64,000 nucleotides of DNA from Acidobacteriota bacterium (GTDB lineage: Bacteria > Acidobacteriota > Thermoanaerobaculia > Multivoradales > UBA5704): the NCBI GenBank assembly GCA_040005235.1, contig JBDTZG010000005.1, positions 117,185 through 181,184 of the forward strand, given 5' to 3'. Position numbers and translations under genes: made by a program. Shown here one piece after another: positions 1 to 64,000 of this stretch (positions are counted from its first letter, which is position 1; every line of letters begins with the position of its first letter). Below the pieces are notes generated by a model that did not search any database, was not told the origin of the DNA, and saw only the letters and a program-made list of their open reading frames with translations.

Positions 1-110
1 TTCGCGCCGCATCCCATCCGATCGGAACGGCCGACGCCTTCTCGGTCGAGGTCGAGGTGCGGTCGGGAACCGTCCTGGCGAATGCCCGGGTCGCCGGGCC
101 TCGGCCGTGA
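1..110 (+). CDS. 3' end of an upstream gene, hypothetical
   Basis: Open frame 3..110 (...FSVEVEVRSGTVLANARVAGPRP*) ends in TGA 25 nt before the next start. Truncated by the window edge. Confidence 0.4.
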   Translation, partial: RAASHPIGTADAFSVEVEVRSGTVLANARVAGPRP

Positions 111-135
111 CGAGACCGTGACTCGGCGATAAACC

Positions 136-1080
136 GTGCTGCCGGCCGATCTTGCCCCGCAAGCCGCCGCGGCTGGTCTCGCTTCGACCTCCGACCAGGC
201 CGCGAAACTCGCGGCCTGGTTAATTTCCGAAGCGCGGCGCGATCCCGCGGCGCGCCGTTATCTCTATTTCCTCAAATCGTCGTACGAGACGTTTCACGCA
301 ATCGAGGAGTGCTTTCCCCGTTCACCGGATGTAGCCGGTGGCGGTATCGGCACCTCGCCCGAAGAGCTGCTCCATATCGCGAACCACCTGTACCTCCTGG
401 TTTCCGCCGGAGTGCCGGGCGTCCTACTCGAATGCGGGTGCTTCAAGGGGTTTTCTTCCAGCTGCCTGAGCCACGCCTGTGCCTTTTTAGGTCGCGATCT
501 GGTCGTGGCCGATTCGTTCCAGGGCCTGCCCGGTGAGGCCGGGGCAGGGGAGGAAGGGTACCGCCCCGGCGATTTTCGCGGCGCCCGAGCAGAGGTCGAA
601 GCCAACGTCCGCCTGTTCGGCCGCCTCGAGCGGGTACGCTTCGTCGAAGGCTGGTTCCGCGACACGTTGCCGCATCTCCCCGATCCGGTCGCCCTGCTCT
701 GGATGGACGTCGACCTCTACGCTTCCGCGACGGACGTGCTCGAATCCACCTTGCAGAAACTCGACCCTCGGGCCGCGATCTTCAGCCATGAGTTTTTGCC
801 CGAGCAGATCAATGCGGACGGGCGCATCGTCCACCCACACGAGCCGCCCGGAGCGATCCGCGACGCCTTCGTTGCCCGTGGCGTCGAGGAACGGGCAGTC
901 CACCTGGCAGGTTGGCTTGCCCGGATCGACCGGCCTGAGACGGTGGGGATTGGATCGGAGTCTCTGGTGCGTGCGCTGCTCCCCCACCTGAGAGACCTGG
1001 ATCACCGTGCCCGGACCGCAAAGCAGGCGATCGGCCTGAAGCCTGCGCTCCGCGACTGGCTTCGGCGGAGGCTTGGGTAG
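136..1080 (+). CDS. TylF/MycF (macrocin O-methyltransferase) family protein
   Basis: Motifs VPGVLLECGCFKG, ADSFQGLP, FVEGWFRDTLP and WMDVDLYAS are typical of the TylF family. Lies in a glycan locus. Confidence 0.85.
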   Translation: MLPADLAPQAAAAGLASTSDQAAKLAAWLISEARRDPAARRYLYFLKSSYETFHAIEECFPRSPDVAGGGIGTSPEELLHIANHLYLLVSAGVPGVLLECGCFKGFSSSCLSHACAFLGRDLVVADSFQGLPGEAGAGEEGYRPGDFRGARAEVEANVRLFGRLERVRFVEGWFRDTLPHLPDPVALLWMDVDLYASATDVLESTLQKLDPRAAIFSHEFLPEQINADGRIVHPHEPPGAIRDAFVARGVEERAVHLAGWLARIDRPETVGIGSESLVRALLPHLRDLDHRARTAKQAIGLKPALRDWLRRRLG

Positions 1081-1172
1081 GCTCTTCAGCCTGCCGCAAC
1101 GAAGTCTGGCCGAAGTTGCAAGAGTGAAGGGGGTCATTTACGTCCTTTAAGCGGCAGGAGGTACGTGCCGCT

Positions 1173-2126
1173 ATGACCAGCCACGACCAGTTGTGGAAGG
1201 ACCTGTTTCGGACCTTTTTCCCCGATCTGCTGTTTTTGCTCGACTCCGACCTCGCGACTCGCCTTGTCGGGAGCCTCGGTCCGGGAGGATTCACCTTCCT
1301 GGATAAAGAGGTGTTCCACGATCTGCCGGAGGGCGATCGACATGAGGTCGACCTTCTCGCAGAGGCTCTCGATTCCGCCTCCGGACGGAAACTGCGCGTC
1401 CATATAGAGATCGAGCGCCGCTTCGGCGGCAAGATCGGCCGCCGCGTCGCGCGCTACTCTTACCATCTCTATCTGCGCGACCCCGGACCGGTGGTTTCGA
1501 TCGTCGTCTTCATGCGCGGCGGCCCGGCCGGCGCCCGCTGGACGGAGCACGTCGAGCGAGCGTTCGATCGAGAGATCCTTTGCTTCAACTACCTGTCGCT
1601 CGGCTTGTCGAAGCTTCCGGCGAGGAAGATGCTCGATCGGCCGGAGCCGCTCGCCTGGGCGTTCGCCGCCCTCGCTTGGCCGGGCAGGATGGGCCGAGCC
1701 CGGTTGAAGTTGGAGCTTCTGCGGAAGATTGCCACCGCCCGGCTGAACGAGGTCGAGCGATTTCTGTTGGCCAACTGCGCGCAAACTTACCTACAATTGG
1801 CAGGAAGCGATGCGGAGGAGTACGCCGCGATGCGCCTCGCCCAAGAGAATCCGGAGGTCGAAGCGATGGAAATGACATGGGCCGAGCAGATGGTAGCGGA
1901 GTACCGGCAGAAGTTTCTTGCTGAGGGCCTTGAGCAGGGCCTCGAGCAGGGAGTCGAGCAAGGCGTCCGAAGCACTCTGCTCCGGCAAATCCTGCGGCGG
2001 TTCGGGGAGGTCCCGCCTGCGGTTCGGGCGAGGGTTGAGGCGATCGATTCGCTTGACGAGTTGGGCGGCCTCACCGAGCGGATTTTGGAGGTGAAGTCGA
2101 TCGAGGAGCTGGGGCTGGGGCACTAG
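1173..2126 (+). CDS. Rpn family PD-(D/E)xK nuclease / putative transposase with DUF4351-like C-terminus
   Basis: N-terminal HDQLWK, VDLL...HIEIE nuclease motif, EQG repeats and C-terminal LLRQILRRFGEVP. RBS GGAGG upstream. Confidence 0.85.
   Translation: MTSHDQLWKDLFRTFFPDLLFLLDSDLATRLVGSLGPGGFTFLDKEVFHDLPEGDRHEVDLLAEALDSASGRKLRVHIEIERRFGGKIGRRVARYSYHLYLRDPGPVVSIVVFMRGGPAGARWTEHVERAFDREILCFNYLSLGLSKLPARKMLDRPEPLAWAFAALAWPGRMGRARLKLELLRKIATARLNEVERFLLANCAQTYLQLAGSDAEEYAAMRLAQENPEVEAMEMTWAEQMVAEYRQKFLAEGLEQGLEQGVEQGVRSTLLRQILRRFGEVPPAVRARVEAIDSLDELGGLTERILEVKSIEELGLGH
1923..1965 (+). repeat. 12-bp coding repeats (EGLEQGLEQGVEQG) in the Rpn gene
   Basis: gagcaggg-type units at 12-nt spacing. 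Confidence 0.7.
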
Positions 2127-2197
2127 CCGCGCCCCTGGTGGGCCGGTCGAGGCCTTCCCGGCCTCGGCCCGTGCCGAACGGGTAGAATCCCCGTTCG

Positions 2198-3511
2198 ATG
2201 GCTGATCCGGCGGTCCAGGTCCAGAATCTCGAAAAGGTGTATCGGGTCTATGCCCAGCCATGGCATCGGCTGCTGGTGCCTTTTGGCGGCAGGCCGAGAC
2301 ATCGGGAGTTTCGGGCTTTGGATGGGGTGAGCTTCGATCTGCCGCAGGGCCAGGGGCTCGCGATCGTCGGGGAGAACGGCGCGGGGAAGTCGACCCTGCT
2401 CAAGATTCTCGCCGGGATCACCAGCCCCAGCGCGGGACGGTCGGAGGTTCGCGGGAAGATCGCCTCGATCTTGGAGCTGGGATCGGGGTTTCACCCGGAG
2501 TTCACCGGGCGCCAGAACATCGTGCTGAACGCCGCGATGCTCGGGCTTTCGGAGGGGGAGGTCCGGGAAAAGACGCCCGCGATCCTCGATTTCGCGGAGC
2601 TGGGCGACTTCATCGATCAGCCGGTGAAGGTCTATTCGACCGGCATGGCGATGAGGCTCGGTTTCGCGATCGCCACCCAGGTTGAGCCCGACGTGTTGAT
2701 CATCGACGAGGCGCTCTCGGTGGGCGACGGCTATTTCCAGAAGAAGTGCATGGATCGGCTGGAACGATTCGTCGGCGCCGGGGGCACCCTGCTGTTCTGC
2801 TCGCATGCGATGTACTACGTCTCGGCCTTCTGCCAGCAGGCGCTTTGGCTCAAGAACGGCCGGCCGCAGGCGCTCGGCCCGGTGCTCGACGTAATCCACG
2901 AGTACGAGAACTTCCTGGTGAAGAAGAGCGGCTCCGCCGCTTCTCGGGGGGACGAACCGGTTCCGGTTGCCGCTTCGGATCAAGAGTCGGCGGCGATTCC
3001 AGAACCGACGGTCGCCGGTCTCGCGCGGCTGATCGGGGTTCGCCAGTTGGCCGTCCCGGGCACGGAGCGTGGAGGAAAAGGCGGTACCGAGGCGGACCCC
3101 TCCCGGTACGCGTCCGGCTCGCCGTTCCGGCTGGAAGTCTCCTGGGCGACCGACGATCCGACACTGGGATTCCACCTCGGGGTCGGGATCAACCGGACCG
3201 ACGGAGTCGAAGTCTGCTCGTTTTCGACCCACCTGGATGGTCTGCCGGCAGTCTCCGGAGAGCGAAGATACGAGGTCGTGCTCGACGTTCCGGCCCTTCC
3301 GATCGTCAAGGGCGAGTTCTCTCTCTACGTCTTCCTCCTCGACCACCGGTCGCTCCACGTCTACGACCAACGGCTGCTCCGGGCGGCTTTTGCGGTCGAG
3401 AGCGCGGACTACCGAATTGGCCTGATCAACGTCGAGCACGCTTGGGACGTACAATGGAGCGGCCGAAGGCTTCTTCCAACTTCTCAAGCGAACGATGAGC
3501 TTCCCGCATGA
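2198..3511 (+). CDS. wzt: Polysaccharide ABC exporter ATP-binding protein with C-terminal Wzt carbohydrate-binding domain
   Basis: GENGAGKST, YSTGMAMRLGF, DEALSVGD, CSH motifs and a ~190-aa C-terminal beta-rich extension. Confidence 0.9.
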   Translation: MADPAVQVQNLEKVYRVYAQPWHRLLVPFGGRPRHREFRALDGVSFDLPQGQGLAIVGENGAGKSTLLKILAGITSPSAGRSEVRGKIASILELGSGFHPEFTGRQNIVLNAAMLGLSEGEVREKTPAILDFAELGDFIDQPVKVYSTGMAMRLGFAIATQVEPDVLIIDEALSVGDGYFQKKCMDRLERFVGAGGTLLFCSHAMYYVSAFCQQALWLKNGRPQALGPVLDVIHEYENFLVKKSGSAASRGDEPVPVAASDQESAAIPEPTVAGLARLIGVRQLAVPGTERGGKGGTEADPSRYASGSPFRLEVSWATDDPTLGFHLGVGINRTDGVEVCSFSTHLDGLPAVSGERRYEVVLDVPALPIVKGEFSLYVFLLDHRSLHVYDQRLLRAAFAVESADYRIGLINVEHAWDVQWSGRRLLPTSQANDELPA

Positions 3512-4629
3512 ATGATGAATTCCGGACCGCGCTTGCGGTTCTGCCCGAAGAGCCGGCAACCCGGCTCGCGCTCCACCCGTTCGCCCATGTCGATGCGGCG
3601 CGGATCTACCATCCCCTCACGGGCGTCGAGCTGACCCCCGGTACGCCGGGGTACGCCGAGATCTCGCGCCTGGCCTCCGGCTTTTCGGCAGTCGAGGATC
3701 TGGCGCCGGAAGTGCGCGAACGGCTCATTGCGGGGCGCTGGCTGCTTCCGGCAGGGGAAGATCCGTCGAAGGAGTTCCGGCTCCGGATCGTCTCGCTCGA
3801 AGCGCATACGGTGTGCAACCAGGCCTGCTACTTCTGCCCGGTCTCGATCGCGCCGCGCGAGGACTACTTCATGCCGACCGCGCTGTACGAGCGGATCGTT
3901 GGGGAGCTGGCCGCCTTCCGCGAGACGATCGAAGCGGTGTTCATGATCAATTACAACGAACCGACGCTCGACAAGCGGTTCGTCGAGCAGGTCCGGACGA
4001 TCCGCGCCGCCGGGCTTCCGCCCGCCGTGCTGACGAACGGCTCCGGCCTCACTCCCGACCGGATCGACGCGCTGGTCGAGATGGGCGGCCTGCGGTTCCT
4101 CTCGATCAACCTCTCGACGCTCGATCGCGAGCGCTACAAGACCGAACGCGGGGGAGACCAACTGCCGCTGGTGCTCAAGAACTTGGAGTACGCCAAGGAC
4201 AAAGCGGTCGCCGAAAAGATGGATGTGATCGTGCTCGGCACCGGCGACGAAAACCACCAACGCGATTTCGCCGAGATCGGCGAACGGTTCGCAGGCAGCC
4301 GCTTCGAGGTCAAGTCGTTCGAGGTGATGGATCGCGCCGGGTATCTTCAGATCGGCCTTGGGGTTCAGCGCGACGGCAAGAAGCTGCGCGGCTGCGACAA
4401 CTTGGGCTCGCGACCGATCGAGCACCTGCACATCACACCTCGCGCCCAGGTGGTGCTCTGCTGCGAGGACTACGACGAGTTCCACATTGTGGGCGATCTG
4501 GCGGAGACCTCGGTGCTCGACGTGCTGCGTGGCCCCGAGCTGGCAAAGATGCGGCGGATGATCTACGGCCTCGACGAGGCACCAGCGAATTTCATCTGCA
4601 ACAAATGCACGTTCGCGCGCCGGGCGTGA
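3508..4629 (+). CDS. Radical SAM protein with SPASM/twitch domain
   Basis: CNQACYFC (CxxxCxxC), YNEPTLD, LTNG; C-terminal GC...LCCED...CNKC. ATGA overlap with wzt. Confidence 0.9.
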   Translation: MNDEFRTALAVLPEEPATRLALHPFAHVDAARIYHPLTGVELTPGTPGYAEISRLASGFSAVEDLAPEVRERLIAGRWLLPAGEDPSKEFRLRIVSLEAHTVCNQACYFCPVSIAPREDYFMPTALYERIVGELAAFRETIEAVFMINYNEPTLDKRFVEQVRTIRAAGLPPAVLTNGSGLTPDRIDALVEMGGLRFLSINLSTLDRERYKTERGGDQLPLVLKNLEYAKDKAVAEKMDVIVLGTGDENHQRDFAEIGERFAGSRFEVKSFEVMDRAGYLQIGLGVQRDGKKLRGCDNLGSRPIEHLHITPRAQVVLCCEDYDEFHIVGDLAETSVLDVLRGPELAKMRRMIYGLDEAPANFICNKCTFARRA

Positions 4630-5801
4630 TTCCGCCCGCGGCGGATCTTTCCTCCGACTCCGCGGCCGACGGTCGCCTGCCCGTGCGCCTCGCGATCGTC
4701 ATCGTCCACTACCGGACGCCGGATCTCGCCGCGGAATGCGTCGCCGCGCTACGTGCCGACTCCCCTGGATCCGAGGCGCGCATCGTCCTGGTCGACAACG
4801 GCAGCGACGCCGAAGGACGGGAGCGGCTCCACCAACTTTCGATCGAGATCATCGAGCCGGGTGAGAATCTCGGATTTGGCGGTGGGGTGAACCGGGGGGT
4901 TGCCTACTGTCTGGAGGCCGGATCCAAAGATCCCGTCGACGCGATCGTAATCCTCAATCCCGACGTGCTGGTCCGGCCGGGGTGCCTCGCGGCGTTGCTC
5001 GCAGAGCTGGATCGGGGGGCGGCGGTGGCGGGTCCCAAGTTCTATTGGGACCGGGGCGAGCGACTTCTCCTTCCGCCCACCGAGCGGCGCACCCGGCGCG
5101 ATGAACTGCGCGCCGCGGCGGCGCACCGGGGCGGCGCCCGCGCCGACCGGGCCCGCGCCCATTGGCGGGACCACGCGAGGGAGCATTGGCTGGCGGCGGA
5201 GCCACTCAGAACCCCCTGGCTCTCCGGAGGGTTGCTCGCGATCCGCCGCGACGCCTGGGAGGCGGTCGGCCCGTTCGACGAGGGGTACCGGCTCTATTTC
5301 GAGGAGACCGATTGGCTGATGCGCCTTGCGGCCCGCGGGCTCGACCCGCGGTGGGTGCCCGCCGCCCGTGCGGTTCACCTGTACGCCCAGAGCGCGTTGC
5401 GCGAACCGGCGTCCCAGGCCTGGTTCGAGGAGTCGGCGGAGCGCTTCCGCCACCGGTGGTACGGCGTAGGATTCTCCCGCCTGCTCGCCTCGGTCGCCCC
5501 CGCGGAGGCGGTAACGGTCGATCCGTTGCCCTCTTTACTTTCCGAAGGTCTCGACCAGGACGCGCTCGTGGCGAGGCTGCCGGGTGGATCAGGCACGATC
5601 TGGATCGAAGTCTCGCCGAGCCTCTGGGGGTTTCCGGCCGCCGCGGAGCGGATCGAGATCCCGAGCGGATTCTGGCGCCTGCCCGAAGAGATCGCCGAGC
5701 GGCTGCCCGCTGGAGAGTGGACGGTGCTCGCGAGCGACGAGGCCGGGCGCGAGCTGGGCCGCTGGGCGGTGTCTTCCGGCGCTACGGGAGTCCAACGGTG
5801 A
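4626..5801 (+). CDS. Glycosyltransferase family 2
   Basis: IVIVHY, LVDNGS, NLGFGGGVNRG, LNPD, FDEGYRLYFEETD. GTG start overlaps the upstream stop; the long N-terminus in the ORF track is spurious. Confidence 0.85.
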   Translation: MIPPAADLSSDSAADGRLPVRLAIVIVHYRTPDLAAECVAALRADSPGSEARIVLVDNGSDAEGRERLHQLSIEIIEPGENLGFGGGVNRGVAYCLEAGSKDPVDAIVILNPDVLVRPGCLAALLAELDRGAAVAGPKFYWDRGERLLLPPTERRTRRDELRAAAAHRGGARADRARAHWRDHAREHWLAAEPLRTPWLSGGLLAIRRDAWEAVGPFDEGYRLYFEETDWLMRLAARGLDPRWVPAARAVHLYAQSALREPASQAWFEESAERFRHRWYGVGFSRLLASVAPAEAVTVDPLPSLLSEGLDQDALVARLPGGSGTIWIEVSPSLWGFPAAAERIEIPSGFWRLPEEIAERLPAGEWTVLASDEAGRELGRWAVSSGATGVQR

Positions 5802-6877
5802 AGCTTCTCTATCTCCTCCCGAATCCGGAGCTGAACGGCGGCAACAAAGTCGTGTTCCAGCACGCCGAGCTGCTCCGCCGACTCGGTCACCAGGTGACGA
5901 TCGCGGCGGAGGGGGCGCGGCCGACCTGGGTTCCCTTCGGCGGCACCTATCTCGACCGGACGCAGACGGCTCAGACGACCGATCGGTTCGATCTGGTAAT
6001 AGCGACGTATTGGACGACGGTCCGCCAGGCGCTCGATCTGGACCTCGGGCCGGTCGCCCATTTTTGTCAGGGGTACGAAGGATCGCTCGAACATCTTCAG
6101 CCTTGCCTTCCCGAGATCGAGGCGGTCTATCGCGAGCCGCTGCCGACGCTGGTCGTTTCGCCGCACCTCGCGCCGTTCCTTCGCGAGCGCTTCGGTCGCG
6201 AGTCGGCGATTGCGCCGCCGTCGCTCGATCCGCGCTTTACGCCAGAGGACCGGCCGGGGCCGGGCGGGATTCCCTGGATCGCCCTACCGGGCATCTTCGC
6301 CGCTCCGGTCAAGGGAGTGCCCACGGCGCTAGCGGCGATTGCCCGCCTTCGCGAACGAGGTCTTCCCGCTCGGGTCCTGCGCTTTTCGATCTTGCCACTC
6401 GACGCCGAAGAGAGAAAGCAGCTCGAACCCGATCGCTACCTCTGTGGCGTTTCGCCCGAAGTGATCGCCCACGAGGTCGCCTCCGCGGACCTCCTCCTGC
6501 TCCCCTCGCGAGAAGGGGAAGGCTTCGGCCTGCCGTTGCTCGAAGCGATGGCCGCTGGAACCCCCGCCGTGGCCTCGGCGATCCCCTCGATCCGCGGCTT
6601 CGCGACCGGCGCGGCGTCGCTGGTTCCGCCCGGCGATTCCGCAGCGATGGCGGACGCGGCAGAGCGCCTGCTGCTCGACCGCCGAAAGTGGCTCCGGGCG
6701 CGCCGGGCGGGGCTTGCCGCCGCTTCGCGTTTCCGCCCCGAAGAGGTGGCAGCGATCGTCGAAGGCGCTGTCGCCTGGGCGGCTCGGAAGGCGGGGAGCC
6801 GCGGCCTTGGGGCTCGAACGACCGAGGCGGGATCGGGGCGAAGGGTAGCTCCCCAAACCGCTGGCCCCTTGGAGTAA
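5798..6877 (+). CDS. Glycosyltransferase family 4
   Basis: GGNKVVFQHAE, IATYWTT, EGFGLPLLEAMAAG. GTGA overlap with the GT2 gene. Confidence 0.85.
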   Translation: MKLLYLLPNPELNGGNKVVFQHAELLRRLGHQVTIAAEGARPTWVPFGGTYLDRTQTAQTTDRFDLVIATYWTTVRQALDLDLGPVAHFCQGYEGSLEHLQPCLPEIEAVYREPLPTLVVSPHLAPFLRERFGRESAIAPPSLDPRFTPEDRPGPGGIPWIALPGIFAAPVKGVPTALAAIARLRERGLPARVLRFSILPLDAEERKQLEPDRYLCGVSPEVIAHEVASADLLLLPSREGEGFGLPLLEAMAAGTPAVASAIPSIRGFATGAASLVPPGDSAAMADAAERLLLDRRKWLRARRAGLAAASRFRPEEVAAIVEGAVAWAARKAGSRGLGARTTEAGSGRRVAPQTAGPLE

Positions 6878-6924
6878 CGTATTACGCCATACCGGGAGTG
6901 AACTTCATACAGCTCCAAGAGGTG

Positions 6925-9585
6925 ATGGCGATGAGCCTCGGCGTCACGCTACGGATCGATCCTCGCCCGCCCGAGGGTCAAAGGAACGGCGCCGGTGCCT
7001 TCCGCCGCCTGCGGGAGCTGTTCGACGAGCTGTCCGACGTCGATCCCCAAGCGCGCGGCGAGCGCCTGGCCGCGCTCGCCGTCTTCGAACCGGATCTGGC
7101 CGCGGAGCTCGCCGCCCTTTTCGAGCACGCCGACCGTTCGCGCTCTCCTCTGGACTCTCCGGCGGCGGTCGCGGTTCCCGACGTTCCGGTCGAGGTGCGG
7201 GGATATCGAGTCGGCCGTCTGGTGGGTCGGGGCGGTTCTTCGTGGGTCTACCTCGCCGACCAGGATCTCGATGGGATCAAGCGGCGGGTGGCTTTGAAGA
7301 TCATCGGCGGTGTCGAGGCGGATCGATTCCTGCAGCGGTTCGAGGCCGAAAAGCGCATCCTCGCCGGGCTCGAACACCCCGGGATCGCCCGCCTGTACGA
7401 CGCCGGCCGAACCGGCGGCGGCTTTGCTTTCCTCGCCATGGAGTACGTTGAGGGGAGCGATCTCCTGACCTATTGCCAAACGCGCCGGGTATCGATCGCC
7501 GATCGCCTGCGCCTCTTCCTGCAAGTCCTCGCCGCGGTCAGCTATGCCCACCAGAACCTGATCGTCCATCGCGATTTGAAGCCGGCGAACATCATGGTCT
7601 CGCTCGCCGGCAACCCCAAGCTCCTCGACTTCGGCATCGCCGCCCTTCTCGACCCGACGCTCGGAGGCGCGGACCTGGAGAACGCGACCCTCCTGCGCGC
7701 GTTGACCCCCGCCTACGCCAGCCCCGAACAGATCCGGGGCGAGAGGGTCACGACCTCGACGGACGTTTTCTCGCTCGGCGTCGTGCTTTACGAGCTGCTG
7801 GTCGGAAAGCGCCCGCACGAGCCCTCCACGGTGGGCGGTGAGCTAGAGCGGGGCTATCGAGAAGTTCTGCTGCCGCCGCCGAGCGGTGCGCTCTCCAAGC
7901 GACGGCAAGCGGGGGAGGAGGCGGACGAACCGCGCGCCGTCGCGGGGGATCTCGACGCGATCGTGATGAAGGCGCTTCGTTCGAATGTGGCGGATCGCTA
8001 CCGGTCGGTGGCCGCGCTGGCCGAGGACCTGCGACTCTACCTCGAAGGGCGGCCGGTCGGGGCGCGTCCCGCCTCGTGGCCCTATCGGGCCGCGAAGGTC
8101 CTCAAGCGCCACCGCGCCGCATCGCTCGCGACCTTGATGGTCACGCTGGCGGCGGCCACCGGCTTGGCGGTTCACGTCCGGCAGCTGGGCCGGGAGCGCG
8201 ATCGGGCGAACGCCGCCGCTTTGCAGGCGCGCCGGGAGGCCGAGACCTCGACGCGCGTCGCCGACCTGGTCGCCTCGATCTTCGACGCCGCGAATCCGAA
8301 CGACCAGACCGACCATCCGCTCACCGGCAAGGAGATTCTCGAACGTGGCGCCCAGAGTGTCGAGACCGCTCTTTCGGCCGAGCCGGAGATGCGCGCCCGT
8401 ATGCACGTGCTGCTCGGCGGCATTTGGGTCCAGATGGGCGACCTGGAGAGGGCGGAGAAGCTGATCGAGCCTTCGATCCCCGATCTCGAAATGCGCCTGG
8501 GCCCGAACCACGCGACGACGGCGGGAGCCAAAGGGGTCCTCGCGATCCTCCGGCACGTCCAGGGGCGTGACACGGAGGCCAAGGCGCTCTTCCAACAGGC
8601 GCTCGCCGGACGGCGGATCGCGCTGGGGTCCCGCCACGCCAAGGTCGGCGTCCTGCTAAGCCAATACGGCAACACCTTGAAATCGCTCGGGGAGTTCGCG
8701 CTCGCCAAGAAGACGTTCGAGGAGAGTCTGTCGATCCTTGCCGAGACTTTCGGTCCTGAAAGCGGCGAGAGCGGCAAAGCCTGGGGCAACTACGGCCTTC
8801 TACTCTTCCGCATGGACGACTGGAAAGGGGCGGCCGCAGCGACCGAACGGTGCCTGGCGATCTTCGCCAAGGTCTACGGCCGCGAGAGCCCGCGCTACGC
8901 GGCCACGCTGGTAAATCTTGCCGAAGTTCGCGGGAAGCAGCGCCGCTACCCAGAGGCCCTGAGGGCGATCCAGGAGTCGATCCAGCTTTCAGAGAGAATC
9001 TTCGGCAAGGGCTACGTCGCGGAGACGATCCACCGCAACGTCTTGGGCTGGACCTACATGGATCTCCACCGTCCGCTGGACGCCAAAATCGAGTTCGAGC
9101 ACGCCATCGAGGCCGCTCTCAAGCGCTACGGACGGCATCCCACCACGGCCTGGCCGATGCGCGGTCTGGCGGAGGTCGAGCTGGCTCTCCACCGCCCGCA
9201 AGCGGCGCGCGACCAGTATGAGCGGGCGCTCCGGATCCGTCTGGAGACGCGCGGCGAAAACCATTGGGAGGTGGCCCAAAGCCTGAACGACATGGCCGAA
9301 GTCGAGGGCCGCCTGCACCACCCCGACGCAAGAGAGTCCTACCTCCGCCGAGCCCTCGCCGTCCGCCGGGCGGTGCACGAACCGACCCACCCCGACCTCG
9401 CCCGCGCGGTCGCCCGCCTCGGCGAATTTCTCTGTACCGAGAAGGCAACTCCGATCTCCGCCACCGAAGGCCGCGGCCTGCTCGACCAGGCGCTTACCTT
9501 GGTCGCGAATGCCGGAGAATCCTCCCGGCCCGACGGCGAACAGATCGCGGAGTGGCGAGCGACGCGCGTGAAATGCGATAGATAA
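6925..9585 (+). CDS. Hanks-type Ser/Thr protein kinase with TM segment and TPR repeats
   Basis: GRGGSS, VALK, HRDLKPANI, LLDFG, YASPE, DVFSLG; a TM helix followed by TPR repeats. Start chosen after gaggtg. Confidence 0.9.
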   Translation: MAMSLGVTLRIDPRPPEGQRNGAGAFRRLRELFDELSDVDPQARGERLAALAVFEPDLAAELAALFEHADRSRSPLDSPAAVAVPDVPVEVRGYRVGRLVGRGGSSWVYLADQDLDGIKRRVALKIIGGVEADRFLQRFEAEKRILAGLEHPGIARLYDAGRTGGGFAFLAMEYVEGSDLLTYCQTRRVSIADRLRLFLQVLAAVSYAHQNLIVHRDLKPANIMVSLAGNPKLLDFGIAALLDPTLGGADLENATLLRALTPAYASPEQIRGERVTTSTDVFSLGVVLYELLVGKRPHEPSTVGGELERGYREVLLPPPSGALSKRRQAGEEADEPRAVAGDLDAIVMKALRSNVADRYRSVAALAEDLRLYLEGRPVGARPASWPYRAAKVLKRHRAASLATLMVTLAAATGLAVHVRQLGRERDRANAAALQARREAETSTRVADLVASIFDAANPNDQTDHPLTGKEILERGAQSVETALSAEPEMRARMHVLLGGIWVQMGDLERAEKLIEPSIPDLEMRLGPNHATTAGAKGVLAILRHVQGRDTEAKALFQQALAGRRIALGSRHAKVGVLLSQYGNTLKSLGEFALAKKTFEESLSILAETFGPESGESGKAWGNYGLLLFRMDDWKGAAAATERCLAIFAKVYGRESPRYAATLVNLAEVRGKQRRYPEALRAIQESIQLSERIFGKGYVAETIHRNVLGWTYMDLHRPLDAKIEFEHAIEAALKRYGRHPTTAWPMRGLAEVELALHRPQAARDQYERALRIRLETRGENHWEVAQSLNDMAEVEGRLHHPDARESYLRRALAVRRAVHEPTHPDLARAVARLGEFLCTEKATPISATEGRGLLDQALTLVANAGESSRPDGEQIAEWRATRVKCDR

Positions 9586-9593
9586 TCCCCGCC

Positions 9594-10592
9594 ATGATCG
9601 TAAACCCCTCCGTCCCCCCCGTCGTCGTCCTCGGTGCCGGGGTCTCGGGCCTCAGCTCAGGCGTAGAGCTGCTCCTGCGCGGCTACCAGGTGGAGATCTG
9701 GGCGCGCGACCCTCCCGCCGCCACCACCTCGGCGGTGGCCGGTGCGGTCTGGTTCCCGTTCCATGCGGCGCCCGCCGAGCGGGTCGGCGCCTGGGCGAAA
9801 GAGACCTATGACCGCCTCGCCGAGCTTTCGATCGACCCCGAGAGCGGAGTGACGATGCGCGAAGGAGTGCTCTGCGACCCCGATCTGTCGGACGGCTCGA
9901 CCTGGCGGCCGGCGGTGCGAGCGCTGCGCGAGGCGGGCCAGGGGGATCTCCCTCATGGCCGACAGGGCGAGATCTTCGCCGCCCCGATCGCCGAGATGCC
10001 GATCTACCTCGAATACCTCCATCGCCGATTCGTCGCGTTCGGGGGAGTGCTCCACCTGCGCGCTTTGACCTCGGTGAGCGAAGCGTTCGCCGAGACCGAT
10101 CGGGTGGTCAATTGCACGGGGCTCGGCGCCCGCGAGTTGTTCAACGACCCGGAGGTCTACCCGGTGCGCGGCCAGTTGGTCCGGATCTCGGGCGTCGAGC
10201 TCAAGCGCTGGTACCTCGATGAAAAGGGGCGCGATGGCATTTCGTACATCATCCCGCGTTCCGAAGACATCGTGCTCGGCGGCACCGTCGAGCCGAACAA
10301 CGAAGATCTGACGCCGGTTCCGTCCGACACCGAACGGATCATCGCCCGATGTTCTCGGTTCGCCCCGAATCTTGTCGAGGGCCACGTCGTTGCCCAGAGC
10401 GTCGGCCTCCGCCCCGGGCGACCGGCGATTCGGTTAGAGGTCGAAGAGGTGGACGAGCGGCATGGCGTGATTCACAACTATGGCCACGGCGGCTCGGGGC
10501 TCACGCTCTCCTGGGGTTGCGCGCGGGAGGTCGCCGACCTGGCCGATCGACGTTGGGGTGTGGCGAATCAGCCGCCGGATTCCGGCGCGTAG
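9594..10592 (+). CDS. D-amino-acid oxidase family FAD oxidoreductase
   Basis: GAGVSG, TTSAVAGA, VNCTGLGA, VRGQ, VGLRPGR, HNYGHGGSG, SWGCA. Confidence 0.88.
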   Translation: MIVNPSVPPVVVLGAGVSGLSSGVELLLRGYQVEIWARDPPAATTSAVAGAVWFPFHAAPAERVGAWAKETYDRLAELSIDPESGVTMREGVLCDPDLSDGSTWRPAVRALREAGQGDLPHGRQGEIFAAPIAEMPIYLEYLHRRFVAFGGVLHLRALTSVSEAFAETDRVVNCTGLGARELFNDPEVYPVRGQLVRISGVELKRWYLDEKGRDGISYIIPRSEDIVLGGTVEPNNEDLTPVPSDTERIIARCSRFAPNLVEGHVVAQSVGLRPGRPAIRLEVEEVDERHGVIHNYGHGGSGLTLSWGCAREVADLADRRWGVANQPPDSGA

Positions 10593-12541
10593 CGGAAGAC
10601 CACCAACGTCCGATCGTCATCGGCGGGGTGCCCCGCGGTGTGAGCCTCGATCTCGGTGAGCAGCCGGTCCCGCACCTGCTCCGCCGAATCGGCGGGGCCC
10701 GAAAGGGCTCGCACGACGCAGTCGTAGCCGAACGGCTCGTCCTGGGCGTTCGAGGCTTCGATCAAACCATCCGAAAGCCAGACCACGACATCCCCGGGCA
10801 GGAGATGGATCGTCTCGGCGCCGTAGCTCTGGCGCATCACGCCCAAGGGAGAGCCGGGCAGCATGATCTCCCGCACTTTTCCGTCCCGTAGATGATAGGT
10901 GGGGGGGTGGCCGGCGTTGGTCAGCTCGATCTCGCCCTTCTTCAAATCGATCCTCGCGAGCGTCGCGGTGACGAAGAAGCGGGTGCCGCTCTCGCCCCGG
11001 ACCACCCGGTCGAGCCGGCGCATGATCTCGGTGGGCTTGCCGATCTCCTCGACCAGGATCTGCAGGCCGGCTTTGACCATCGCCATCCGCAGGCCGGTGT
11101 GCAGGCCGTGGCCCGAGACGTCGGCGATCATCACCGCGAGATCCTCGCCGAACGGCAGAACGTCGAAATAGTCGCCGCCGATCGCCGCGCTCGGCTCGAA
11201 CAGGGTCGCGAATTCAACCCCCCGGCCGGTCGGCAGCGCGATCGGAAGCAGGCTCTTTTGCAGGTCGCGGGCGATCGCCAGCTCCTTGTCGAGTAACTCC
11301 TTTTGTGCCGCGCTCGCGACCAGGAGCTCCAGGTTTGCAGCCATGGCGTTGAACGAGCGCTGCATCGCACCGATCTGATCGCGCCTTTTGACGGGGATTC
11401 GCACCTCGAAGTTCCCCTCTTGCACCGCGGCGGTCGCCAGGGACAAGCGGTTCACCGCGCGCGAGATGCCGAAGATCAGCACCGAGGCCATCAGCGCCGC
11501 CACCACGTAGACATCGAACAGGAGGAAGACGACGATCACCAAACCGGCCCAGACCGCGGCGTCGAATTCGGCGGAGGGCGAAAAAAAGTGCAGGCGGATC
11601 ATCCGCGGGGTCGTCCGGAGCTTCGCCGCGACGTATTCCGCGGAGCGCGAGCCGTTCTCGAGATCGAGCAGGGTGCCCGCCGCTTCCCCCCAGATCAGGA
11701 ACGGAGCATCCCAAAAGCGCTCGCCGCGCGAGCGCGCTTTGAAAAATTTCGCCGCTTCGCCTTGCGCCGGTCCCTCATGAAGCCGCTGGAGGTTGAACGT
11801 CCTGCCGCCGGCTTGGATCGAGAGGTTGTCGTCCTGGTGCACGTCTTCCGGTCGATACAGCTCGATCCACAGGTCGCTCCGGTCGGACAATTCCTGTTCG
11901 AGATCGCCGACGTAGAGCGCCACCACTCCCCGCTTCGCATCGCCCGCGGCGGCGGCCAGGGTGGGCGCCCCGTTCTTCCGCGAGACGAAGGTCGTCGGCT
12001 CTTCGCGTTTCCGTTCGGCCGCCAGAGGCCTGGGCGCGGTCGAACGCAACAGCCAGTCAGGCCACTTGGGCGGTGTTCGCGGATCGCCGCCGATCCTCTT
12101 GCCGTCCCGGTAGTACCCGAAGACGATCTCCGGCCCGGCCGATGCCGCCTGGTGATCGTCGTGCGCCATCTCGTGAAACGCGATCATGGCGCTCTGGCGC
12201 AGCTCGGACGTCAGTTTGCGGGTACCGTCGCGAAAAAGGTGACCGAGGAAGAACCCGGAGAGGATATAGAGCCCGATCGCCATCGCGATCAGCACCATCG
12301 GGATCGGCAGCACCCCTACTAGAAAGTAGGAAAACGCGAGGCGCCGGCCGACTTTCCACAAGAACGCCCGATAGGCCCGGACCGCGATCCAGCCGAGGAG
12401 CAGCACGATCAAAGCCGCGAGGATCGCCTTGGCCGCCGAGCTCAGGTAGGCGACCTGGGCGTTCGCGACCGCCGCCAAGACGACGGCGAACAAGAAAAGG
12501 CCGAAGGCGACGGCTGCGCGTTTTTTGGTCTCGGGCTTCAC
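10568..12541 (-). CDS. Membrane PP2C/SpoIIE-family phosphatase with HAMP domain
   Basis: TM helices, HAMP (RRDQIGAMQRSFNAM), GGDYFD, IADVSGHG, NAGH, SDGLIE, DDRT. Confidence 0.9.
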   Translation of the reverse strand: MKPETKKRAAVAFGLFLFAVVLAAVANAQVAYLSSAAKAILAALIVLLLGWIAVRAYRAFLWKVGRRLAFSYFLVGVLPIPMVLIAMAIGLYILSGFFLGHLFRDGTRKLTSELRQSAMIAFHEMAHDDHQAASAGPEIVFGYYRDGKRIGGDPRTPPKWPDWLLRSTAPRPLAAERKREEPTTFVSRKNGAPTLAAAAGDAKRGVVALYVGDLEQELSDRSDLWIELYRPEDVHQDDNLSIQAGGRTFNLQRLHEGPAQGEAAKFFKARSRGERFWDAPFLIWGEAAGTLLDLENGSRSAEYVAAKLRTTPRMIRLHFFSPSAEFDAAVWAGLVIVVFLLFDVYVVAALMASVLIFGISRAVNRLSLATAAVQEGNFEVRIPVKRRDQIGAMQRSFNAMAANLELLVASAAQKELLDKELAIARDLQKSLLPIALPTGRGVEFATLFEPSAAIGGDYFDVLPFGEDLAVMIADVSGHGLHTGLRMAMVKAGLQILVEEIGKPTEIMRRLDRVVRGESGTRFFVTATLARIDLKKGEIELTNAGHPPTYHLRDGKVREIMLPGSPLGVMRQSYGAETIHLLPGDVVVWLSDGLIEASNAQDEPFGYDCVVRALSGPADSAEQVRDRLLTEIEAHTAGHPADDDRTLVVFRYAPESGG

Positions 12542-12590
12542 GGGGATGGGCGGGGATTGTCTAGAGCCCGAAAGATCCTACGATTCTGGA

Positions 12591-12620
12591 GGCGCCGGGT
12601 TGCGCCGGGTTGCGCCGGGG
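12591..12620. repeat. Three 10-bp direct repeats (tgcgccgggt) in a divergent promoter region
   Basis: ggcgccgggt-tgcgccgggt-tgcgccgggg, just upstream of TAGAAT at 12635. Confidence 0.6.
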
Positions 12621-12710
12621 TGTCGGGACTCCCGTAGAATGAGCTTCCTTGGCCGGTCTCGTTCACCGTCCGGTCCTTTTATCTTAGCTCGAAGTGGAGG
12701 AGAGCTCATC

Positions 12711-13106
12711 GTGTCGAGGATCCCGCGTTCCCAAGAGTATTTGAAGACCGGATTTACCGCCGAGGCGGCGAGCGCCGCCCGGTTTCGCGCCTATGCCACC
12801 CGCGCCGAGCGGGACGGTCTGAGCAACCTGGCCGGACGCTGGCGCGAGTTGGCGGAATCGAAAGACCAGCTGGCGGTTCGGCTGCTCGAAGCGTCGGAGC
12901 AGGTGCTCGGCGGCGAGGCCGACGTGGTCGGCGCGATCTCGGAAGAGCGCTACGAGAACGACGTCCTTTACCCCAAGATGCTGCGCGACCTCGAAGGGGG
13001 AGCCCAGGACGCTCTCGCCGGGGTGGTCGAAGACCAGAAAGGGCACCTCGGCCGGCTGGAGGCGATGCGCAAAGAGTTGGGCGCCTCGCAAGGCGACGTA
13101 CGGTAG
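12711..13106 (+). CDS. Rubrerythrin/ferritin-like protein, degenerate metal site
   Basis: GFTAEAASAARFRAYA...AERDG and EERYENDVLYP follow the rubrerythrin pattern. RBS GGAGGAG before the GTG start. Confidence 0.7.
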   Translation: MSRIPRSQEYLKTGFTAEAASAARFRAYATRAERDGLSNLAGRWRELAESKDQLAVRLLEASEQVLGGEADVVGAISEERYENDVLYPKMLRDLEGGAQDALAGVVEDQKGHLGRLEAMRKELGASQGDVR

Positions 13107-13267
13107 GGAATCGGCTTGCCCTGAAGGCGTTTCAGCAATGTCTCTGGGATGCCGTCGATCGCGGCAATCTTTTTGCATAGACTGAGGTGCCCCTCGGTGC
13201 TGTCCTTATGGCTCTGCGAGGGCTTCGAGTAGTACGCGAATTCAGGGAAGGACAAAGGAGAGAACAG

Positions 13268-13774
13268 ATGGGTCTGATCGATTTCCTCAAGAGCGCCGGT
13301 AAGAAGCTGCATATCATTCATGACGACGCGCCCGCCGCGGCCCAGGCGGCTCCGGGTGGTCCGACGCCGGAGCAGGTTCACGAGCTGAACGACCGTAAGC
13401 ACGAAGTCGCCCTGGTCAAGCTGATCGCCGACATGGGCTTCAAGATCGACGACCTCGGCGTGAACGTCAAGAACGACAAGGTCACCCTGACCGGCAAGGC
13501 CGACACGCAGGCGACGCGCGAAAAGACGGTCCTGATGGTCGGCAACGTCGACGGCATCGCCCAGGTCGACGACAAGTTGCAGGTCGCGAACCCGGAACCG
13601 GAGGCGACGTATTACGAGGTGGTGAAGGGCGATACGCTGTCGAAAATCGCCGCTCATCACTATGGCAATGCCAGCAAGTACCCGGTCATCTTCGAGGCCA
13701 ACCGGCCGATGCTCAAGGACGCGGACGAGATCTACCCGGGCCAGAAGCTGCGCATCCCGGCGCTGCCGAAGTAA
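13268..13774 (+). CDS. BON + LysM domain protein (YgaU/Kbp-like)
   Basis: MGLIDFLKSAGKKL, a BON domain, then YEVVKGDTLSKIA...IFEANRPML...IYPGQKLRIP. Confidence 0.9.
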   Translation: MGLIDFLKSAGKKLHIIHDDAPAAAQAAPGGPTPEQVHELNDRKHEVALVKLIADMGFKIDDLGVNVKNDKVTLTGKADTQATREKTVLMVGNVDGIAQVDDKLQVANPEPEATYYEVVKGDTLSKIAAHHYGNASKYPVIFEANRPMLKDADEIYPGQKLRIPALPK

Positions 13775-13806
13775 GGCGGCTCAGCCCTTAAAGTCCGCAT
13801 GCATAC

Positions 13807-13835
13807 TAGGGGCGGCCCCGCGTGGCCGCCCCTAC
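13807..13835. repeat. GTAG-type REP-like hairpin between convergent genes
   Basis: taggggcggcc-ccgcgt-ggccgccccta forms an 11-bp perfect stem. The minus strand begins GTAGGGGCGGCC. Confidence 0.7.
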
Positions 13836-15034
13836 CGAGTTGGGCCTTCGACGACCTCGATCGCCACAAATCGCGGCTCCGACAGCTTGCGGCCGTCGAA
13901 CGTCCGGAGAACCAGGCCGGATCCCTCCTTCGTCGCGACGCATCCGGAAAGCAACAGCCACCGCCCTTCCTTCGGCAGTAGAACATGGCTCACCGCCAGG
14001 CGGTCGCCGTCCTTGGTGCGGATTTCGCTCGGGGCTTCGATCTGGTTGACCCAGGTGCCGTCGGGATCGCGGCGGGCAAGGATCAATCGCTCGTTGCTCG
14101 GCACCCGGCGGTCGAACCAGGCGAGCTGGAGCGAGCCGCGCCGCTCGCCGAGCGGCAGATCCACCCAGTAATCGGTTCCCTGATGCCAGGGGCCGGCCGT
14201 CGACGGACCCCAGGGCGTCCAGGTCGAGCGCTTCCAACTCGCTCCGGCGTCGGTCGAGGCGTAGACCGCGCCGTCGGAAGAGAGATACGCGGCGTCGTGC
14301 TCGGAAAGCGCGAGCAACTGACCGCGCCGTTCCGCCGGGAGGGCCGGCAGGCCCGCAGCCCAGAGGGCGGGCGGCGAGCCGGCGCGAAAGCGGCCGGTGC
14401 CCACGACGATCCCATCGGCCGAGCCGGGGGCCGGCGCGGCGGGCAGGTCGCCGACCGCCGAGACGACCTGATTGCCTCGTTCGCTCCATTCGCCGTCGAA
14501 GCGCCAAGCCCAAGCCCGCAGGTTTCCTCCCACCGCGCCGCGGGAAGCACCGGAAGCGCCGGGGGCAGGATCGGCGAGCAGCACGAACCAGGGCGCGCCG
14601 GCCGCATCGTAAGTGGCGGCGCTGGTCGCTCCCCGAGGCACCGTGAGTGGCTCGCCGAGCGGCCGGAACGCGCCGTCGTTCCAGCGCACCGGCTGGAGGC
14701 ACGATCCCGAGCAGGGCTGCGCCGCGAGCACGGGACCCGGACCCACCGAACCGCCGAACCGGCCGGTCGCGGGATCGGCAAACGCCCGCGCCCGGTCGCC
14801 GGTCGAGTCCAGCTCGATCACCCATCCCGGCGGCCTCGGCGGCCCCGGCGGATTACCGCCGGAAGACTCTGCCGAGCGCAAGGCAAGAAGCGTCATGCCG
14901 GCGGCAGAATCGACACCGATCACGGTGAGGGCGGCCGAGGCGTCGCAAATCGTCCGCGGCGGATTCGTCGCCGCCAATGAGGCGGCCGGCAGCAGGCTCG
15001 CCAGGCCAAACAGGATGGCGGTCGATCGCTTCAT
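13832..15034 (-). CDS. Secreted hypothetical protein, possibly beta-propeller/BNR-like
   Basis: Signal peptide MKRSTAILFGLASLLPAASLA; Asp-box-like STDAGASW; GC-biased codons. Confidence 0.7.
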   Translation of the reverse strand: MKRSTAILFGLASLLPAASLAATNPPRTICDASAALTVIGVDSAAGMTLLALRSAESSGGNPPGPPRPPGWVIELDSTGDRARAFADPATGRFGGSVGPGPVLAAQPCSGSCLQPVRWNDGAFRPLGEPLTVPRGATSAATYDAAGAPWFVLLADPAPGASGASRGAVGGNLRAWAWRFDGEWSERGNQVVSAVGDLPAAPAPGSADGIVVGTGRFRAGSPPALWAAGLPALPAERRGQLLALSEHDAAYLSSDGAVYASTDAGASWKRSTWTPWGPSTAGPWHQGTDYWVDLPLGERRGSLQLAWFDRRVPSNERLILARRDPDGTWVNQIEAPSEIRTKDGDRLAVSHVLLPKEGRWLLLSGCVATKEGSGLVLRTFDGRKLSEPRFVAIEVVEGPTR

Positions 15035-15072
15035 CTTCTATTCCTTCTATTTCTTTCGATTTTCTTTCGTTT

Positions 15073-15618
15073 TCAGCCGATAACGCGGGCCGGAACCCCT
15101 GCAACCGTCGTTCCCGGGCCCACGTCGGCGAGCACCACCGAGCCGGCGCCGATCATCGCGTCGTCGCCGATCACGATTTTGCCCAGGACGATCGCTCCGG
15201 CGCCGACCGTCACCCGGTTGCCCAGTTGCGGGCAGTCGCTCTCGGTAAATCGCGCCTCGCCGAGCGTTACGCCGTGGAGCAGCGTGCAGTCCTCGCCGAT
15301 TACCGTCCGGCCACCGATCACCAAGCCAATGCCGTGGGCCACGATGCAGCCGCCGCCGATTTCGGCGCGCGGCAGGATGTCGATCGCGCAGGCCGCGATC
15401 GCCCAACGGCGGCAGACCGCGGGGAGGAGCGGAATTCCGGTCTGGGTTAGAGCGTGCGCCAGACGATGGGCGACCAGCGCCTGAAACCCGGAATCGAACA
15501 GGAACGCGTCGATCAGCGAAGGAGTAAGCCCTCGCCCTTTGACGGCGCGCAGGCGGGCGAAATCCTTCTGCAGCCGGGGCCAAAAGCCGGCGGAGTTGAT
15601 TCCATCGGCGGCGGCCAT
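15073..15618 (-). CDS. Serine acetyltransferase-like (hexapeptide-repeat) O-acetyltransferase
   Basis: DILPRAEIGGGCIVAHGIGLVIG, HGVTLG, VAGVPARVIG. ATG overlaps the upstream stop. Confidence 0.8.
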   Translation of the reverse strand: MAAADGINSAGFWPRLQKDFARLRAVKGRGLTPSLIDAFLFDSGFQALVAHRLAHALTQTGIPLLPAVCRRWAIAACAIDILPRAEIGGGCIVAHGIGLVIGGRTVIGEDCTLLHGVTLGEARFTESDCPQLGNRVTVGAGAIVLGKIVIGDDAMIGAGSVVLADVGPGTTVAGVPARVIG

Positions 15619-16436
15619 CAGGCGTACCTCCTCACCCCGGAGCGGAAAGCCCGCAGGGCGCGCAGAATTCCGAGGCGCGGCAGCCGGCTCCAGAGGGGAT
15701 AGAGCCCCGACGCCTTGATCCGGCGCTCGAACGCGCTCTCGCCCGGGTTGACGATCATCCGCGGCAGCGCCAGGCGATCCGCCCGTTTCGCATTCGCCGC
15801 GCCATGGATCGACACCGCGGCCAAATACCCCGCCCGCTCGACCGCGGCGCGAGCTCGAGGATCGAGCTGGCCGTAGGGAAAGCAAAACGTCGCGACCGGT
15901 TGCCCCACGGCGGCGGAAAGCTCGCGGCGCGAGGTCGCGACCTCGTCCTCCAGCTCGGTGTCCGAGCAGGCGGTCAGATCACGATGGAGCTTGCCGTGGC
16001 AGCCGATCTCCACCCCAGCTCGGGCGAGCGCGGCCAGCTCCGGCCCATTGAGCAGGCGCTCCTCCCGCTCCATCGCCTGGGGATCCCGCCGATCCCACCG
16101 GTTGGTGCCTCGCAGCTCCTGATTCGAAGAGCCGCCGAGCGCGCCGCTCAAGGCGAACAGCGTCGCAGTCATGCCTCGGGCGGAAAGCTCCGGCCAGGCA
16201 TGATCGGCAAAGCAGGAACAGCCGTCGTCGAAGGTCAACACCACCGCCCGGCGGGGAAGCGGGCTCCGCAGACAGGCCTCGGCGAGAGTCACCGTCCGGA
16301 AGCCGCCGGCCGCGAGCTGATCGAGAAACGCGGCGAATTCCCGCCGCGAAAGGTACGAATTCGCATGAAGGGGGGCCGGCACGAGCGGCATCGGCTCGAC
16401 GTGATGGAGCATCAAAACGGGCGGGAAGGCGGGCAT
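15618..16436 (-). CDS. Polysaccharide deacetylase (NodB/CE4)
   Basis: VLMLHHV, LTFDDG, EIGCHGKLH, FCFPYG. Confidence 0.88.
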   Translation of the reverse strand: MPAFPPVLMLHHVEPMPLVPAPLHANSYLSRREFAAFLDQLAAGGFRTVTLAEACLRSPLPRRAVVLTFDDGCSCFADHAWPELSARGMTATLFALSGALGGSSNQELRGTNRWDRRDPQAMEREERLLNGPELAALARAGVEIGCHGKLHRDLTACSDTELEDEVATSRRELSAAVGQPVATFCFPYGQLDPRARAAVERAGYLAAVSIHGAANAKRADRLALPRMIVNPGESAFERRIKASGLYPLWSRLPRLGILRALRAFRSGVRRYA

Positions 16437-16453
16437 GTTTTTAAGAAGACGGT

Positions 16454-17578
16454 CTATCGGGCCAGCTCATGGTAGAGCGCGACGTATGCATCGATCGTGG
16501 CGTCGACCGGAAATCGCTCGGCCCGGCGGCGCGGCAGGTTGTCAGCTCCCTGGCCCCAATCCGCATCGAGCGCCTCGCCGATCGCCCCGGCGTAGGCGTC
16601 GAGATCCTCCGGATCGCAGAACCGGCCCGCTTCGCCGATCACCTCGCGGCGCACCGCATCGTCGGTCGCGACCGCCGGTTTTCCGCACGCCATCGCTTCC
16701 AAATAGGTCAAGCCGAAAGACTCCGTCCGCGAGGGAAGGGTAAAACAATCGGCCGCCGCGTACCACCGGGGCATCTCGCTCCGCGGCACGGCGGTGCGCA
16801 GATAGCGTCGGCTCCCGAGAACCCGCGCGCCGAGGGCGTCGAGCGCCTCCTCCTCCGGCCCCCGGCCGAGGGCGATCAGGCTGCCGCGTCCCAATCGGGC
16901 GAGCGCCTGGACCGCGAGGCCCATCCGCTTGTGCGAATCGATCGCCCCCGCGGTGAGCACGATCGGCCGTTCGAGGTCGAGCGCCACGGGCTCCAACCCC
17001 AATCTGAACCGTTCGAGATCGACCCCGTGGGGAACCACCTGAATCTGCGCCCGCGGCGCCCGCTGGCGAATCATCTGCGCCGCCGCCTCGGTAAAGCAGA
17101 CCACGCGATCCGGGTTTTGCCGGGCGAAAGCCCCTTCCCATTTCGGGTCGTTGCCGTGCGCGAGGTCGATCCACGGTAGGCCGCGCGTCCTCTTGAGCCA
17201 CCGGGCGACCCGGGCGCCCACCAGGCCGCCTTCCATCACCAGAAGATCGAACCTACCGCGCGCGATCCGGCTCCGCGCCGAAAGAGCCGCGGTGCCCCAT
17301 TCGATCGACAGCGGATCGAGGAACAGCGTATCGAGGACTTTCTTGGTCCATCGCGTCGCCCGATATGCCCGGTCGAGCCAGCGGGCATCGCGCGGGACGG
17401 CGCGGATCGCCTCATGGGCGACCTCTGGGGAGAGAAGCGGCGCGCCGCGCGAAAAGATCACCGGAGCAAATCCGCGCGTCGCCAGAGCCTCCGCCAGCTC
17501 GGTCACGAACGCCTCGGCGCCCCGGTTCTCGATGCCGATCCCCGGCATCACGAACGCGATCTTGCCCGTTCGGCTCAT
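16454..17578 (-). CDS. Glycosyltransferase family 4
   Basis: RGAE, VPHGVDLERF, ESFGLTYLEAMACGKP. Confidence 0.88.
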   Translation of the reverse strand: MSRTGKIAFVMPGIGIENRGAEAFVTELAEALATRGFAPVIFSRGAPLLSPEVAHEAIRAVPRDARWLDRAYRATRWTKKVLDTLFLDPLSIEWGTAALSARSRIARGRFDLLVMEGGLVGARVARWLKRTRGLPWIDLAHGNDPKWEGAFARQNPDRVVCFTEAAAQMIRQRAPRAQIQVVPHGVDLERFRLGLEPVALDLERPIVLTAGAIDSHKRMGLAVQALARLGRGSLIALGRGPEEEALDALGARVLGSRRYLRTAVPRSEMPRWYAAADCFTLPSRTESFGLTYLEAMACGKPAVATDDAVRREVIGEAGRFCDPEDLDAYAGAIGEALDADWGQGADNLPRRRAERFPVDATIDAYVALYHELAR

Positions 17579-18981
17579 TCGGGCTTGATCCCGGCGAAGA
17601 AAAAATCGCGGAACGGCCGGCGGAAGCGCGCGAGGTAGCCCAACCCGGCGATCACGCAGGCGGCGAGCGACGCCGCGAGCCGTGCCCAGGACCCTTCAGG
17701 CAATTGCCAGGCCGCCAGCAGGAACATCGGCAGCGGCAGCAGGTAGACGAACGCCAGGTCGCGCACCAGCCGCCAGAACTCAAGTCCCGCGATTTGCGCC
17801 ACCTTCCAGGTCATCAGCAGGTTGCCGAGCAGCAGAAAATGCGCCCACGCTACCCCCACGCCTCCCCAGCGATGGGCGAACGGGATGCCGAATCCAACCA
17901 GCGAGGCGAAATTGAGCAGGACGATCGCGAGCCAGATCCGGTCCTCTCTCTCGACTTTCAGTAGCTCGCCGCCCAGCCGGGACATCGGATCGGTCAGCGG
18001 CACAAAGGAGAGCGCCTGAAGGATCGGCACCGCCCGCTCCCAAGCCGGACCGAGCAGGATCCCGACCAGCACCAAGTGAGCGTTGAAGAACAGGAAGTAC
18101 GCGGCGAGCGTCTCCAGAGCCAGAATCGACACGGTGCCCAACCGGAACGCCACGAGAAAGCGCGGCCGGTCGTTGCGGTATTCGACCAACGCCGGATAAA
18201 GCACCCGGGCGACGGCGGGCAGCACCAGCTCCTGAAGGCGAAAGCCCCAGCCGCGAGCCTTGCCGAAATAGCCGACCTCGGCCGCGCCCTTCGAGCTGAG
18301 CGCGAAACGGGCGATATAAGGCATCGGCAATGCGGCGAGCGCGATCAGAAACAGGGTGCTGCTCTCGCGGATTAGCTTCGGCAGAAGGTGCAGGTCGACG
18401 TCCAGCGGAATCTTTCCCCACGCCCTGACCCAAAGCAGCGCCGCGAACAACGCCGCCCCGGTAAGCTCTGCGCAGACCAGCGACCAGACCCCCGCGCCGC
18501 GAAACGCGAGCGCAATGCCCACCGCGGCGATCGCGAGCCCCCGCAGCAGCTCGGGACCGACCAGGCGGCCGACTTCCAGCCGGCGCTCGAACCAGAGTTT
18601 CGGCACGACGGCCAGGCCGTCCAGAAAGATGTAGACCGCGAACCAGGGCAGAATCGTAGTGAGCCGCCCCTCGAACAGGCCCCTGAACAAAGGCGCCGAG
18701 GCGGCCACGCCGACCGCCAGAATCGCCCCCGTGCTCGCGGTCCAGGCAAACACCGTCCCGTACGGTTTCCGCTCGTCGCGGATCAGCTGATACCCAAGCC
18801 CCAAATCGCGAAAGATCCCGGCGATCACCGCAATCCCGAGCGCCACCTCGAACAGCCCATGATCTTTAGGCACGATCAGCCGCGCGAGCAGAACGTCCGA
18901 ACCGGCCCGCAACACCGCCCGGCCGATCTGGCTCCCATACGCCGCGAGCGTCGAGGAGAGAAAGCGCTTCTCGGTGGTCAA
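17575..18981 (-). CDS. wzx: Oligosaccharide flippase (Wzx family)
   Basis: LARLIVPKDHGLF, DLGLG, GAGVWSLV and multiple TM helices. TTG start is uncertain. Confidence 0.8.
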   Translation of the reverse strand: MTTEKRFLSSTLAAYGSQIGRAVLRAGSDVLLARLIVPKDHGLFEVALGIAVIAGIFRDLGLGYQLIRDERKPYGTVFAWTASTGAILAVGVAASAPLFRGLFEGRLTTILPWFAVYIFLDGLAVVPKLWFERRLEVGRLVGPELLRGLAIAAVGIALAFRGAGVWSLVCAELTGAALFAALLWVRAWGKIPLDVDLHLLPKLIRESSTLFLIALAALPMPYIARFALSSKGAAEVGYFGKARGWGFRLQELVLPAVARVLYPALVEYRNDRPRFLVAFRLGTVSILALETLAAYFLFFNAHLVLVGILLGPAWERAVPILQALSFVPLTDPMSRLGGELLKVEREDRIWLAIVLLNFASLVGFGIPFAHRWGGVGVAWAHFLLLGNLLMTWKVAQIAGLEFWRLVRDLAFVYLLPLPMFLLAAWQLPEGSWARLAASLAACVIAGLGYLARFRRPFRDFFFAGIKPE

Positions 18982-19032
18982 GGCGTTTCCGTGGATCTGG
19001 CTCGGCTGAAGGTCTGGGGAGAGGGTATTTAA

Positions 19033-19347
19033 GTCCAGCTCACAGGTGATCCGGTCCAGCTCACTAGTGATCTGGTCTAGCTCACCTGTGTTTTGGTCCA
19101 GCTCAGTAGTGATCTAGGCCAGCTCACTGGTGATCTGGTCCAGCTCAGTGGTGATCTGGTCCAGCTCAGTGGTGTTTTGGTCCAGCTCAGTGGTGATACG
19201 GTCCAGCTCACTGGTGTTTTGGTCCAGCTCAGTGGTGATCCGGTCCAGCTCACTGGTGTCTTGGTCCAGATCAGTGGTGATCTGGTCCGTCTCACTGGTG
19301 TTCTGGGCCGGCTCAGTGGTGATCTGGGCCGACTCACCGGTGCTGCG
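19033..19347. repeat. Tandem repeat, ~15 x 21 bp, consensus GTCCAGCTCA(G/C)TGGTG(A/T)T(C/T)TG
   Basis: Units start at 19033, 19054, 19075 and so on to 19327; they degenerate toward the right end. Confidence 0.95.
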
Positions 19348-19520
19348 CGTCGAATCGGAAGTCTACAGGAGAAGGTGAGAATCTTCCGGCGCCGGCTCGC
19401 GGGTCTCTTCAGCGAAACCGGGATTCGCGGTCGGCATGGGCGTCGCGCAAGGTTGCGGGGGCATCCAGCGCAGAAGCCTTCCCGAGACCGCCGCCGCGGC
19501 GTCGCTTTTGGCTAAGCCTT

Positions 19521-20179
19521 TCAGTCGGCGATGAAAACTTCGTCCGTCGTCGCCACCGTCGCCGCCCGGGCGAGGTGGATTCGCAGTGCGACCGGATCGC
19601 CGATCGCTTCAAGGGCGGTGCGGGCCGCGTCGTCGACCGGCAGACCGCGAGCCGTGAGGACGGCGAGGATGGATTCACGCAAGCCTTGCTGTTGCCCTTC
19701 GCCGCGGACCTCGTCGAGATCTCGATAGCCCTGGCGCTGGAGCAGGTTACGAAAGGTGACCGCGTGTGCTGCCTCGCGGTCGTAGAGTGCATTCACGGGC
19801 ACGGGGTTTTGCAGTATCCCGGGTGCGGTCAGCTCCTCGCCGGGAAGCACGAGGTGCATTTCTTGCCCACTCTGGTGGACCTCGACCCGGCGCGGTCCGG
19901 AGAGGCGAACGACCCAGACCAGCCGTGTGCCGGGGGCCAGAAGCTCGGAGATCTTAAGAGCGAGCTCCTTCTCGTCTTGTCCCGTATCGGCGTATTCCAC
20001 CGCGAGCGGTGGCGCTCCCTCGACCCATCCTGCGAGCCCCCTAGGAGGTTGGCGCGCGAGCTGCGACCGCCCGTGGTCATGCACTGGATGGCATGGCCGT
20101 TGGACAGCTCATAAGGATCGCCCGAGCGAATCTGGTCGGCTCGGAACGGACCTTTGGAGGTTGGGATAGGGCGAGGCAT
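19521..20179 (-). pseudogene. Uma2/DUF820-family endonuclease pseudogene (internal deletion plus frameshift)
   Basis: The N-terminus GPFRADQIRSGDPYELSNGH is in one frame and GWVEGAPPLAVEYADTGQDE...RLVWVV in another. The segment that normally carries the APD catalytic motif is absent. Confidence 0.8.
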
Positions 20180-20274
20180 GGGGGCGACTTTAGCATCAGA
20201 CCCTCTTGGCTCGCCTTGGGTCGATGGTGACACCGGCACGACCGTTTCGTCCGGTCGACCGACTCTGGTCCAAA

Positions 20275-20613
20275 TTAAAGGTTGAGCACGAGGCGTAGCC
20301 CCGCGTCTAAGTCCACCATGCTCTCTGAGGAGAGGATTCCGATGGGCTCGACGAAATCGGAGCGAAGAGCCTTCTGCACGTCGTAAACATTCGCCACCGA
20401 TTCCTTCGGAAGGCCTGTAGATCTTCGAGAAAGTTGGAAGTTTCCAGGCAGCCCGGCCAAGTGCAGGCGTGTGGTCAACGGCACCACGAGAAACGACCGA
20501 ACTCGAGGCTCGCGCACCGCGTTGCTCTGGACAACGACGGCCGGTCGAAGCTTGTCCGCTCGCACCCACCAGACTTCCCCCCGGCGTGGCAGGACTTCAC
20601 CACTCGTCGTCAC
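20275..20613 (-). CDS. mazF: PemK/MazF family toxin
   Basis: RRGEVWWV, KLRPAVVVQSN, VVPLTT, TGLPKESVAN. Overlaps the antitoxin stop. Confidence 0.88.
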   Translation of the reverse strand: MTTSGEVLPRRGEVWWVRADKLRPAVVVQSNAVREPRVRSFLVVPLTTRLHLAGLPGNFQLSRRSTGLPKESVANVYDVQKALRSDFVEPIGILSSESMVDLDAGLRLVLNL

Positions 20614-20833
20614 GGTACTCTTCGGCCATCCGCGCCTGTTGGTATTGCCGCCAACGCGATTCGTCATCGGCAACATCCCAGCCGTGCTTGTCGATGTAGC
20701 TCCTTACCTGGGCCTGAGTCTGTTCAACCTCAAGTAGGTGAGCCAGGAGGCCGGATCGTGTGGTGCCGCGACGCTCGGCTTCTTGATCGGCGAAGGCGAG
20801 AAGATTAGCTGGCAGGGAGACTCCGACTTTCAT
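20597..20833 (-). CDS. Ribbon-helix-helix (CopG-like) antitoxin
   Basis: MKVGVSLPANLLAFADQEAERRGTTRSGLL, immediately upstream of mazF. Confidence 0.8.
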   Translation of the reverse strand: MKVGVSLPANLLAFADQEAERRGTTRSGLLAHLLEVEQTQAQVRSYIDKHGWDVADDESRWRQYQQARMAEEYRDDEW

Positions 20834-20896
20834 AGCCTCAATGGTAGCACCCCTTGGAATACCCAGGTATCTCCGATCTCGCCCCCATCCTCCTTC

Positions 20897-20925
20897 TTGG
20901 CCGCCTCGCCCATTTCTGCTAGAGT
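20897..20925 (+). promoter_or_regulatory. Putative sigma-70 promoter of the rpsP operon
   Basis: TTGGCC-17 bp-TAGAGT with an extended -10 TG, ~90 nt before rpsP. Confidence 0.5.
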
Positions 20926-21016
20926 CCTCGCCTTCGTGCGGTCTGCGCCCTGTGGGCGAAGCCTGTACCGGCGCCCGTTGGCGTTCCAGACAACTGAGAT
21001 TCGAGGTCAATCGAGC

Positions 21017-21250
21017 ATGGTTAGAATTCGGCTCCGCCGGATGGGCGCGAGGAACGCGCCGTTTTTCCGGGTCGTCGTCTCCGACACCCGCCGTACCCCC
21101 CTGGCCGCTGCGGTCGAGGAGATCGGCTGGTACGACCCCAAGAAGCAGCCCGCCCAGATGAAGATCGACGGCGACCGCTTGCAGTATTGGGTCAGCAAGG
21201 GCGCGCAGCTCTCGCCGACCGTCAAGAAGCTGTTCGCGAAGGCGTCCTGA
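21017..21250 (+). CDS. rpsP: 30S ribosomal protein S16
   Basis: MVRIRLRRMG...PFFRVVVSD...EEIGWYDP...WVSKGAQLSPTV. Confidence 0.97.
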   Translation: MVRIRLRRMGARNAPFFRVVVSDTRRTPLAAAVEEIGWYDPKKQPAQMKIDGDRLQYWVSKGAQLSPTVKKLFAKAS

Positions 21251-21255
21251 TCCCT

Positions 21256-21507
21256 GTGGCGGCCGTGCCGGAAGTCCGGAGCGAAGTCGAGGAACTGATC
21301 CGTCGACTGGTCGACCAGCCCGAAAAGGTGAAGGTGGCCGAGTTTCCTAGCGGCGACGAGATCCTTCTGGAGGTCGAGGTGGCTCCGGAGGATCTCGGCA
21401 AGGTCATCGGCCGGCAGGGTCGCACGGTACGTGCGTTGCGGACTTTGCTCGAAACCCGCAATGCTCGCGAGGCGATCCCGTACGGGCTGGAAATCATCGA
21501 AGACTAA
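21256..21507 (+). CDS. khpA: KH-domain RNA-binding protein
   Basis: LVDQPEKV...DLGKVIGRQGRTVRALR; conserved position after rpsP. Confidence 0.9.
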   Translation: MAAVPEVRSEVEELIRRLVDQPEKVKVAEFPSGDEILLEVEVAPEDLGKVIGRQGRTVRALRTLLETRNAREAIPYGLEIIED

Positions 21508-21527
21508 AAGTCTCTTCGACGCCCAGG

Positions 21528-21552
21528 GAGCCCGAGTCCGCTCGGGCTTTCC
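21528..21552 (+). terminator. Hairpin between khpA and rimM (attenuator/terminator-like)
   Basis: gagcccgag-tccg-ctcgggcttt; the U-tract is short. Confidence 0.45.
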
Positions 21553-21578
21553 GCGCGGCCCTTCGATGACCGATTCCC

Positions 21579-22133
21579 ATGGCTGACCCTGAAGCGCTGC
21601 GCGACGACCTTCCCCCGACCGTCACGGTCGGGAGAGTGCTGCGTCCGCACGGGCTCAAAGGCGAGCTGTCGGTGCTCGTCGAGTCGGAGGTGCTCGGCCG
21701 GTTCGATCCGGGCAGCGAGTTGCTCGCCCTGGTTCCGGGGAAATCTCCGCGACGGGTGAAGGTGGCGAGCCACCGCGCGTTTCGCGGCGGCGCCCTGGTT
21801 ACCTTCCAGGGGCTGGCCGATCGCGACGGGGCCGAGACGCTGCGCGGTGCGGTGTTCGAGGTCGAGCGGGAGCGGGTGCCGCCGGCCGAGCCGGGGGTCT
21901 ACTACCACTTCCAGCTGATCGGCTGCCGCTGCATCGAAGCGGGCCGGGAGCTGGGCAAAGTGGTCGACGTGATCGAGGACGGCGGCGGGCTGTTGTTGAT
22001 CGTGGCGGATGGCGAGCGGCGGTTGCCGATCCCGTTCGTCCAGAGTTTTTTGCGCGAGGTCGATGTCCTACGGGGGCGGATCGAGCTGGCGCTGCCGGAC
22101 GGTCTGATCGAAACGTGCGCATCCAAGTCCTGA
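21579..22133 (+). CDS. rimM: Ribosome maturation factor RimM
   Basis: VGRVLRPHGLKGEL, YYHFQLIG, LPIPFV; synteny. Confidence 0.93.
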   Translation: MADPEALRDDLPPTVTVGRVLRPHGLKGELSVLVESEVLGRFDPGSELLALVPGKSPRRVKVASHRAFRGGALVTFQGLADRDGAETLRGAVFEVERERVPPAEPGVYYHFQLIGCRCIEAGRELGKVVDVIEDGGGLLLIVADGERRLPIPFVQSFLREVDVLRGRIELALPDGLIETCASKS

Positions 22134-22852
22134 CGATCTTTCCGGAGCTGTTCGCGCCGTTTCTCGCGACCAGCCTGATTGGGAAGGCGATGGGCAAGGG
22201 TCTGATCGACATACGGGTCTTCGATTTGCGCGGGTACTCGGAGGACCGGCACCGGAGCGTCGACGACGAACCGTATGGCGGCGGCGGCGGAATGGTGATG
22301 ACGGCGCCGCCGTGGATTCGCGCGGTGCGGAAGCTGTCGGAAGGAGCGACGCCCTGGCGGGTGCTGCTGTCGCCCCAGGGGCGGCGGCTGGACGAGGCGA
22401 AGGTTCGCGAGCTGGCCGGACGGGGCGATTTGATTCTGCTCTGCGGCCGCTACGAGGGGATCGACGAGAGGGTGCGGGAAAGCGTGGTCGACGAGGAGAT
22501 CTCGATCGGCGACTACGTGCTCTCGGGTGGCGAGCTGCCGGCGATGGTTTTGATCGAGGCGATCTCGCGGCAGGTCCCGGGAGTGGTGCAGCTGGCCGGG
22601 TCGGTTGAAAACGACAGCTTTCGTGCGGGGCTGCTCGATTTCCCGCACTACAGCCGGCCGCCGGTGTTTGAGGAGAAAGCGGTGCCCGAAGTGCTGATGT
22701 CCGGAAATCACGCCGCGATCGTGCGCTGGCGGGAACGGATGGCGCTGCGGGCGACGTGGGAGAAGAGGCCCGATCTGCTCGCCGGGGCGCGGTTGAGCCC
22801 GGAGCAGGAGCGGGAATTGGCGGCGCTCAAAGAGGGGCGCCGACCGGAGTAA
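22115..22852 (+). CDS. trmD: tRNA (guanine-N1)-methyltransferase
   Basis: [39 protein letters not shown]. Confidence 0.97.
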
Positions 22853-22856
22853 GGAA

Positions 22857-22936
22857 GCGTGGATTTCGATTTCCTCGGAGCGAGTGGCTGCTGCCGAAGG
22901 CGCCCGAAGGAGCGGAGAGGAAAGCGAAATCCACGC
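22857..22936. repeat. 20-bp inverted repeat (19/20 match) with a structured 40-nt interior, between trmD and rplS
   Basis: gcgtggatttcgatttcctc ... gaggaaagcgaaatccacgc. Confidence 0.75.
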
Positions 22937-23048
22937 CGGAGCCCGCGGTCGGCTTGCGCGGGGGGATGTCTTTGAGAATAATCAGCGACTTGGCCGGCAC
23001 GGCAGAGTGCGCAATCATCAGGATATGAGCAGGTTTCGAGGTGAGGTC

Positions 23049-23408
23049 ATGAATCAGCTACAGCAGGTTGAGAGCGCCTATCTCCGCACGGGCATGCCGG
23101 ATTTCCGCCCCGGCGACACGGTGAAGGTCCACGTCCGGGTCAAAGAGGGTGACAAAGAGCGCATCCAGATCTTCCAGGGTGTCGTGATCGCGCGGCGTGC
23201 GGGTGGCACGCGCGAGACGTTCACCGTCCGCAAGATGTCCGGCAGCATCGGCGTCGAGCGCATCTTTCCGCTCCATGCACCGCTGGTCGACAAGATCGAA
23301 GTCATCCGTCGCGGCCGGGTGCGGCGCGCGAAGCTCTATTACCTGCGCGACCTGCGCGGCAAGGCGGCGCGGATCGACGAGCGGCGCGAAGACAAGCGCG
23401 GCAAATAG
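23049..23408 (+). CDS. rplS: 50S ribosomal protein L19
   Basis: [47 protein letters not shown]. Confidence 0.97.
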
Positions 23409-23443
23409 CGCGCGCTAAAAGCTCGCAGCGTGAAAGGAGCGCG

Positions 23444-24133
23444 GTGACGAAAGCCTCGTCGTCGGCCGCTCGGACGGGTCCGACGTTTCTCGAGTTGTGT
23501 GCCGAGGCGTACCGCCTGCGGCTGCTGTGCAATCTCGAAAATCACCTGGCCCGCTGCGGCTTTGCCCGAGTGGCCGGGGTCGACGAAGCCGGGCGAGGTT
23601 GCCTCGCCGGGCCGGTCGTCGCCGCCGCGGTGATCGTCAACCCCTGGGTGCTGGTTCCGGGGGTCGACGACAGCAAGGAGCTTTCCGCGGAAGAACGCGA
23701 GCGTCTGGCCGGCGAGATCCGGCGGACGGCGCTCGCCTATTCCGTCTGCTCGATCTCAGCCGACGTGATCGATCGCGTGAACATCCTCGAAGCCACCCGC
23801 CTCGCGATGCGTGGCGCGCTCGCAGGCCTCGCTCCCGAACCCGACTGCGCGGTGATCGACGCGCTGTTCCTCTCCGGTCTCTCCTATCCCTGCTTGCCCG
23901 TAGTGCGCGGCGACTCGCTCAGCTACGCGGTCGCCTGCGCCTCGATCCTCGCCAAGGTCGAGCGCGACCGGGACATGGTCCGGCTCGGAGAGCGGCACCC
24001 GGGGTACGGCTTCGCCGCCCATAAAGGGTACGGCGTTCCCGAGCACGTGGCGGCGCTTTCCCGATTGGGGCCGTCGCCGGTGCACCGCCTGACGTTCCGC
24101 AAGGTCAAGCCCGACCTGGAGGAGCTCTGCTGA
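23444..24133 (+). CDS. rnhB: Ribonuclease HII
   Basis: [39 protein letters not shown]. Confidence 0.95.
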
Positions 24134-27100
24134 TGGCCGCCGTGGCGCGCGACCAGATCGTCCAGACGGCGGAGAAGTTCGTCGCCCGCGGCAAGATCGA
24201 GCCGGCGATCCGCGAATACCGGAAGTTGCTCGCCGACAACCCGAACGACATCAACACGCTCAATCGGATCGGCGACCTCTACGCGCGGATCCAGCGGGTC
24301 GACGAGGCGATCGATTTCTTCACCCAGATCGCGGAGAGCTACACGGAGGAAGGCTTCTTCGTCAAAGCGATCGCGATCTACAAAAAGATCATCAAGCTCA
24401 ACCCGACGCTGCTCGAAGTCTACGAGGCGCTCGCGGAGCTGTACGCCAAGCAGGGGCTGCTCAACGAGGCGCGCACGCAGTTCCAGGTGCTCGCCGACTA
24501 CTACCAGAAGCACGACAACGCGACCTCGGCGAGTGCGATCTACGGCCGGCTGGTCGATCTCGAACCGGAAAACCCCTCCCACCACGTCAAACTCGCCGAG
24601 ATCTTCCAGCAGCAGAAGCTGTTCGAGAAAGCGCTCGGCGAGTACCGTACGATCGCCGAGCTGATGCTCGCGGCGGGCCACGTGCCGGAGGCGGCCCAGG
24701 TCTACGAGCGGGCGCTGGCGATCGATTCCCAGAACCTCCCGTTCCTGACCGACGCGGTGCTCAAGCTGCGCCAGGCGGGCGGCCAGGCCGCCGCGGCGCG
24801 TTTCCTGGCGCTCGCAATCGAGCGCAATCCGGAAGCCGAGCGGATTGCGCGCCTGATCGGCGGCGAAGGAACTCTTTCCGGTGCAACCTCCCCTTCGGCC
24901 CGCTCGACGGTTCCGATGCCGGTGCAGTCTCTGGCCCCTCGGGTCCCTGAGCCAGAGCCGGTGACGCAACCGTTTTCGGTCGAGCTCGATCTCGACGAAG
25001 AGGAGCCGGCGCCGGCCCCCGCGCGGGACACCAAGCCGGGGGTTCCCGAATGGGATCAGGCGTTCGTCGACGCGGCCGGTGCCGGGAGCGCCGCGAGCGT
25101 TGCTGGCGTCGCCCCGGTGGTCCATGAAAGAGAGCGGGAAGAGAGCGGCGAGATCGATCTGGATCTCGACGAGGTCTTCGTCCTGGAGATGGAGGAAGAT
25201 GAGCCGGCGAGCCTGGTCAAGCCGCCGCCCGACATGCTCGGCGGGGCGCCGCGCCGGCCGGCCTGGGCGCTCGACGCGGAGGTGCAGGAAGAACCCGCGC
25301 CGGAGATCTTCGCCAAGGAGCCGGCGCCGTTCGAGAAGCCCAAGAGCCCGGCAGTCCGGCCGTCCCTGGAAGACGACGAGGCGACGTGGAGCGAGATCGC
25401 CGAGATCGACCTCGGCGAGATGGGCAGGACCGGCTCGTTCGCGCTGATCGATCCGTTTCGCGAGATCCTGGAGGCCGACCAGGCGAGCCAGCCCGCGGAG
25501 TCCTCGACCTCCCGGCTCGACGCCGAGGAGCTGGAGCGGACAGCGGCGGGGCTCCATGCCAGAGTGCCGGAGCAGCAGGAAGATCTCCTCACCGAGGCGG
25601 AGGTGCTTGCGCGCTACGGCCTCGAAGACAAGGCGATCGAGCGCCTGCACGACGCGTTGCGCGCCGATCCCCGCCATCTGGAGGCGTACGCCCTGCTGGT
25701 GCAGCTCCATCTCGACCGCGGCCGTCTCGGCCCGGCGGCCGAGGTCGGCCAGAACATGGTCAACGCCGTCGGCCGGCGCAAGTCGGAAGTCTGGGACCAG
25801 GTCCGCAGGAAGCTGGTCAGCGTCGGCATCGTGGTCGAAGAGACCCCGGCCTTGCCGGCCAAAGCGCCGCCGCGAGCCCCTGCTCCGGCGCCCGAGCCGT
25901 TGCCTCGCGCCGATTTCGGCGGCATGTTCGAAGAGCTTTCGCCGCCGCCCGCGCCGGTAACGGAGGCTTCGATTCCGATCGAGTTTTCGTTCGACGCCGT
26001 ATCTCCGGCGATCGAGCCCCCGGTCGTCGAAGTCGCCGAGCCCCCAGTCGTCGAAACCGCCGAGCCCCCAGTCGTCGAAGTCGCCGAGCCCCCGGCCCCG
26101 GCCTCGGCCAAGGCTCCGGCGGCGAAGCCCCGGCCTTCGAACGTCATCGATCGCGAGTTGGCCGCGCTGATCGGCCCGGCGGGCAAAGGCAAGCCGGCCC
26201 GGCGGCCGATTCCCGCGGCACCGGTTCCGGCACCGGTCCCTCCTCCGGTCGACCCCCCGGTTGCGTCGCCGCCGACCGCTTCGATCGCCGCAGCCCCCCC
26301 GGCGCCTCCGGCCCCGGCGCCCGAGGTGCTGTCGATCCCGGCCGAGGAGGATTCGGCCTGGGAGCTGTCGCCGCCGCCGAACGAGATGTTCGATCCGCGC
26401 GGCATCGCCGCCTCGCTTGAAGACTTGGACGACGAGGATTTCGTCGTGCCCGGCCTGCGCGAGTTCGGCCCGCCGCTCTCTTCGACCCCGGAACCGCCGA
26501 GTCTGGACGATACGAGCATGAGCTGGCTCGACGAGGCCGAGGCGATGCGCTCGGCCGAGCCGGCGGCGCCCGCCCTGGCGGCCCCAGCGTCAGGCCGGAG
26601 CGATCGGGCGTTTTCCGACGACGATTTCTTCGATCTCGCGGGCGAGCTGGAGCAGGAGCTGGAGCGCGAGGTGGGCGGCGGCGACTTGCTCGCCGGCCCG
26701 GCCGAGCAGACGCTCGAAGAGATCGTCGAAGGATTCAAGAAGGGGGTCTCGGAGAATCTTTCTTCGACCGACTACGACACCCACTTCAACCTCGGCATCG
26801 CCTACCGCGAGATGGGCCTGATCGACGAGGCGATCGGCGAGTTCCAGCTCGCCGCCAAGGATCGCAGTTTCCTGGTCTCCTGCTGCTCGAACCTCGGACT
26901 CTGCTTCCTGGAAAAAGGCATTCCGGAGCTGGCGGTCAAATGGTACCGCCGCGGGCTCGACGCCCCGGGAATCTCCGAGGACGATTCGCTCGGCCTACTC
27001 TACGACCTGGGCAACGCTCACCTCTCGACCGGCGACAACGACACGGCGTACAAGACGTTCGTCGAGCTGTACGGCATCAACAGCAACTACCGCGACGTGG

Positions 27101-27135
27101 TCGCCCGAATCGAAGAGCTGGGCCACTCGCACTGA
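24133..27135 (+). CDS. Large TPR protein with acidic/Pro-rich linkers (SgmX-like architecture)
   Basis: N-terminal TPR cluster (GFFVKAIAIYKKI), a middle TPR, and C-terminal DYDTHFNLGIAYREMGLIDEAIGEF...YRDV. Confidence 0.8.
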   Translation: MAAVARDQIVQTAEKFVARGKIEPAIREYRKLLADNPNDINTLNRIGDLYARIQRVDEAIDFFTQIAESYTEEGFFVKAIAIYKKIIKLNPTLLEVYEALAELYAKQGLLNEARTQFQVLADYYQKHDNATSASAIYGRLVDLEPENPSHHVKLAEIFQQQKLFEKALGEYRTIAELMLAAGHVPEAAQVYERALAIDSQNLPFLTDAVLKLRQAGGQAAAARFLALAIERNPEAERIARLIGGEGTLSGATSPSARSTVPMPVQSLAPRVPEPEPVTQPFSVELDLDEEEPAPAPARDTKPGVPEWDQAFVDAAGAGSAASVAGVAPVVHEREREESGEIDLDLDEVFVLEMEEDEPASLVKPPPDMLGGAPRRPAWALDAEVQEEPAPEIFAKEPAPFEKPKSPAVRPSLEDDEATWSEIAEIDLGEMGRTGSFALIDPFREILEADQASQPAESSTSRLDAEELERTAAGLHARVPEQQEDLLTEAEVLARYGLEDKAIERLHDALRADPRHLEAYALLVQLHLDRGRLGPAAEVGQNMVNAVGRRKSEVWDQVRRKLVSVGIVVEETPALPAKAPPRAPAPAPEPLPRADFGGMFEELSPPPAPVTEASIPIEFSFDAVSPAIEPPVVEVAEPPVVETAEPPVVEVAEPPAPASAKAPAAKPRPSNVIDRELAALIGPAGKGKPARRPIPAAPVPAPVPPPVDPPVASPPTASIAAAPPAPPAPAPEVLSIPAEEDSAWELSPPPNEMFDPRGIAASLEDLDDEDFVVPGLREFGPPLSSTPEPPSLDDTSMSWLDEAEAMRSAEPAAPALAAPASGRSDRAFSDDDFFDLAGELEQELEREVGGGDLLAGPAEQTLEEIVEGFKKGVSENLSSTDYDTHFNLGIAYREMGLIDEAIGEFQLAAKDRSFLVSCCSNLGLCFLEKGIPELAVKWYRRGLDAPGISEDDSLGLLYDLGNAHLSTGDNDTAYKTFVELYGINSNYRDVVARIEELGHSH
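26013..26093 (+). repeat. 24-bp coding repeat, EPPVVE(V/T)A x3
   Basis: gagccccc(g/a)gtcgtcgaa(gt/ac)cgcc in tandem. Confidence 0.8.
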
Positions 27136-27156
27136 AACGGTGCTTTTCCTGGGCTC

Positions 27157-27180
27157 GCCAGGCCCCTGCCCGGCTTTTTT
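27157..27180 (+). terminator. Putative intrinsic terminator
   Basis: gccaggc-ccct-gcccggc (one mismatch) followed by TTTTTT, downstream of the TPR gene. Confidence 0.55.
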
Positions 27181-27190
27181 CGGCGTCGTC

Positions 27191-28318
27191 CTACCCCGTG
27201 AACTTCCCTTCGGCGATCCGCTCCTCGCGCTTCTCGGCGAATTGGGCGATCAATTTCGCCATGAACTCGGGCAGCTTCTCGTACAGCCGCTTCGGTTCGC
27301 GGCGCACCCCTTTACCCAAGATGTAGGCGGTCAGCAGCGGCAACACGATCGTCGAGTCGTTGTAGACCACCACCGCGTCGGGCAGTTTGTCCGGATCGAC
27401 CTTCCCCCACGAGACCGCCTCGCCCGGTGTCGCGCCCGAGAGACCGCCGGTGTCGGGCCGGGCGTCGGTGATCTGGAGGAAATAGTCGTGACCGGCTTCC
27501 GACAGGCCGAGCACCTCCTGGATCTGCGGCTCGGTCTGGAGCAGGAAGTTCTTCGGGCTGCCGCCGCCGACGATCCAGCAGGCCGACTTGCCGCCGGATT
27601 CTTTCGCCTGCCAGACGATCGACGCCGATTGGTTGACGTCGGCGTTGATGTCGAAGTTGAGCTTCGACCCTTCGAGCGACAGCTCGGCGACGTTCATGCC
27701 GATCGAGCTGTCGCCGGGCGACGAGGTGAAGATCGGCACCGCGTTCCGGTAGGCGGCGGCGATCAACGAGGTGCCCACCAGGTCGAGCTTCTCCTCGACC
27801 GCGGCGACGTAGCGGCCCACCCGGTAGTGGAACTCGGGGGTGGACATCGACTTGTCGAACTCCGGCTGGCGCATCACCATGCGGTAGAACTTGTCGGTCT
27901 CCAAAAGGACCGAGTAGTCGAACACGATGTCGTAGATTCGAACCACGCCCTCTTCGCGCAGCACCACGTCGTTCCAGGCCGGATTGCCGCGGTGGAGCTT
28001 CAAGCCGATCGCGTGGTGCGTGTCGTGGTAGAGGTTCGCGCCGGTCGAGATCATCCAATCGATGCAGCCGGCTTCGATCAGAGGAACCAGGCACGACTTG
28101 CCGTAGCCGCCGGGGGTGAGTGCGCCGGAAAGCGACATGCCGACCGTCACGTCCTCCTGGAGCATCTTCTCGGTCAGCAGCTCGCACGCCTCGCGCAGCC
28201 TGGCCCCGTTATAGGCCGTGAACGCCCGATCGATCACCTCGACCAGACTCTCTTTGCCGGTGAGCGGTTCGGGGAAAATGCGCTTGCCGGAAAGGTGCCG
28301 GCCCTGAGTGTGATTCAT
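27191..28318 (-). CDS. Deoxyhypusine synthase-like protein (SpeY-type, homospermidine pathway)
   Basis: [53 protein letters not shown]. Confidence 0.88.
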
Positions 28319-28367
28319 CGAGATCTCCTCGCGGGATGAATAGGGAGCGGAGTGCAGATTGTATCTC

Positions 28368-29018
28368 TCACTCATCCCGCAACGGCACCAAACCTTCGCG
28401 CACGGCAAACAGCGCGGCCTGGGTGCGGTCTTCCACCCCGAGCTTCGACAACACGGCGGAGACGTGTCCTTTCACTGTGCCTTCCGAGAGGTGGAGGGCC
28501 TTGGCGATCTCCTTGTTCGAGCGGCCGCGGCCGATCAGCTGGAGGACGGCCAGCTCGCGCTCGGTCAGCTCTTCGGCGACCGGCCGGCCGCCTCCGGCCA
28601 CCCGGCGCATCAGGTGGCGCTGGGCTTCGGCGTGGAGCGCCGGGCGCCCTTCGGCGACCGCGCGGATCGAGCGCAGCAGCTCCTCCTTGAGGACGTCCTT
28701 GAGCAGGAAGCCGTGGGCCCCAGCGGCGATCGCGCGGCGGACGTGGGGCTCGTCGGCGAAGGAGGTGAGCACCAGAACGTGGACGCCCGGCGCTTCGGCG
28801 AGGATGCGTCGCGTCGCTTCGATGCCGTCGAGCCTCGGCATCATTAGATCCATCAGCACGACGTCGGGAGTGAGATCGAGCGCCAAAGCCACGGCCTCCT
28901 CGCCGTTCCTCGCCTCGCCGACGACGGAAAAGTCGGTCTCTTCGGAAAACAGGGTGCAAAGTCCCTCGCGAACGATCTCGTGATCGTCGGCGACCAGGAC
29001 CCGGACGTGTGAATTCAT
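28368..29018 (-). CDS. NarL/LuxR-family response regulator
   Basis: [18 protein letters not shown]; LTERE...SNKEIA...TVKGHVS. Confidence 0.95.
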
Positions 29019-30262
29019 GGCGACTCCCCGCGGTGAACGATCGCCTGGACGATGGTTCCACCGCCCGGCCGGGAGGATAGGCGCAGGCGACCGCCCTGGC
29101 GTTCCATCCGTTCGCGCATCGCGGTGATTCCCAGCCCTTCGCCGGGAGCTGCGCCGGCCGGGCGCGGCTTCCGGCGGTTCGGGTGGAAGCCGACTCCGTC
29201 GTCGACCACCCGAATCTCGATCCGCGGTCCTTCTTGGGCGAGCAACACCGTCGCCTCTTCGACCTTGGCGTGTTTGGCCACGTTGGCGAGCGCCTCTTGC
29301 GCCACCCGAAAGAGTGTGTGCTCCAGATCGTCGTCCTCTCCGTCATAGCCGCGCAGGAGGAACGCCACCTTGAGGCCGTCCTTGGCATGCTCGCGGATCA
29401 GGTTGCGTAGCGCCGCGATCAGGCCGCCTTCGATCCGCACTCCGGGATCGCCCGGCGCCGAAAGCTCGGCGAGCGGGGGAGAGGGCGGGCGCAGCTCGGC
29501 GAGCAGGCTGCGCATTTCGGCGAGCGCCGTGCCGGACAGCTCGACCAGCCGCTCGGTGCGCCGCTCGCCTTCGGCCGGGTCGCGCTTCCAGGCGGGGGCG
29601 AGCGTCTGGGCGATCAGCGCCAGGCTGAACATCTTCTGGGTCACCGAATCGTGCAGCTCGCGGGCGAGCCGGTTTCTCTCTTCGAGCACGGCGCTCTGCT
29701 GGACCCGCTCGTAAAGCCGGGCGTTTTCGATCGCTACCGCGGCGTGGCGGCCGAGCAGACCGAGGATCTCGACGTCCTTCTCGTCGAACCGGCGCGGCGG
29801 GGGGGCGCCGATGCCGAAAAAGCCGATCAGCCGATCGCGCCAGAAGATCGGCATGCCGAGCACCGCGTTGGCCGCCAGCTCGGGCAGGATCGGCAGAACC
29901 GGCAGCGGCACCTGGTCGTAGCGTTCGAGCACCACCGCGGCGCGCCGCTCCAGCACCAGGCCGGCGAGGCCCACGCCGGAATGCATTTCGCGCCCCAGCT
30001 CGGCGAGCGGCATGCGGTAGATCGCCTCGGTGCGAAAGACCACCCGCCTCTCGTCGTACAGACCGATCGAGCCGTCCCAGGCGTCGAGCAGCTCACAGGC
30101 GTGGCGGACGATCGAAGTAAGCAGCGGCCGCAGCTCCAGCTCGCTCGAAATCTCCTCGACCACCTGGCGCAGGCCGTCGTATTGTCGGACGAGCCGTAGG
30201 AAGCGATCGGCCTCGGCCGGATCGGATTCGGCCGGAGGCGCGTCGGCCGGGCCGGGCTTCAT
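29015..30262 (-). CDS. GAF-domain sensor histidine kinase (HisKA_3), cytoplasmic
   Basis: GAF domain, ERNRLARELHDSVTQ, QEALANVAKH, DDGVGF, GLGITAMRER. Confidence 0.93.
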   Translation of the reverse strand: MKPGPADAPPAESDPAEADRFLRLVRQYDGLRQVVEEISSELELRPLLTSIVRHACELLDAWDGSIGLYDERRVVFRTEAIYRMPLAELGREMHSGVGLAGLVLERRAAVVLERYDQVPLPVLPILPELAANAVLGMPIFWRDRLIGFFGIGAPPPRRFDEKDVEILGLLGRHAAVAIENARLYERVQQSAVLEERNRLARELHDSVTQKMFSLALIAQTLAPAWKRDPAEGERRTERLVELSGTALAEMRSLLAELRPPSPPLAELSAPGDPGVRIEGGLIAALRNLIREHAKDGLKVAFLLRGYDGEDDDLEHTLFRVAQEALANVAKHAKVEEATVLLAQEGPRIEIRVVDDGVGFHPNRRKPRPAGAAPGEGLGITAMRERMERQGGRLRLSSRPGGGTIVQAIVHRGESP

Positions 30263-30675
30263 GGTTCGGCGGTTGGGGGCGGCTCGATCGGGGCGGGCTG
30301 GCCCTTGGCATCGACGTGGACGTAGACCACTTCCGCCTCGGTCACCTTAACCCGGACGTGCGCCTGCTCCCCGCGCTGGCGCTCCGCCTCGACCACCACC
30401 CGTACCGTGACCGACGTCCGGCCGAGCTTCTCGGTGGCGGTAAAGAACGACACCAGATCGCCGACGAACACCGGCTGGTGGAACACCACCTCGCGCATCG
30501 CCACCGTCACCAGGCGGCCGGCGCCGTGGCGATACGCTTCGACCGCGCCCGCCTGGTCGATGTAGGACAAGATGATGCCGCCGAAGATCGTTCCCAGGGC
30601 ATTGGTATCCTTGGGCATCATCAGAACGCGGATCGCCGGCTGCCGCACCGTGTCTTGGCTCGCTTCGCTCATCAT
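30259..30675 (-). CDS. Acyl-CoA thioesterase (hotdog fold)
   Basis: MPKDTNALGTIFGG, VFHQPVFVGD, LGRTS. Confidence 0.9.
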   Translation of the reverse strand: MMSEASQDTVRQPAIRVLMMPKDTNALGTIFGGIILSYIDQAGAVEAYRHGAGRLVTVAMREVVFHQPVFVGDLVSFFTATEKLGRTSVTVRVVVEAERQRGEQAHVRVKVTEAEVVYVHVDAKGQPAPIEPPPTAEP

Positions 30676-30815
30676 TTTCCCTCGCTGGAGCTTCTACCGG
30701 CTCGGGCGGCATGCTATCCTAGAGGTTCCGAAGAGGAGTTTCTGCGCTTCGCAACCCAGGTTGAGACAGGCAGTTGACCCCGTCCTAAGCCCAGACCAGA
30801 TCGGCTTCCGCATTG

Positions 30816-31412
30816 ATGTCATCCCTAGCGACTCCCGAATCTCCGATCGTTCCGGTTCCCGACGCCGTGTTGTTGCGGCTGATCGGTGAGCGCCGGCCAG
30901 AGGCCCTTCAGGAGCTCTACCGGCGTCATGCCTCGAATCTTCTTGCCCTGGGCAAGCGGATCCTGAACACGCTGGAAGATGCGGAAGAGGTGCTGCAAGA
31001 GGTCTTCCTCCGCGTCTGGCAGGAGCACCTTCGCTACGATTCCGAACGTTCGTCCGTTTCCACCTGGCTGGTCTTGATCATGCGCAGCCGCGCGATCGAC
31101 CGGCTGCGCAATCGGCGGGTGGTGGAGCGGGTCCACGGCGCGGCGTACCAAGAGGGAGGAGATTCCTATACATCCCCCGAAGGTGCGGTGAACGTATTAG
31201 ATAGACAGAGAGAGGGGCGGGTGCGGTCCGAGCTCCTCAGCCTTCCGGCCGAGCAGCGACAAGCGCTGGAGATGGCCTTCTTTGAGGGCCTCACGCAGAG
31301 CGAGATTTCCGAGCGAACGGGCATCCCGCTGGGAACCGTAAAAACTCGAACCCTGCTCGCGATGAAAAAACTGCGCAAAAACCTCCGTCAAGAGATCCGA
31401 GAGCTGCTGTGA
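30816..31412 (+). CDS. ECF sigma factor (SigK-like)
   Basis: DAEEVLQEVF, TWL...RSRAIDRLR, GLTQSEISERTGIPLGTVKTR. Confidence 0.93.
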   Translation: MSSLATPESPIVPVPDAVLLRLIGERRPEALQELYRRHASNLLALGKRILNTLEDAEEVLQEVFLRVWQEHLRYDSERSSVSTWLVLIMRSRAIDRLRNRRVVERVHGAAYQEGGDSYTSPEGAVNVLDRQREGRVRSELLSLPAEQRQALEMAFFEGLTQSEISERTGIPLGTVKTRTLLAMKKLRKNLRQEIRELL

Positions 31413-32428
31413 ACATCGAAACCGACAGCATGGCGCCCGATTCGGCCGATCCCGAGGACCAGGCGATCCTTGAGGCCCTCGATGCCTTCGCGATGGGCGA
31501 AGGATCGGCGGAGGGATCTGCCGACGAGGCTCTGCGCCGTCTCTACGTCGAGGTCCTGGGCCTGCTGCCGGCGAGCCTCGACCGGGAAGTTCCCGAGGAT
31601 CGGGTCTGGCAGCGGCTGGCCGCCGATCTGGGTTTCCCGGCGATGGCGGGCGATTCCCCGGCGGTGGTTGCGGAAAGCGCGTCCCTCCCCGCGGCCGAAG
31701 CGCCGTTGGCTCCCATGGCTCCCATGGCTCCGGTGGCTTCGGTGGCTCCAATTGCTCCGGCGGCTCCGATGGCTCCGGTTGCCCCCATGGCTGCAATGCC
31801 TTCGGCCTCGCCGATCGAATTCCCCCCGGTGGACCGGTCGGCCACCGTGCCGTTCGCTCCGACCGGTTCCCGCACCGCGATGCGGCGCCAGTCCCGCTGG
31901 CCTTTGGCGCTCGCGGCGACCCTCGCCTTCGCGCTCGCCGGACTCTCGCTCTATCTGCTGCGCAACCTCAACGAGCAGTCCGACCAGGTGGCGGCGCTCT
32001 ACGTCAAGCTCGCGGCGGCGGAGCGGCAGACCGCGGACGCACAGCAGGCGAAGAAAAAGCTGGAAGACATGGAAGGCAAGTACTCCTTGGTGACCGACCC
32101 GGGGGTCTCGATCAACCGGCTCGCGCCGGCCGCCGAGCTGGTCCAGCCGGACGCCCGCGGCATCTTGTTCGTCGCCTCCGACCACAGCCATTGGGTCCTC
32201 TCGCTCTCGAACCTCCATCCGACCGAGACCGGCAAGGGGTATCAACTCTGGTTCATGGGCGAGAGCGCGGCGGTCTCGGGCGGCACGTTCACGGCACGCC
32301 CGGGCGAGGTGGTGAAGCTCTCCGCCGAGTCGATGCCCGCCGGAACCAAGGCGATCCTGATCACCTTGGAGCCCGCGGCGGGATCGCCGTTGCCGTCCGG
32401 TCCCAAAGTTCTGACCACCGTCGGCTGA
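31409..32428 (+). CDS. Anti-sigma factor (RskA-like)
   Basis: Coupled to the ECF gene; TM helix, coiled coil, YQLWF...SGGTF...ITLEP..GS..PSGP. Confidence 0.85.
   Translation: MNIETDSMAPDSADPEDQAILEALDAFAMGEGSAEGSADEALRRLYVEVLGLLPASLDREVPEDRVWQRLAADLGFPAMAGDSPAVVAESASLPAAEAPLAPMAPMAPVASVAPIAPAAPMAPVAPMAAMPSASPIEFPPVDRSATVPFAPTGSRTAMRRQSRWPLALAATLAFALAGLSLYLLRNLNEQSDQVAALYVKLAAAERQTADAQQAKKKLEDMEGKYSLVTDPGVSINRLAPAAELVQPDARGILFVASDHSHWVLSLSNLHPTETGKGYQLWFMGESAAVSGGTFTARPGEVVKLSAESMPAGTKAILITLEPAAGSPLPSGPKVLTTVG
31700..31800 (+). repeat. 9-bp coding repeats (APM/APV/API) in the anti-sigma linker
   Basis: gctcccatg / gctccggtg-type units, about 11 copies. Confidence 0.75.
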
Positions 32429-32481
32429 TGCGACCCCGGCAGTAAAACCTCCGATTCCGATCGGCTGTTACGATCGGGTCG

Positions 32482-33879
32482 GTGTCTGCTCCCGCTCACG
32501 AAACGGTTTCCGCTCTTCGCGCGCTGCTTGCCGCGGATAGAGTGCTCGACGATCCGGACTCGCGCGCCCTCTACGGCACCGACTGGACCCGGGTCTTCCC
32601 GCCCGATCCGCTCGCCGTCGTCTTTCCCCGGTCGGTCGACGAGGTCGCGCGGATCGTCCGGTTCGCCAACGAGCGCCGCCTGCCGCTCGTGCCCTCTGGC
32701 GGCCGGACGGGGCTCTCCGGCGGCGCGGTGGCGGCCCGCCAGGAGATCGTGGTCTCGCTCCGCGAGATGAATCGAATTCTCGACTTCTCGACCATCGATC
32801 GCACCGTTCGGGTTGAGGCAGGGGTTCCGACCGCTGCGGTGCAGGCCTTCGCGCGAGAGCGGGACCTGTTCTTCCCCATCGATTTCGCCGCAGCGGGGTC
32901 CGCGCAGATCGGCGGCAACGTCGCGACCAATGCAGGCGGCGTGCGGGTCGTGCGCCATGGCTCGATGCGCGAATGGGTGGCGGGCCTTAAAGTCGTCACC
33001 GGAACGGGTGAGATCCTCGACCTGAACCGCGGGTTGGTAAAAAACGCCACCGGCTACGATTTCCGCCATCTGTTCATCGGCAGCGAAGGAACGCTCGGCA
33101 TCGTCGTCGAAGCGACCCTCCGGCTCGATCGGCTCCCCGGACCGCGAGCCGTGTTGCTGGCGGGTGTATGCGGTTTCCGCTCGCTGGTCGATCTGTTCGT
33201 CGAGCTGCGGCGCTCCTGCCCGCTCGGCGCCTATGAGTTCGTCTCCGACTCTGCCCTGCGCCCGGTGCTCACGGCCAGAAATCTCACTCCGCCGTTCGCC
33301 GAGAGCTACCCATTCTATGCCCTTGCGGAAGTGGAAGCGCGCGATGAATCGGCGCTCGCCCCAGCCCTCGCGGTTCTGGAGCGGTCGATCGCCGCGGGCC
33401 AGGTGGTCGATGCCGTGGTGGCCCGTGAGGAGCCCGACTGCCGGCAGCTTTGGCAGATGCGCGAATCGATCTCCGAGACGATCGCTCCCCGCCTGCCGTA
33501 CAAGAACGACCTTTCGGTCGTCGTCTCCGCCCTGCCGGAATTTCTCGCCGCGGCGGACGCGCTGATCGCTCTGAGCTACCCAGGGTGGGAGATCCTCTGG
33601 TACGGCCACATCGGCGACGGCAATCTCCACCTCAATATCCTTCGCCCCGAAGAGGTCTCGCGGGAGGACTTCCTCGCCCGCTGCGAGTCGGTCACCGAGG
33701 AGATCGCTTCGCTCGTCGGCCGTTTCGGCGGCAGCGTCTCGGCGGAGCATGGCGTCGGTCTGCTCAAGCGGAAGGTGCTCCACCACAGCCGGAGCGCGGC
33801 CGAGATTGCGGCGATGCGGCAGATCAAGAAGGCGTTCGATCCGAACGGCATCTTGAACCCCGGCAAGATTTTTCCTTAG
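32482..33879 (+). CDS. FAD-linked oxidase, GlcD / D-2-hydroxyacid dehydrogenase family
   Basis: PSGGRTGLSGGA, IGGNVATNAGG, GSEGTLG, GHIGDGNLH, SAEHGVG, DPNGILNPGK. Confidence 0.9.
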   Translation: MSAPAHETVSALRALLAADRVLDDPDSRALYGTDWTRVFPPDPLAVVFPRSVDEVARIVRFANERRLPLVPSGGRTGLSGGAVAARQEIVVSLREMNRILDFSTIDRTVRVEAGVPTAAVQAFARERDLFFPIDFAAAGSAQIGGNVATNAGGVRVVRHGSMREWVAGLKVVTGTGEILDLNRGLVKNATGYDFRHLFIGSEGTLGIVVEATLRLDRLPGPRAVLLAGVCGFRSLVDLFVELRRSCPLGAYEFVSDSALRPVLTARNLTPPFAESYPFYALAEVEARDESALAPALAVLERSIAAGQVVDAVVAREEPDCRQLWQMRESISETIAPRLPYKNDLSVVVSALPEFLAAADALIALSYPGWEILWYGHIGDGNLHLNILRPEEVSREDFLARCESVTEEIASLVGRFGGSVSAEHGVGLLKRKVLHHSRSAAEIAAMRQIKKAFDPNGILNPGKIFP

Positions 33880-34445
33880 AGGAGCCGCCGGTAGCGCGGC
33901 CAATCGAAACACGGCCCCGGGTCGGTCTTCCGGCCGGGGGCTATCTCCGAATGCCCGACGATCTCCTCGATCGGGTAGGCGCTTTGTAGAGCGCGGGAGA
34001 GCTGCGCGAGGCGCAGGTACTGCTTGCCGGTAAATGGCCGGTCGTCGCACCCTTCGAGCTCGATGCCGAGCGAAAAATCATTGCAGGCGCTTCGCCCGCG
34101 CCAGGACGAGACCCCCGCGTGCCAGGCGCGCTTGGCGCACGGGACGAGCTGAATCAGCTCTCCGCCGCGGCGGAGAAAAAAATGCGCCGAGACCTTCAGG
34201 CTAGCGATCGTCGCAAAGTAGGAATGCCCGGAGGGGTCGAGCCGGTTGGTGAAGAAGTCCAGGACCGCTTTGCCCCCGAACTCGCCCGGCGGCAGGCTGA
34301 TCGCGTGGATCACCAGCAGGCGCACGAGGCTCCCCACGGGGCGGTCGTCGCAGTTGGGGGACGGGACGCGGCGGGCGCCCGAGAGCCATCCTTCCGGGCT
34401 GACCTCAGGATGGGCCCGCCGGGCGGGCGCGCGGGGATTCTCCAT
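33876..34445 (-). CDS. ampD: 1,6-anhydro-N-acetylmuramyl-L-alanine amidase
   Basis: SPNCDDRP, IHAISLPPGEFG, VSAHF, RAWHAG, NDFSLGIELEG, GHSEIAPGRKTDPG. The start may lie slightly upstream. Confidence 0.92.
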   Translation of the reverse strand: MENPRAPARRAHPEVSPEGWLSGARRVPSPNCDDRPVGSLVRLLVIHAISLPPGEFGGKAVLDFFTNRLDPSGHSYFATIASLKVSAHFFLRRGGELIQLVPCAKRAWHAGVSSWRGRSACNDFSLGIELEGCDDRPFTGKQYLRLAQLSRALQSAYPIEEIVGHSEIAPGRKTDPGPCFDWPRYRRLL

Positions 34446-34502
34446 GGCGTCGATTAGGATACGCGAGGGGTCGCGCATTTCAGCCAAATTCGAGGAGGCT
34501 TG

Positions 34503-35690
34503 ATGGACATTCGTAACCTTGTGCTCGTCGACGGGGTCCGCACCCCGATGCTTTCCTACAACGGCGATTTCGCCGAAATCACTGCGATCGATCTCGCGGC
34601 CCACGCGTCGCGGGCATTGTTCGAGCGGACCGAAATCGCGCCGACCGAGATTGACCAGACGTTCGTCGGCAACGCCCTCCAGACTTCGGCCGACGCGATC
34701 TATGGTGCCCGCCACGTGGCGTTGAAGGCGGGGGTGCCGAAGGAGGTCCCGGCGCTCACCGTCAATCGGCTGTGCGGCTCGGGCATCCAGTCGGTGATCT
34801 CAGGCTCGCACGCGATCCTCGCGGGCGAAGCCGCGACCTGCCTGGTCGGCGGAATGGAAAACATGTCGCAGGCGCCGCACGTGATCCGCGGCGCGCGAAA
34901 AGGCTTCCGGCTCGGCCAGGGGGCGCTCGAAGATTTGTTGATGGCGTCGCTCAACGATCCGTTCTGCGGTTGCTACATGGCCCAGACCAGCAACAATCTG
35001 GCGCGCGACTATTCGATCTCGCGCGAGGAGCAGGACACCTTCGCGATCCGCTCGCAACAGCGCGCGGGAGCCGGCTGGAGCAGCGGCAAGCTGGCCGAAG
35101 AGGTGGCGCCGATCGAGGTGGGGAAGGGTAAGCGGGCAAAAAAGATCGAGCGCGACGACCACCTGCGCCCCGAGACCACGATGGAAGACCTCGCGGGGCT
35201 CCCGACCGCGTTCGACAAGGACGGCTTCGTCACGGCGGGCAACGCCTCGGGAATCGTCGACGGCGCGGCGATGATGATTCTTTCGACCGAGGAACGGGCG
35301 GCGGAGCGGGGCTGGAAGCCTCTCGCTCGCATCCTTTCCTGGAGCGTCGTCGGGGTCGAGCCATCGCGCATGGGGATCGGCCCTGCGCCCGCGATCCGCG
35401 CGGCGCTTAAAGTAGCCGGCATGGCGCTCTCCGACCTCGACCTGATCGAGATCAACGAGGCGTTTGCCGGTCAGATCCTCGCGGTGGCCAAAGACCTGGA
35501 GCTGGACATGGAGAAGCTCAACGTCAACGGCGGAGCGATCGCCCTCGGCCATCCGCTCGGAGCGTCCGGAACGCGGCTGCTGATCACCCTCACCAAAGAG
35601 CTGGCGCGCCGCGGCGGTGGTACGGGAGTGGCCTCGGCCTGCATCGGCGGCGGTCAGGGGATCGCGATGATCGTCGAGTCGATCGGGTAA
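34503..35690 (+). CDS. Acetyl-CoA C-acyltransferase (thiolase)
   Basis: [36 protein letters not shown]. Confidence 0.95.
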
Positions 35691-35697
35691 CCTCCCC

Positions 35698-36474
35698 ATG
35701 GGTGCCGGCTTAGGCCTCGAAGGGCGCAGGGTGCTGATCACCGGCGGCAGCCGGGGAATCGGCGCCGCCTGCGCCAGGGCGTTCGCCGAAGCCGGGTCCG
35801 CCGTATTGGTCCAATACCGGGATCACGCCGAGGCGGCGGAGCGCCTCCTCGGCGAGCTGCCCGCCCCTGCCGAGTTCGGCCATCTCGCCTGGGGCGTCGA
35901 TCTGTCGAACCCGCAAGAGATCCCGGCGCTGTTCGAATTCGTCCGCGAGCGCTGGAGCGGCCTCGATGTGCTGGTGAACAACGCCGGAATCTGGGTCGAA
36001 GGCCCCCTCGCGAAGCTCGACGGCAGGGGACTGGCGAAACACCTGGCCGCCACCCTCGCGCTCAACCTCGCGGCACCGTTCCATCTGATCCGCGAAGCGC
36101 TGCCGCTGTTCGCCGGCTCGCCCGGCCCGTCGATCATCAACGTCAGCTCGACCGCCGGCCAGTGCGGCGAATCGCACTACAGCGCTTACGCCGCAAGCAA
36201 AGGAGCGCTGATTGCGGCGACCAAGTCCTGGGCGGTCGAGCTGGCGCCCAAAATCCGGGTGAACGCCGTGGCCCCCGGCTGGGTGACGACCGACATGATT
36301 GCTGAGGCGCTCGCCGGAGAGGAGGGCGCGAAAGCCGCCGCGGGAATCCCTTTAGGGAAGATCGCGACGGCCGACGACATCGCGGGGCCGATTTTGTTTC
36401 TTGCCTCGTCGCTCGCGCGGCACGTGACCGGCGAGGTGCTGAACGTGAACGGGGGCAGCGTGTTGTGCGGGTGA
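35698..36474 (+). CDS. Short-chain dehydrogenase/reductase (FabG-like)
   Basis: TGGSRGIG, NNAG, YAASK, VNAVAPG. Confidence 0.92.
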   Translation: MGAGLGLEGRRVLITGGSRGIGAACARAFAEAGSAVLVQYRDHAEAAERLLGELPAPAEFGHLAWGVDLSNPQEIPALFEFVRERWSGLDVLVNNAGIWVEGPLAKLDGRGLAKHLAATLALNLAAPFHLIREALPLFAGSPGPSIINVSSTAGQCGESHYSAYAASKGALIAATKSWAVELAPKIRVNAVAPGWVTTDMIAEALAGEEGAKAAAGIPLGKIATADDIAGPILFLASSLARHVTGEVLNVNGGSVLCG

Positions 36475-36520
36475 TGGCCGCCCGCCAGCCTTCGGTTATC
36501 ACCAGCCCCTAGGCCGCGGG

Positions 36521-36752
36521 GTAGAGACGTCCCCAGGACGCAACCACGATCCTCTCCGGGTGCTGGCTGTCGGGGCGTCTCCGGTCAACCACGACAGTCG
36601 ATCGCGGGCAGGGCGGATGGGCGGGGCGCGCTATACCTGCTATCCCTGCCTGTTTTGCGCTTCGTGGGCGCCTGTGGTCGTTGTTGCGCTGGAGACGCCC
36701 CGACGGCTAGCACCCGGATAGGATCGTGGTTGCGTCCTGGGGACGTCTCTAC
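36521..36752. mobile_element. REPIN/MITE-like element with ~75-bp inverted arms starting GTAG
   Basis: Left arm gtagagacgtccccaggacgcaaccacgatcct... is the reverse complement of the right arm (33 bp perfect, then a few mismatches). Lies between convergent genes. Confidence 0.75.
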
Positions 36753-36762
36753 TCCCTGCGTG

Positions 36763-37656
36763 TTACAGCCGCCCTTCCTCGGCTGCTTTGAGGTACCCGA
36801 GGCATTTGTAGACCAGCTTTGCCGCCACGAAATCGCTTGCGGGCAGCGGCCCGAAGGGCGCCAGCTCGACCAGGTCCATCGCAACCACTTTCTTGGTCTT
36901 GAAGATCTGGCGCAGCAGGCGGAGGGTCGGCCACCAGGCGCCGCCTCCGGGCTCGGGGGTTCCGGTGGCGGGGACGAGCGACGGATCGAAGAAGTCGATG
37001 TCGAACGTCAGGTAGACGTGCTCGGGGAGGGTGCTGAGCATCTCCGGCAGCATCTGATCGGCGCGGTCGAGCTGGTGGCCCCAGATCACCGGCATGTTCT
37101 TCGCCCGGATCAGCTCGGCCTCGGGGCTCGACAGCGAGCGGATGCCGATCGCGAGCGATGGGATGCCGTCCTCGTGAATCCGCCGCAGCACGCTCGCGTG
37201 GCTGTACGGGGTTCCCTCGAATTCCTCGCGCAGATCGGAGTGGGCGTCGAACTGGACTACGCCGATCTCTCCCTCGCCGGCCCAGGCTTTCCGGGCCGCC
37301 CGCACCGGGGCGATCGACAGCGAATGCTCGCCGCCGAGGACGGCGAGGAACTTCTTCCGCTCGACGTGGGGTAGGCAGGCCGCTTCGAGGTCGGCCATCG
37401 CCGCGGCCATCTCGAACGCCTCGGGATGAAACGGCGGAAGCGTCGCGATCCCTTGCGTGAACGGCTCGTCGCCCAACTCCTCGTCCCATAGCTCCATCGA
37501 CTGCGACGCCCGGATGATGGCGGCCGGGCCGTGAACCGTCCCCTTGCCGTACGACGTGGTGCGCTCGAACGGCACGGGAAGGACGACCGCGCGGGCGGTC
37601 TCGTAACGGCTGTGCTCCTCTTCGAGCAGGCCGAAATTCTGCGATGCGTGGGACAT
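36763..37656 (-). CDS. speB: Agmatinase (ureohydrolase)
   Basis: LGGEHSLS, QFDAHSD, TFDIDFFDPS, TGTPEPGG. Confidence 0.92.
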   Translation of the reverse strand: MSHASQNFGLLEEEHSRYETARAVVLPVPFERTTSYGKGTVHGPAAIIRASQSMELWDEELGDEPFTQGIATLPPFHPEAFEMAAAMADLEAACLPHVERKKFLAVLGGEHSLSIAPVRAARKAWAGEGEIGVVQFDAHSDLREEFEGTPYSHASVLRRIHEDGIPSLAIGIRSLSSPEAELIRAKNMPVIWGHQLDRADQMLPEMLSTLPEHVYLTFDIDFFDPSLVPATGTPEPGGGAWWPTLRLLRQIFKTKKVVAMDLVELAPFGPLPASDFVAAKLVYKCLGYLKAAEEGRL

Positions 37657-37751
37657 GGGCGGTTCGCTCCTTTCGATCGAGTCGGCGATTTCTAGCAGAA
37701 ATTTGCCCGAACCATCGGGATCGAAGACCCCGTTTCGCGTCCTGGGAGGGT

Positions 37752-38492
37752 ATGAAACAGAATCCCGAACTTTTTCATTCTCCCTCCGCCCCTCGCCCGG
37801 CCGCTCGGCCCTCCGGCGGCCTGCCCATGCGGGAAGTTCCGGAAGCGGATCGCCCGCGCGAGCGCCTGCTGGAGCAGGGCGCCCGGGTGCTCTCGGACGG
37901 CGAGCTGCTCGCCGTGCTGCTGCGCACCGGCCGGGCCGGGGCCTCGGCGCTCGAAGTGGCGCGCGAGCTGCTTTCGGCGCACGGCGGCCTGGCCGGGCTG
38001 GAAAGCGTCGATCCCCGCGAGGTCCGCCGCCTCGGAGTCGGACCCGCCAAGGCCGCGAGCCTGCTCGCCGCGCTCGAAATCGGCCGCCGCCTGGCCCGCG
38101 AGCAGCTGCCCGACGAGCCACTTACCCGGCCGGCGGAGGTCGTCCGCTACCTCCAGCTGCGTTACAGCGAGCGCGACCAGGAGGTGATGGGCGCCCTGTT
38201 TCTAAACCTCAGGAATCGGCTGATCGGCGAGCGGGAAATCTACCGCGGCACGATCGACCGGGCCTCGGTAGAGCCGCGCGAGGTGCTCAAGGAGGCGCTT
38301 CTGCGCGGAGCCACGGGGTTCGTCGTCTTCCACACCCATCCGAGCGGCGACCCGGCGCCAAGCCTGGAGGATTACGAGTTCACCCGGCGCCTGGTCCAGG
38401 CAGCCGACCTGCTTGGCCTGCGGCTGATCGACCACCTGATCCTCGGCGGCGGAGGGCGCTGGGCGTCGATCCGCGATCGGCGGCCGTGGTAG
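37752..38492 (+). CDS. radC: RadC/JAB-domain protein
   Basis: RPRERLL, LSDGELLAVLLRTG, HTHPSGD, LIDHLI. SD GGGAGG before ATG 37752. Confidence 0.92.
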   Translation: MKQNPELFHSPSAPRPAARPSGGLPMREVPEADRPRERLLEQGARVLSDGELLAVLLRTGRAGASALEVARELLSAHGGLAGLESVDPREVRRLGVGPAKAASLLAALEIGRRLAREQLPDEPLTRPAEVVRYLQLRYSERDQEVMGALFLNLRNRLIGEREIYRGTIDRASVEPREVLKEALLRGATGFVVFHTHPSGDPAPSLEDYEFTRRLVQAADLLGLRLIDHLILGGGGRWASIRDRRPW

Positions 38493-38502
38493 CGTTTCCC
38501 TC

Positions 38503-39975
38503 GTGCGAGCCTCTTCCTCTTCCTCCTCTTCCGACGCCCCCGTGCATCTCCACCTGGACGCCGCGAGCGGCATCGCGGGCGACATGTTCCTCGGCGCCTG
38601 TTTAGACGCCGGCCTGCCGCCCGAGGTGCTGGTCGAGACGATCGAGCGGCTGGGGCTGCCGGGGATCGGTTTCGAGATGCGTCGCGCGGTGCGCGGTGGG
38701 GTGACCGGCATCCGCTTCCGCGTGCTGGAGCACGGCCGTTCGATCGAGGGACCCGACCCGGAAGAAATCGAGACCGGCCCGGCGCACGGGCATCACCATC
38801 ACCCGCATTCCCATGCTCATCCCCACTCGCACGACGATCATGGCCACGAACCCGGGCATTCGCATTCCGACTCCGGCCATTCCCACGGTCACTCCCATGG
38901 CCGGCACCTGTCGGAAATCCGGGGAATGCTCGCCGCGAGCGGTCTCGCCGCCCCGGTTCGCGAGCGGGCCGAGCGGCTGTTCGTCCGGCTGGGCGAGGCG
39001 GAGGCGAAGGTCCACGGGGTGCCGATCGAGCAGGTTCACTTTCACGAGGTCGGCGCGGTCGATTCGATCGTCGATCTGGTGGGCGCTGCCGCGGCGATCG
39101 AGCATTTCCGTCCGGCGCGAATCACCGCCTCGGCGATCAACGTTGGCGGCGGCCGGGTGAAGGCGGCCCATGGCGAGCTCGCGGTGCCCGCTCCGGCGAC
39201 CGCCTTGTTGCTTTCCGGCATTCCGGTCTACGGCAGCGGCGGGGGGGAGCTGACGACGCCGACCGGAGCCACCCTGCTCGCCGAGTTGGTCGACGAATAC
39301 GTCGAGTTTCCCGGCATGATTTCCGAGGCGATCGGCTACGGCCTCGGCAAGCGCGACACCCCCGGCCGGCCGAACGTCTTCCGGGTGATCCGCGGCCGGG
39401 CAACGGTGGGAACCGCGCCGAGCGCGAGCTCGGTCGGGGTGCTCGGCGGGCTCGGCGCTCTGGGGACCCTCGGTCGCCGGGCCGAAGTCGCGGTCGTCGA
39501 GTGCGAGATCGACGACCTGCCCGGCGAAGGATTCGGTTTTCTGATGGAGCGCCTGCTCGCCGCAGGCGCGCTCGATGTCTATTTCACGCCGGTTCAGATG
39601 AAGAAGAACCGGCCGGGTACGCTGGTGACACTGCTCTGCCGCCCCGATCAGCTGGAGCCGCTTGCCGGTCTGCTGCTGCTCGAATCGGGATCGCTCGGCT
39701 GCCGCATCCAACGGGCCGAACGGATCGAGGCCGAGCGCGAGGTGGTGGTGGTCGAAACGCAGTTCGGTCCCGTGGCGGTCAAGCGCGCCCGGCTCGCCGG
39801 CCGAACCTTCGCCGCGGCGCCGGAGTTCGAAGACTGCCGGCGGATCGCGCTCGACCGGGGAATCCCCTGGCGCGACGTCTACCGGCTGGCGAGCGCCGCG
39901 GTCGTCGCGGATGTCGCGGAAATCGCGGACGCCGCCGAGGGGGATCTCGGCCTGACGAAACGAGAGGCGGCATGA
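38503..39975 (+). CDS. larC: Nickel pincer cofactor biosynthesis protein LarC
   Basis: SGIAGDMFLGA, His-rich insert, HFHEVGAVDSIVD, ELTTPTGA, MKKNRPG. Confidence 0.92.
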   Translation: MRASSSSSSSDAPVHLHLDAASGIAGDMFLGACLDAGLPPEVLVETIERLGLPGIGFEMRRAVRGGVTGIRFRVLEHGRSIEGPDPEEIETGPAHGHHHHPHSHAHPHSHDDHGHEPGHSHSDSGHSHGHSHGRHLSEIRGMLAASGLAAPVRERAERLFVRLGEAEAKVHGVPIEQVHFHEVGAVDSIVDLVGAAAAIEHFRPARITASAINVGGGRVKAAHGELAVPAPATALLLSGIPVYGSGGGELTTPTGATLLAELVDEYVEFPGMISEAIGYGLGKRDTPGRPNVFRVIRGRATVGTAPSASSVGVLGGLGALGTLGRRAEVAVVECEIDDLPGEGFGFLMERLLAAGALDVYFTPVQMKKNRPGTLVTLLCRPDQLEPLAGLLLLESGSLGCRIQRAERIEAEREVVVVETQFGPVAVKRARLAGRTFAAAPEFEDCRRIALDRGIPWRDVYRLASAAVVADVAEIADAAEGDLGLTKREAA

Positions 39976-40847
39976 GCCTCGCGGGAGCTACCGGGACGTT
40001 GCGCTCCGGCCTTGCCGGAGGGGGCTGGCTGCGCTGGGTGGCGGTGGACGTCGCCCCGGTGGTCGCCGACGTGCGCGACCGGCTCGACCTGTCGCCCGTC
40101 GCGACCGCGGCACTCGGCCAGGCGCTGGCGAGCGCCGCGCTGCTGCTCCGCCTGTCGCTCAAAGAGATCGGTTCGGTCTCGATCGAGCTGCGCGGAGATG
40201 GCCCGCTCGGCAAGGTCTTCGCCCAAGCCGACGCCGAAGGAAACCTGCGCGGCACGGTCGGCAAGCCGCAGCTCGACCTGCCGCCTCTCGCCGGCGGCGG
40301 ACTCCCGGTGGCGGATGCCATCGGCCAGGGCACCCTCCGCGTCGTCCGCGAGCTGCCTGACGGCGCGAGCCACGACAGCCAGGTGAAACTCACCTCCGGC
40401 GCGATGGGCAACCAGCTCGCCCACTATCTCGACCAGAGCGAACAGACCCGCTCGGCCGTGCTGCTCGGTGTGTTGCTCGAACCGACCGGCATCGGCGGGG
40501 CGGGAGGGGTGATCGTCGAAGCTTTTCCCGGCGTCGCCGAAGAGACGCTCGAACGCCTGGAACAAAACATCGCCGCCCTCCCCGGAGTCGGTCAAATGCT
40601 CGGCCACGGCAACCTCGACCACGCTCTCGCCACCCTGTTCGAAGGCCTCGATTGGGAATCGCTCGACGAAAGCCCCGTCCGCTACCGCTGCCGCTGTAGT
40701 CGAGGCCGCCTGCTCGAAATGCTCCAGCGCCTCCCCCACGAAGAGCTGGCTCCCCTCCGCAATCCGGAAGACGGAGCCATCCCCGCCGAATGCGCCTTCT
40801 GCGGCGCAATCTACCGCTACGCGATGGACGAGATCTCGCCGAACTGA
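39972..40847 (+). CDS. hslO: Hsp33 redox-regulated chaperone
   Basis: DGPLG, YLDQSEQ and the C-terminal zinc motif CRCS...CAFC. Confidence 0.9.
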   Translation: MSLAGATGTLRSGLAGGGWLRWVAVDVAPVVADVRDRLDLSPVATAALGQALASAALLLRLSLKEIGSVSIELRGDGPLGKVFAQADAEGNLRGTVGKPQLDLPPLAGGGLPVADAIGQGTLRVVRELPDGASHDSQVKLTSGAMGNQLAHYLDQSEQTRSAVLLGVLLEPTGIGGAGGVIVEAFPGVAEETLERLEQNIAALPGVGQMLGHGNLDHALATLFEGLDWESLDESPVRYRCRCSRGRLLEMLQRLPHEELAPLRNPEDGAIPAECAFCGAIYRYAMDEISPN

Positions 40848-40906
40848 GGTTGGGGCTGGGCCGGATCGAAGCGCGCGAAACAATGGGTGGAGGGGCTTCG
40901 CCCGCC

Positions 40907-40924
40907 CTGTCACATCGCTGTCAC
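40907..40924 (+). promoter_or_regulatory. Pho box
   Basis: CTGTCAC-atcg-CTGTCAC direct repeat at 11-bp period, matching the PhoB consensus, ~110 nt upstream of pstS. Confidence 0.8.
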
Positions 40925-41031
40925 ACCTCGGCTCCCCACCTGCCAAACCCTGATGCGATCTTTCGGTTCGCTCGGACGGCTTCGGCCGTTTCGCGATCGA
41001 ACTTAAAAGATATCTACCCTGGTTTGGGAGA

Positions 41032-42027
41032 ATGGAGAAAGCGATGAAGCGCAGCTCGAAGATCGCCATGGTCGTGGGGATGGCGTCGTTCGCGGTGCTC
41101 CTGGGAGAGACGTCCCTTCTGGCGCAGGCCGGGAAGGTCGACGCATCGATCCCCGGATATTCGAAGGTGAGCGGCGTCTCGGGCAACGTCAGCTCGGTCG
41201 GCTCGGACACTTTGAACAACGCGATGACGCTGTGGGCCGAAGGGTTCAAGAAGCAGTATCCCAACGTCCGCATTCAGATCGAGGGGAAGGGCTCTTCCAC
41301 CGCGCCGCCGGCATTGATTGCGGGCACCTCGCAGCTCGGGCCGATGAGCCGCGAGATGAAGGCCGAGGAGATCGACCAGTTCGAGAAGAAGTACGGCTAC
41401 AAGCCGACGCAGATCCGGGTGGCGCTCGACGGCATCGGGGTGTTCGTCAACAAGGACAACCCGCTCCAGAGCCTGACGATCAGCCAAGTGGACATGGTGT
41501 TTTCGAAGACCCGGGCCTGCGGCGGCAAGAAGAACGCCGTCAAGTGGGGCGACCTGGGGGCGACGGGCGAATGGGCGAACCAGCCGATCAGCATCTACGG
41601 CCGGAACTCCGCCTCCGGCACGTACGGCTATTTCAAGGAAGTGGCGCTCTGCAAGGGCGACTACAAGGACACGGTCAAAGAGCAGCCGGGTTCGGCGTCG
41701 GTCGTCCAGGGGATTTCGTCCGACCGTTTCGGCATCGGCTACAGCGGCATCGGCTACAAGACCTCGGGGGTCAAGGCTCTGTCGTTGGGCAAGACCGCGG
41801 GGGCGATGTTCAGCGACGATGCGGAAAACGTTTACGCGGGCAAGTATCCGATCTCGCGCTACCTCTACGTCTACATCAACCAGGCTCCGAACAAGCCGCT
41901 CGATCCGCTGGTTCGCGAGTTTGTGAAGTTCATACTCTCCCAGGAAGGGCAGCAGATCGTGGTCAAGGACGGCTTCCTGCCGCTCAAGGCGGCGGTCGCG
42001 TCCCAGGAGCTCGGGAAAGTCAAGTAA
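41032..42027 (+). CDS. pstS: Phosphate ABC transporter substrate-binding protein
   Basis: Signal peptide, [25 protein letters not shown]. Alternative start at 41044. Confidence 0.95.
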
Positions 42028-42030
42028 AGG

Positions 42031-42133
42031 AATGACGAATGTCGAATCACGAACCGAGAGTTGACCTCTCTCGGTTCTTGGTTCGCCGCTTCGGCATTGC
42101 CCATTTCTGAATCTCGATTCGCCATTCGACATT
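42031..42133. repeat. pstS-pstC intergenic nested inverted repeats with heptameric cgaat units
   Basis: Inner stem gaaccgagag/ctctcggttc (42051-42077); outer pair aatgtcgaat/attcgacatt (42038-42133). Confidence 0.7.
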
Positions 42134-42138
42134 TCCCC

Positions 42139-44400
42139 ATGTCTGAGCCCTCCGAGCCCTCTACTCTCGCCGCGAAGCGCCGGGTCCATCCTCGCCTTCT
42201 ACCGGCGCCCACTCCGCGGCGGCGGTTTTGGGCAGACCGGATCGCCCGTTCGGTGGTTTCCGCCGGGGGGATCGCGATCATCGCGAGCATCCTCGGTATC
42301 CTGGTCTTCATCCTGGTCGAGATCTGGCCCATTTTCGCGCGGCCCCGGGTCGCCCCGGAGCGCACCGCGGAGGTTTCGGGGGCGGTGCTCTCGGCGACGC
42401 TCACCGACGAGCATCGCGAGCTGGTGGCCGCCATCTCTGCCGACGGCCGGGTGGTCGCGGTGCGGGCCGAAAGCGGCAAGGTCGAAGCGGAGCGGCCGAT
42501 CGCAGAACCGGTGATTGCGGTCACCGCCGCCTCGTCTCCTCCCGGCGGCCGGGCGTTGACCGCGGCGCTCGCCGACGGCCGGGTGGCGATCGTGCCGGTC
42601 GGTTTCGATGTGACTTTTGGCGGCGCCGACGGCTCGGTGCGGAAGACCGCGCCGCGATTCGATCCGCCGATCCTACTGCCGCTGGACCCTCTGGGCCGGC
42701 GGCTCCGCGTCTTTGCCGCCCAGCTGGGAGAAGACGGTGGCGCGATCGCGGCGGCGCAGCTGGCGGACGGTACCCTGGCCGTCACCCGCCGGTCGGTCGA
42801 AACCAACGGCATCACCGGCGAAACGACCGAGTCGGTCGATCGTAGCGAGGTGAAGCTCGGCCGACCGCTCACCGCGCTGGTGTTCGACGAGGAGCAGAAG
42901 AACCTGTGGGCCGGAGCGGCCGACGGTGGCCTACTCTGGTGGCGCCTGGACGCCGCGCAGCTTGGGGAAGCGGGGGTTGCGGCGGCCGGCCGTTCCGGCA
43001 TCACGGCGCTCTCGCCGCTTATCGGCGGCCGGTCGCTGGTCGTGGGCCAGGCGAACGGCGCGCTGTCGGTCTGGTTTCCGGTCGAACAGAAGGACGGCGA
43101 GTCCCGCCTCACCCGCGTCCGTGATTTTCCGGCGCTGCCGAGCGCAGTGCGGCTGCTCGCGCCTTCCGGCCGGGGCAAGGGTTTCTTGGCCGCCGACGAA
43201 AGCGGCCGGCTGGGCCTCTATTGGTCGACCTCGGAGCGGACGCTCTGGCTCGGCCGCGGGCCGTTTGCGCAACCGACCGGGCTCGCGTTCAGCCCGAAGG
43301 CCGACGGCGCGGTGCTCGCCGCCGGATCGAAGCTCGCGGAGCTGTCGGTCTTCAATCCGCATCCGGAGATCTCCTGGCGGGCGCTGTTCGGCAAGATCTG
43401 GTACGAGGGGTACCCCGAGCCGGCCTATGCCTGGCAGTCCTCTTCGGCGACCGACGATTTCGAGCCCAAGCTGTCGCTCGTGCCGCTGCTGGTCGGCACG
43501 CTCAAGGGGACCCTCTACTCGCTGCTGCTGGCGATTCCGCTCGGGGTGTTCTCCGCCATGTACATCTCCCAGTTCATGCACCCGGCGTTCAAGCGGGTGC
43601 TCAAGCCGGTGATCGAGATCATGGCCTCACTGCCGAGCGTGGTGCTCGGTTTCTTGGCCGGGCTTTGGCTCGCGCCGCGGGTCGAGCAGGTGCTGCCGGC
43701 ACTTTTTTTATCCTTTCTGATCTTGCCGGGCATGGTCTGGCTCACGGGCAGCCTCTGGCACCTCGTGCCGCTCGAACGGCGCAACCGATTCCGACCCGGC
43801 AGCGAGGCGGGCCTCTATGCGCTTGCGATTCTCGCGGGGCTTGGGCTTTGCTATCTGTTGCGCAAGCCGTTCGAGCAACTTGCGTTCGGCGGCAATTTCC
43901 AGACCTGGCTGCACGCCACCACCGGCTGGACCTACGACCAGAGGAACGCCATCATCGTCGGCTTGGCGATGGGCTTCGCGGTCATCCCGATCATCTTCGC
44001 GATCGCCGAGGACGCGTTTTCGAACGTGCCGCAAAATTTGGTGGCGGGTTCTTTGGCCCTCGGTGCCAACCGCTGGCAGACGGTGACTCGCGTGGTGCTG
44101 CCGACCGCCTCGCCCGGAATCTTTTCCGGCATCATGATCGGCTTCGGCCGGGCGGTCGGCGAGACCATGATCGTGCTGATGGCGACCGGCAACACGCCGA
44201 TCCTCGAATGGAATCCGTTCAACGGTTTCCGCACCCTGTCGGCCAACATCGCGGTCGAGATCCCCGAAGCGGCGCAAGGGGGCTCGCTCTACCGGACGCT
44301 GTTTCTCGCCGCCCTGCTGCTGTTCGCGATGACCTTCCTGGTCAACACCCTCGCCGAGGTCGTGCGGCAGCGGCTCCGCGAACGGTACTCGCAGCTCTAG
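42139..44400 (+). CDS. pstC: Phosphate ABC permease PstC, long form with beta-propeller-like extracytoplasmic domain
   Basis: LASLPSVVLGF-type motif, GSLALGANRWQT, GRAVGETMIV. Confidence 0.9.
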   Translation: MSEPSEPSTLAAKRRVHPRLLPAPTPRRRFWADRIARSVVSAGGIAIIASILGILVFILVEIWPIFARPRVAPERTAEVSGAVLSATLTDEHRELVAAISADGRVVAVRAESGKVEAERPIAEPVIAVTAASSPPGGRALTAALADGRVAIVPVGFDVTFGGADGSVRKTAPRFDPPILLPLDPLGRRLRVFAAQLGEDGGAIAAAQLADGTLAVTRRSVETNGITGETTESVDRSEVKLGRPLTALVFDEEQKNLWAGAADGGLLWWRLDAAQLGEAGVAAAGRSGITALSPLIGGRSLVVGQANGALSVWFPVEQKDGESRLTRVRDFPALPSAVRLLAPSGRGKGFLAADESGRLGLYWSTSERTLWLGRGPFAQPTGLAFSPKADGAVLAAGSKLAELSVFNPHPEISWRALFGKIWYEGYPEPAYAWQSSSATDDFEPKLSLVPLLVGTLKGTLYSLLLAIPLGVFSAMYISQFMHPAFKRVLKPVIEIMASLPSVVLGFLAGLWLAPRVEQVLPALFLSFLILPGMVWLTGSLWHLVPLERRNRFRPGSEAGLYALAILAGLGLCYLLRKPFEQLAFGGNFQTWLHATTGWTYDQRNAIIVGLAMGFAVIPIIFAIAEDAFSNVPQNLVAGSLALGANRWQTVTRVVLPTASPGIFSGIMIGFGRAVGETMIVLMATGNTPILEWNPFNGFRTLSANIAVEIPEAAQGGSLYRTLFLAALLLFAMTFLVNTLAEVVRQRLRERYSQL

Positions 44401-44420
44401 GCCGATTCGGGAAAGAAACG

Positions 44421-46070
44421 ATGACCCGCCCTAGCCCCAAACCGGCCCGACGCCGTTCCGACCTGCTCGGCGATTCGTTCACCGCGCTCTGCGGCGGCGC
44501 TCTCGCGCTCAACCTGCTGCTCGTGGTGGGCATTCTCGCGCTGCTCGCCTGGAACGGCGGCCGGTACTTTTGGCAGCGCGATCTGACCGAGCTGACGATG
44601 AAGGACGGCAAGAAGATCCTGGGCGAAGTCTGGGAGGCCGAGAAGCGCCCGACCGAGGGCCAGCGCGCCGGAGTCGACCGGCTGCGGCTAAAGACCGGCA
44701 ACCGCGACCTCGCCGGGCTCGATTTCGCCTGGATCGATCGCAAAGACATCGCGTCGATCGCCACCCCGCCCAAGGCGCTGCTGCTGGAGCGGCTCGAATA
44801 CGGCAATTTCTACGGCTCGATCCGCGAGATCCACGTCGACGGCAAAACCGTGGCGACCGGCGCGGAGGCCTCGTGGCGCACGTTCGGTCCGCTGCACGAG
44901 AAGAAGCGCGTCGAGCAGAAAGCGGTCGAGAAGCTGGAAAAAGGGGAGATCGGCGAGATCAACGCCGCGATCGAGGCGCTGCGCCTGGATCAGAAGAAAC
45001 TCGATCATTCGACCTTGCCACCGGCCGACAAAGCGCAACGCTCCGCGGCGCTTGCCCAGGACCTCGCCGAGCGCGAGGCCGAATACCAGAAGCTCGCCGA
45101 CCGCCTCTCGGCGATGCGCACGGCGCTCGAACGCGACACGGTGGTGCTGGAAGCGGTGGACGGAACGACGAAGGAGATGCCGCTCTCCGGCATCGTCCAG
45201 GCGATCCGGCCAAACTCGATGAGCGGCTGGGGCAAGAGCCGGCTCTACTTCCACCGGATCTGGAGCTTCATCACCGACGATCCGCGCGAATCGAACACCG
45301 AAGGGGGCATCTTCCCCTCGATCTTCGGCACCGTGATGATGGTCTTCCTGATGAGCTTCGCGGTCGTTCCGCTCGGTGTGCTCGCCGCGCTCTACTTGCG
45401 GGAGTACGCCAAGCAGGGCCCCCTGGTGCGGATGGTGCGGATCGCGGTCAACAATCTGGCGGGCGTGCCGTCGATCGTCTTCGGCGTCTTCGGCCTCGGT
45501 TTCTTCGTCTATCTGATCGGTGGCTCGATTGACCGGATCTTCTATCCCGAATCGCTGCCGACGCCGACGTTCGGCACCGGTGGCATCCTCTGGGCGGCGC
45601 TCACGCTCGCGCTGCTCACCGTGCCGGTCGTCATCGTCGCGGCGGAAGAGGGTCTCGCCGCGGTGCCGCGCATTGTCCGCGAAGGATCGCTCGCTCTCGG
45701 CGCCACCAAGTTCGAGACGCTCTGGCGGGTCGTCCTGCCCGCCGCGGCGCCCGGAATTCTCACCGGCATGATCCTCGCCATGGCGCGCGCCGCGGGCGAG
45801 GTGGCGCCGCTGATGATCGTCGGCATGGTCAAGCTCGCACCGGCCCTGCCGGTCGACGGCCATGCGCCGTTCATCCATTTCGAGCGCAAATTCATGCACC
45901 TCGGGTTTCACATCTACGACGTCGGTTTCCAGAGCCCGAACATCGAGGCGACGACGCCCTTGGTGTTCGCGACCGCCTTGCTGTTGATCATCGTGGTGAC
46001 GATTATGAACCTCGCAGCGATCGCGCTGCGCAACCACCTGCGCAAAAAGTATGCGGGGAGCGCCGTATGA
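44421..46070 (+). CDS. pstA: Phosphate ABC permease PstA, long form
   Basis: [38 protein letters not shown]. Confidence 0.92.
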
Positions 46071-46954
46071 TCGGCACCGTTGTGACGGAAGCTCATTCGA
46101 GGAGAGAGCGGATGCAGGAGCTCGCCCCCAGCCCCCTTCCGGCCGCCGCCCGAGAGGCGTCTGCCGTCGGCCGCGATCTTTCGTTCTCGCCCCAGATCGA
46201 CGATCCGATTCTTGAGGTCGATCGCCTGTCCCTCTGGTACGGCGAGAAGAAGGCGCTCAAAGAGATCTCGCTCAAGATCCCGCCCAAGAAGATCACCGCG
46301 TTCATCGGACCCTCCGGCTGCGGCAAGTCGACGCTGCTGCGGTGCGTCAACCGGCTGAACGACCTGGTGGACGGCGTGCGCACCGAAGGCGACATCCGCT
46401 TCGAGGGGGAGAGCATCTACGACCCGAATCTGGACATCAACCGCCTGCGCAAGCGCATCGGCATGGTGTTTCAGAAATCGAATCCGTTCCCCAAGTCGAT
46501 CTACGAAAACGTTGCGTACGGCGCGCGCATCCAAGGAATCAAAAAGAAGGCCGAGCTGGACGAGATCGTCGAGCGGAGCCTGCACCGCGCTGCGCTTTGG
46601 GACGAGGTGAAGGACCGCCTCGACGAAAGCGCTCTCGGCATGTCGGGCGGCCAGCAGCAGCGCCTGTGCATCGCCCGGGCGATCGCGGTCGAGCCCGAAG
46701 TGATCCTGCTCGACGAGCCCTGCTCCGCACTCGATCCGATCGCCACCGCCCGGATCGAGGAGCTGATGCAGGATCTCAAAGATCAGTACACCCAGGTGAT
46801 CGTCACGCACAACATGCAGCAGGCCTCGCGGGTCTCGGACTACACCGCATTCCTCTACCTGGGCGAGCTGATCGAATACGGGGACACCGGCAAACTGTTC
46901 ATCAACCCAATCAAGAAGCAGACCGAGGACTACATTACGGGCCGGTTCGGCTGA
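46067..46954 (+). CDS. pstB: Phosphate ABC transporter ATP-binding protein
   Basis: [38 protein letters not shown]. Alternative start at 46112. Confidence 0.96.
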
Positions 46955-46961
46955 GCTATTT

Positions 46962-48164
46962 TCAGGCCAACGCCAGCCGCAGTTTCTGCCGTCCGTACAA
47001 GCCGTCGAGCGTCGCCTTGAGGGGGATCTCGTCGCCAGGTTTTACTTCCCTGGCCTGGGGGAGGATGCGGATGTCGTGGCCCCAGTGGGTGGCGGGCGCG
47101 TCGGGGGCGGTCGAGAGGACGATCTCGTCGTCGAAGCGGGCGCGGAAGAAGATCACCAGGGCGCCGAGGTTTCCGGCGGCTTGGATCGCGAGGCACGGCT
47201 TCGGCGCTTGGGCCGGCATCGTGAGGTCGTCGGTGGCGAAATCGAGTGAAAACAGCGGACACTCGGCCGAGAGCGTCCGATACGACGGTTCTCGCGCCAT
47301 CGACCGTAGGGCCTGCGGATCGAGCTTGGCCAGGCGTTCGAGCCAGGGCGCCATCTCCAGACCGAACCGGTCGGCGTAGGCGGATGCCTCCGTGCGAATC
47401 TTCTGTGGGTCCTGAAGGCCGCTCGCCGCGCTGTCGATCCCCACGCAGGCGACCTCCAGGCGGGCGGGCAGGAATCGCGCGCCGGGTGCCAAGAGGCGGG
47501 CCTTGGCGTCGGCCAGGGCGGGCAGCAAATTCTCCTCGAACGGGTCGGTGCCGAACAGCTCGTGGATCAATACCTCCGCCGGCCGGTCGAGGTGCACGTC
47601 ACGGCTGTTGCCTCGATGGAGGGTGACCGGCACGCCGCAGGGATTGGCCGCGAACAGCTCCGCGGCGGCCTCGGCGATCGTGCTCTCCTCGATCGCGTCG
47701 ACCGAGAGAGCCCCCGCGCGGGCGGCGAACAGAGACAACACCCCGGTGCCGCAGCCGATCTCCATCACGTGTCGCCCGGGGCAATAGCGTTCGATCGCGG
47801 CGCGGTAGGCATCGACCCGCAGCCCGTCGCGGAGCATGTGGTGATGGGTGAACGGCGAAGCGAAGCCGGAGGTCGCGAGCATCGGCTCGGTCGCCTGGTC
47901 GCCTTCGGGGGTGATCAGGTTCTGCTCGATCAGCACTCCGACCGCGGCGGCGAAGCCCTCCTCTTCGATTTCCCAATCCTCGGCCAGACGGGCGAAGACC
48001 TCACGTGGGGTGTCGCCTTTGGCGAACGCGATCAGGACCGGCAGGGCGTCGAGCTCGACCTCTTGGGGCGGGCGCGAGATCGAGTTGGTGCCGACCAGCT
48101 TGCCGGACGGAGACAGGGCAAGGTTCAGCGATCCGGTGGTCCGGTAGCGGGAGTTCCAATCCAT
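46962..48164 (-). CDS. PRMT-like SAM-dependent methyltransferase with an N-terminal wHTH/PqqD-like domain
   Basis: HHHMLRDGLRVDAYRAAI, EIGCGTGVLS, AIEES, double-E loop IHELFGTDPFEE and THW loop (PATHWG). Confidence 0.8.
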   Translation of the reverse strand: MDWNSRYRTTGSLNLALSPSGKLVGTNSISRPPQEVELDALPVLIAFAKGDTPREVFARLAEDWEIEEEGFAAAVGVLIEQNLITPEGDQATEPMLATSGFASPFTHHHMLRDGLRVDAYRAAIERYCPGRHVMEIGCGTGVLSLFAARAGALSVDAIEESTIAEAAAELFAANPCGVPVTLHRGNSRDVHLDRPAEVLIHELFGTDPFEENLLPALADAKARLLAPGARFLPARLEVACVGIDSAASGLQDPQKIRTEASAYADRFGLEMAPWLERLAKLDPQALRSMAREPSYRTLSAECPLFSLDFATDDLTMPAQAPKPCLAIQAAGNLGALVIFFRARFDDEIVLSTAPDAPATHWGHDIRILPQAREVKPGDEIPLKATLDGLYGRQKLRLALA

Positions 48165-48340
48165 GGCGAAGATTGTAGCGGCCGGAAGAAGGCGCCTCTC
48201 GGCCGCCATTGTTGCGGGTTTGCTCTCTCGATACAAGACTTGACGGTCGAACGGAGGGTCAGTGTCTCGCTTGCCCCTATTGCTCCCACTACTACAGGGT
48301 GGACCGTTGTGCCTCTTTCTCTTCCCCTACGGAGCTCGTC

Positions 48341-49438
48341 ATGACCGAACCGATGGCCAAACCCTCCCTCAAATCGATCGGCCAGCCGATGCGCCGGGCC
48401 GTTAGCGTATCGACTGAAGACCTGGTGCATTCCGAGGCCCTTCCGGGCGGCGGCAAGCTGCCGCTCGTCCTGCGTCCTTCGGTCCCCGGCGTCGATCTCG
48501 CCGCATGGGCCGAAGGGCACCGCGCGCAGTTGACCGAGCAGCTGCTGGAGCACGGCGGCCTGCTGTTCCGCGGCTTCCCCATAGCCCAGGTCGACGAGTT
48601 CGAGCGCGCCTTTCGCTCGATCGCGGGCGACATGTTGGAGTACAAGGAGCGCTCTTCGCCGCGCCATACCGTGGCGGGGAAGGTCTACACCTCGACCGAC
48701 TATCCGCCGGATCAGCCGATCTTCCTGCACAACGAGAACTCGTATCAGAACGCCTGGCCGATGCGTATCGGGTTCTTCTCCTTCAAATGCGCGACCCGCG
48801 GCGGCGAGACGCCGATCGCCGACACCCGGAAGATCTTCGAGCGGATCGATCCAGAGATCCGGCAGAAGTTCATCGACAAGAAGTGGACCTACGTCCGCAA
48901 CTTCGGCGACGGTTTCGGCCTTCCCTGGCGGGAGGTGTTCCAGACCGACGACCGCGCCCAGGTCGAGGCTCATTGCGCCAAGAGCGGCATCCAGGTGGAG
49001 TGGAAGGACGGCGATCGCCTGCGCACCCGCGCGGTGCGCCCGGCGATTTCGCGCCATCCGTACACGGGAGAGCTGGTCTGGTTCAACCATGCGACGTTTT
49101 TCAACGTCTCGACCATGGCGCCGAGCGTCCGCGAAGCCCTGCTCGACGAGTTCGACATCGAGGACCTGCCGACCCATACCTACTACGGGGACGGTTCGCC
49201 GATCGAGGACGACGTGCTCGACCACCTGCGCGCCTGTTACGACGCCGAGACGGTCAAGTTCCTCTGGGAGCCGGGCGATCTGCTGATGCTCGACAACATG
49301 CTCGCCGCCCATGGGCGTTCGACTTTCGAAGGGGAGCGCAAGGTGCTGGTCGCGATGGCCGACCCCAAAACCTGGACCGAGCTGGCCGAAGTCGACAGCC
49401 CCGCCATTGCGGTGGGAGCCGCGCCGGTGCATGGCTGA
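48341..49438 (+). CDS. TauD/TfdA Fe(II)/2-OG dioxygenase, SyrP-like
   Basis: VYTSTDYP, LHNENSY, GGETP, WFNHA, DNMLAAHGR. Confidence 0.9.
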   Translation: MTEPMAKPSLKSIGQPMRRAVSVSTEDLVHSEALPGGGKLPLVLRPSVPGVDLAAWAEGHRAQLTEQLLEHGGLLFRGFPIAQVDEFERAFRSIAGDMLEYKERSSPRHTVAGKVYTSTDYPPDQPIFLHNENSYQNAWPMRIGFFSFKCATRGGETPIADTRKIFERIDPEIRQKFIDKKWTYVRNFGDGFGLPWREVFQTDDRAQVEAHCAKSGIQVEWKDGDRLRTRAVRPAISRHPYTGELVWFNHATFFNVSTMAPSVREALLDEFDIEDLPTHTYYGDGSPIEDDVLDHLRACYDAETVKFLWEPGDLLMLDNMLAAHGRSTFEGERKVLVAMADPKTWTELAEVDSPAIAVGAAPVHG

Positions 49439-51152
49439 TCTTTTCGTCCTGCTTGCGTTCATCCGCCGCCTGTCGCGCGGCGTGCCTTTCGCGGGTTTCT
49501 TGATCGTCGGGGTCGTCCTCGCGGGGGTCGCGGGCGGCCTCGCCAACACGGCGCTCGTGGTGTCGATCAATACCGCGATCGCCCACGGCGGGCCGGCCTC
49601 CGGCCTGGGCTGGCGGTTCATCGGCCTGTGCGCGCTGTTGCCGGTCTTCCGCATCTCGTCGCAGATTCTTCTGCTCCATCTATCGCAGAAGAGCATGCTC
49701 CAGGCGCGGCTGCAGCTGGCGCGCCGAATTCTGGCCGCGCCCTTGCGCCAGCTGGAAAACGTCGGCCCGCACCGGCTGATGACCATTCTTACGAGCGACA
49801 TCGGGCAGATCGTCGACGCGTTGTCGCAGCTGCCCATGATGTTCATGCATCTGGCGATCGTCCTCGGCTGCCTGGGGTACCTCGGCTACCTTTCGCCGAC
49901 GGCGCTCTCTTACGTCGTCCTGTTCATGATCATCGGTGTCGCGACCTACCGCTTTCCGATCGGCAGGGGATTGGTCTTTTTCGAGCGCGTCCGCAAGGAG
50001 ATGGACGGACTACTCAAGAACCTCCGCGCGCTCACCGAAGGGACCAAAGAGCTGAAGATGCACACCCTCCGGCGCGAGACCTACATGGTGGACGTCGAGT
50101 CCAACGCCCGGAAGCTCCAGCGCGATGCGCGCAGCGGCGGCATCCTGTTCGCCTTGGCCGCGAGCTGGGGGCAGGTGCTCTTTTTCATCATCCTCGGCCT
50201 GATGGTGTTCGTCGTGCCGAAGGGCCAGGAAATGCCCTCGTCGACGCAGGTCGGCATCGCGCTCGTCCTGTTTCAGCTGATGACCCCGCTCGAAGTCCTG
50301 CTCAACATGCTGCCGGTCCTCGGCCGTTCGGTCATCTCGGCGCGGGCGGTCGAACGATTGGGCCTGTCGCTCGCCCAGGAGGCGGGCGAGGCGCAAGGGG
50401 CGGGGCGCGGAACGAAGGATCTCAATCGCGATTGGGGCTCGATCGAGTTGGCCGGCCTCCGCCACACCTACCGCGCGGAAGGCTCGGGGGGCGAGAGCGA
50501 AAGCTTCACACTCGGTCCGATCGAACTGTCGTTTACCCCCGGCGAAATCATCTTCCTGGTCGGCGGCAACGGCAGCGGGAAAACCACGTTGGCGAAGATC
50601 CTGCTCGGGCTCTACCCGCCCGAGGTGGGGGAGATCCGCTTCGCCGGCCGGCCGGTGACCGACGCCAACCGCGCCGAATACCGCGACCATTTCGCGGTGG
50701 TCTTCTCCGATTTCTTCCTGTTCGATCGGCTGGTCGGCGGCGGCGAGATCGACCAGTTGGACGCCGACGCCCTGCGCTATCTGGAACGCCTGCGGCTCGC
50801 TTCGAAGGTGAAGGTCGAAGGGGGCCGGTTGTCGACGATCGAGCTGTCGCAGGGCCAGAAGAAGCGCCTGGCGCTGCTCGCGGCCTACCTCGAAGACCGG
50901 CCGATCTACCTTTTCGACGAATGGGCCGCCGACCAAGATCCGTTCTTCAAACAGATCTTCTACCGCGAGCTGCTGCCGGAGCTCAAAAAGCGCGGCAAGA
51001 CGGTGTTCGTGATCAGCCACGACGACCACTATTACGACGTGGCCGATCGCCTGATCAAGCTCGACGCCGGCAAGGTCGAATTCGACGTGCCGAAGATCGA
51101 CCCCGCCGCGATGACCGCCTCGTTCGCCCGGAGCGAGAGCACGCGGGTGTAG
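49431..51152 (+). CDS. Cyclic peptide export ABC transporter (SyrD/PvdE/YojI family)
   Basis: GTKELK, GGNGSGKTT, VFSDFFLFD, LSQGQKKRLAL, FDEWAADQDP, ISHDD. Confidence 0.92.
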   Translation: MADLFVLLAFIRRLSRGVPFAGFLIVGVVLAGVAGGLANTALVVSINTAIAHGGPASGLGWRFIGLCALLPVFRISSQILLLHLSQKSMLQARLQLARRILAAPLRQLENVGPHRLMTILTSDIGQIVDALSQLPMMFMHLAIVLGCLGYLGYLSPTALSYVVLFMIIGVATYRFPIGRGLVFFERVRKEMDGLLKNLRALTEGTKELKMHTLRRETYMVDVESNARKLQRDARSGGILFALAASWGQVLFFIILGLMVFVVPKGQEMPSSTQVGIALVLFQLMTPLEVLLNMLPVLGRSVISARAVERLGLSLAQEAGEAQGAGRGTKDLNRDWGSIELAGLRHTYRAEGSGGESESFTLGPIELSFTPGEIIFLVGGNGSGKTTLAKILLGLYPPEVGEIRFAGRPVTDANRAEYRDHFAVVFSDFFLFDRLVGGGEIDQLDADALRYLERLRLASKVKVEGGRLSTIELSQGQKKRLALLAAYLEDRPIYLFDEWAADQDPFFKQIFYRELLPELKKRGKTVFVISHDDHYYDVADRLIKLDAGKVEFDVPKIDPAAMTASFARSESTRV

Positions 51153-51285
51153 GGCGGGCGCGATTCAGCCGAGGACGTCGGTCGGCGGGTTCTCCCTGGC
51201 GAATTATAAGCGACAGGTGCCCCGGTACATCCCTCCGTCGCGCCCGAAACTCCTTGCCGTGGTCGTCCGTAGTCGAGACCGATGA

Positions 51286-51516
51286 CGCGTCCGAATTTCC
51301 ATTTTTCGGTCCGATAATTCGACGGGCGGTCCGATTTCTGCGCTTTCGGTCCGAGGTGGCGCCTATCGCGCGTCGAAATTCCACTGTGCGTCCGATCTCA
51401 GTGGAGTGCGTCCGGTAACTGTGAGATGGGTCCGAGAACTGTCAGTACGCGTCCGATGGCTGCCGTATCGGTCCGAGAACTGCGCCACGCGGCCGATGCT
51501 GGGGATTCAAGTCCGA
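51286..51516. repeat. Phased non-coding array: GTCCGA core every 20-21 bp with variable spacers (~12 units)
   Basis: Core starts at 51289, 51309, 51329, 51349, (51371 degenerate), 51390, 51410 (GTCCGG), 51430, 51451, 51471, 51491 (GGCCGA) and 51511. Confidence 0.9.
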
Positions 51517-51730
51517 GAGCTTGGTTAGCTTTGTGCTGCTACGCCAACGGTCTGGTGACCGCCCGGCTCGCGGTGCCGATCCAGCCAGTATCCCCAGAGC
51601 ACGAGCAGCCAGATGGATTGCCCGCCCCAAGCCAGGGCTTTGACGTCGGCTGGCGCCGGGCTCAAGATCGCAGCAGCGTCTCTAAACGGAAAGTCTCATC
51701 GTGCATCCTATTGGGTGAGGAGCCCCTACT

Positions 51731-52996
51731 ATGGTCCGGAAATTACGATCCGCACTCTGCGCCTTGAGCGCGTCTGCCTTTTTGCTTCATGCCGTTGCAT
51801 TCGCGGCGACGACAGAGCAGGCCTCACTGTCACCCGCCGCCGCGAAAGTCTTCGACGAAGCCTATGGAGCCATGGCATCCGGGCGGTTGCCGGAAGCCTT
51901 GGATGCTTACGAGAAGGCCGTGGAGTTGGCGCCCGATTCTTGGGACATCTGGCTGGAGTACACCTCCGCCCTGCGGCAAGCAGGGTTTCTTCAAAAGGCC
52001 GCCCGCGCGGGGTGGCGCACGGTGGAGCTTGGCCCCGATCGAGTGGATTCTTGGAACAACCTCTCGAACGTCTTGATCGCCGCCAATGCATTGACTGAAG
52101 CTTTGGAAGTTGCCGAGCAGATGGCCCAACGCTTCCCCAAGGCTCCACAAACCCTGGAGACCTTTACGAATCTGGGGTACGGAGCCTGGACTCTCAAGGA
52201 CTATGCGCTGGCGGAGCGCAGCTTGATGCGCGCCCTCCAGTTGGAGCCTGGCCACATCTTGGCCAAGGTGGATCTGGCGGCGGTCCACCTGAGCGCTGGT
52301 CAACCTGGCGGGAAGGCCGAATTGGAAAAGGCACTCGCCGCAGCTAAGAAAGCTTCGGACGCAAACGGCGTGAAGTGGGCGGAGATCCTTCTTGCCACGG
52401 CGAAGGAACACAAGGGCGTCCTCGGGGCGCCCTATCCTCCTACCTGGGCCGCCGAGGAACTTACGTCGATCTTACGAACCCGTCCAAAGGATGGAACCGC
52501 GGCAGCGCTTCCGATCGAAAATCCGATCCCCAGTACCTTTCTCCTGAAGCGCCTGGGTACTTTGCAGCTTGCGGTACCGGACGGCTGGTGGGAGAGCCGG
52601 GAGGGAAGCAAGCAGGAAATCGGCTTTCTCAATCTTGAATACAGATCTCCGAAGGCAGATACCTTCTTGATCAAAATCTCGGGCCTGATCCCCCCGGACG
52701 GCCCCAAGTCTCTCAAGCCCGAACTCGCCCGAGAAATGCTTGAATCCCAATTCGGCAAGAGCGGGGCTCGATTGAACTGGATTCCCCTCGCCCATGGAGC
52801 GATGGTCTGGTCCAAAGACCCATCCTGGAAGCCCGGTAAACCGGGAGACTATCCTCACCTACTTTCTGCCCAGGTCGAAGTCGGTCCGGTCTGGGTCATT
52901 GTCAGCGCCTTTTGGGGGGAGTCTCCGGCTGCCCCCCCTAAGGAATTTCTAGATCTGGTCTCGTCCCTCGCTTGGACGGCTTTGCCGAATCCCTGA
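51731..52996 (+). CDS. Secreted TPR-repeat protein
   Basis: Signal peptide (...LLHAVAFA), TPR motifs (AYEKAVELAPD, WNNLSNVL, TNLGY) and an unknown C-terminal domain. Confidence 0.8.
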   Translation: MVRKLRSALCALSASAFLLHAVAFAATTEQASLSPAAAKVFDEAYGAMASGRLPEALDAYEKAVELAPDSWDIWLEYTSALRQAGFLQKAARAGWRTVELGPDRVDSWNNLSNVLIAANALTEALEVAEQMAQRFPKAPQTLETFTNLGYGAWTLKDYALAERSLMRALQLEPGHILAKVDLAAVHLSAGQPGGKAELEKALAAAKKASDANGVKWAEILLATAKEHKGVLGAPYPPTWAAEELTSILRTRPKDGTAAALPIENPIPSTFLLKRLGTLQLAVPDGWWESREGSKQEIGFLNLEYRSPKADTFLIKISGLIPPDGPKSLKPELAREMLESQFGKSGARLNWIPLAHGAMVWSKDPSWKPGKPGDYPHLLSAQVEVGPVWVIVSAFWGESPAAPPKEFLDLVSSLAWTALPNP

Positions 52997-53028
52997 CGCC
53001 GCCAGCGAGCTTTGTCGCCGCCGGCTGT

Positions 53029-53421
53029 TCAGAACATCGTGTTGCCGTTCGCCGACTCGGCGGGCACCCGTTGGAGAACGTCCCAATGCTCGACGACCTT
53101 GCCGGCCTCGTCGCAGCGGAAGATGTCGATGCCCGCCCAGTGGTCGTCAATCGGCCATTCCTGATGGCAGTGGAGCACGACGAAATCGCCCTCGGCGAGC
53201 GAGCGCTTGAAATGAACCCGCTTGCCCGGATACTCGCGCGCCATCCGCTCAAAGTAGGCGACGAAAGCCTCTTCGCCGTCGGCGACTTCCGGGTTGTGCT
53301 GGATGTAGGTGGCGCCAACGTAGCGGGCCACGGCCTCGGCCGGCTGGCATTGGTTGAACATCAGGTCGTAAAACGCCATCACGTTCTTCTTGTTGCGTTC
53401 GAGTCGGTCAGTCTCGCTCAT
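53029..53421 (-). CDS. SnoaL-like / NTF2-family protein
   Basis: [33 protein letters not shown]...VEHWDVLQ. Confidence 0.9.
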
Positions 53422-53527
53422 GGGCGAATTGTACGACGGCACTCTGCCTGAACCGCAGACCCTTGCACCGCGACGAAATCCCCGGATAGGCTGCTCCTAA
53501 ACCTACCGCTCATCGGAGGAGGGACTC

Positions 53528-53640
53528 ATGGCCACCCGGAACTATCTCCGCATCTCCGGCCTCATCTTCGTCCTCGTCGCTATCGCGCATGCCTACCGAG
53601 CGATCCTTGGCCTGCAGCTGGTCGTGGGCACGACCCAGGT
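53528..53640 (+). pseudogene. 3'-truncated duplicate of the small membrane protein gene at 54336
   Basis: MATRNYLRISGLIFVLVAIAHAYRAILGLQLVVGTTQ matches the 54336 copy; homology stops at the antitoxin stop codon (53641). Confidence 0.8.
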
Positions 53641-53835
53641 CTACCGGTGTTTCGCGATGAGCTCTCGCACGGCAGGGACGAGCCCGGTGGGGATCTCCAT
53701 CACCGTTTGAGTCTGATCCTCGAAAGAAGCCTGATCTTCCGCCGCAGCCTCGTCCTCAGGCTGTTGCTCATAATGAGCCAGAACCCGGCCGATTCGGTCC
53801 TGGTCCCATCCTTCCGGGAATCTACTCTGCTTCAT
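53641..53835 (-). CDS. Small acidic protein, putative antitoxin
   Basis: MKQSRFPEGWDQDRIGRVLAHYEQQPEDEAAAED...MEIPTGLVPAVRELIAKH; ATGA-coupled to the upstream toxin-like gene. Confidence 0.75.
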   Translation of the reverse strand: MKQSRFPEGWDQDRIGRVLAHYEQQPEDEAAAEDQASFEDQTQTVMEIPTGLVPAVRELIAKHR

Positions 53836-54119
53836 CTCATGCTCCTCGCCTTTTTTCGACGCCGGTAGGCCATCAGCGGTTTGCCTCGAAGCTCATAGGC
53901 CGTGATGACAAACACGCTGTTGGGTTCCTTATCCGGCACATAGACAACGCGAAGGTGGCGTCCGTTCCTGGTTTGGCCGATGGCGATTCGGGATCCTTCA
54001 CTCCCAGGTCGATCTTCCCCGGGCCTATGCAGTATGTCCTCGACCTCGGATTCGTCGACTTCATGGTCATAGATGTGCGGCTCACCGCTCTCCGGGTCAA
54101 TGAAGAAGCGAAGCTCCAC
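53832..54119 (-). CDS. BrnT/DUF4258-like toxin
   Basis: HIYDHEVDESEVEDIL, AIGQTRNGRHLRVVY, FVITAY. Confidence 0.75.
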   Translation of the reverse strand: MELRFFIDPESGEPHIYDHEVDESEVEDILHRPGEDRPGSEGSRIAIGQTRNGRHLRVVYVPDKEPNSVFVITAYELRGKPLMAYRRRKKARSMR

Positions 54120-54335
54120 GGGCTCATTGTAGAGCCGAAAGGGGCCTGGCAAGGAGACGGCCATACGATTGGCTACGCGAACCTAATCGATCGACCGCTA
54201 CTTCCGCCGGCCCCATCTCTCGCCGCCGGAGCTGCCCGAAGTCGCCAGCGGGAGCCGGAATGCGGCCCCCTGCGACCCCGACGAAATCCCCGGTATAGGC
54301 TGCTCCCGAATCTAAACCCATCGGAGGAAGCGCTC

Positions 54336-54524
54336 ATGACCACCCAGAACTATCTCCGCATCTCCGGTCTCGTCTTCGTCCTCGTCGCCTTCGCGCATGC
54401 CTACCGAGCGATCCTTGCGCTCCCGCTGGTCGTGGGCACGGCCCAGCTCCCCGTCTGGTTTTCCTGGCTCGGAGCGCTGGGCGCCGGATTCCTGGCCGTC
54501 TGGGCTTTCCGCAGCAAGGCGTGA
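54336..54524 (+). CDS. Small two-TM membrane protein
   Basis: RBS GGAGG; MTTQNYLRISGLVFVLVAFAHAYRA...WFSWLGALGAGFLAVWAFRSKA. Confidence 0.8.
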   Translation: MTTQNYLRISGLVFVLVAFAHAYRAILALPLVVGTAQLPVWFSWLGALGAGFLAVWAFRSKA

Positions 54525-54567
54525 GGCGAGCGGTGCTGCCTCGCCACTAAGTAGACTCTTTCTTTGA

Positions 54568-54648
54568 GGCCCGAAGGGCCGCCCTATTTCAGCCCAGGCC
54601 AACGGCCTGGGTATGTGGACTCGATTTCCGGTCAAGGCCTGAAGGGCC
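54568..54648. repeat. Triple-hairpin REP-like element
   Basis: ggccc-gaa-gggcc, cccaggcc-aac-ggcctggg and ggcct-gaa-gggcc, between convergent genes. Confidence 0.6.
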
Positions 54649-54707
54649 GTTCGATCGCCTTGGGTGGCAGGCGCCCGTCAAGCGGACAAACCCGGCGAGG
54701 AGAATCC

Positions 54708-55010
54708 TCAAGCGGCTTCGGCGTGGAGACGTACCCCAAGCGCGCGGGCTACCTTGAGCACGGTTGCGAAGCTCGGGTTGCCGTTCTCGCTGAGCGCTTT
54801 GTAGAGGCTCTCCCTGCTGAGTCCCGCATCCCGGGCGACCTGCGACCTCCCGCGAGCGCGCGCAATGTCGCCCAAGGCGCGAGCGATCCCGGTGGCATCG
54901 TCCGGAGTTTCGGACAGCCAAGCGTCAAGATAGGCCGCCATCTCCTCGGGAGTCTGTAGCTGCTCGGCGACATCGTAGGGTACGGTCTTGGGTCTAGCGG
55001 TCTTTGGCAT
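54708..55010 (-). CDS. Addiction-module antidote protein (HTH antitoxin)
   Basis: PYDVAEQLQTPEEMAAYL...ARALGDIARARG.SQVARDAGLSRESLYKALS..GNPSFATVLKV. Confidence 0.9.
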   Translation of the reverse strand: MPKTARPKTVPYDVAEQLQTPEEMAAYLDAWLSETPDDATGIARALGDIARARGRSQVARDAGLSRESLYKALSENGNPSFATVLKVARALGVRLHAEAA

Positions 55011-55022
55011 TTCGAACGGCTC

Positions 55023-55127
55023 CTACAGGTTCTTGGCCAGCCGGATAGCCAGCTGGATATCTTGCGACTGCGAGGATTTGTCGCCACCGGCCAGGAGGAC
55101 GATTAGCTCACCGCTGCGCTCGGTGTA
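55023..55127 (-). pseudogene. C-terminal remnant of an addiction-module killer (RelE/HigB-like) toxin
   Basis: YTERSGELIVLLAGGDKSSQSQDIQLAIRLAKNL*. The 5' part is missing and the remnant abuts the stop of the 910-aa gene. Confidence 0.85.
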
Positions 55128-55134
55128 GCCGAAG

Positions 55135-57867
55135 CTATCCCCTCTTCGGTGATCGTTGGCTGGAAGCTCTAGGTTTAGATTTTTGAAATACAAGACGCTG
55201 CATGGAAAGTAATCCTAGGTTGCGTCCCCAATTGGCAAGCTTCTTTCCCAAATGGAGGCGGGTACTGGGTGCCAGTGACCCCAGCTCAAAGGCTCCATTC
55301 GCAGCATCCCCCCATTCGGTACCTTCGCTGAGAGATTTCCAGAAACATGTATATGGTGTGGCGGAAAGCAGGCGGCGAGATTCCTCGCTGAACCTATCGA
55401 CGGTCCAACGAGCTTCCCAAAGTCCATTCTTGGCCTCTCTCAATGCCCCAAGCCGCAAAAGATCAATCCGAGCCACCTCTTCGCTCCTAGTCAACTTACG
55501 CAAGGAAAGAGTTCGAGTCAAGGCACTCTGAAGAACTCTTATCGCGGTAGAATATGGAATGTTGGGAAGAAAAGGCAGGTCCGCTCGCCTATGGCCACGC
55601 CCTGACAAGTCGAGATTTCCCAGATCTCTCAGTACCGAGTCCCGATCCTGTTTTTCGATAGTGAGCACATCGTCGCTAGAAACGCGGCAAAATTTAAGAC
55701 GCCTTAGCCAGTCAACCAATAGGTTCCCGTAGTTGCTCCAGACGGCGCTTTTGGCCTCGACGAATGGGAAGTACTCTCTTAGCCAGAGGGGCACAATCTC
55801 CCGTGCTACGGGGCCTTCTTTTTCCAGCTTTACGAGAAATTCCGAGACCACCCTATTCTTGAGAATAGACTGCCTCACGTACTCGCCAAGTCGACCCTGA
55901 TGCTCATACTGCCGCGCGACCTCCGGAACTTTCCACATGCCACCTTCTCGGGCGACCAGTCCTACGAGCCTCAATTCGCGAAGTAGGTTGTACGTGCTAC
56001 CCATGGGTTTCCCTAGCCTCTTCGATAAATCCTCAGCCTCAAATTCAGTTGTGCCACCCAATTCCCTGAAGCACCGCATTGTGGCAACTAGACCTAATCT
56101 GATCACTTGAGCTTGCGCTCTCTCGGGAAGACGTTCGTAGAGGAGGTAGTCTTTGAAGACATCGTTGTAGGTGTCGTATGTTCCAGCGGAAAACCGCAAG
56201 AGCCGCCTATGAGTCAGCTTTTCTAGCATGTCAGGGAGAAAAGGATCATCCTCAAACCTCCGAACTATGCTGTGGTATGTTGCAGGTAAAATAGCAGCTA
56301 GCCTCGTCAAATACCCGCGTTCATGCTCATCAAGCTCGCCGATTTCTTCCTCAAACAAATCTTCGAGATGGAGGCCTCCTGAAAGTAACTCAGCCTGACT
56401 TAGCCCTGCGCTGAGTTTGGTTGCCACATGCGCCATGGTTCTCTTAATCAACCACGGGAAACCGTGAGCAAATTCTAACACCTGGCCAAGGATTGTAGTG
56501 GTTAAATGGCGTGATTGGCTTGACGCGATTGCGCGCAGCAGTGCCAATGCTTCTTCGCGCGAAAAATCTTGCAGATTCACTGAGTTGGCCAGGCTTCTGA
56601 GCCGTTCGAGGTTGACAACGATTTCATCATGAGTCGTTAATAGGTCGTCTTTCCTAGCAAACACAAATGCCGCATGTGGATTGCCAGCGGCAACGCACAG
56701 CGCAATGTGTTCGTAGGCATGAAAAACATCTGGTGCCTGAAAAGTTGCCTCGAATTGGTCGACCATGAAGATATTCAGAGATGGTAGGCCCTCCTCTCCT
56801 AGGCTCGCTAATGCTGGCGCAACGTCTTCGAGGTTCTGGATTTGGCGACCTGACTTTGTAAGGCGACGAACGAGGGCAAGTACATCTGTCACGGACTTTA
56901 CGTCCCGTGCATCGTGAAGCTCGACTCTCGCGCCTTGGTCGCGCCAGTTTTCGGCAACTACTGCTAGCAGGGAACTCTTGCCAACACCAGATCGGGATTT
57001 CACTTCGATGACCGCGCCATGAGTCTTCACTGAAGGATCAAGTAAGGCCTGTAGGCGTAACTGCTCTACCTGTCTACCAACGAAGTATCCCTTGCCTGCG
57101 GGTCTGCGAAAATCCAGCCAATCAGTCGCCGTGATTAGGCCATAGGGAATTTCCCTTTGGTTACCGATATCAGTGGGCGCTCGATCTGCATTAATGCTAT
57201 TCGGAAGCACGGACTCAAGCCCTTGAAGAGTGGGTAAATTGATAGCTAGGGCATCGAGAAACTTTATGTCGGAAACGGGAATTCCGTCCCGGGAGATTAC
57301 TAAAAAGCGGTCATCAAACACAGCTTCTTTTTGAGACCCTAACGCCAAGATGTAGGTGCCTCGATTGGTATGGAGCAGGTGCTGTGCAGTGGCCCGAGGC
57401 ATTAGCGGCTTTGTAATTCGTAGAACATCGGGCTCAGTCGGCAAGTCAAGGACTTTCCTAATCTGAAGCTCCAATTCGAGTCCGCACATTGAGACTACCT
57501 GATACTGTGTTGTCTGCCTAAGGTTTCGGAGGTAGTCCTCGGCTTCAGGTGAAATTGGGCTGGTTGCAAGAAATAGCGCTGCGTAGGGCTTCTCCCCGTG
57601 CAGGAAGGGCAGCGATTTCCCGACGAAGGAAGTGAGCAATGGGGCCGCGATAGTGTCACTGTGCGCCTTCGCCTCTCCAATTACCCGGCGACCATCAACT
57701 GTGTGCTCTCCATGTAGGTCATATTCCAGGGAGTTCTCTTTCCTGCGAGTTACGTCAATCGTGTATCCGCCCTTTTCGAGATAAGTACGAAGGAGCTGCT
57801 CAAACAGGACACCTTTGTGGAAGCGCTCATTATCCTCACTTTGTTCGGTTGAATAGAAGATGAACAT
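55135..57867 (-). CDS. Restriction-endonuclease-like (Mrr/PD-(D/E)xK) plus STAND NTPase, putative antiphage protein
   Basis: KGVLFEQLL...EYDL...GEAKA; FVGR..E; SRSGVGKSS; MVDQFE; HGFPW. Visibly lower GC than the flanks. Confidence 0.8.
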   Translation of the reverse strand: MFIFYSTEQSEDNERFHKGVLFEQLLRTYLEKGGYTIDVTRRKENSLEYDLHGEHTVDGRRVIGEAKAHSDTIAAPLLTSFVGKSLPFLHGEKPYAALFLATSPISPEAEDYLRNLRQTTQYQVVSMCGLELELQIRKVLDLPTEPDVLRITKPLMPRATAQHLLHTNRGTYILALGSQKEAVFDDRFLVISRDGIPVSDIKFLDALAINLPTLQGLESVLPNSINADRAPTDIGNQREIPYGLITATDWLDFRRPAGKGYFVGRQVEQLRLQALLDPSVKTHGAVIEVKSRSGVGKSSLLAVVAENWRDQGARVELHDARDVKSVTDVLALVRRLTKSGRQIQNLEDVAPALASLGEEGLPSLNIFMVDQFEATFQAPDVFHAYEHIALCVAAGNPHAAFVFARKDDLLTTHDEIVVNLERLRSLANSVNLQDFSREEALALLRAIASSQSRHLTTTILGQVLEFAHGFPWLIKRTMAHVATKLSAGLSQAELLSGGLHLEDLFEEEIGELDEHERGYLTRLAAILPATYHSIVRRFEDDPFLPDMLEKLTHRRLLRFSAGTYDTYNDVFKDYLLYERLPERAQAQVIRLGLVATMRCFRELGGTTEFEAEDLSKRLGKPMGSTYNLLRELRLVGLVAREGGMWKVPEVARQYEHQGRLGEYVRQSILKNRVVSEFLVKLEKEGPVAREIVPLWLREYFPFVEAKSAVWSNYGNLLVDWLRRLKFCRVSSDDVLTIEKQDRDSVLRDLGNLDLSGRGHRRADLPFLPNIPYSTAIRVLQSALTRTLSLRKLTRSEEVARIDLLRLGALREAKNGLWEARWTVDRFSEESRRLLSATPYTCFWKSLSEGTEWGDAANGAFELGSLAPSTRLHLGKKLANWGRNLGLLSMQRLVFQKSKPRASSQRSPKRG

Positions 57868-58074
57868 ATTTACCTTTCTTCGCTGGCTATGTAAGGACCT
57901 ATAGTTTCGAGCGAAAATAAATGACGCAAGTAGCTAGGCCCGCAGTGTGAATCACTCAGGGATGCGGGAGGCTCCTGTTTCTAGTCGATCGACCCTGGCT
58001 AACGTTCCTGTAGGGCTTAACCCGTTGATAGGCTACGATACTGTTGATGGCGTGAACCCGAGGAGACTCAAACG

Positions 58075-58261
58075 TCAACAGGCCGTGCTTGTGACTTTCT
58101 TAGGAGACTGCTTTTCCCAGGTGAGTTCTCCATTACGCATTACCACGATAGCGGTGTCCGTTTGGCGCAATCTCACTAGAGCGCTTTCCAGCTCGGACCA
58201 GCGCCGCCATCGCGCCTTCCGTATCGGGGTCGGGGCGACTCCGCCACTGTAGGTTACTCAT
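58075..58261 (-). pseudogene. Small partner gene of the ATPase, frameshifted and fused to it
   Basis: MSNLQWRSRPDPDTEGAMAALVRAGKRSSEIA continues in a shifted frame as QTDTAIVVMRNGELTWEK...*. Confidence 0.6.
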
Positions 58262-58786
58262 CGGATTCTCTCCTTCCTCCAAGAGTCGTGGTTGATCGCT
58301 GCTATTGTCGAATAGGCGCCGGTAGTCGACCAACTGCCGGTAGGTAACTTTAAAGTTACACAGTCCGGATGCAAAGCGACGGCGAATGGTCCCCTGCGGA
58401 ACGTCGTGCCCGCCCTGCGCCACCCGCTTGGCGACTCGAGCTATAGCTTCCTCCGGTGAGGCGAGCACTAAGAAGTAGAGCTCGACGGAATACCCCTCAG
58501 CCCGCCATCGCGGAATCATGCGCGCATAGCTCAAGCCGGACAAGGTTGTTTCGAAGGCGAAGCTTCGTCCCGCGGCGGCGTGGCTCGCGATTTCTTCGAG
58601 CATCAGGCGTCCGGCACGAAACGCGGCGGCGTCGGGGTTGAAGGGGGAGAGGCCGGCCGCGATCAGGTCGGCGTTGACGAAGATGGGGCAGTTTGCCTCG
58701 TTCGGCAGGAACTCCCGGGCGAAGGTGGTCTTCCCGGCGCCGTTCGGCCCGGCGAGGATGAGGATCTTCTTGCGGTCGGTCTCCAT
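58133..58786 (-). CDS. Zeta-toxin-like / AAA_33 P-loop ATPase
   Basis: LAGPNGAGKTT, FVNADLIAAGLSPF, FAFETTLSG, RVAQGGHDVP, FDNS. Confidence 0.88.
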   Translation of the reverse strand: METDRKKILILAGPNGAGKTTFAREFLPNEANCPIFVNADLIAAGLSPFNPDAAAFRAGRLMLEEIASHAAAGRSFAFETTLSGLSYARMIPRWRAEGYSVELYFLVLASPEEAIARVAKRVAQGGHDVPQGTIRRRFASGLCNFKVTYRQLVDYRRLFDNSSDQPRLLEEGENPMSNLQWRSRPDPDTEGAMAALVRAGKRSSEIAPNGHRYRGNA

Positions 58787-58954
58787 AACTTGGTCACCGC
58801 ACGGTATCCGACCTCGGCACCCGGCTCAAGGTGTCGCCTCCTGGGATCGCCAGGTTGGAGCCTGGCGATCCCAGGAAAAGCGCCTGCGGATGGGGCTCCA
58901 CCGCCACGCCAGCGGCGGCTTGACCCTCGCTTGGGGAGATTGTATAGAGTCTCC

Positions 58955-59263
58955 GTGAAGACTCTCACCATTACCAAGGCGAAGAAGAACCTCGGCCATT
59001 GGCTGTCGGCTGCGGCAAATGGTGATGACATCGGCAGCATCTCGGGAGCTGACATCATCGCCCTCCGCGCGGTGCAGGTGGAATCAACCGACTTGGCCCA
59101 GCGGGAGTATGGAGCGACCCCGGAGCAGGTCGAGGCTCTGCAGGAGGCGATCGATCGAAGGTACCGCCACCTTCGGCGCTCCGGGAAGTTACTGACCGTC
59201 TCAGCGGCTGAGTTGAGAGGGCTCTTTGAAGTACAGAAACTCCTTCGCGACGGGATCCGATAG
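58955..59263 (+). CDS. Phd/YefM-like antitoxin, orphan
   Basis: MKTLTITKAKKNLGHWLSAAANGDDI resembles the Phd N-terminus. No intact toxin downstream. Confidence 0.6.
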   Translation: MKTLTITKAKKNLGHWLSAAANGDDIGSISGADIIALRAVQVESTDLAQREYGATPEQVEALQEAIDRRYRHLRRSGKLLTVSAAELRGLFEVQKLLRDGIR

Positions 59264-59374
59264 GGTCGGCATGTGCCGGACGCAGTACCGCGCCGCCATC
59301 TCGAGGAACTCCTCAAACGAGCCCCTGGAAGTCTCGAAGGGCTCAAGACTCTTGCGCAGACCGAGCTCTCGCCC

Positions 59375-60730
59375 CTATTCCGCCGGCTCCCCCAACATCG
59401 CGAAGAATTCGTGCTCCTTCTCTTTGAGCATCTCGGCCGTCTTGGCCTCCATCACCAACCTTAAGAACGGCTCGGTGTTGCTCGGTCGGACGTTCGCCCA
59501 CCAGTCGGGGTAGGAGATCGTGATGCCGTCGAGGTAGTCGATCGTCGCGTCTTTATACTTCTCGGCGAGCTGGGCGATCATGCCGGCTTTGTCTTCGACC
59601 TCGAAGTTGATCTCCTGGCTCTTGGCGTAGCGGTTTAGCGGAGCGACCAGCTCCGAGAGCGGCTTGCCCGTCGAACGGAGGAGGTTGAAGACTTCGATTA
59701 CCGCGAGCAGCGGGCAGTCGGCGTGGAAATGGTCGCGGAAGTAATAGTGGCCGGCGAGCTCGCCGCCGAAGATTCCTTTCTTTTCGCGCAGGGTGGCCTT
59801 CATGAACGAATGGCCGACCCGCTCGCGGACCGGGACTCCGCCGTGCTCCGAGATGTATTCACCCGTGGCGCGCGAGGAGCGCAGGTCGTAGATCACCGCC
59901 TTGCCCGGCTCGCGATCGAGGAGGGCGCCCGCGATGAGTGCCGTCGCCAGATCGCTGCCGATCGCTTCGCCGTTTTCGTCGATGAACGCCGCGCGATCCG
60001 AATCGCCGTCGAACGCGATCCCCAGATCGGCTTTGTGCTCATGCACCAGTTTCTGGAGATCGACCAGGTTCTCCGCCTTGAGCGGATTCGCCTCGTGGTT
60101 CGGGAACGTGCCGTCCAGCTCGAAATAGAGCGGGATCATCTCGATGCCGCAGGCTTCGAGGATCGGCCGTTCGATCACCACCATGCCGTTGCCTGCATCG
60201 ACCGCGACTTTGAGCTTCTTTTTGCCTTCGTCGCGGAGGAACGAAAGGACGTGCGTTTTGTAGGCCTCCGCCACGTCGCCTTTGGTTCGGGTGCCGCGCA
60301 CGGCGGCTTCCGGCAGGTCGCCTTCGGCGATCTTCTTTTCCATCAGCGCAATGCCGCCTTCTCCCGAGACCGGCAGCGCGCCGTGGCGGCTGAATTTGAA
60401 GCCGTTGTATTTCGCCGGATTGTGACTCGCCGTGACTTGGACGCCGCCGGCCGTCTTGTGGTGGCCGATCGCGAAATAGTTCATCGGCGTGGTGGCCATT
60501 CCGATGTCGAGCACGTCGAGCCCCGCGGCGAGCAGGCCGTCGATCAGCGCTTCGGCGAGCCCCGGGCTGTGCGAGCGCATGTCGCGGCTCACCACCACTT
60601 GATTTCCAAGCGCGCGATCCTCCGCGTCGAGCACGTGCTGAAACGCGAGCCCGATCTGCCGGGCGATGGTTTCGTTTACCTGATCGGGGACCGTGCCCCG
60701 GACGTCGTATGCCTTGAAGATTCCGGCCAT
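59375..60730 (-). CDS. Phosphomannomutase/phosphoglucomutase
   Basis: IFKAYDVRG, VTASHNP, FDGDSDR, GELAGHYYF, VRPSNTEP. Confidence 0.95.
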   Translation of the reverse strand: MAGIFKAYDVRGTVPDQVNETIARQIGLAFQHVLDAEDRALGNQVVVSRDMRSHSPGLAEALIDGLLAAGLDVLDIGMATTPMNYFAIGHHKTAGGVQVTASHNPAKYNGFKFSRHGALPVSGEGGIALMEKKIAEGDLPEAAVRGTRTKGDVAEAYKTHVLSFLRDEGKKKLKVAVDAGNGMVVIERPILEACGIEMIPLYFELDGTFPNHEANPLKAENLVDLQKLVHEHKADLGIAFDGDSDRAAFIDENGEAIGSDLATALIAGALLDREPGKAVIYDLRSSRATGEYISEHGGVPVRERVGHSFMKATLREKKGIFGGELAGHYYFRDHFHADCPLLAVIEVFNLLRSTGKPLSELVAPLNRYAKSQEINFEVEDKAGMIAQLAEKYKDATIDYLDGITISYPDWWANVRPSNTEPFLRLVMEAKTAEMLKEKEHEFFAMLGEPAE

Positions 60731-60752
60731 GGTCGGCTCCTGGAAGTTGGGG

Positions 60753-63700
60753 TCAGCGCCCGATCTTTTCAATCGCGAATGCGAAGTCGTGCCCTTCGAT
60801 CGGCGCTTCGGCCAATCCGGCGGTATCGCCCGCCGCAATCATTTCGACTCCGAGCGTCTCGCCCAGAATCCAGTCGCGATGCGTCGAAAGTGCCGCCGCG
60901 AGCGCCTCGGCCGATCGGTGGCGTATGCGGATGCGGTCGGCGTAATCGAGGTGCTGCTCTTTCCGCGCGGTCTGGATCCGGCTCACCACCTCGCGCGCCC
61001 AGCCTTCGGCGAGCAGCTCGGGGGTGACGTGGGTGTCGAGGGCGACCAGCAACTCGCGGTCGCCTTGGGTGGCCGTCCCTTCGCGCTCGACCAGGCGGAT
61101 CTCCACCTCTTCGGTGACCAGCTCTACGGACTCGCCGGCAAGATCGATGGTCAGCTTGCCGGTCGCTTCCAGCTGTTCGAGCAGCGCCTCACCCGAAGCT
61201 GCTTCGAGGGCGGCCTTGATCTCCGGCATCCGCTTGCCAAATCGCTTGCCGAGCTTCGGGAAGACCGGCCGGACGTCGGCGTGGACGTATTCCTTCCGAT
61301 CCGCGGCCCAGCGCACCTCTTTGACGTTCAGCTCGTCGCGCAGAATGTCGAGGTAGGGCTCGACGAGCGCGGCAAGGGACCCATCCGCAGCGACCAGGGT
61401 GACCGAGGCGAGCGGTTGGCGGGTCTTCAAGGAGTGGACGTTCCGCGCCGCGTGCCCCAGCCGGACGATCCGCTGCACGGTCGCCATGCCGGTTTCGAGC
61501 GCGGCGTCGGCCCGGCCCGCCGGAGTGCCGGATTGCAAAGCAGGCCAATCTTCGAGATGAACACTCGCGGCCGCGTCCGGATTCTGGCTCCGGACCAGAT
61601 GGCGGTGGAGAACCTCGGCGACGAAAGGTACGAACGGCGCGAGCACGCGGGAAAGGGTGGTCAGCACCTCGTAGAGCGCCTGGTAGGCCGAATGCTTGTC
61701 GGCGTCCGAGCCTTGGGCGTCGGCCGACCAGAAACGGCCGCGGCTGCGGCGGATGTACCAATTCGTCAGATCGTCGACGAACGACTCGATCGTCCGGGCC
61801 GCCTCGGCGAGGTCGTAGCCGTCGAGCCGCTCGGTCACCTCTTCGGTCACCCGGTCGAGCCGCAGCAGGACCCAGCGATCGAGCGCGGGGCGCTCGGCGA
61901 ACGGCGTTTCGATCCCCGGGGTTCCCGGCCGCCAGCCGTCGAGGTTGGCGTAGATGGTGAAGAACGAGACGGCGTTCCAGAGCGGCAGCAGGAACTTCTG
62001 CGCCGCTTCGCGGACCAACTTGGCCGAGAAGCGGGAGTTGATCTCCGGGTTGTTGACGCAGAAATACCAGCGCATGGCGTCCGCGCCGGTCTCGGCGATC
62101 ACCCCCATCGGCTCGACCACGTTGCCCAGGCGCTTCGACATCTTGCGGCCCTGCTCGTCGGCGACGTGGCCGAGCACGACGCAGTGCCGATAGGCGACCT
62201 GGCCGAACAGGAGCGTGCCGAGCGCATGCAGGGTGTAGAACCAGCCACGAGTCTGGTCGACCGCTTCGGAAATGAAATCGGCGGGGTAGCCGACTCCCTT
62301 CTCGGGATCGAAATCGGGCAGCGGTTCGCCCAGGTAGTGATGCTGGGCAAACGGCATGGCGCCCGAGTCGAACCAGGCGTCGATCACCTCGGAGACGCGG
62401 TGCATCGTTCCCGCCCCGCACTTCGCGCAAGGCCAGCTTAGATCGTCGATGAACGGTCGATGCGGGTCGAACTGCTCGCGGTCGTAGACGTTTTCGGGCA
62501 GCGGCCGGCCGAGCTTCTCGAACAGCTTGGCGTACGAACCGGCGACCCAAATTTCGTTGCACCCCTCCGCGTCGCAGCGCCAGACCGGGAGCGGGGTCCC
62601 CCAATAGCGGCGCCGCGAGAGCGCCCAATCGACCACGTTTTCGAGCCAGTTGCCGAAGCGACCCACCCCCACATGCTCCGGGTGCCAGTGGATGGTGCGG
62701 TTCAGGGCCACCAGGTCGTCCTTCTTCTGCGTCGTGCGGACGAACCAGCTGGTGGTGGCGTAATAGAGCAGCGGCCGGTCGCAGCGCCAACAGAACGGGT
62801 AGTTGTGCTTGTAGCGGTCGGAGTGGAGCATCAGGCCGCGGCGCTTCAGATCCTGAATGATCTTCGGGTCGGCGTCCTTGAACCAGAGCCCGGCGAATTC
62901 TCCGGCGGCCGGGACCATCTTTCCCTCGCCATCGACGGTCAGCCAGAGCGGAAGGCCGTAGCGCAGGCCGGTCTGATAGTCGTCCTCGCCGAACGGCGGC
63001 GCGGTGTGGACGAGACCGGTCCCCTCGGTCGAAGTCACGTAGTTGCCCAGGACCACCCGCCCGGGCACCTCCGGATCGAGATAGGTGAACAGCCGTTCGT
63101 AGGTCATCCCTTCGAGCGCCTTGCCCCGGAACCGGGCGAGGGCCGGCTGCTCGCGCAGGTCGAGCTGCTTCCTGTGCCCGTCGATCTCGGCCGCGAGCGG
63201 CACGGGAGTGCCGAGCCCTTCGCCGATCAGCAGACGCTCCCCGGGCTTGCCGGGATTGTCGATCAGCTTGTAGAGCAGGTCGGGATGAGCCGCGACTCCG
63301 GCATTGGCGAGCGTGGTCCAGGGGGTCGTGGTCCAGCCGACCAGGCCGACACCCGAAAGATCGACCTCGGCGCCGTTTTCGTCGGTCGCCTTCATCCCGG
63401 CATGGAGCCGGAACAGGGTCCAGATCGACGGGTCTTCCGCCTCTTTGTAGTTCTGCGCCACCTCGTGGCTCGACAGGGTGGTGCCGCAGCGGGCGCAGTA
63501 GGGCTGGATCTTGTATCCCTCGATCAACAGGCCCTGATCCCAGAGCTTGCCCAGGGACCACCAGACCGACTCGATGTACTCGTTCTTGTAGGTCCAATAC
63601 GCGTCGTCCAGGTCGAGCCAATAGCCCACCCGTTCGGTCATCGCCCGCCATTGCCGTTCGTAGGTGTGGACGCTGTCCAGGCAGGCCCGGTTGAACTCGG

Positions 63701-64000
63701 CGATGCCGTAGGCCTCGATCTGCTGCTTGCCCGAGAAGCCGAGCCGCTTTTCGACCTCGATCTCGACCGGTAGGCCGTGGGTGTCCCAGCCGGCCTTCCG
63801 GGCGACCCGATGGCCGCGCATGGTGCGGAACCGTGGAATCAAGTCCTTCACCACCCGGGTGACGACGTGGCCCACGTGCGGCACGTTGTTCGCCGTCGGC
63901 GGCCCGTCGTAGAAGACGAAATCGCCCTCCGGTGCGGGGCGCTCAAGGCTGCGCTCGAAGATCCGGTTGGCTTTCCACTCCTCCAGAACCTCCAATTCGA
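60753..64000 (-). CDS. ileS: Isoleucine--tRNA ligase, type 2 (5' end outside the window)
   Basis: FYDGPPTAN..PHVGH, GWDTHGLPVE, WTTTPWT, DQTRGWFY, KMSKR; IleRS2-type C-terminus (REVVSRIQTARK). Confidence 0.96.
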   Translation of the reverse strand, partial: ELEVLEEWKANRIFERSLERPAPEGDFVFYDGPPTANNVPHVGHVVTRVVKDLIPRFRTMRGHRVARKAGWDTHGLPVEIEVEKRLGFSGKQQIEAYGIAEFNRACLDSVHTYERQWRAMTERVGYWLDLDDAYWTYKNEYIESVWWSLGKLWDQGLLIEGYKIQPYCARCGTTLSSHEVAQNYKEAEDPSIWTLFRLHAGMKATDENGAEVDLSGVGLVGWTTTPWTTLANAGVAAHPDLLYKLIDNPGKPGERLLIGEGLGTPVPLAAEIDGHRKQLDLREQPALARFRGKALEGMTYERLFTYLDPEVPGRVVLGNYVTSTEGTGLVHTAPPFGEDDYQTGLRYGLPLWLTVDGEGKMVPAAGEFAGLWFKDADPKIIQDLKRRGLMLHSDRYKHNYPFCWRCDRPLLYYATTSWFVRTTQKKDDLVALNRTIHWHPEHVGVGRFGNWLENVVDWALSRRRYWGTPLPVWRCDAEGCNEIWVAGSYAKLFEKLGRPLPENVYDREQFDPHRPFIDDLSWPCAKCGAGTMHRVSEVIDAWFDSGAMPFAQHHYLGEPLPDFDPEKGVGYPADFISEAVDQTRGWFYTLHALGTLLFGQVAYRHCVVLGHVADEQGRKMSKRLGNVVEPMGVIAETGADAMRWYFCVNNPEINSRFSAKLVREAAQKFLLPLWNAVSFFTIYANLDGWRPGTPGIETPFAERPALDRWVLLRLDRVTEEVTERLDGYDLAEAARTIESFVDDLTNWYIRRSRGRFWSADAQGSDADKHSAYQALYEVLTTLSRVLAPFVPFVAEVLHRHLVRSQNPDAAASVHLEDWPALQSGTPAGRADAALETGMATVQRIVRLGHAARNVHSLKTRQPLASVTLVAADGSLAALVEPYLDILRDELNVKEVRWAADRKEYVHADVRPVFPKLGKRFGKRMPEIKAALEAASGEALLEQLEATGKLTIDLAGESVELVTEEVEIRLVEREGTATQGDRELLVALDTHVTPELLAEGWAREVVSRIQTARKEQHLDYADRIRIRHRSAEALAAALSTHRDWILGETLGVEMIAAGDTAGLAEAPIEGHDFAFAIEKIGR

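Follow-up and report, generated by a model that had tools for sequence, protein, structure and literature searches.

A tandem array of 20-bp units with a GTCCGA core in an acidobacterial genome and its likeness to arrays lying behind a family of helix-turn-helix genes

The window analysed in this study is a stretch of 64 kb (64,000 nucleotides) on contig C56 of its source genome, which is labelled G000, and the relatives are labelled G001-G013 and so on. In this window, an ABC-transporter gene (49311-51152, + strand) and a TPR gene (51731-52996, + strand) flank an intergenic, non-coding array of 12 head-to-tail units (51286-51530, + strand), which is co-directional with both genes. In each unit, a (C/G)(G/C)GTCCGA core precedes a spacer of about 12 variable nucleotides, in which a weak CTG stands 4-6 nt past the core; the unit consensus is.G.GTCCGA...CTG...T. 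(dots stand for variable positions). The exact word GTCCGA is present on the + strand in 9 of the 12 units (51289, 51309, 51329, 51349, 51390, 51430, 51451, 51471 and 51511), and the other three carry one-letter core variants, namely GTCGAA at 51372, in which one C is missing, GTCCGG at 51410 and GGCCGA at 51491. The steps from unit to unit are 20, 20, 20, 23, 18, 20, 20, 21, 20, 20 and 20 bp. These results bear out the initial annotation of this DNA, which had described about 12 GTCCGA units at a period of about 20 bp with variable spacers of about 12 nt, cores usually preceded by CG or GC, and a CTG at a shared spacer offset.

The array accounts for 9 of the 40 GTCCGA matches of the entire window, both strands counted. 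Dinucleotide shuffles of the window gave 69.0 +/- 8.2 matches compared with the 40 observed, and the word is rare outside the array; at the density of the rest of the window, 0.056 matches would be expected per 230 bp on one strand. Pairwise identity among the units was 0.89 in the core and 0.31 in the 11-nt spacers. The initial annotation had proposed a comparison of the spacers with shuffled controls, and this comparison showed that the spacer identity of 0.31 exceeds that of within-spacer shuffles (0.260 +/- 0.016; 9 of 2000 shuffles reached the observed value) because of the weak CTG. Tandem Repeats Finder reported just 2.7 copies, at 51429-51483.

Several familiar kinds of repeat were considered and rejected. 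A coding repeat is ruled out, as the initial annotation had argued, since the period of 20 is not a multiple of 3, and since related 21-bp arrays in G013 are conserved as nucleotides, third codon positions among them. A CRISPR array is also ruled out: the constant part is 6-8 nt, the spacers are about 12 nt, the spacers are inherited, the units arise by tandem duplication, and no Cas family was detected among the gene neighbours scanned at the array. The annotation had also listed an old decayed minisatellite among its interpretations, and this one fell by the annotation's own test. The contrast between core (0.89) and spacer (0.31) rules out a decayed VNTR with a single 20-bp consensus, and orthologous and paralogous arrays exist. 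In addition, a promoter and terminator scan of 51000-51900 found no promoter-like site and a single terminator-like site, which lies inside the TPR gene, and none at the array.

The array begins 134 bp past the stop codon of the ABC-transporter gene, exactly where synteny with five other genomes of the genus ends. In these five genomes, the ABC orthologue is followed within 30-170 bp by another gene, with no array, and that gene is found on contig C68 in G000; no second array lies before this displaced gene, across the break. Of the 8 genomes in the genus, only G000 and G003 were found to have an array at this locus. Downstream of the array are DUF4258 and Zeta-toxin-like genes, which are toxin-antitoxin-like, and a low-GC gene (49-54% G+C) for a 910-residue protein of STAND/Mrr type, and the contig ends with the window. 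The synteny break and the neighbouring gene content support the earlier statement that the array sits at the border of a variable island.

G003 belongs to the same genus and carries the array at the same place, with an ABC gene that is 94.4% identical and an array that is 89.8% identical. The block conserved between the two species comprises 51266-51559, i.e. a 20-bp lead-in, the array and a 29-bp tail, and the intergenic DNA has been replaced on both sides. Reads from four DNA sequencing runs gave the G003-type comparison over again. The lead-in, GTCCGTAGTCGAGACCGATGAC (51266-51285, + strand), marks the start of the block, to the left of which the DNA is replaced. The tail (51531-51559, + strand) shows 1 change in 29 positions, and to its right the DNA is again replaced (the alignment skips 128, 229 other letters). 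The steps of the orthologous array are 20, 20, 20, 41, 20, 20, 21, 20, 20 and 40 bp, and the sole indel within the array is one whole 20-bp unit, which is extra in G003.

Relative to G003, 1 of 72 core sites and 24 of 173 non-core sites have changed (Fisher p = 0.002), and 4-fold degenerate sites of the two flanking genes have changed at 47 of 336 and 50 of 199 positions. Because the core is so much less altered, and because the non-core changes can be set beside those at the 4-fold sites, the alignment indicates that the core is under purifying selection, that the spacer letters drift near the neutral rate, and that the length changes by whole units only. In the arrays of G013, the step is exactly 21 bp in 149 of 157 cases, and the pairwise identity of the non-core letters is 0.40-0.48 (about 0.42). 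A register held so strictly through heavy substitution speaks for a constraint on the phase of the helix, a property of DNA.

The array belongs to a known class of repeats. The members of this class, described by Subirana and Messeguer, are non-coding bacterial tandem repeats whose size is constant (20-21 or 52 nt) and whose sequence varies; each repeat has a short characteristic word, and their function is unexplained. They were catalogued in many bacterial phyla, with the Bacillus simplex group as one example; Acidobacteria occur 0 times in the text of that article (PMC8161180). As stated there, the repeat sequences are species-specific, and the hypotheses offered were small RNAs or a protein polymerising along the DNA, for which the unit size must be constant, with no protein named in the text (PMC8161180). 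The window array is a member of the 20-21-nt class because it has head-to-tail units of that size, is intergenic, combines a short constant word with a variable remainder, and lies in a genome with several array families of the same period. G000 is of the type rich in 20-21, and these families have different unit sequences within the one genome. In total, 74 regions of G000 exceeded the period-power threshold at 20-21 bp compared with 1-8 in five control period bands; this count is a lower bound, as weak arrays are missed (the window array itself scores 1.83 against a threshold of 4.5), and heptad repeats in coding sequence may be among the 74 regions.

Three GTCCGA words at 20-21-bp spacing were found in 12 of 41 relatives; 11 of the 24 relatives from the same family (f1) had them, and none of the 16 from other families of the order did. 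Family-wide, 35 of 92 genomes and 7 of 11 genera contained three spaced GTCCGA words, although the count in some of the 35 is as low as 1-3, a level at which coding sequence or chance may be responsible; a reversed control pattern gave 0-5. In a sample of the phylum, 16 of 401 genomes had a match, and outside f1 the matches listed were (GTCCGAW)n heptamer runs or near-perfect 21-bp repeats. G013 contains at least 8 arrays of 19-24 units each in unrelated gene contexts, and the related arrays in G013 have TCCGA-N5-TCGGA palindromes inside the unit. A scan of the genome and its relatives for periodic GTCCGA had been proposed in the initial annotation together with a search for a co-occurring gene family, and the gene family linked to the arrays is described below.

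A second GCGTCCGA array of G000 lies at C42:12574-12761. It starts about 45 bp past the stop codon of a gene at G000:C42:12125-12526, which encodes 133 residues and belongs to a lineage-specific Xre/Cro-type helix-turn-helix gene family, here named HTX. Searches with tblastn and a profile recovered four further full-length HTX paralogues in G000 (38-47% identity), and all five full-length genes have their own 20-bp array about 40-230 bp downstream on the coding strand. The cores of these arrays are related but different: GCGTCCGA at C42, CCGTCCCAGGAAGCGG at C128, GGTCTCCGAATGGGAG at C21, CGTCCCA with ACCGCG at C99, and CGTCCCGNATTCTGG at C135. The genes around the five HTX loci vary from locus to locus. 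All 24 family genomes searched contained HTX, with 3-17 matches per genome, and so did 4 of the 16 genomes from other families of the order.

The linkage extends to the relatives. Among the HTX matches that this search listed with E <= 1e-24, 18 of 20 had their best downstream autocorrelation at a lag of 20, 21, 40, 42 or 43, and 14 of 20 reached a value of at least 0.5, whereas the upstream control of the same 20 matches gave 4 of 20 and a single case at >= 0.5, which is the array of a neighbouring HTX gene. A second set (E <= 1e-20) gave a lag of 20, 21 or 40-43 in 15 of 16 matches, 11 of them at >= 0.5. With the one locus present in both sets counted once, 32 of 35 unique HTX loci across the relatives have a downstream array of the 20/21 type, 24 of them at an autocorrelation of at least 0.5; gene and array are inherited together, so that the 32 loci are not independent events. 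Distant or partial helix-turn-helix matches showed such a lag in 2 of 13 cases, and in 0 of 13 at >= 0.5. In most HTX loci with a clear array, the consensus unit has GTCC(C/G/T) on the HTX coding strand. A simple rule from recognition helix to core word was considered and rejected, since there are too few independent events and since G013 does not fit: its HTX has the recognition helix LGHGN instead of VSHGR, yet the core is the same GTCCGA. The link between gene and array, the paralogue-specific cores and the orphan copies described below are new as far as full-text searches of the literature show, whereas the repeat class itself is already published. Those searches found no report of a link between a helix-turn-helix gene and such arrays.

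HTX proteins of about 125-145 aa are predicted to have a DNA-binding helix-turn-helix fold, with an N-terminal five-helix domain followed by a long C-terminal helix. The Pfam matches, HTH_26 and HTH_3, were both sub-threshold, no significant match was obtained in NCBIfam, and the HTX profile matched the N-terminal domain of lambda cI weakly (E = 0.07). The AlphaFold model (mean pLDDT 82.9) comprises a five-helix N-terminal domain and a C-terminal helix of 31 residues. With this model, the best Foldseek matches were XRE regulators, controller proteins of restriction-modification systems, P22 c2 and 434 Cro at an rmsd of 2.0-2.7 A over 60-72 residues and a TM score to the target of 0.62-0.73, with weak E values of 0.01-0.1. 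Moreover, the ESM Atlas neighbours of HTX were clusters of Cro/C1-type proteins (HTH_3/HTH_31/HTH_26), mostly acidobacterial, and a search for homologous proteins returned 7 close relatives named 'hypothetical' or 'XRE-family'. The family is small: a search of 1.84 billion proteins gave 488 representative clusters at E <= 1e-3.

The window array shares the GTCC(C/G/T) core and the 20/21-bp period of the HTX-linked arrays but has no HTX gene within about 250 bp, and neither tblastn nor the profile found HTX on contig C56. When nine HTX proteins were compared by tblastn with the 700 bp upstream of 16 arrays, only the 4 known HTX genes were recovered, and no HTX relic was found within that distance upstream of the window array or of 11 other orphan arrays. 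The window array is nonetheless collinear with HTX-linked arrays and aligns unit by unit with those of G000:C42, G003:C22, G003:C33 and G002:C15, with BLAST E values of 1.4e-8 to G003:C33 and 2e-6 to G000:C42. The aligned arrays of the C42 type have in common a lead-in, a first unit GCGTCCGAATTT, an interruption of 41 bp, a GTCCGGTAA unit and an end unit AAGTCCGAG. The lead-in of the window array aligns with the GAGATCGGAC... lead-in of these arrays, and its terminal unit, AAGTCCGAGAG... (51508-51530, + strand), also closes the C42 array, from which the conserved tail is absent. Furthermore, the irregular unit pair of 23 + 18 bp with GTCGAA as its second core (51349-51389, + strand) matches the 41-bp segment that interrupts all arrays of this type and aligned to the shared interruption in the four arrays named above; by this alignment, the pair is an ancestral segment common to paralogous arrays.

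To judge from this shared order, the window array descends from the array behind the C42 gene, or both descend from a common ancestor, and the gene would have been lost or never carried. Orphan arrays can arise from HTX modules by partial duplication or gene decay: the array of G003:C33 is preceded by an HTX relic with an internal deletion, and at G005:C319 direct repeats of 73 nt flank an array together with about 110 bp from the 3' end of HTX. Four genomes of the genus, G000, G002, G003 and G005, have an HTX of the C42 type (>= 71% identity), and these are the four with 20-bp GCGTCCGA arrays. G001, G004 and G006 had no GTCCGA match and a best HTX identity of 50%, and G007 (89% complete) has only a different, 21-bp type of GTCCGA array. 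Such co-occurrence is consistent with a dependence of the arrays on the gene and, with 7-8 related genomes, falls short of proof.

An orphan of this origin might be a functionless relic or a selfish satellite, left over from a duplicated HTX module and retained by chance, with its cores homogenised by slippage or gene conversion. The routes by which orphans arise, the tandem duplication of units, the restriction of the locus to two of the genomes of the genus and the fact that no adjacent gene needs the window array would all agree with such an origin. The pattern of change argues the other way. The core has been spared since the split from G003, conversion would homogenise entire units and not six letters, and the block is a conserved island between replaced flanks. 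The cores are also kept in old paralogues, where 39 of 48 gap-free core columns are invariant compared with 46 of 153 elsewhere, a difference that is inflated because the cores anchor the alignment. We regard a functionless relic or selfish satellite as unlikely.

The position of the array exactly at the synteny break, with low-GC STAND/Mrr-type and toxin-antitoxin-like genes downstream, together with the direct repeats around the G005:C319 array, could also indicate that such arrays mark the junctions of inserted DNA or promote their formation, as a recombinase target or by-product or through template switching. In the Pfam searches, no recombinase or transposase lay beside the HTX-linked or orphan arrays examined, and no ParA, Rep, recombinase or transposase family was present among the neighbours of the five HTX loci of G000. 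In addition, the single array at the break has no counterpart across it, orthologous HTX-array modules are stable between species, and HTX had no tblastn match in plasmid and phage collections. A recombination or insertion-border element is very improbable in our estimation, and the recombination-site graveyard of the initial annotation keeps some probability because the array lies exactly at the synteny break.

The reading that we consider best, with a probability of about 0.5, is that the window array is a platform to which the HTX protein of C42 would bind side by side and in trans. The units of the array would be operator-like sites that share a GTCC-type core (GCGTCCGA here) and follow one another at every second helical turn. 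The protein may bind one unit per repeat, with all units on one face of the DNA, and contacts between neighbouring HTX units may hold the register and make binding cooperative. In the weakest step of this proposal, the bound array might separate the ABC-transporter gene from the variable island, as a boundary or roadblock, or serve as a titration sink. Side-by-side binding would account for a core and an exact register that are kept while the spacers drift. The position of the linked arrays, downstream of the gene, is unusual for an autoregulatory operator and counts against the HTX proposal. Of the interpretations put forward in the initial annotation, the phased protein-binding platform of about two helical turns per unit is the one favoured here, by the selection on core and register and by the arrays directly behind helix-turn-helix genes, and neither the small-RNA array nor the decayed minisatellite was upheld.

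The same repeats might instead act as RNA. If the array were transcribed, as a 3' extension of the upstream gene or as an RNA of its own, its GUCCGA words might fold into small hairpins, or they might bind an RNA-binding protein or sequester it, and transcription of such repeats is discussed in the text of PMC8161180. At the HTX-linked loci with a clear array consensus, the orientation is constant, with GTCC on the coding strand, the window array runs in the direction of both neighbouring genes, and no terminator-like site separates the ABC stop codon from the array. One 7-bp hairpin can form with a core in its loop, as the initial annotation had noticed, since TCCACTG (51380-51386) is complementary to CAGTGGA (51399-51405). 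Within-unit palindromes also covary beyond column-permuted controls in some related arrays (C21, z = -2.4, 3 of 300; G013 L022, z = -2.3, 6 of 300), a result that fits hairpins as well. In the window array itself, however, no within-unit pairing signal was obtained (z = +0.67 and +1.97), the fold of 51266-51559 was no better than that of shuffles on either strand (z = +0.28 and +0.59), and Rfam gave no match at the gathering threshold or at E <= 1. The hairpin decays in G003, where it gains one mismatch and one wobble without compensating changes. Moreover, an RNA sponge needs no exact 20/21-nt register, yet the register is conserved, and orphan arrays lie in either orientation to their neighbours, although the GC3-based gene calls behind this last observation are crude and missed the TPR gene adjoining the array. 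An element acting at the RNA level is quite unlikely, and the repeat-spacer small-RNA array of the initial annotation, whose spacers are inherited, finds no support in the folding and Rfam results.

Even if the side-by-side platform of HTX is correct, HTX cannot be the whole story, because G000 has about 74 periodic regions and 5 HTX genes, and because a second gene family accompanies 15 further arrays. This multi-copy family, here named ARX, was found by clustering the ORFs that flank periodic regions. The ARX proteins of about 120-135 aa are helical (coiled-coil) with a basic tail and belong to no Pfam family. Of 27 ARX genes in G000, 15 have a 20/21/40/42-bp array upstream and none has one downstream, which shows that the repeat class is tied here to small proteins in more than one way. 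A broader and decidedly tentative extension is that the 20-21-bp repeats are the DNA half of a protein-DNA system, in which HTX (arrays behind the gene) and ARX (arrays before the gene) might polymerise with one unit per two turns, paralogue-specific cores might serve as orthogonal sets of marked sites, each set with one array beside the gene and orphans elsewhere, and the orphans, including the window array, might be boundaries or roadblocks addressed in trans, some of them at the borders of acquired DNA.

The 133-residue helix-turn-helix protein encoded directly before one array offers a candidate cognate protein for the 20-21-nt repeats, and the presence elsewhere in G000 of an array with the same core and unit order provides a concrete and cheap test. 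If HTX binds both arrays, the repeat class would gain its first cognate protein, the selection on core and register and not on the spacer would be explained, and the paralogue-specific cores would amount to orthogonal DNA addresses of natural origin. Should binding fail, the tight linkage of gene and array would need another explanation.

Among well-characterised systems, the partition centromeres sopB-sopC of F, with 12 tandem 43-bp repeats, and parB-parS of P1 lie downstream of the gene for their binding protein, and many bound copies of that protein build one nucleoprotein complex. The HTX modules resemble them in having a helix-turn-helix DNA-binding gene followed by tandem direct repeats, each with a (partly) palindromic site. 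They differ in that no ParA-type ATPase gene lies beside the five HTX loci, in lying on the chromosome, where each genome has five paralogous modules as well as orphans, in a unit of 20-21 bp, and in that HTX, unlike ParB, is an Xre/Cro-type protein of about 130 aa. Iterons (P1 incA, RK2, R6K) are direct repeats of about 17-22 bp, or roughly two helical turns, with a conserved and a variable part, and extra iteron arrays can titrate. In contrast to iterons, no Rep-type gene or origin context was seen by Pfam near the window array or the five HTX loci, dozens of arrays are present per chromosome, and the conserved part is only 6-8 bp. The regulators lambda cI, P22 c2, C.AhdI and C.Esp1396I bind adjacent sites side by side through protein-protein contacts, at 2-3 operators in a promoter. 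By the fold matches, such Xre/Cro-type regulators share the DNA-binding fold of HTX, and the palindromes inside the G013 units are a further likeness, whereas the arrays described here consist of 8-24 units in head-to-tail order that lie away from any recognised promoter, either behind the gene of the regulator or far from it. For an RNA of the CsrB/RsmZ type, the observations that bear on the window array are the fold and Rfam results given above, and the window units do not fit a palindromic element of the REP/BIME type, since they pair no better than column-permuted controls. The closest likeness is to the repeats of Subirana and Messeguer, which are likewise non-coding units of 20-21 nt, present as many arrays per genome with the same period, different sequences and a short kept word. 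Unlike the species-specific sequences and the arrays described in the text of that report, a GTCC-type core recurs here in 7 of the 11 genera of one family, two multi-copy families of small-protein genes go with the arrays, and the order of units is inherited between paralogous arrays.

Some of the 20-21-bp arrays of this genome are associated with ARX, a second multi-copy gene family. It comprises 27 genes, the products of which are small helical proteins of approximately 120-135 aa that have a basic tail and are assigned to no Pfam family. An array with a period of 20, 21, 40 or 42 bp lay directly upstream of 15 of the 27 genes and downstream of none. Examples were found on several contigs (e.g., loci L099-L104), including the window's own contig, where an ARX gene lies 13 kb to the left of the window (C56:103932-104300). 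In two to three cases, a helix-turn-helix gene distantly resembling HTX, the lineage-specific Xre/Cro-type family, was found near the ARX gene; it followed the ARX gene on contigs C139 and C52, whereas on C20 it was situated upstream, at a distance of approximately 2 kb.

A second array was detected inside the window at 19033-19340, between two minus-strand genes, and consisted of approximately 14 near-identical 21-bp units, GGTCCAGCTCAGTGGTGATCT. This array looks non-coding, though several frames are open. The same unit recurred in arrays elsewhere in the genome (C107:5847-6034 and C21:13031-13197), and none of the HTX-linked arrays of this genome matched its core. Moreover, the ABC-transporter gene of the window has a paralogue at C59:35677-37789 that was also followed by an array, the 12 units of which began 63 bp past the stop codon. 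The core of this array, CCGTCCCAGGAAGCGG, differed from that of the main array in the window and matched the array downstream of the HTX gene on C128.

Remnants of HTX were likewise found beside arrays. At locus L030 of the congeneric genome G003 (C33:31118-31420), a short remnant left by internal deletion still preceded a full 9-unit GCGTCCGA array. In G005, of the same genus (C319; L032:2970-3470), an array together with approximately 110 bp of an HTX 3' end was enclosed by 73-nt direct repeats, which were 74% identical and 428 bp apart. The first repeat overlapped the adjacent gene at its start, and the arrangement looks like an insertion or duplication joint. Furthermore, comparison of the regions upstream of HTX start codons at loci L037, L038, L028 and L036 revealed that three paralogues (C99, C135 and one in the relative G013) share a CATAGAGT/GTAGAGT-like word, which precedes the start codon by approximately 10-20 nt; a fourth (C21) has a weaker GATAGA approximately 24 nt ahead. 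This word may be the -10 element of very short-leader transcripts.

Immediately to the right of the conserved block around the main array, a recurrent 110-bp segment (51563-51674) had copies at other loci in four congeneric genomes (G007, G002, G001 and G005) with 75-88% identity, and was missing at the orthologous spot in G003. It contained a 46-codon minus-strand ORF, the predicted product of which is hydrophobic in its centre and matched no Pfam family. The island cargo beyond it (53832-58786) included a DUF4258 gene, a Zeta-toxin-like kinase gene and a 910-residue gene matching an Mrr-type nuclease and a STAND NTPase, the DNA of which had a G+C content of 49-54%, whereas that of the surroundings was approximately 64%. 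In addition, a single Rfam family reached the gathering threshold anywhere in the 64-kb window: Acido-Lenti-1 RNA, with one match on the minus strand at 54567-54611 (42.4 bits).

Beyond this lineage, three genomes from another family of the phylum (G123, G227 and G204) contained heptamer runs of GTCCGAA/GTCCGAT, which carry the six-letter word of the main array at a period of 7 bp, one third of 21.
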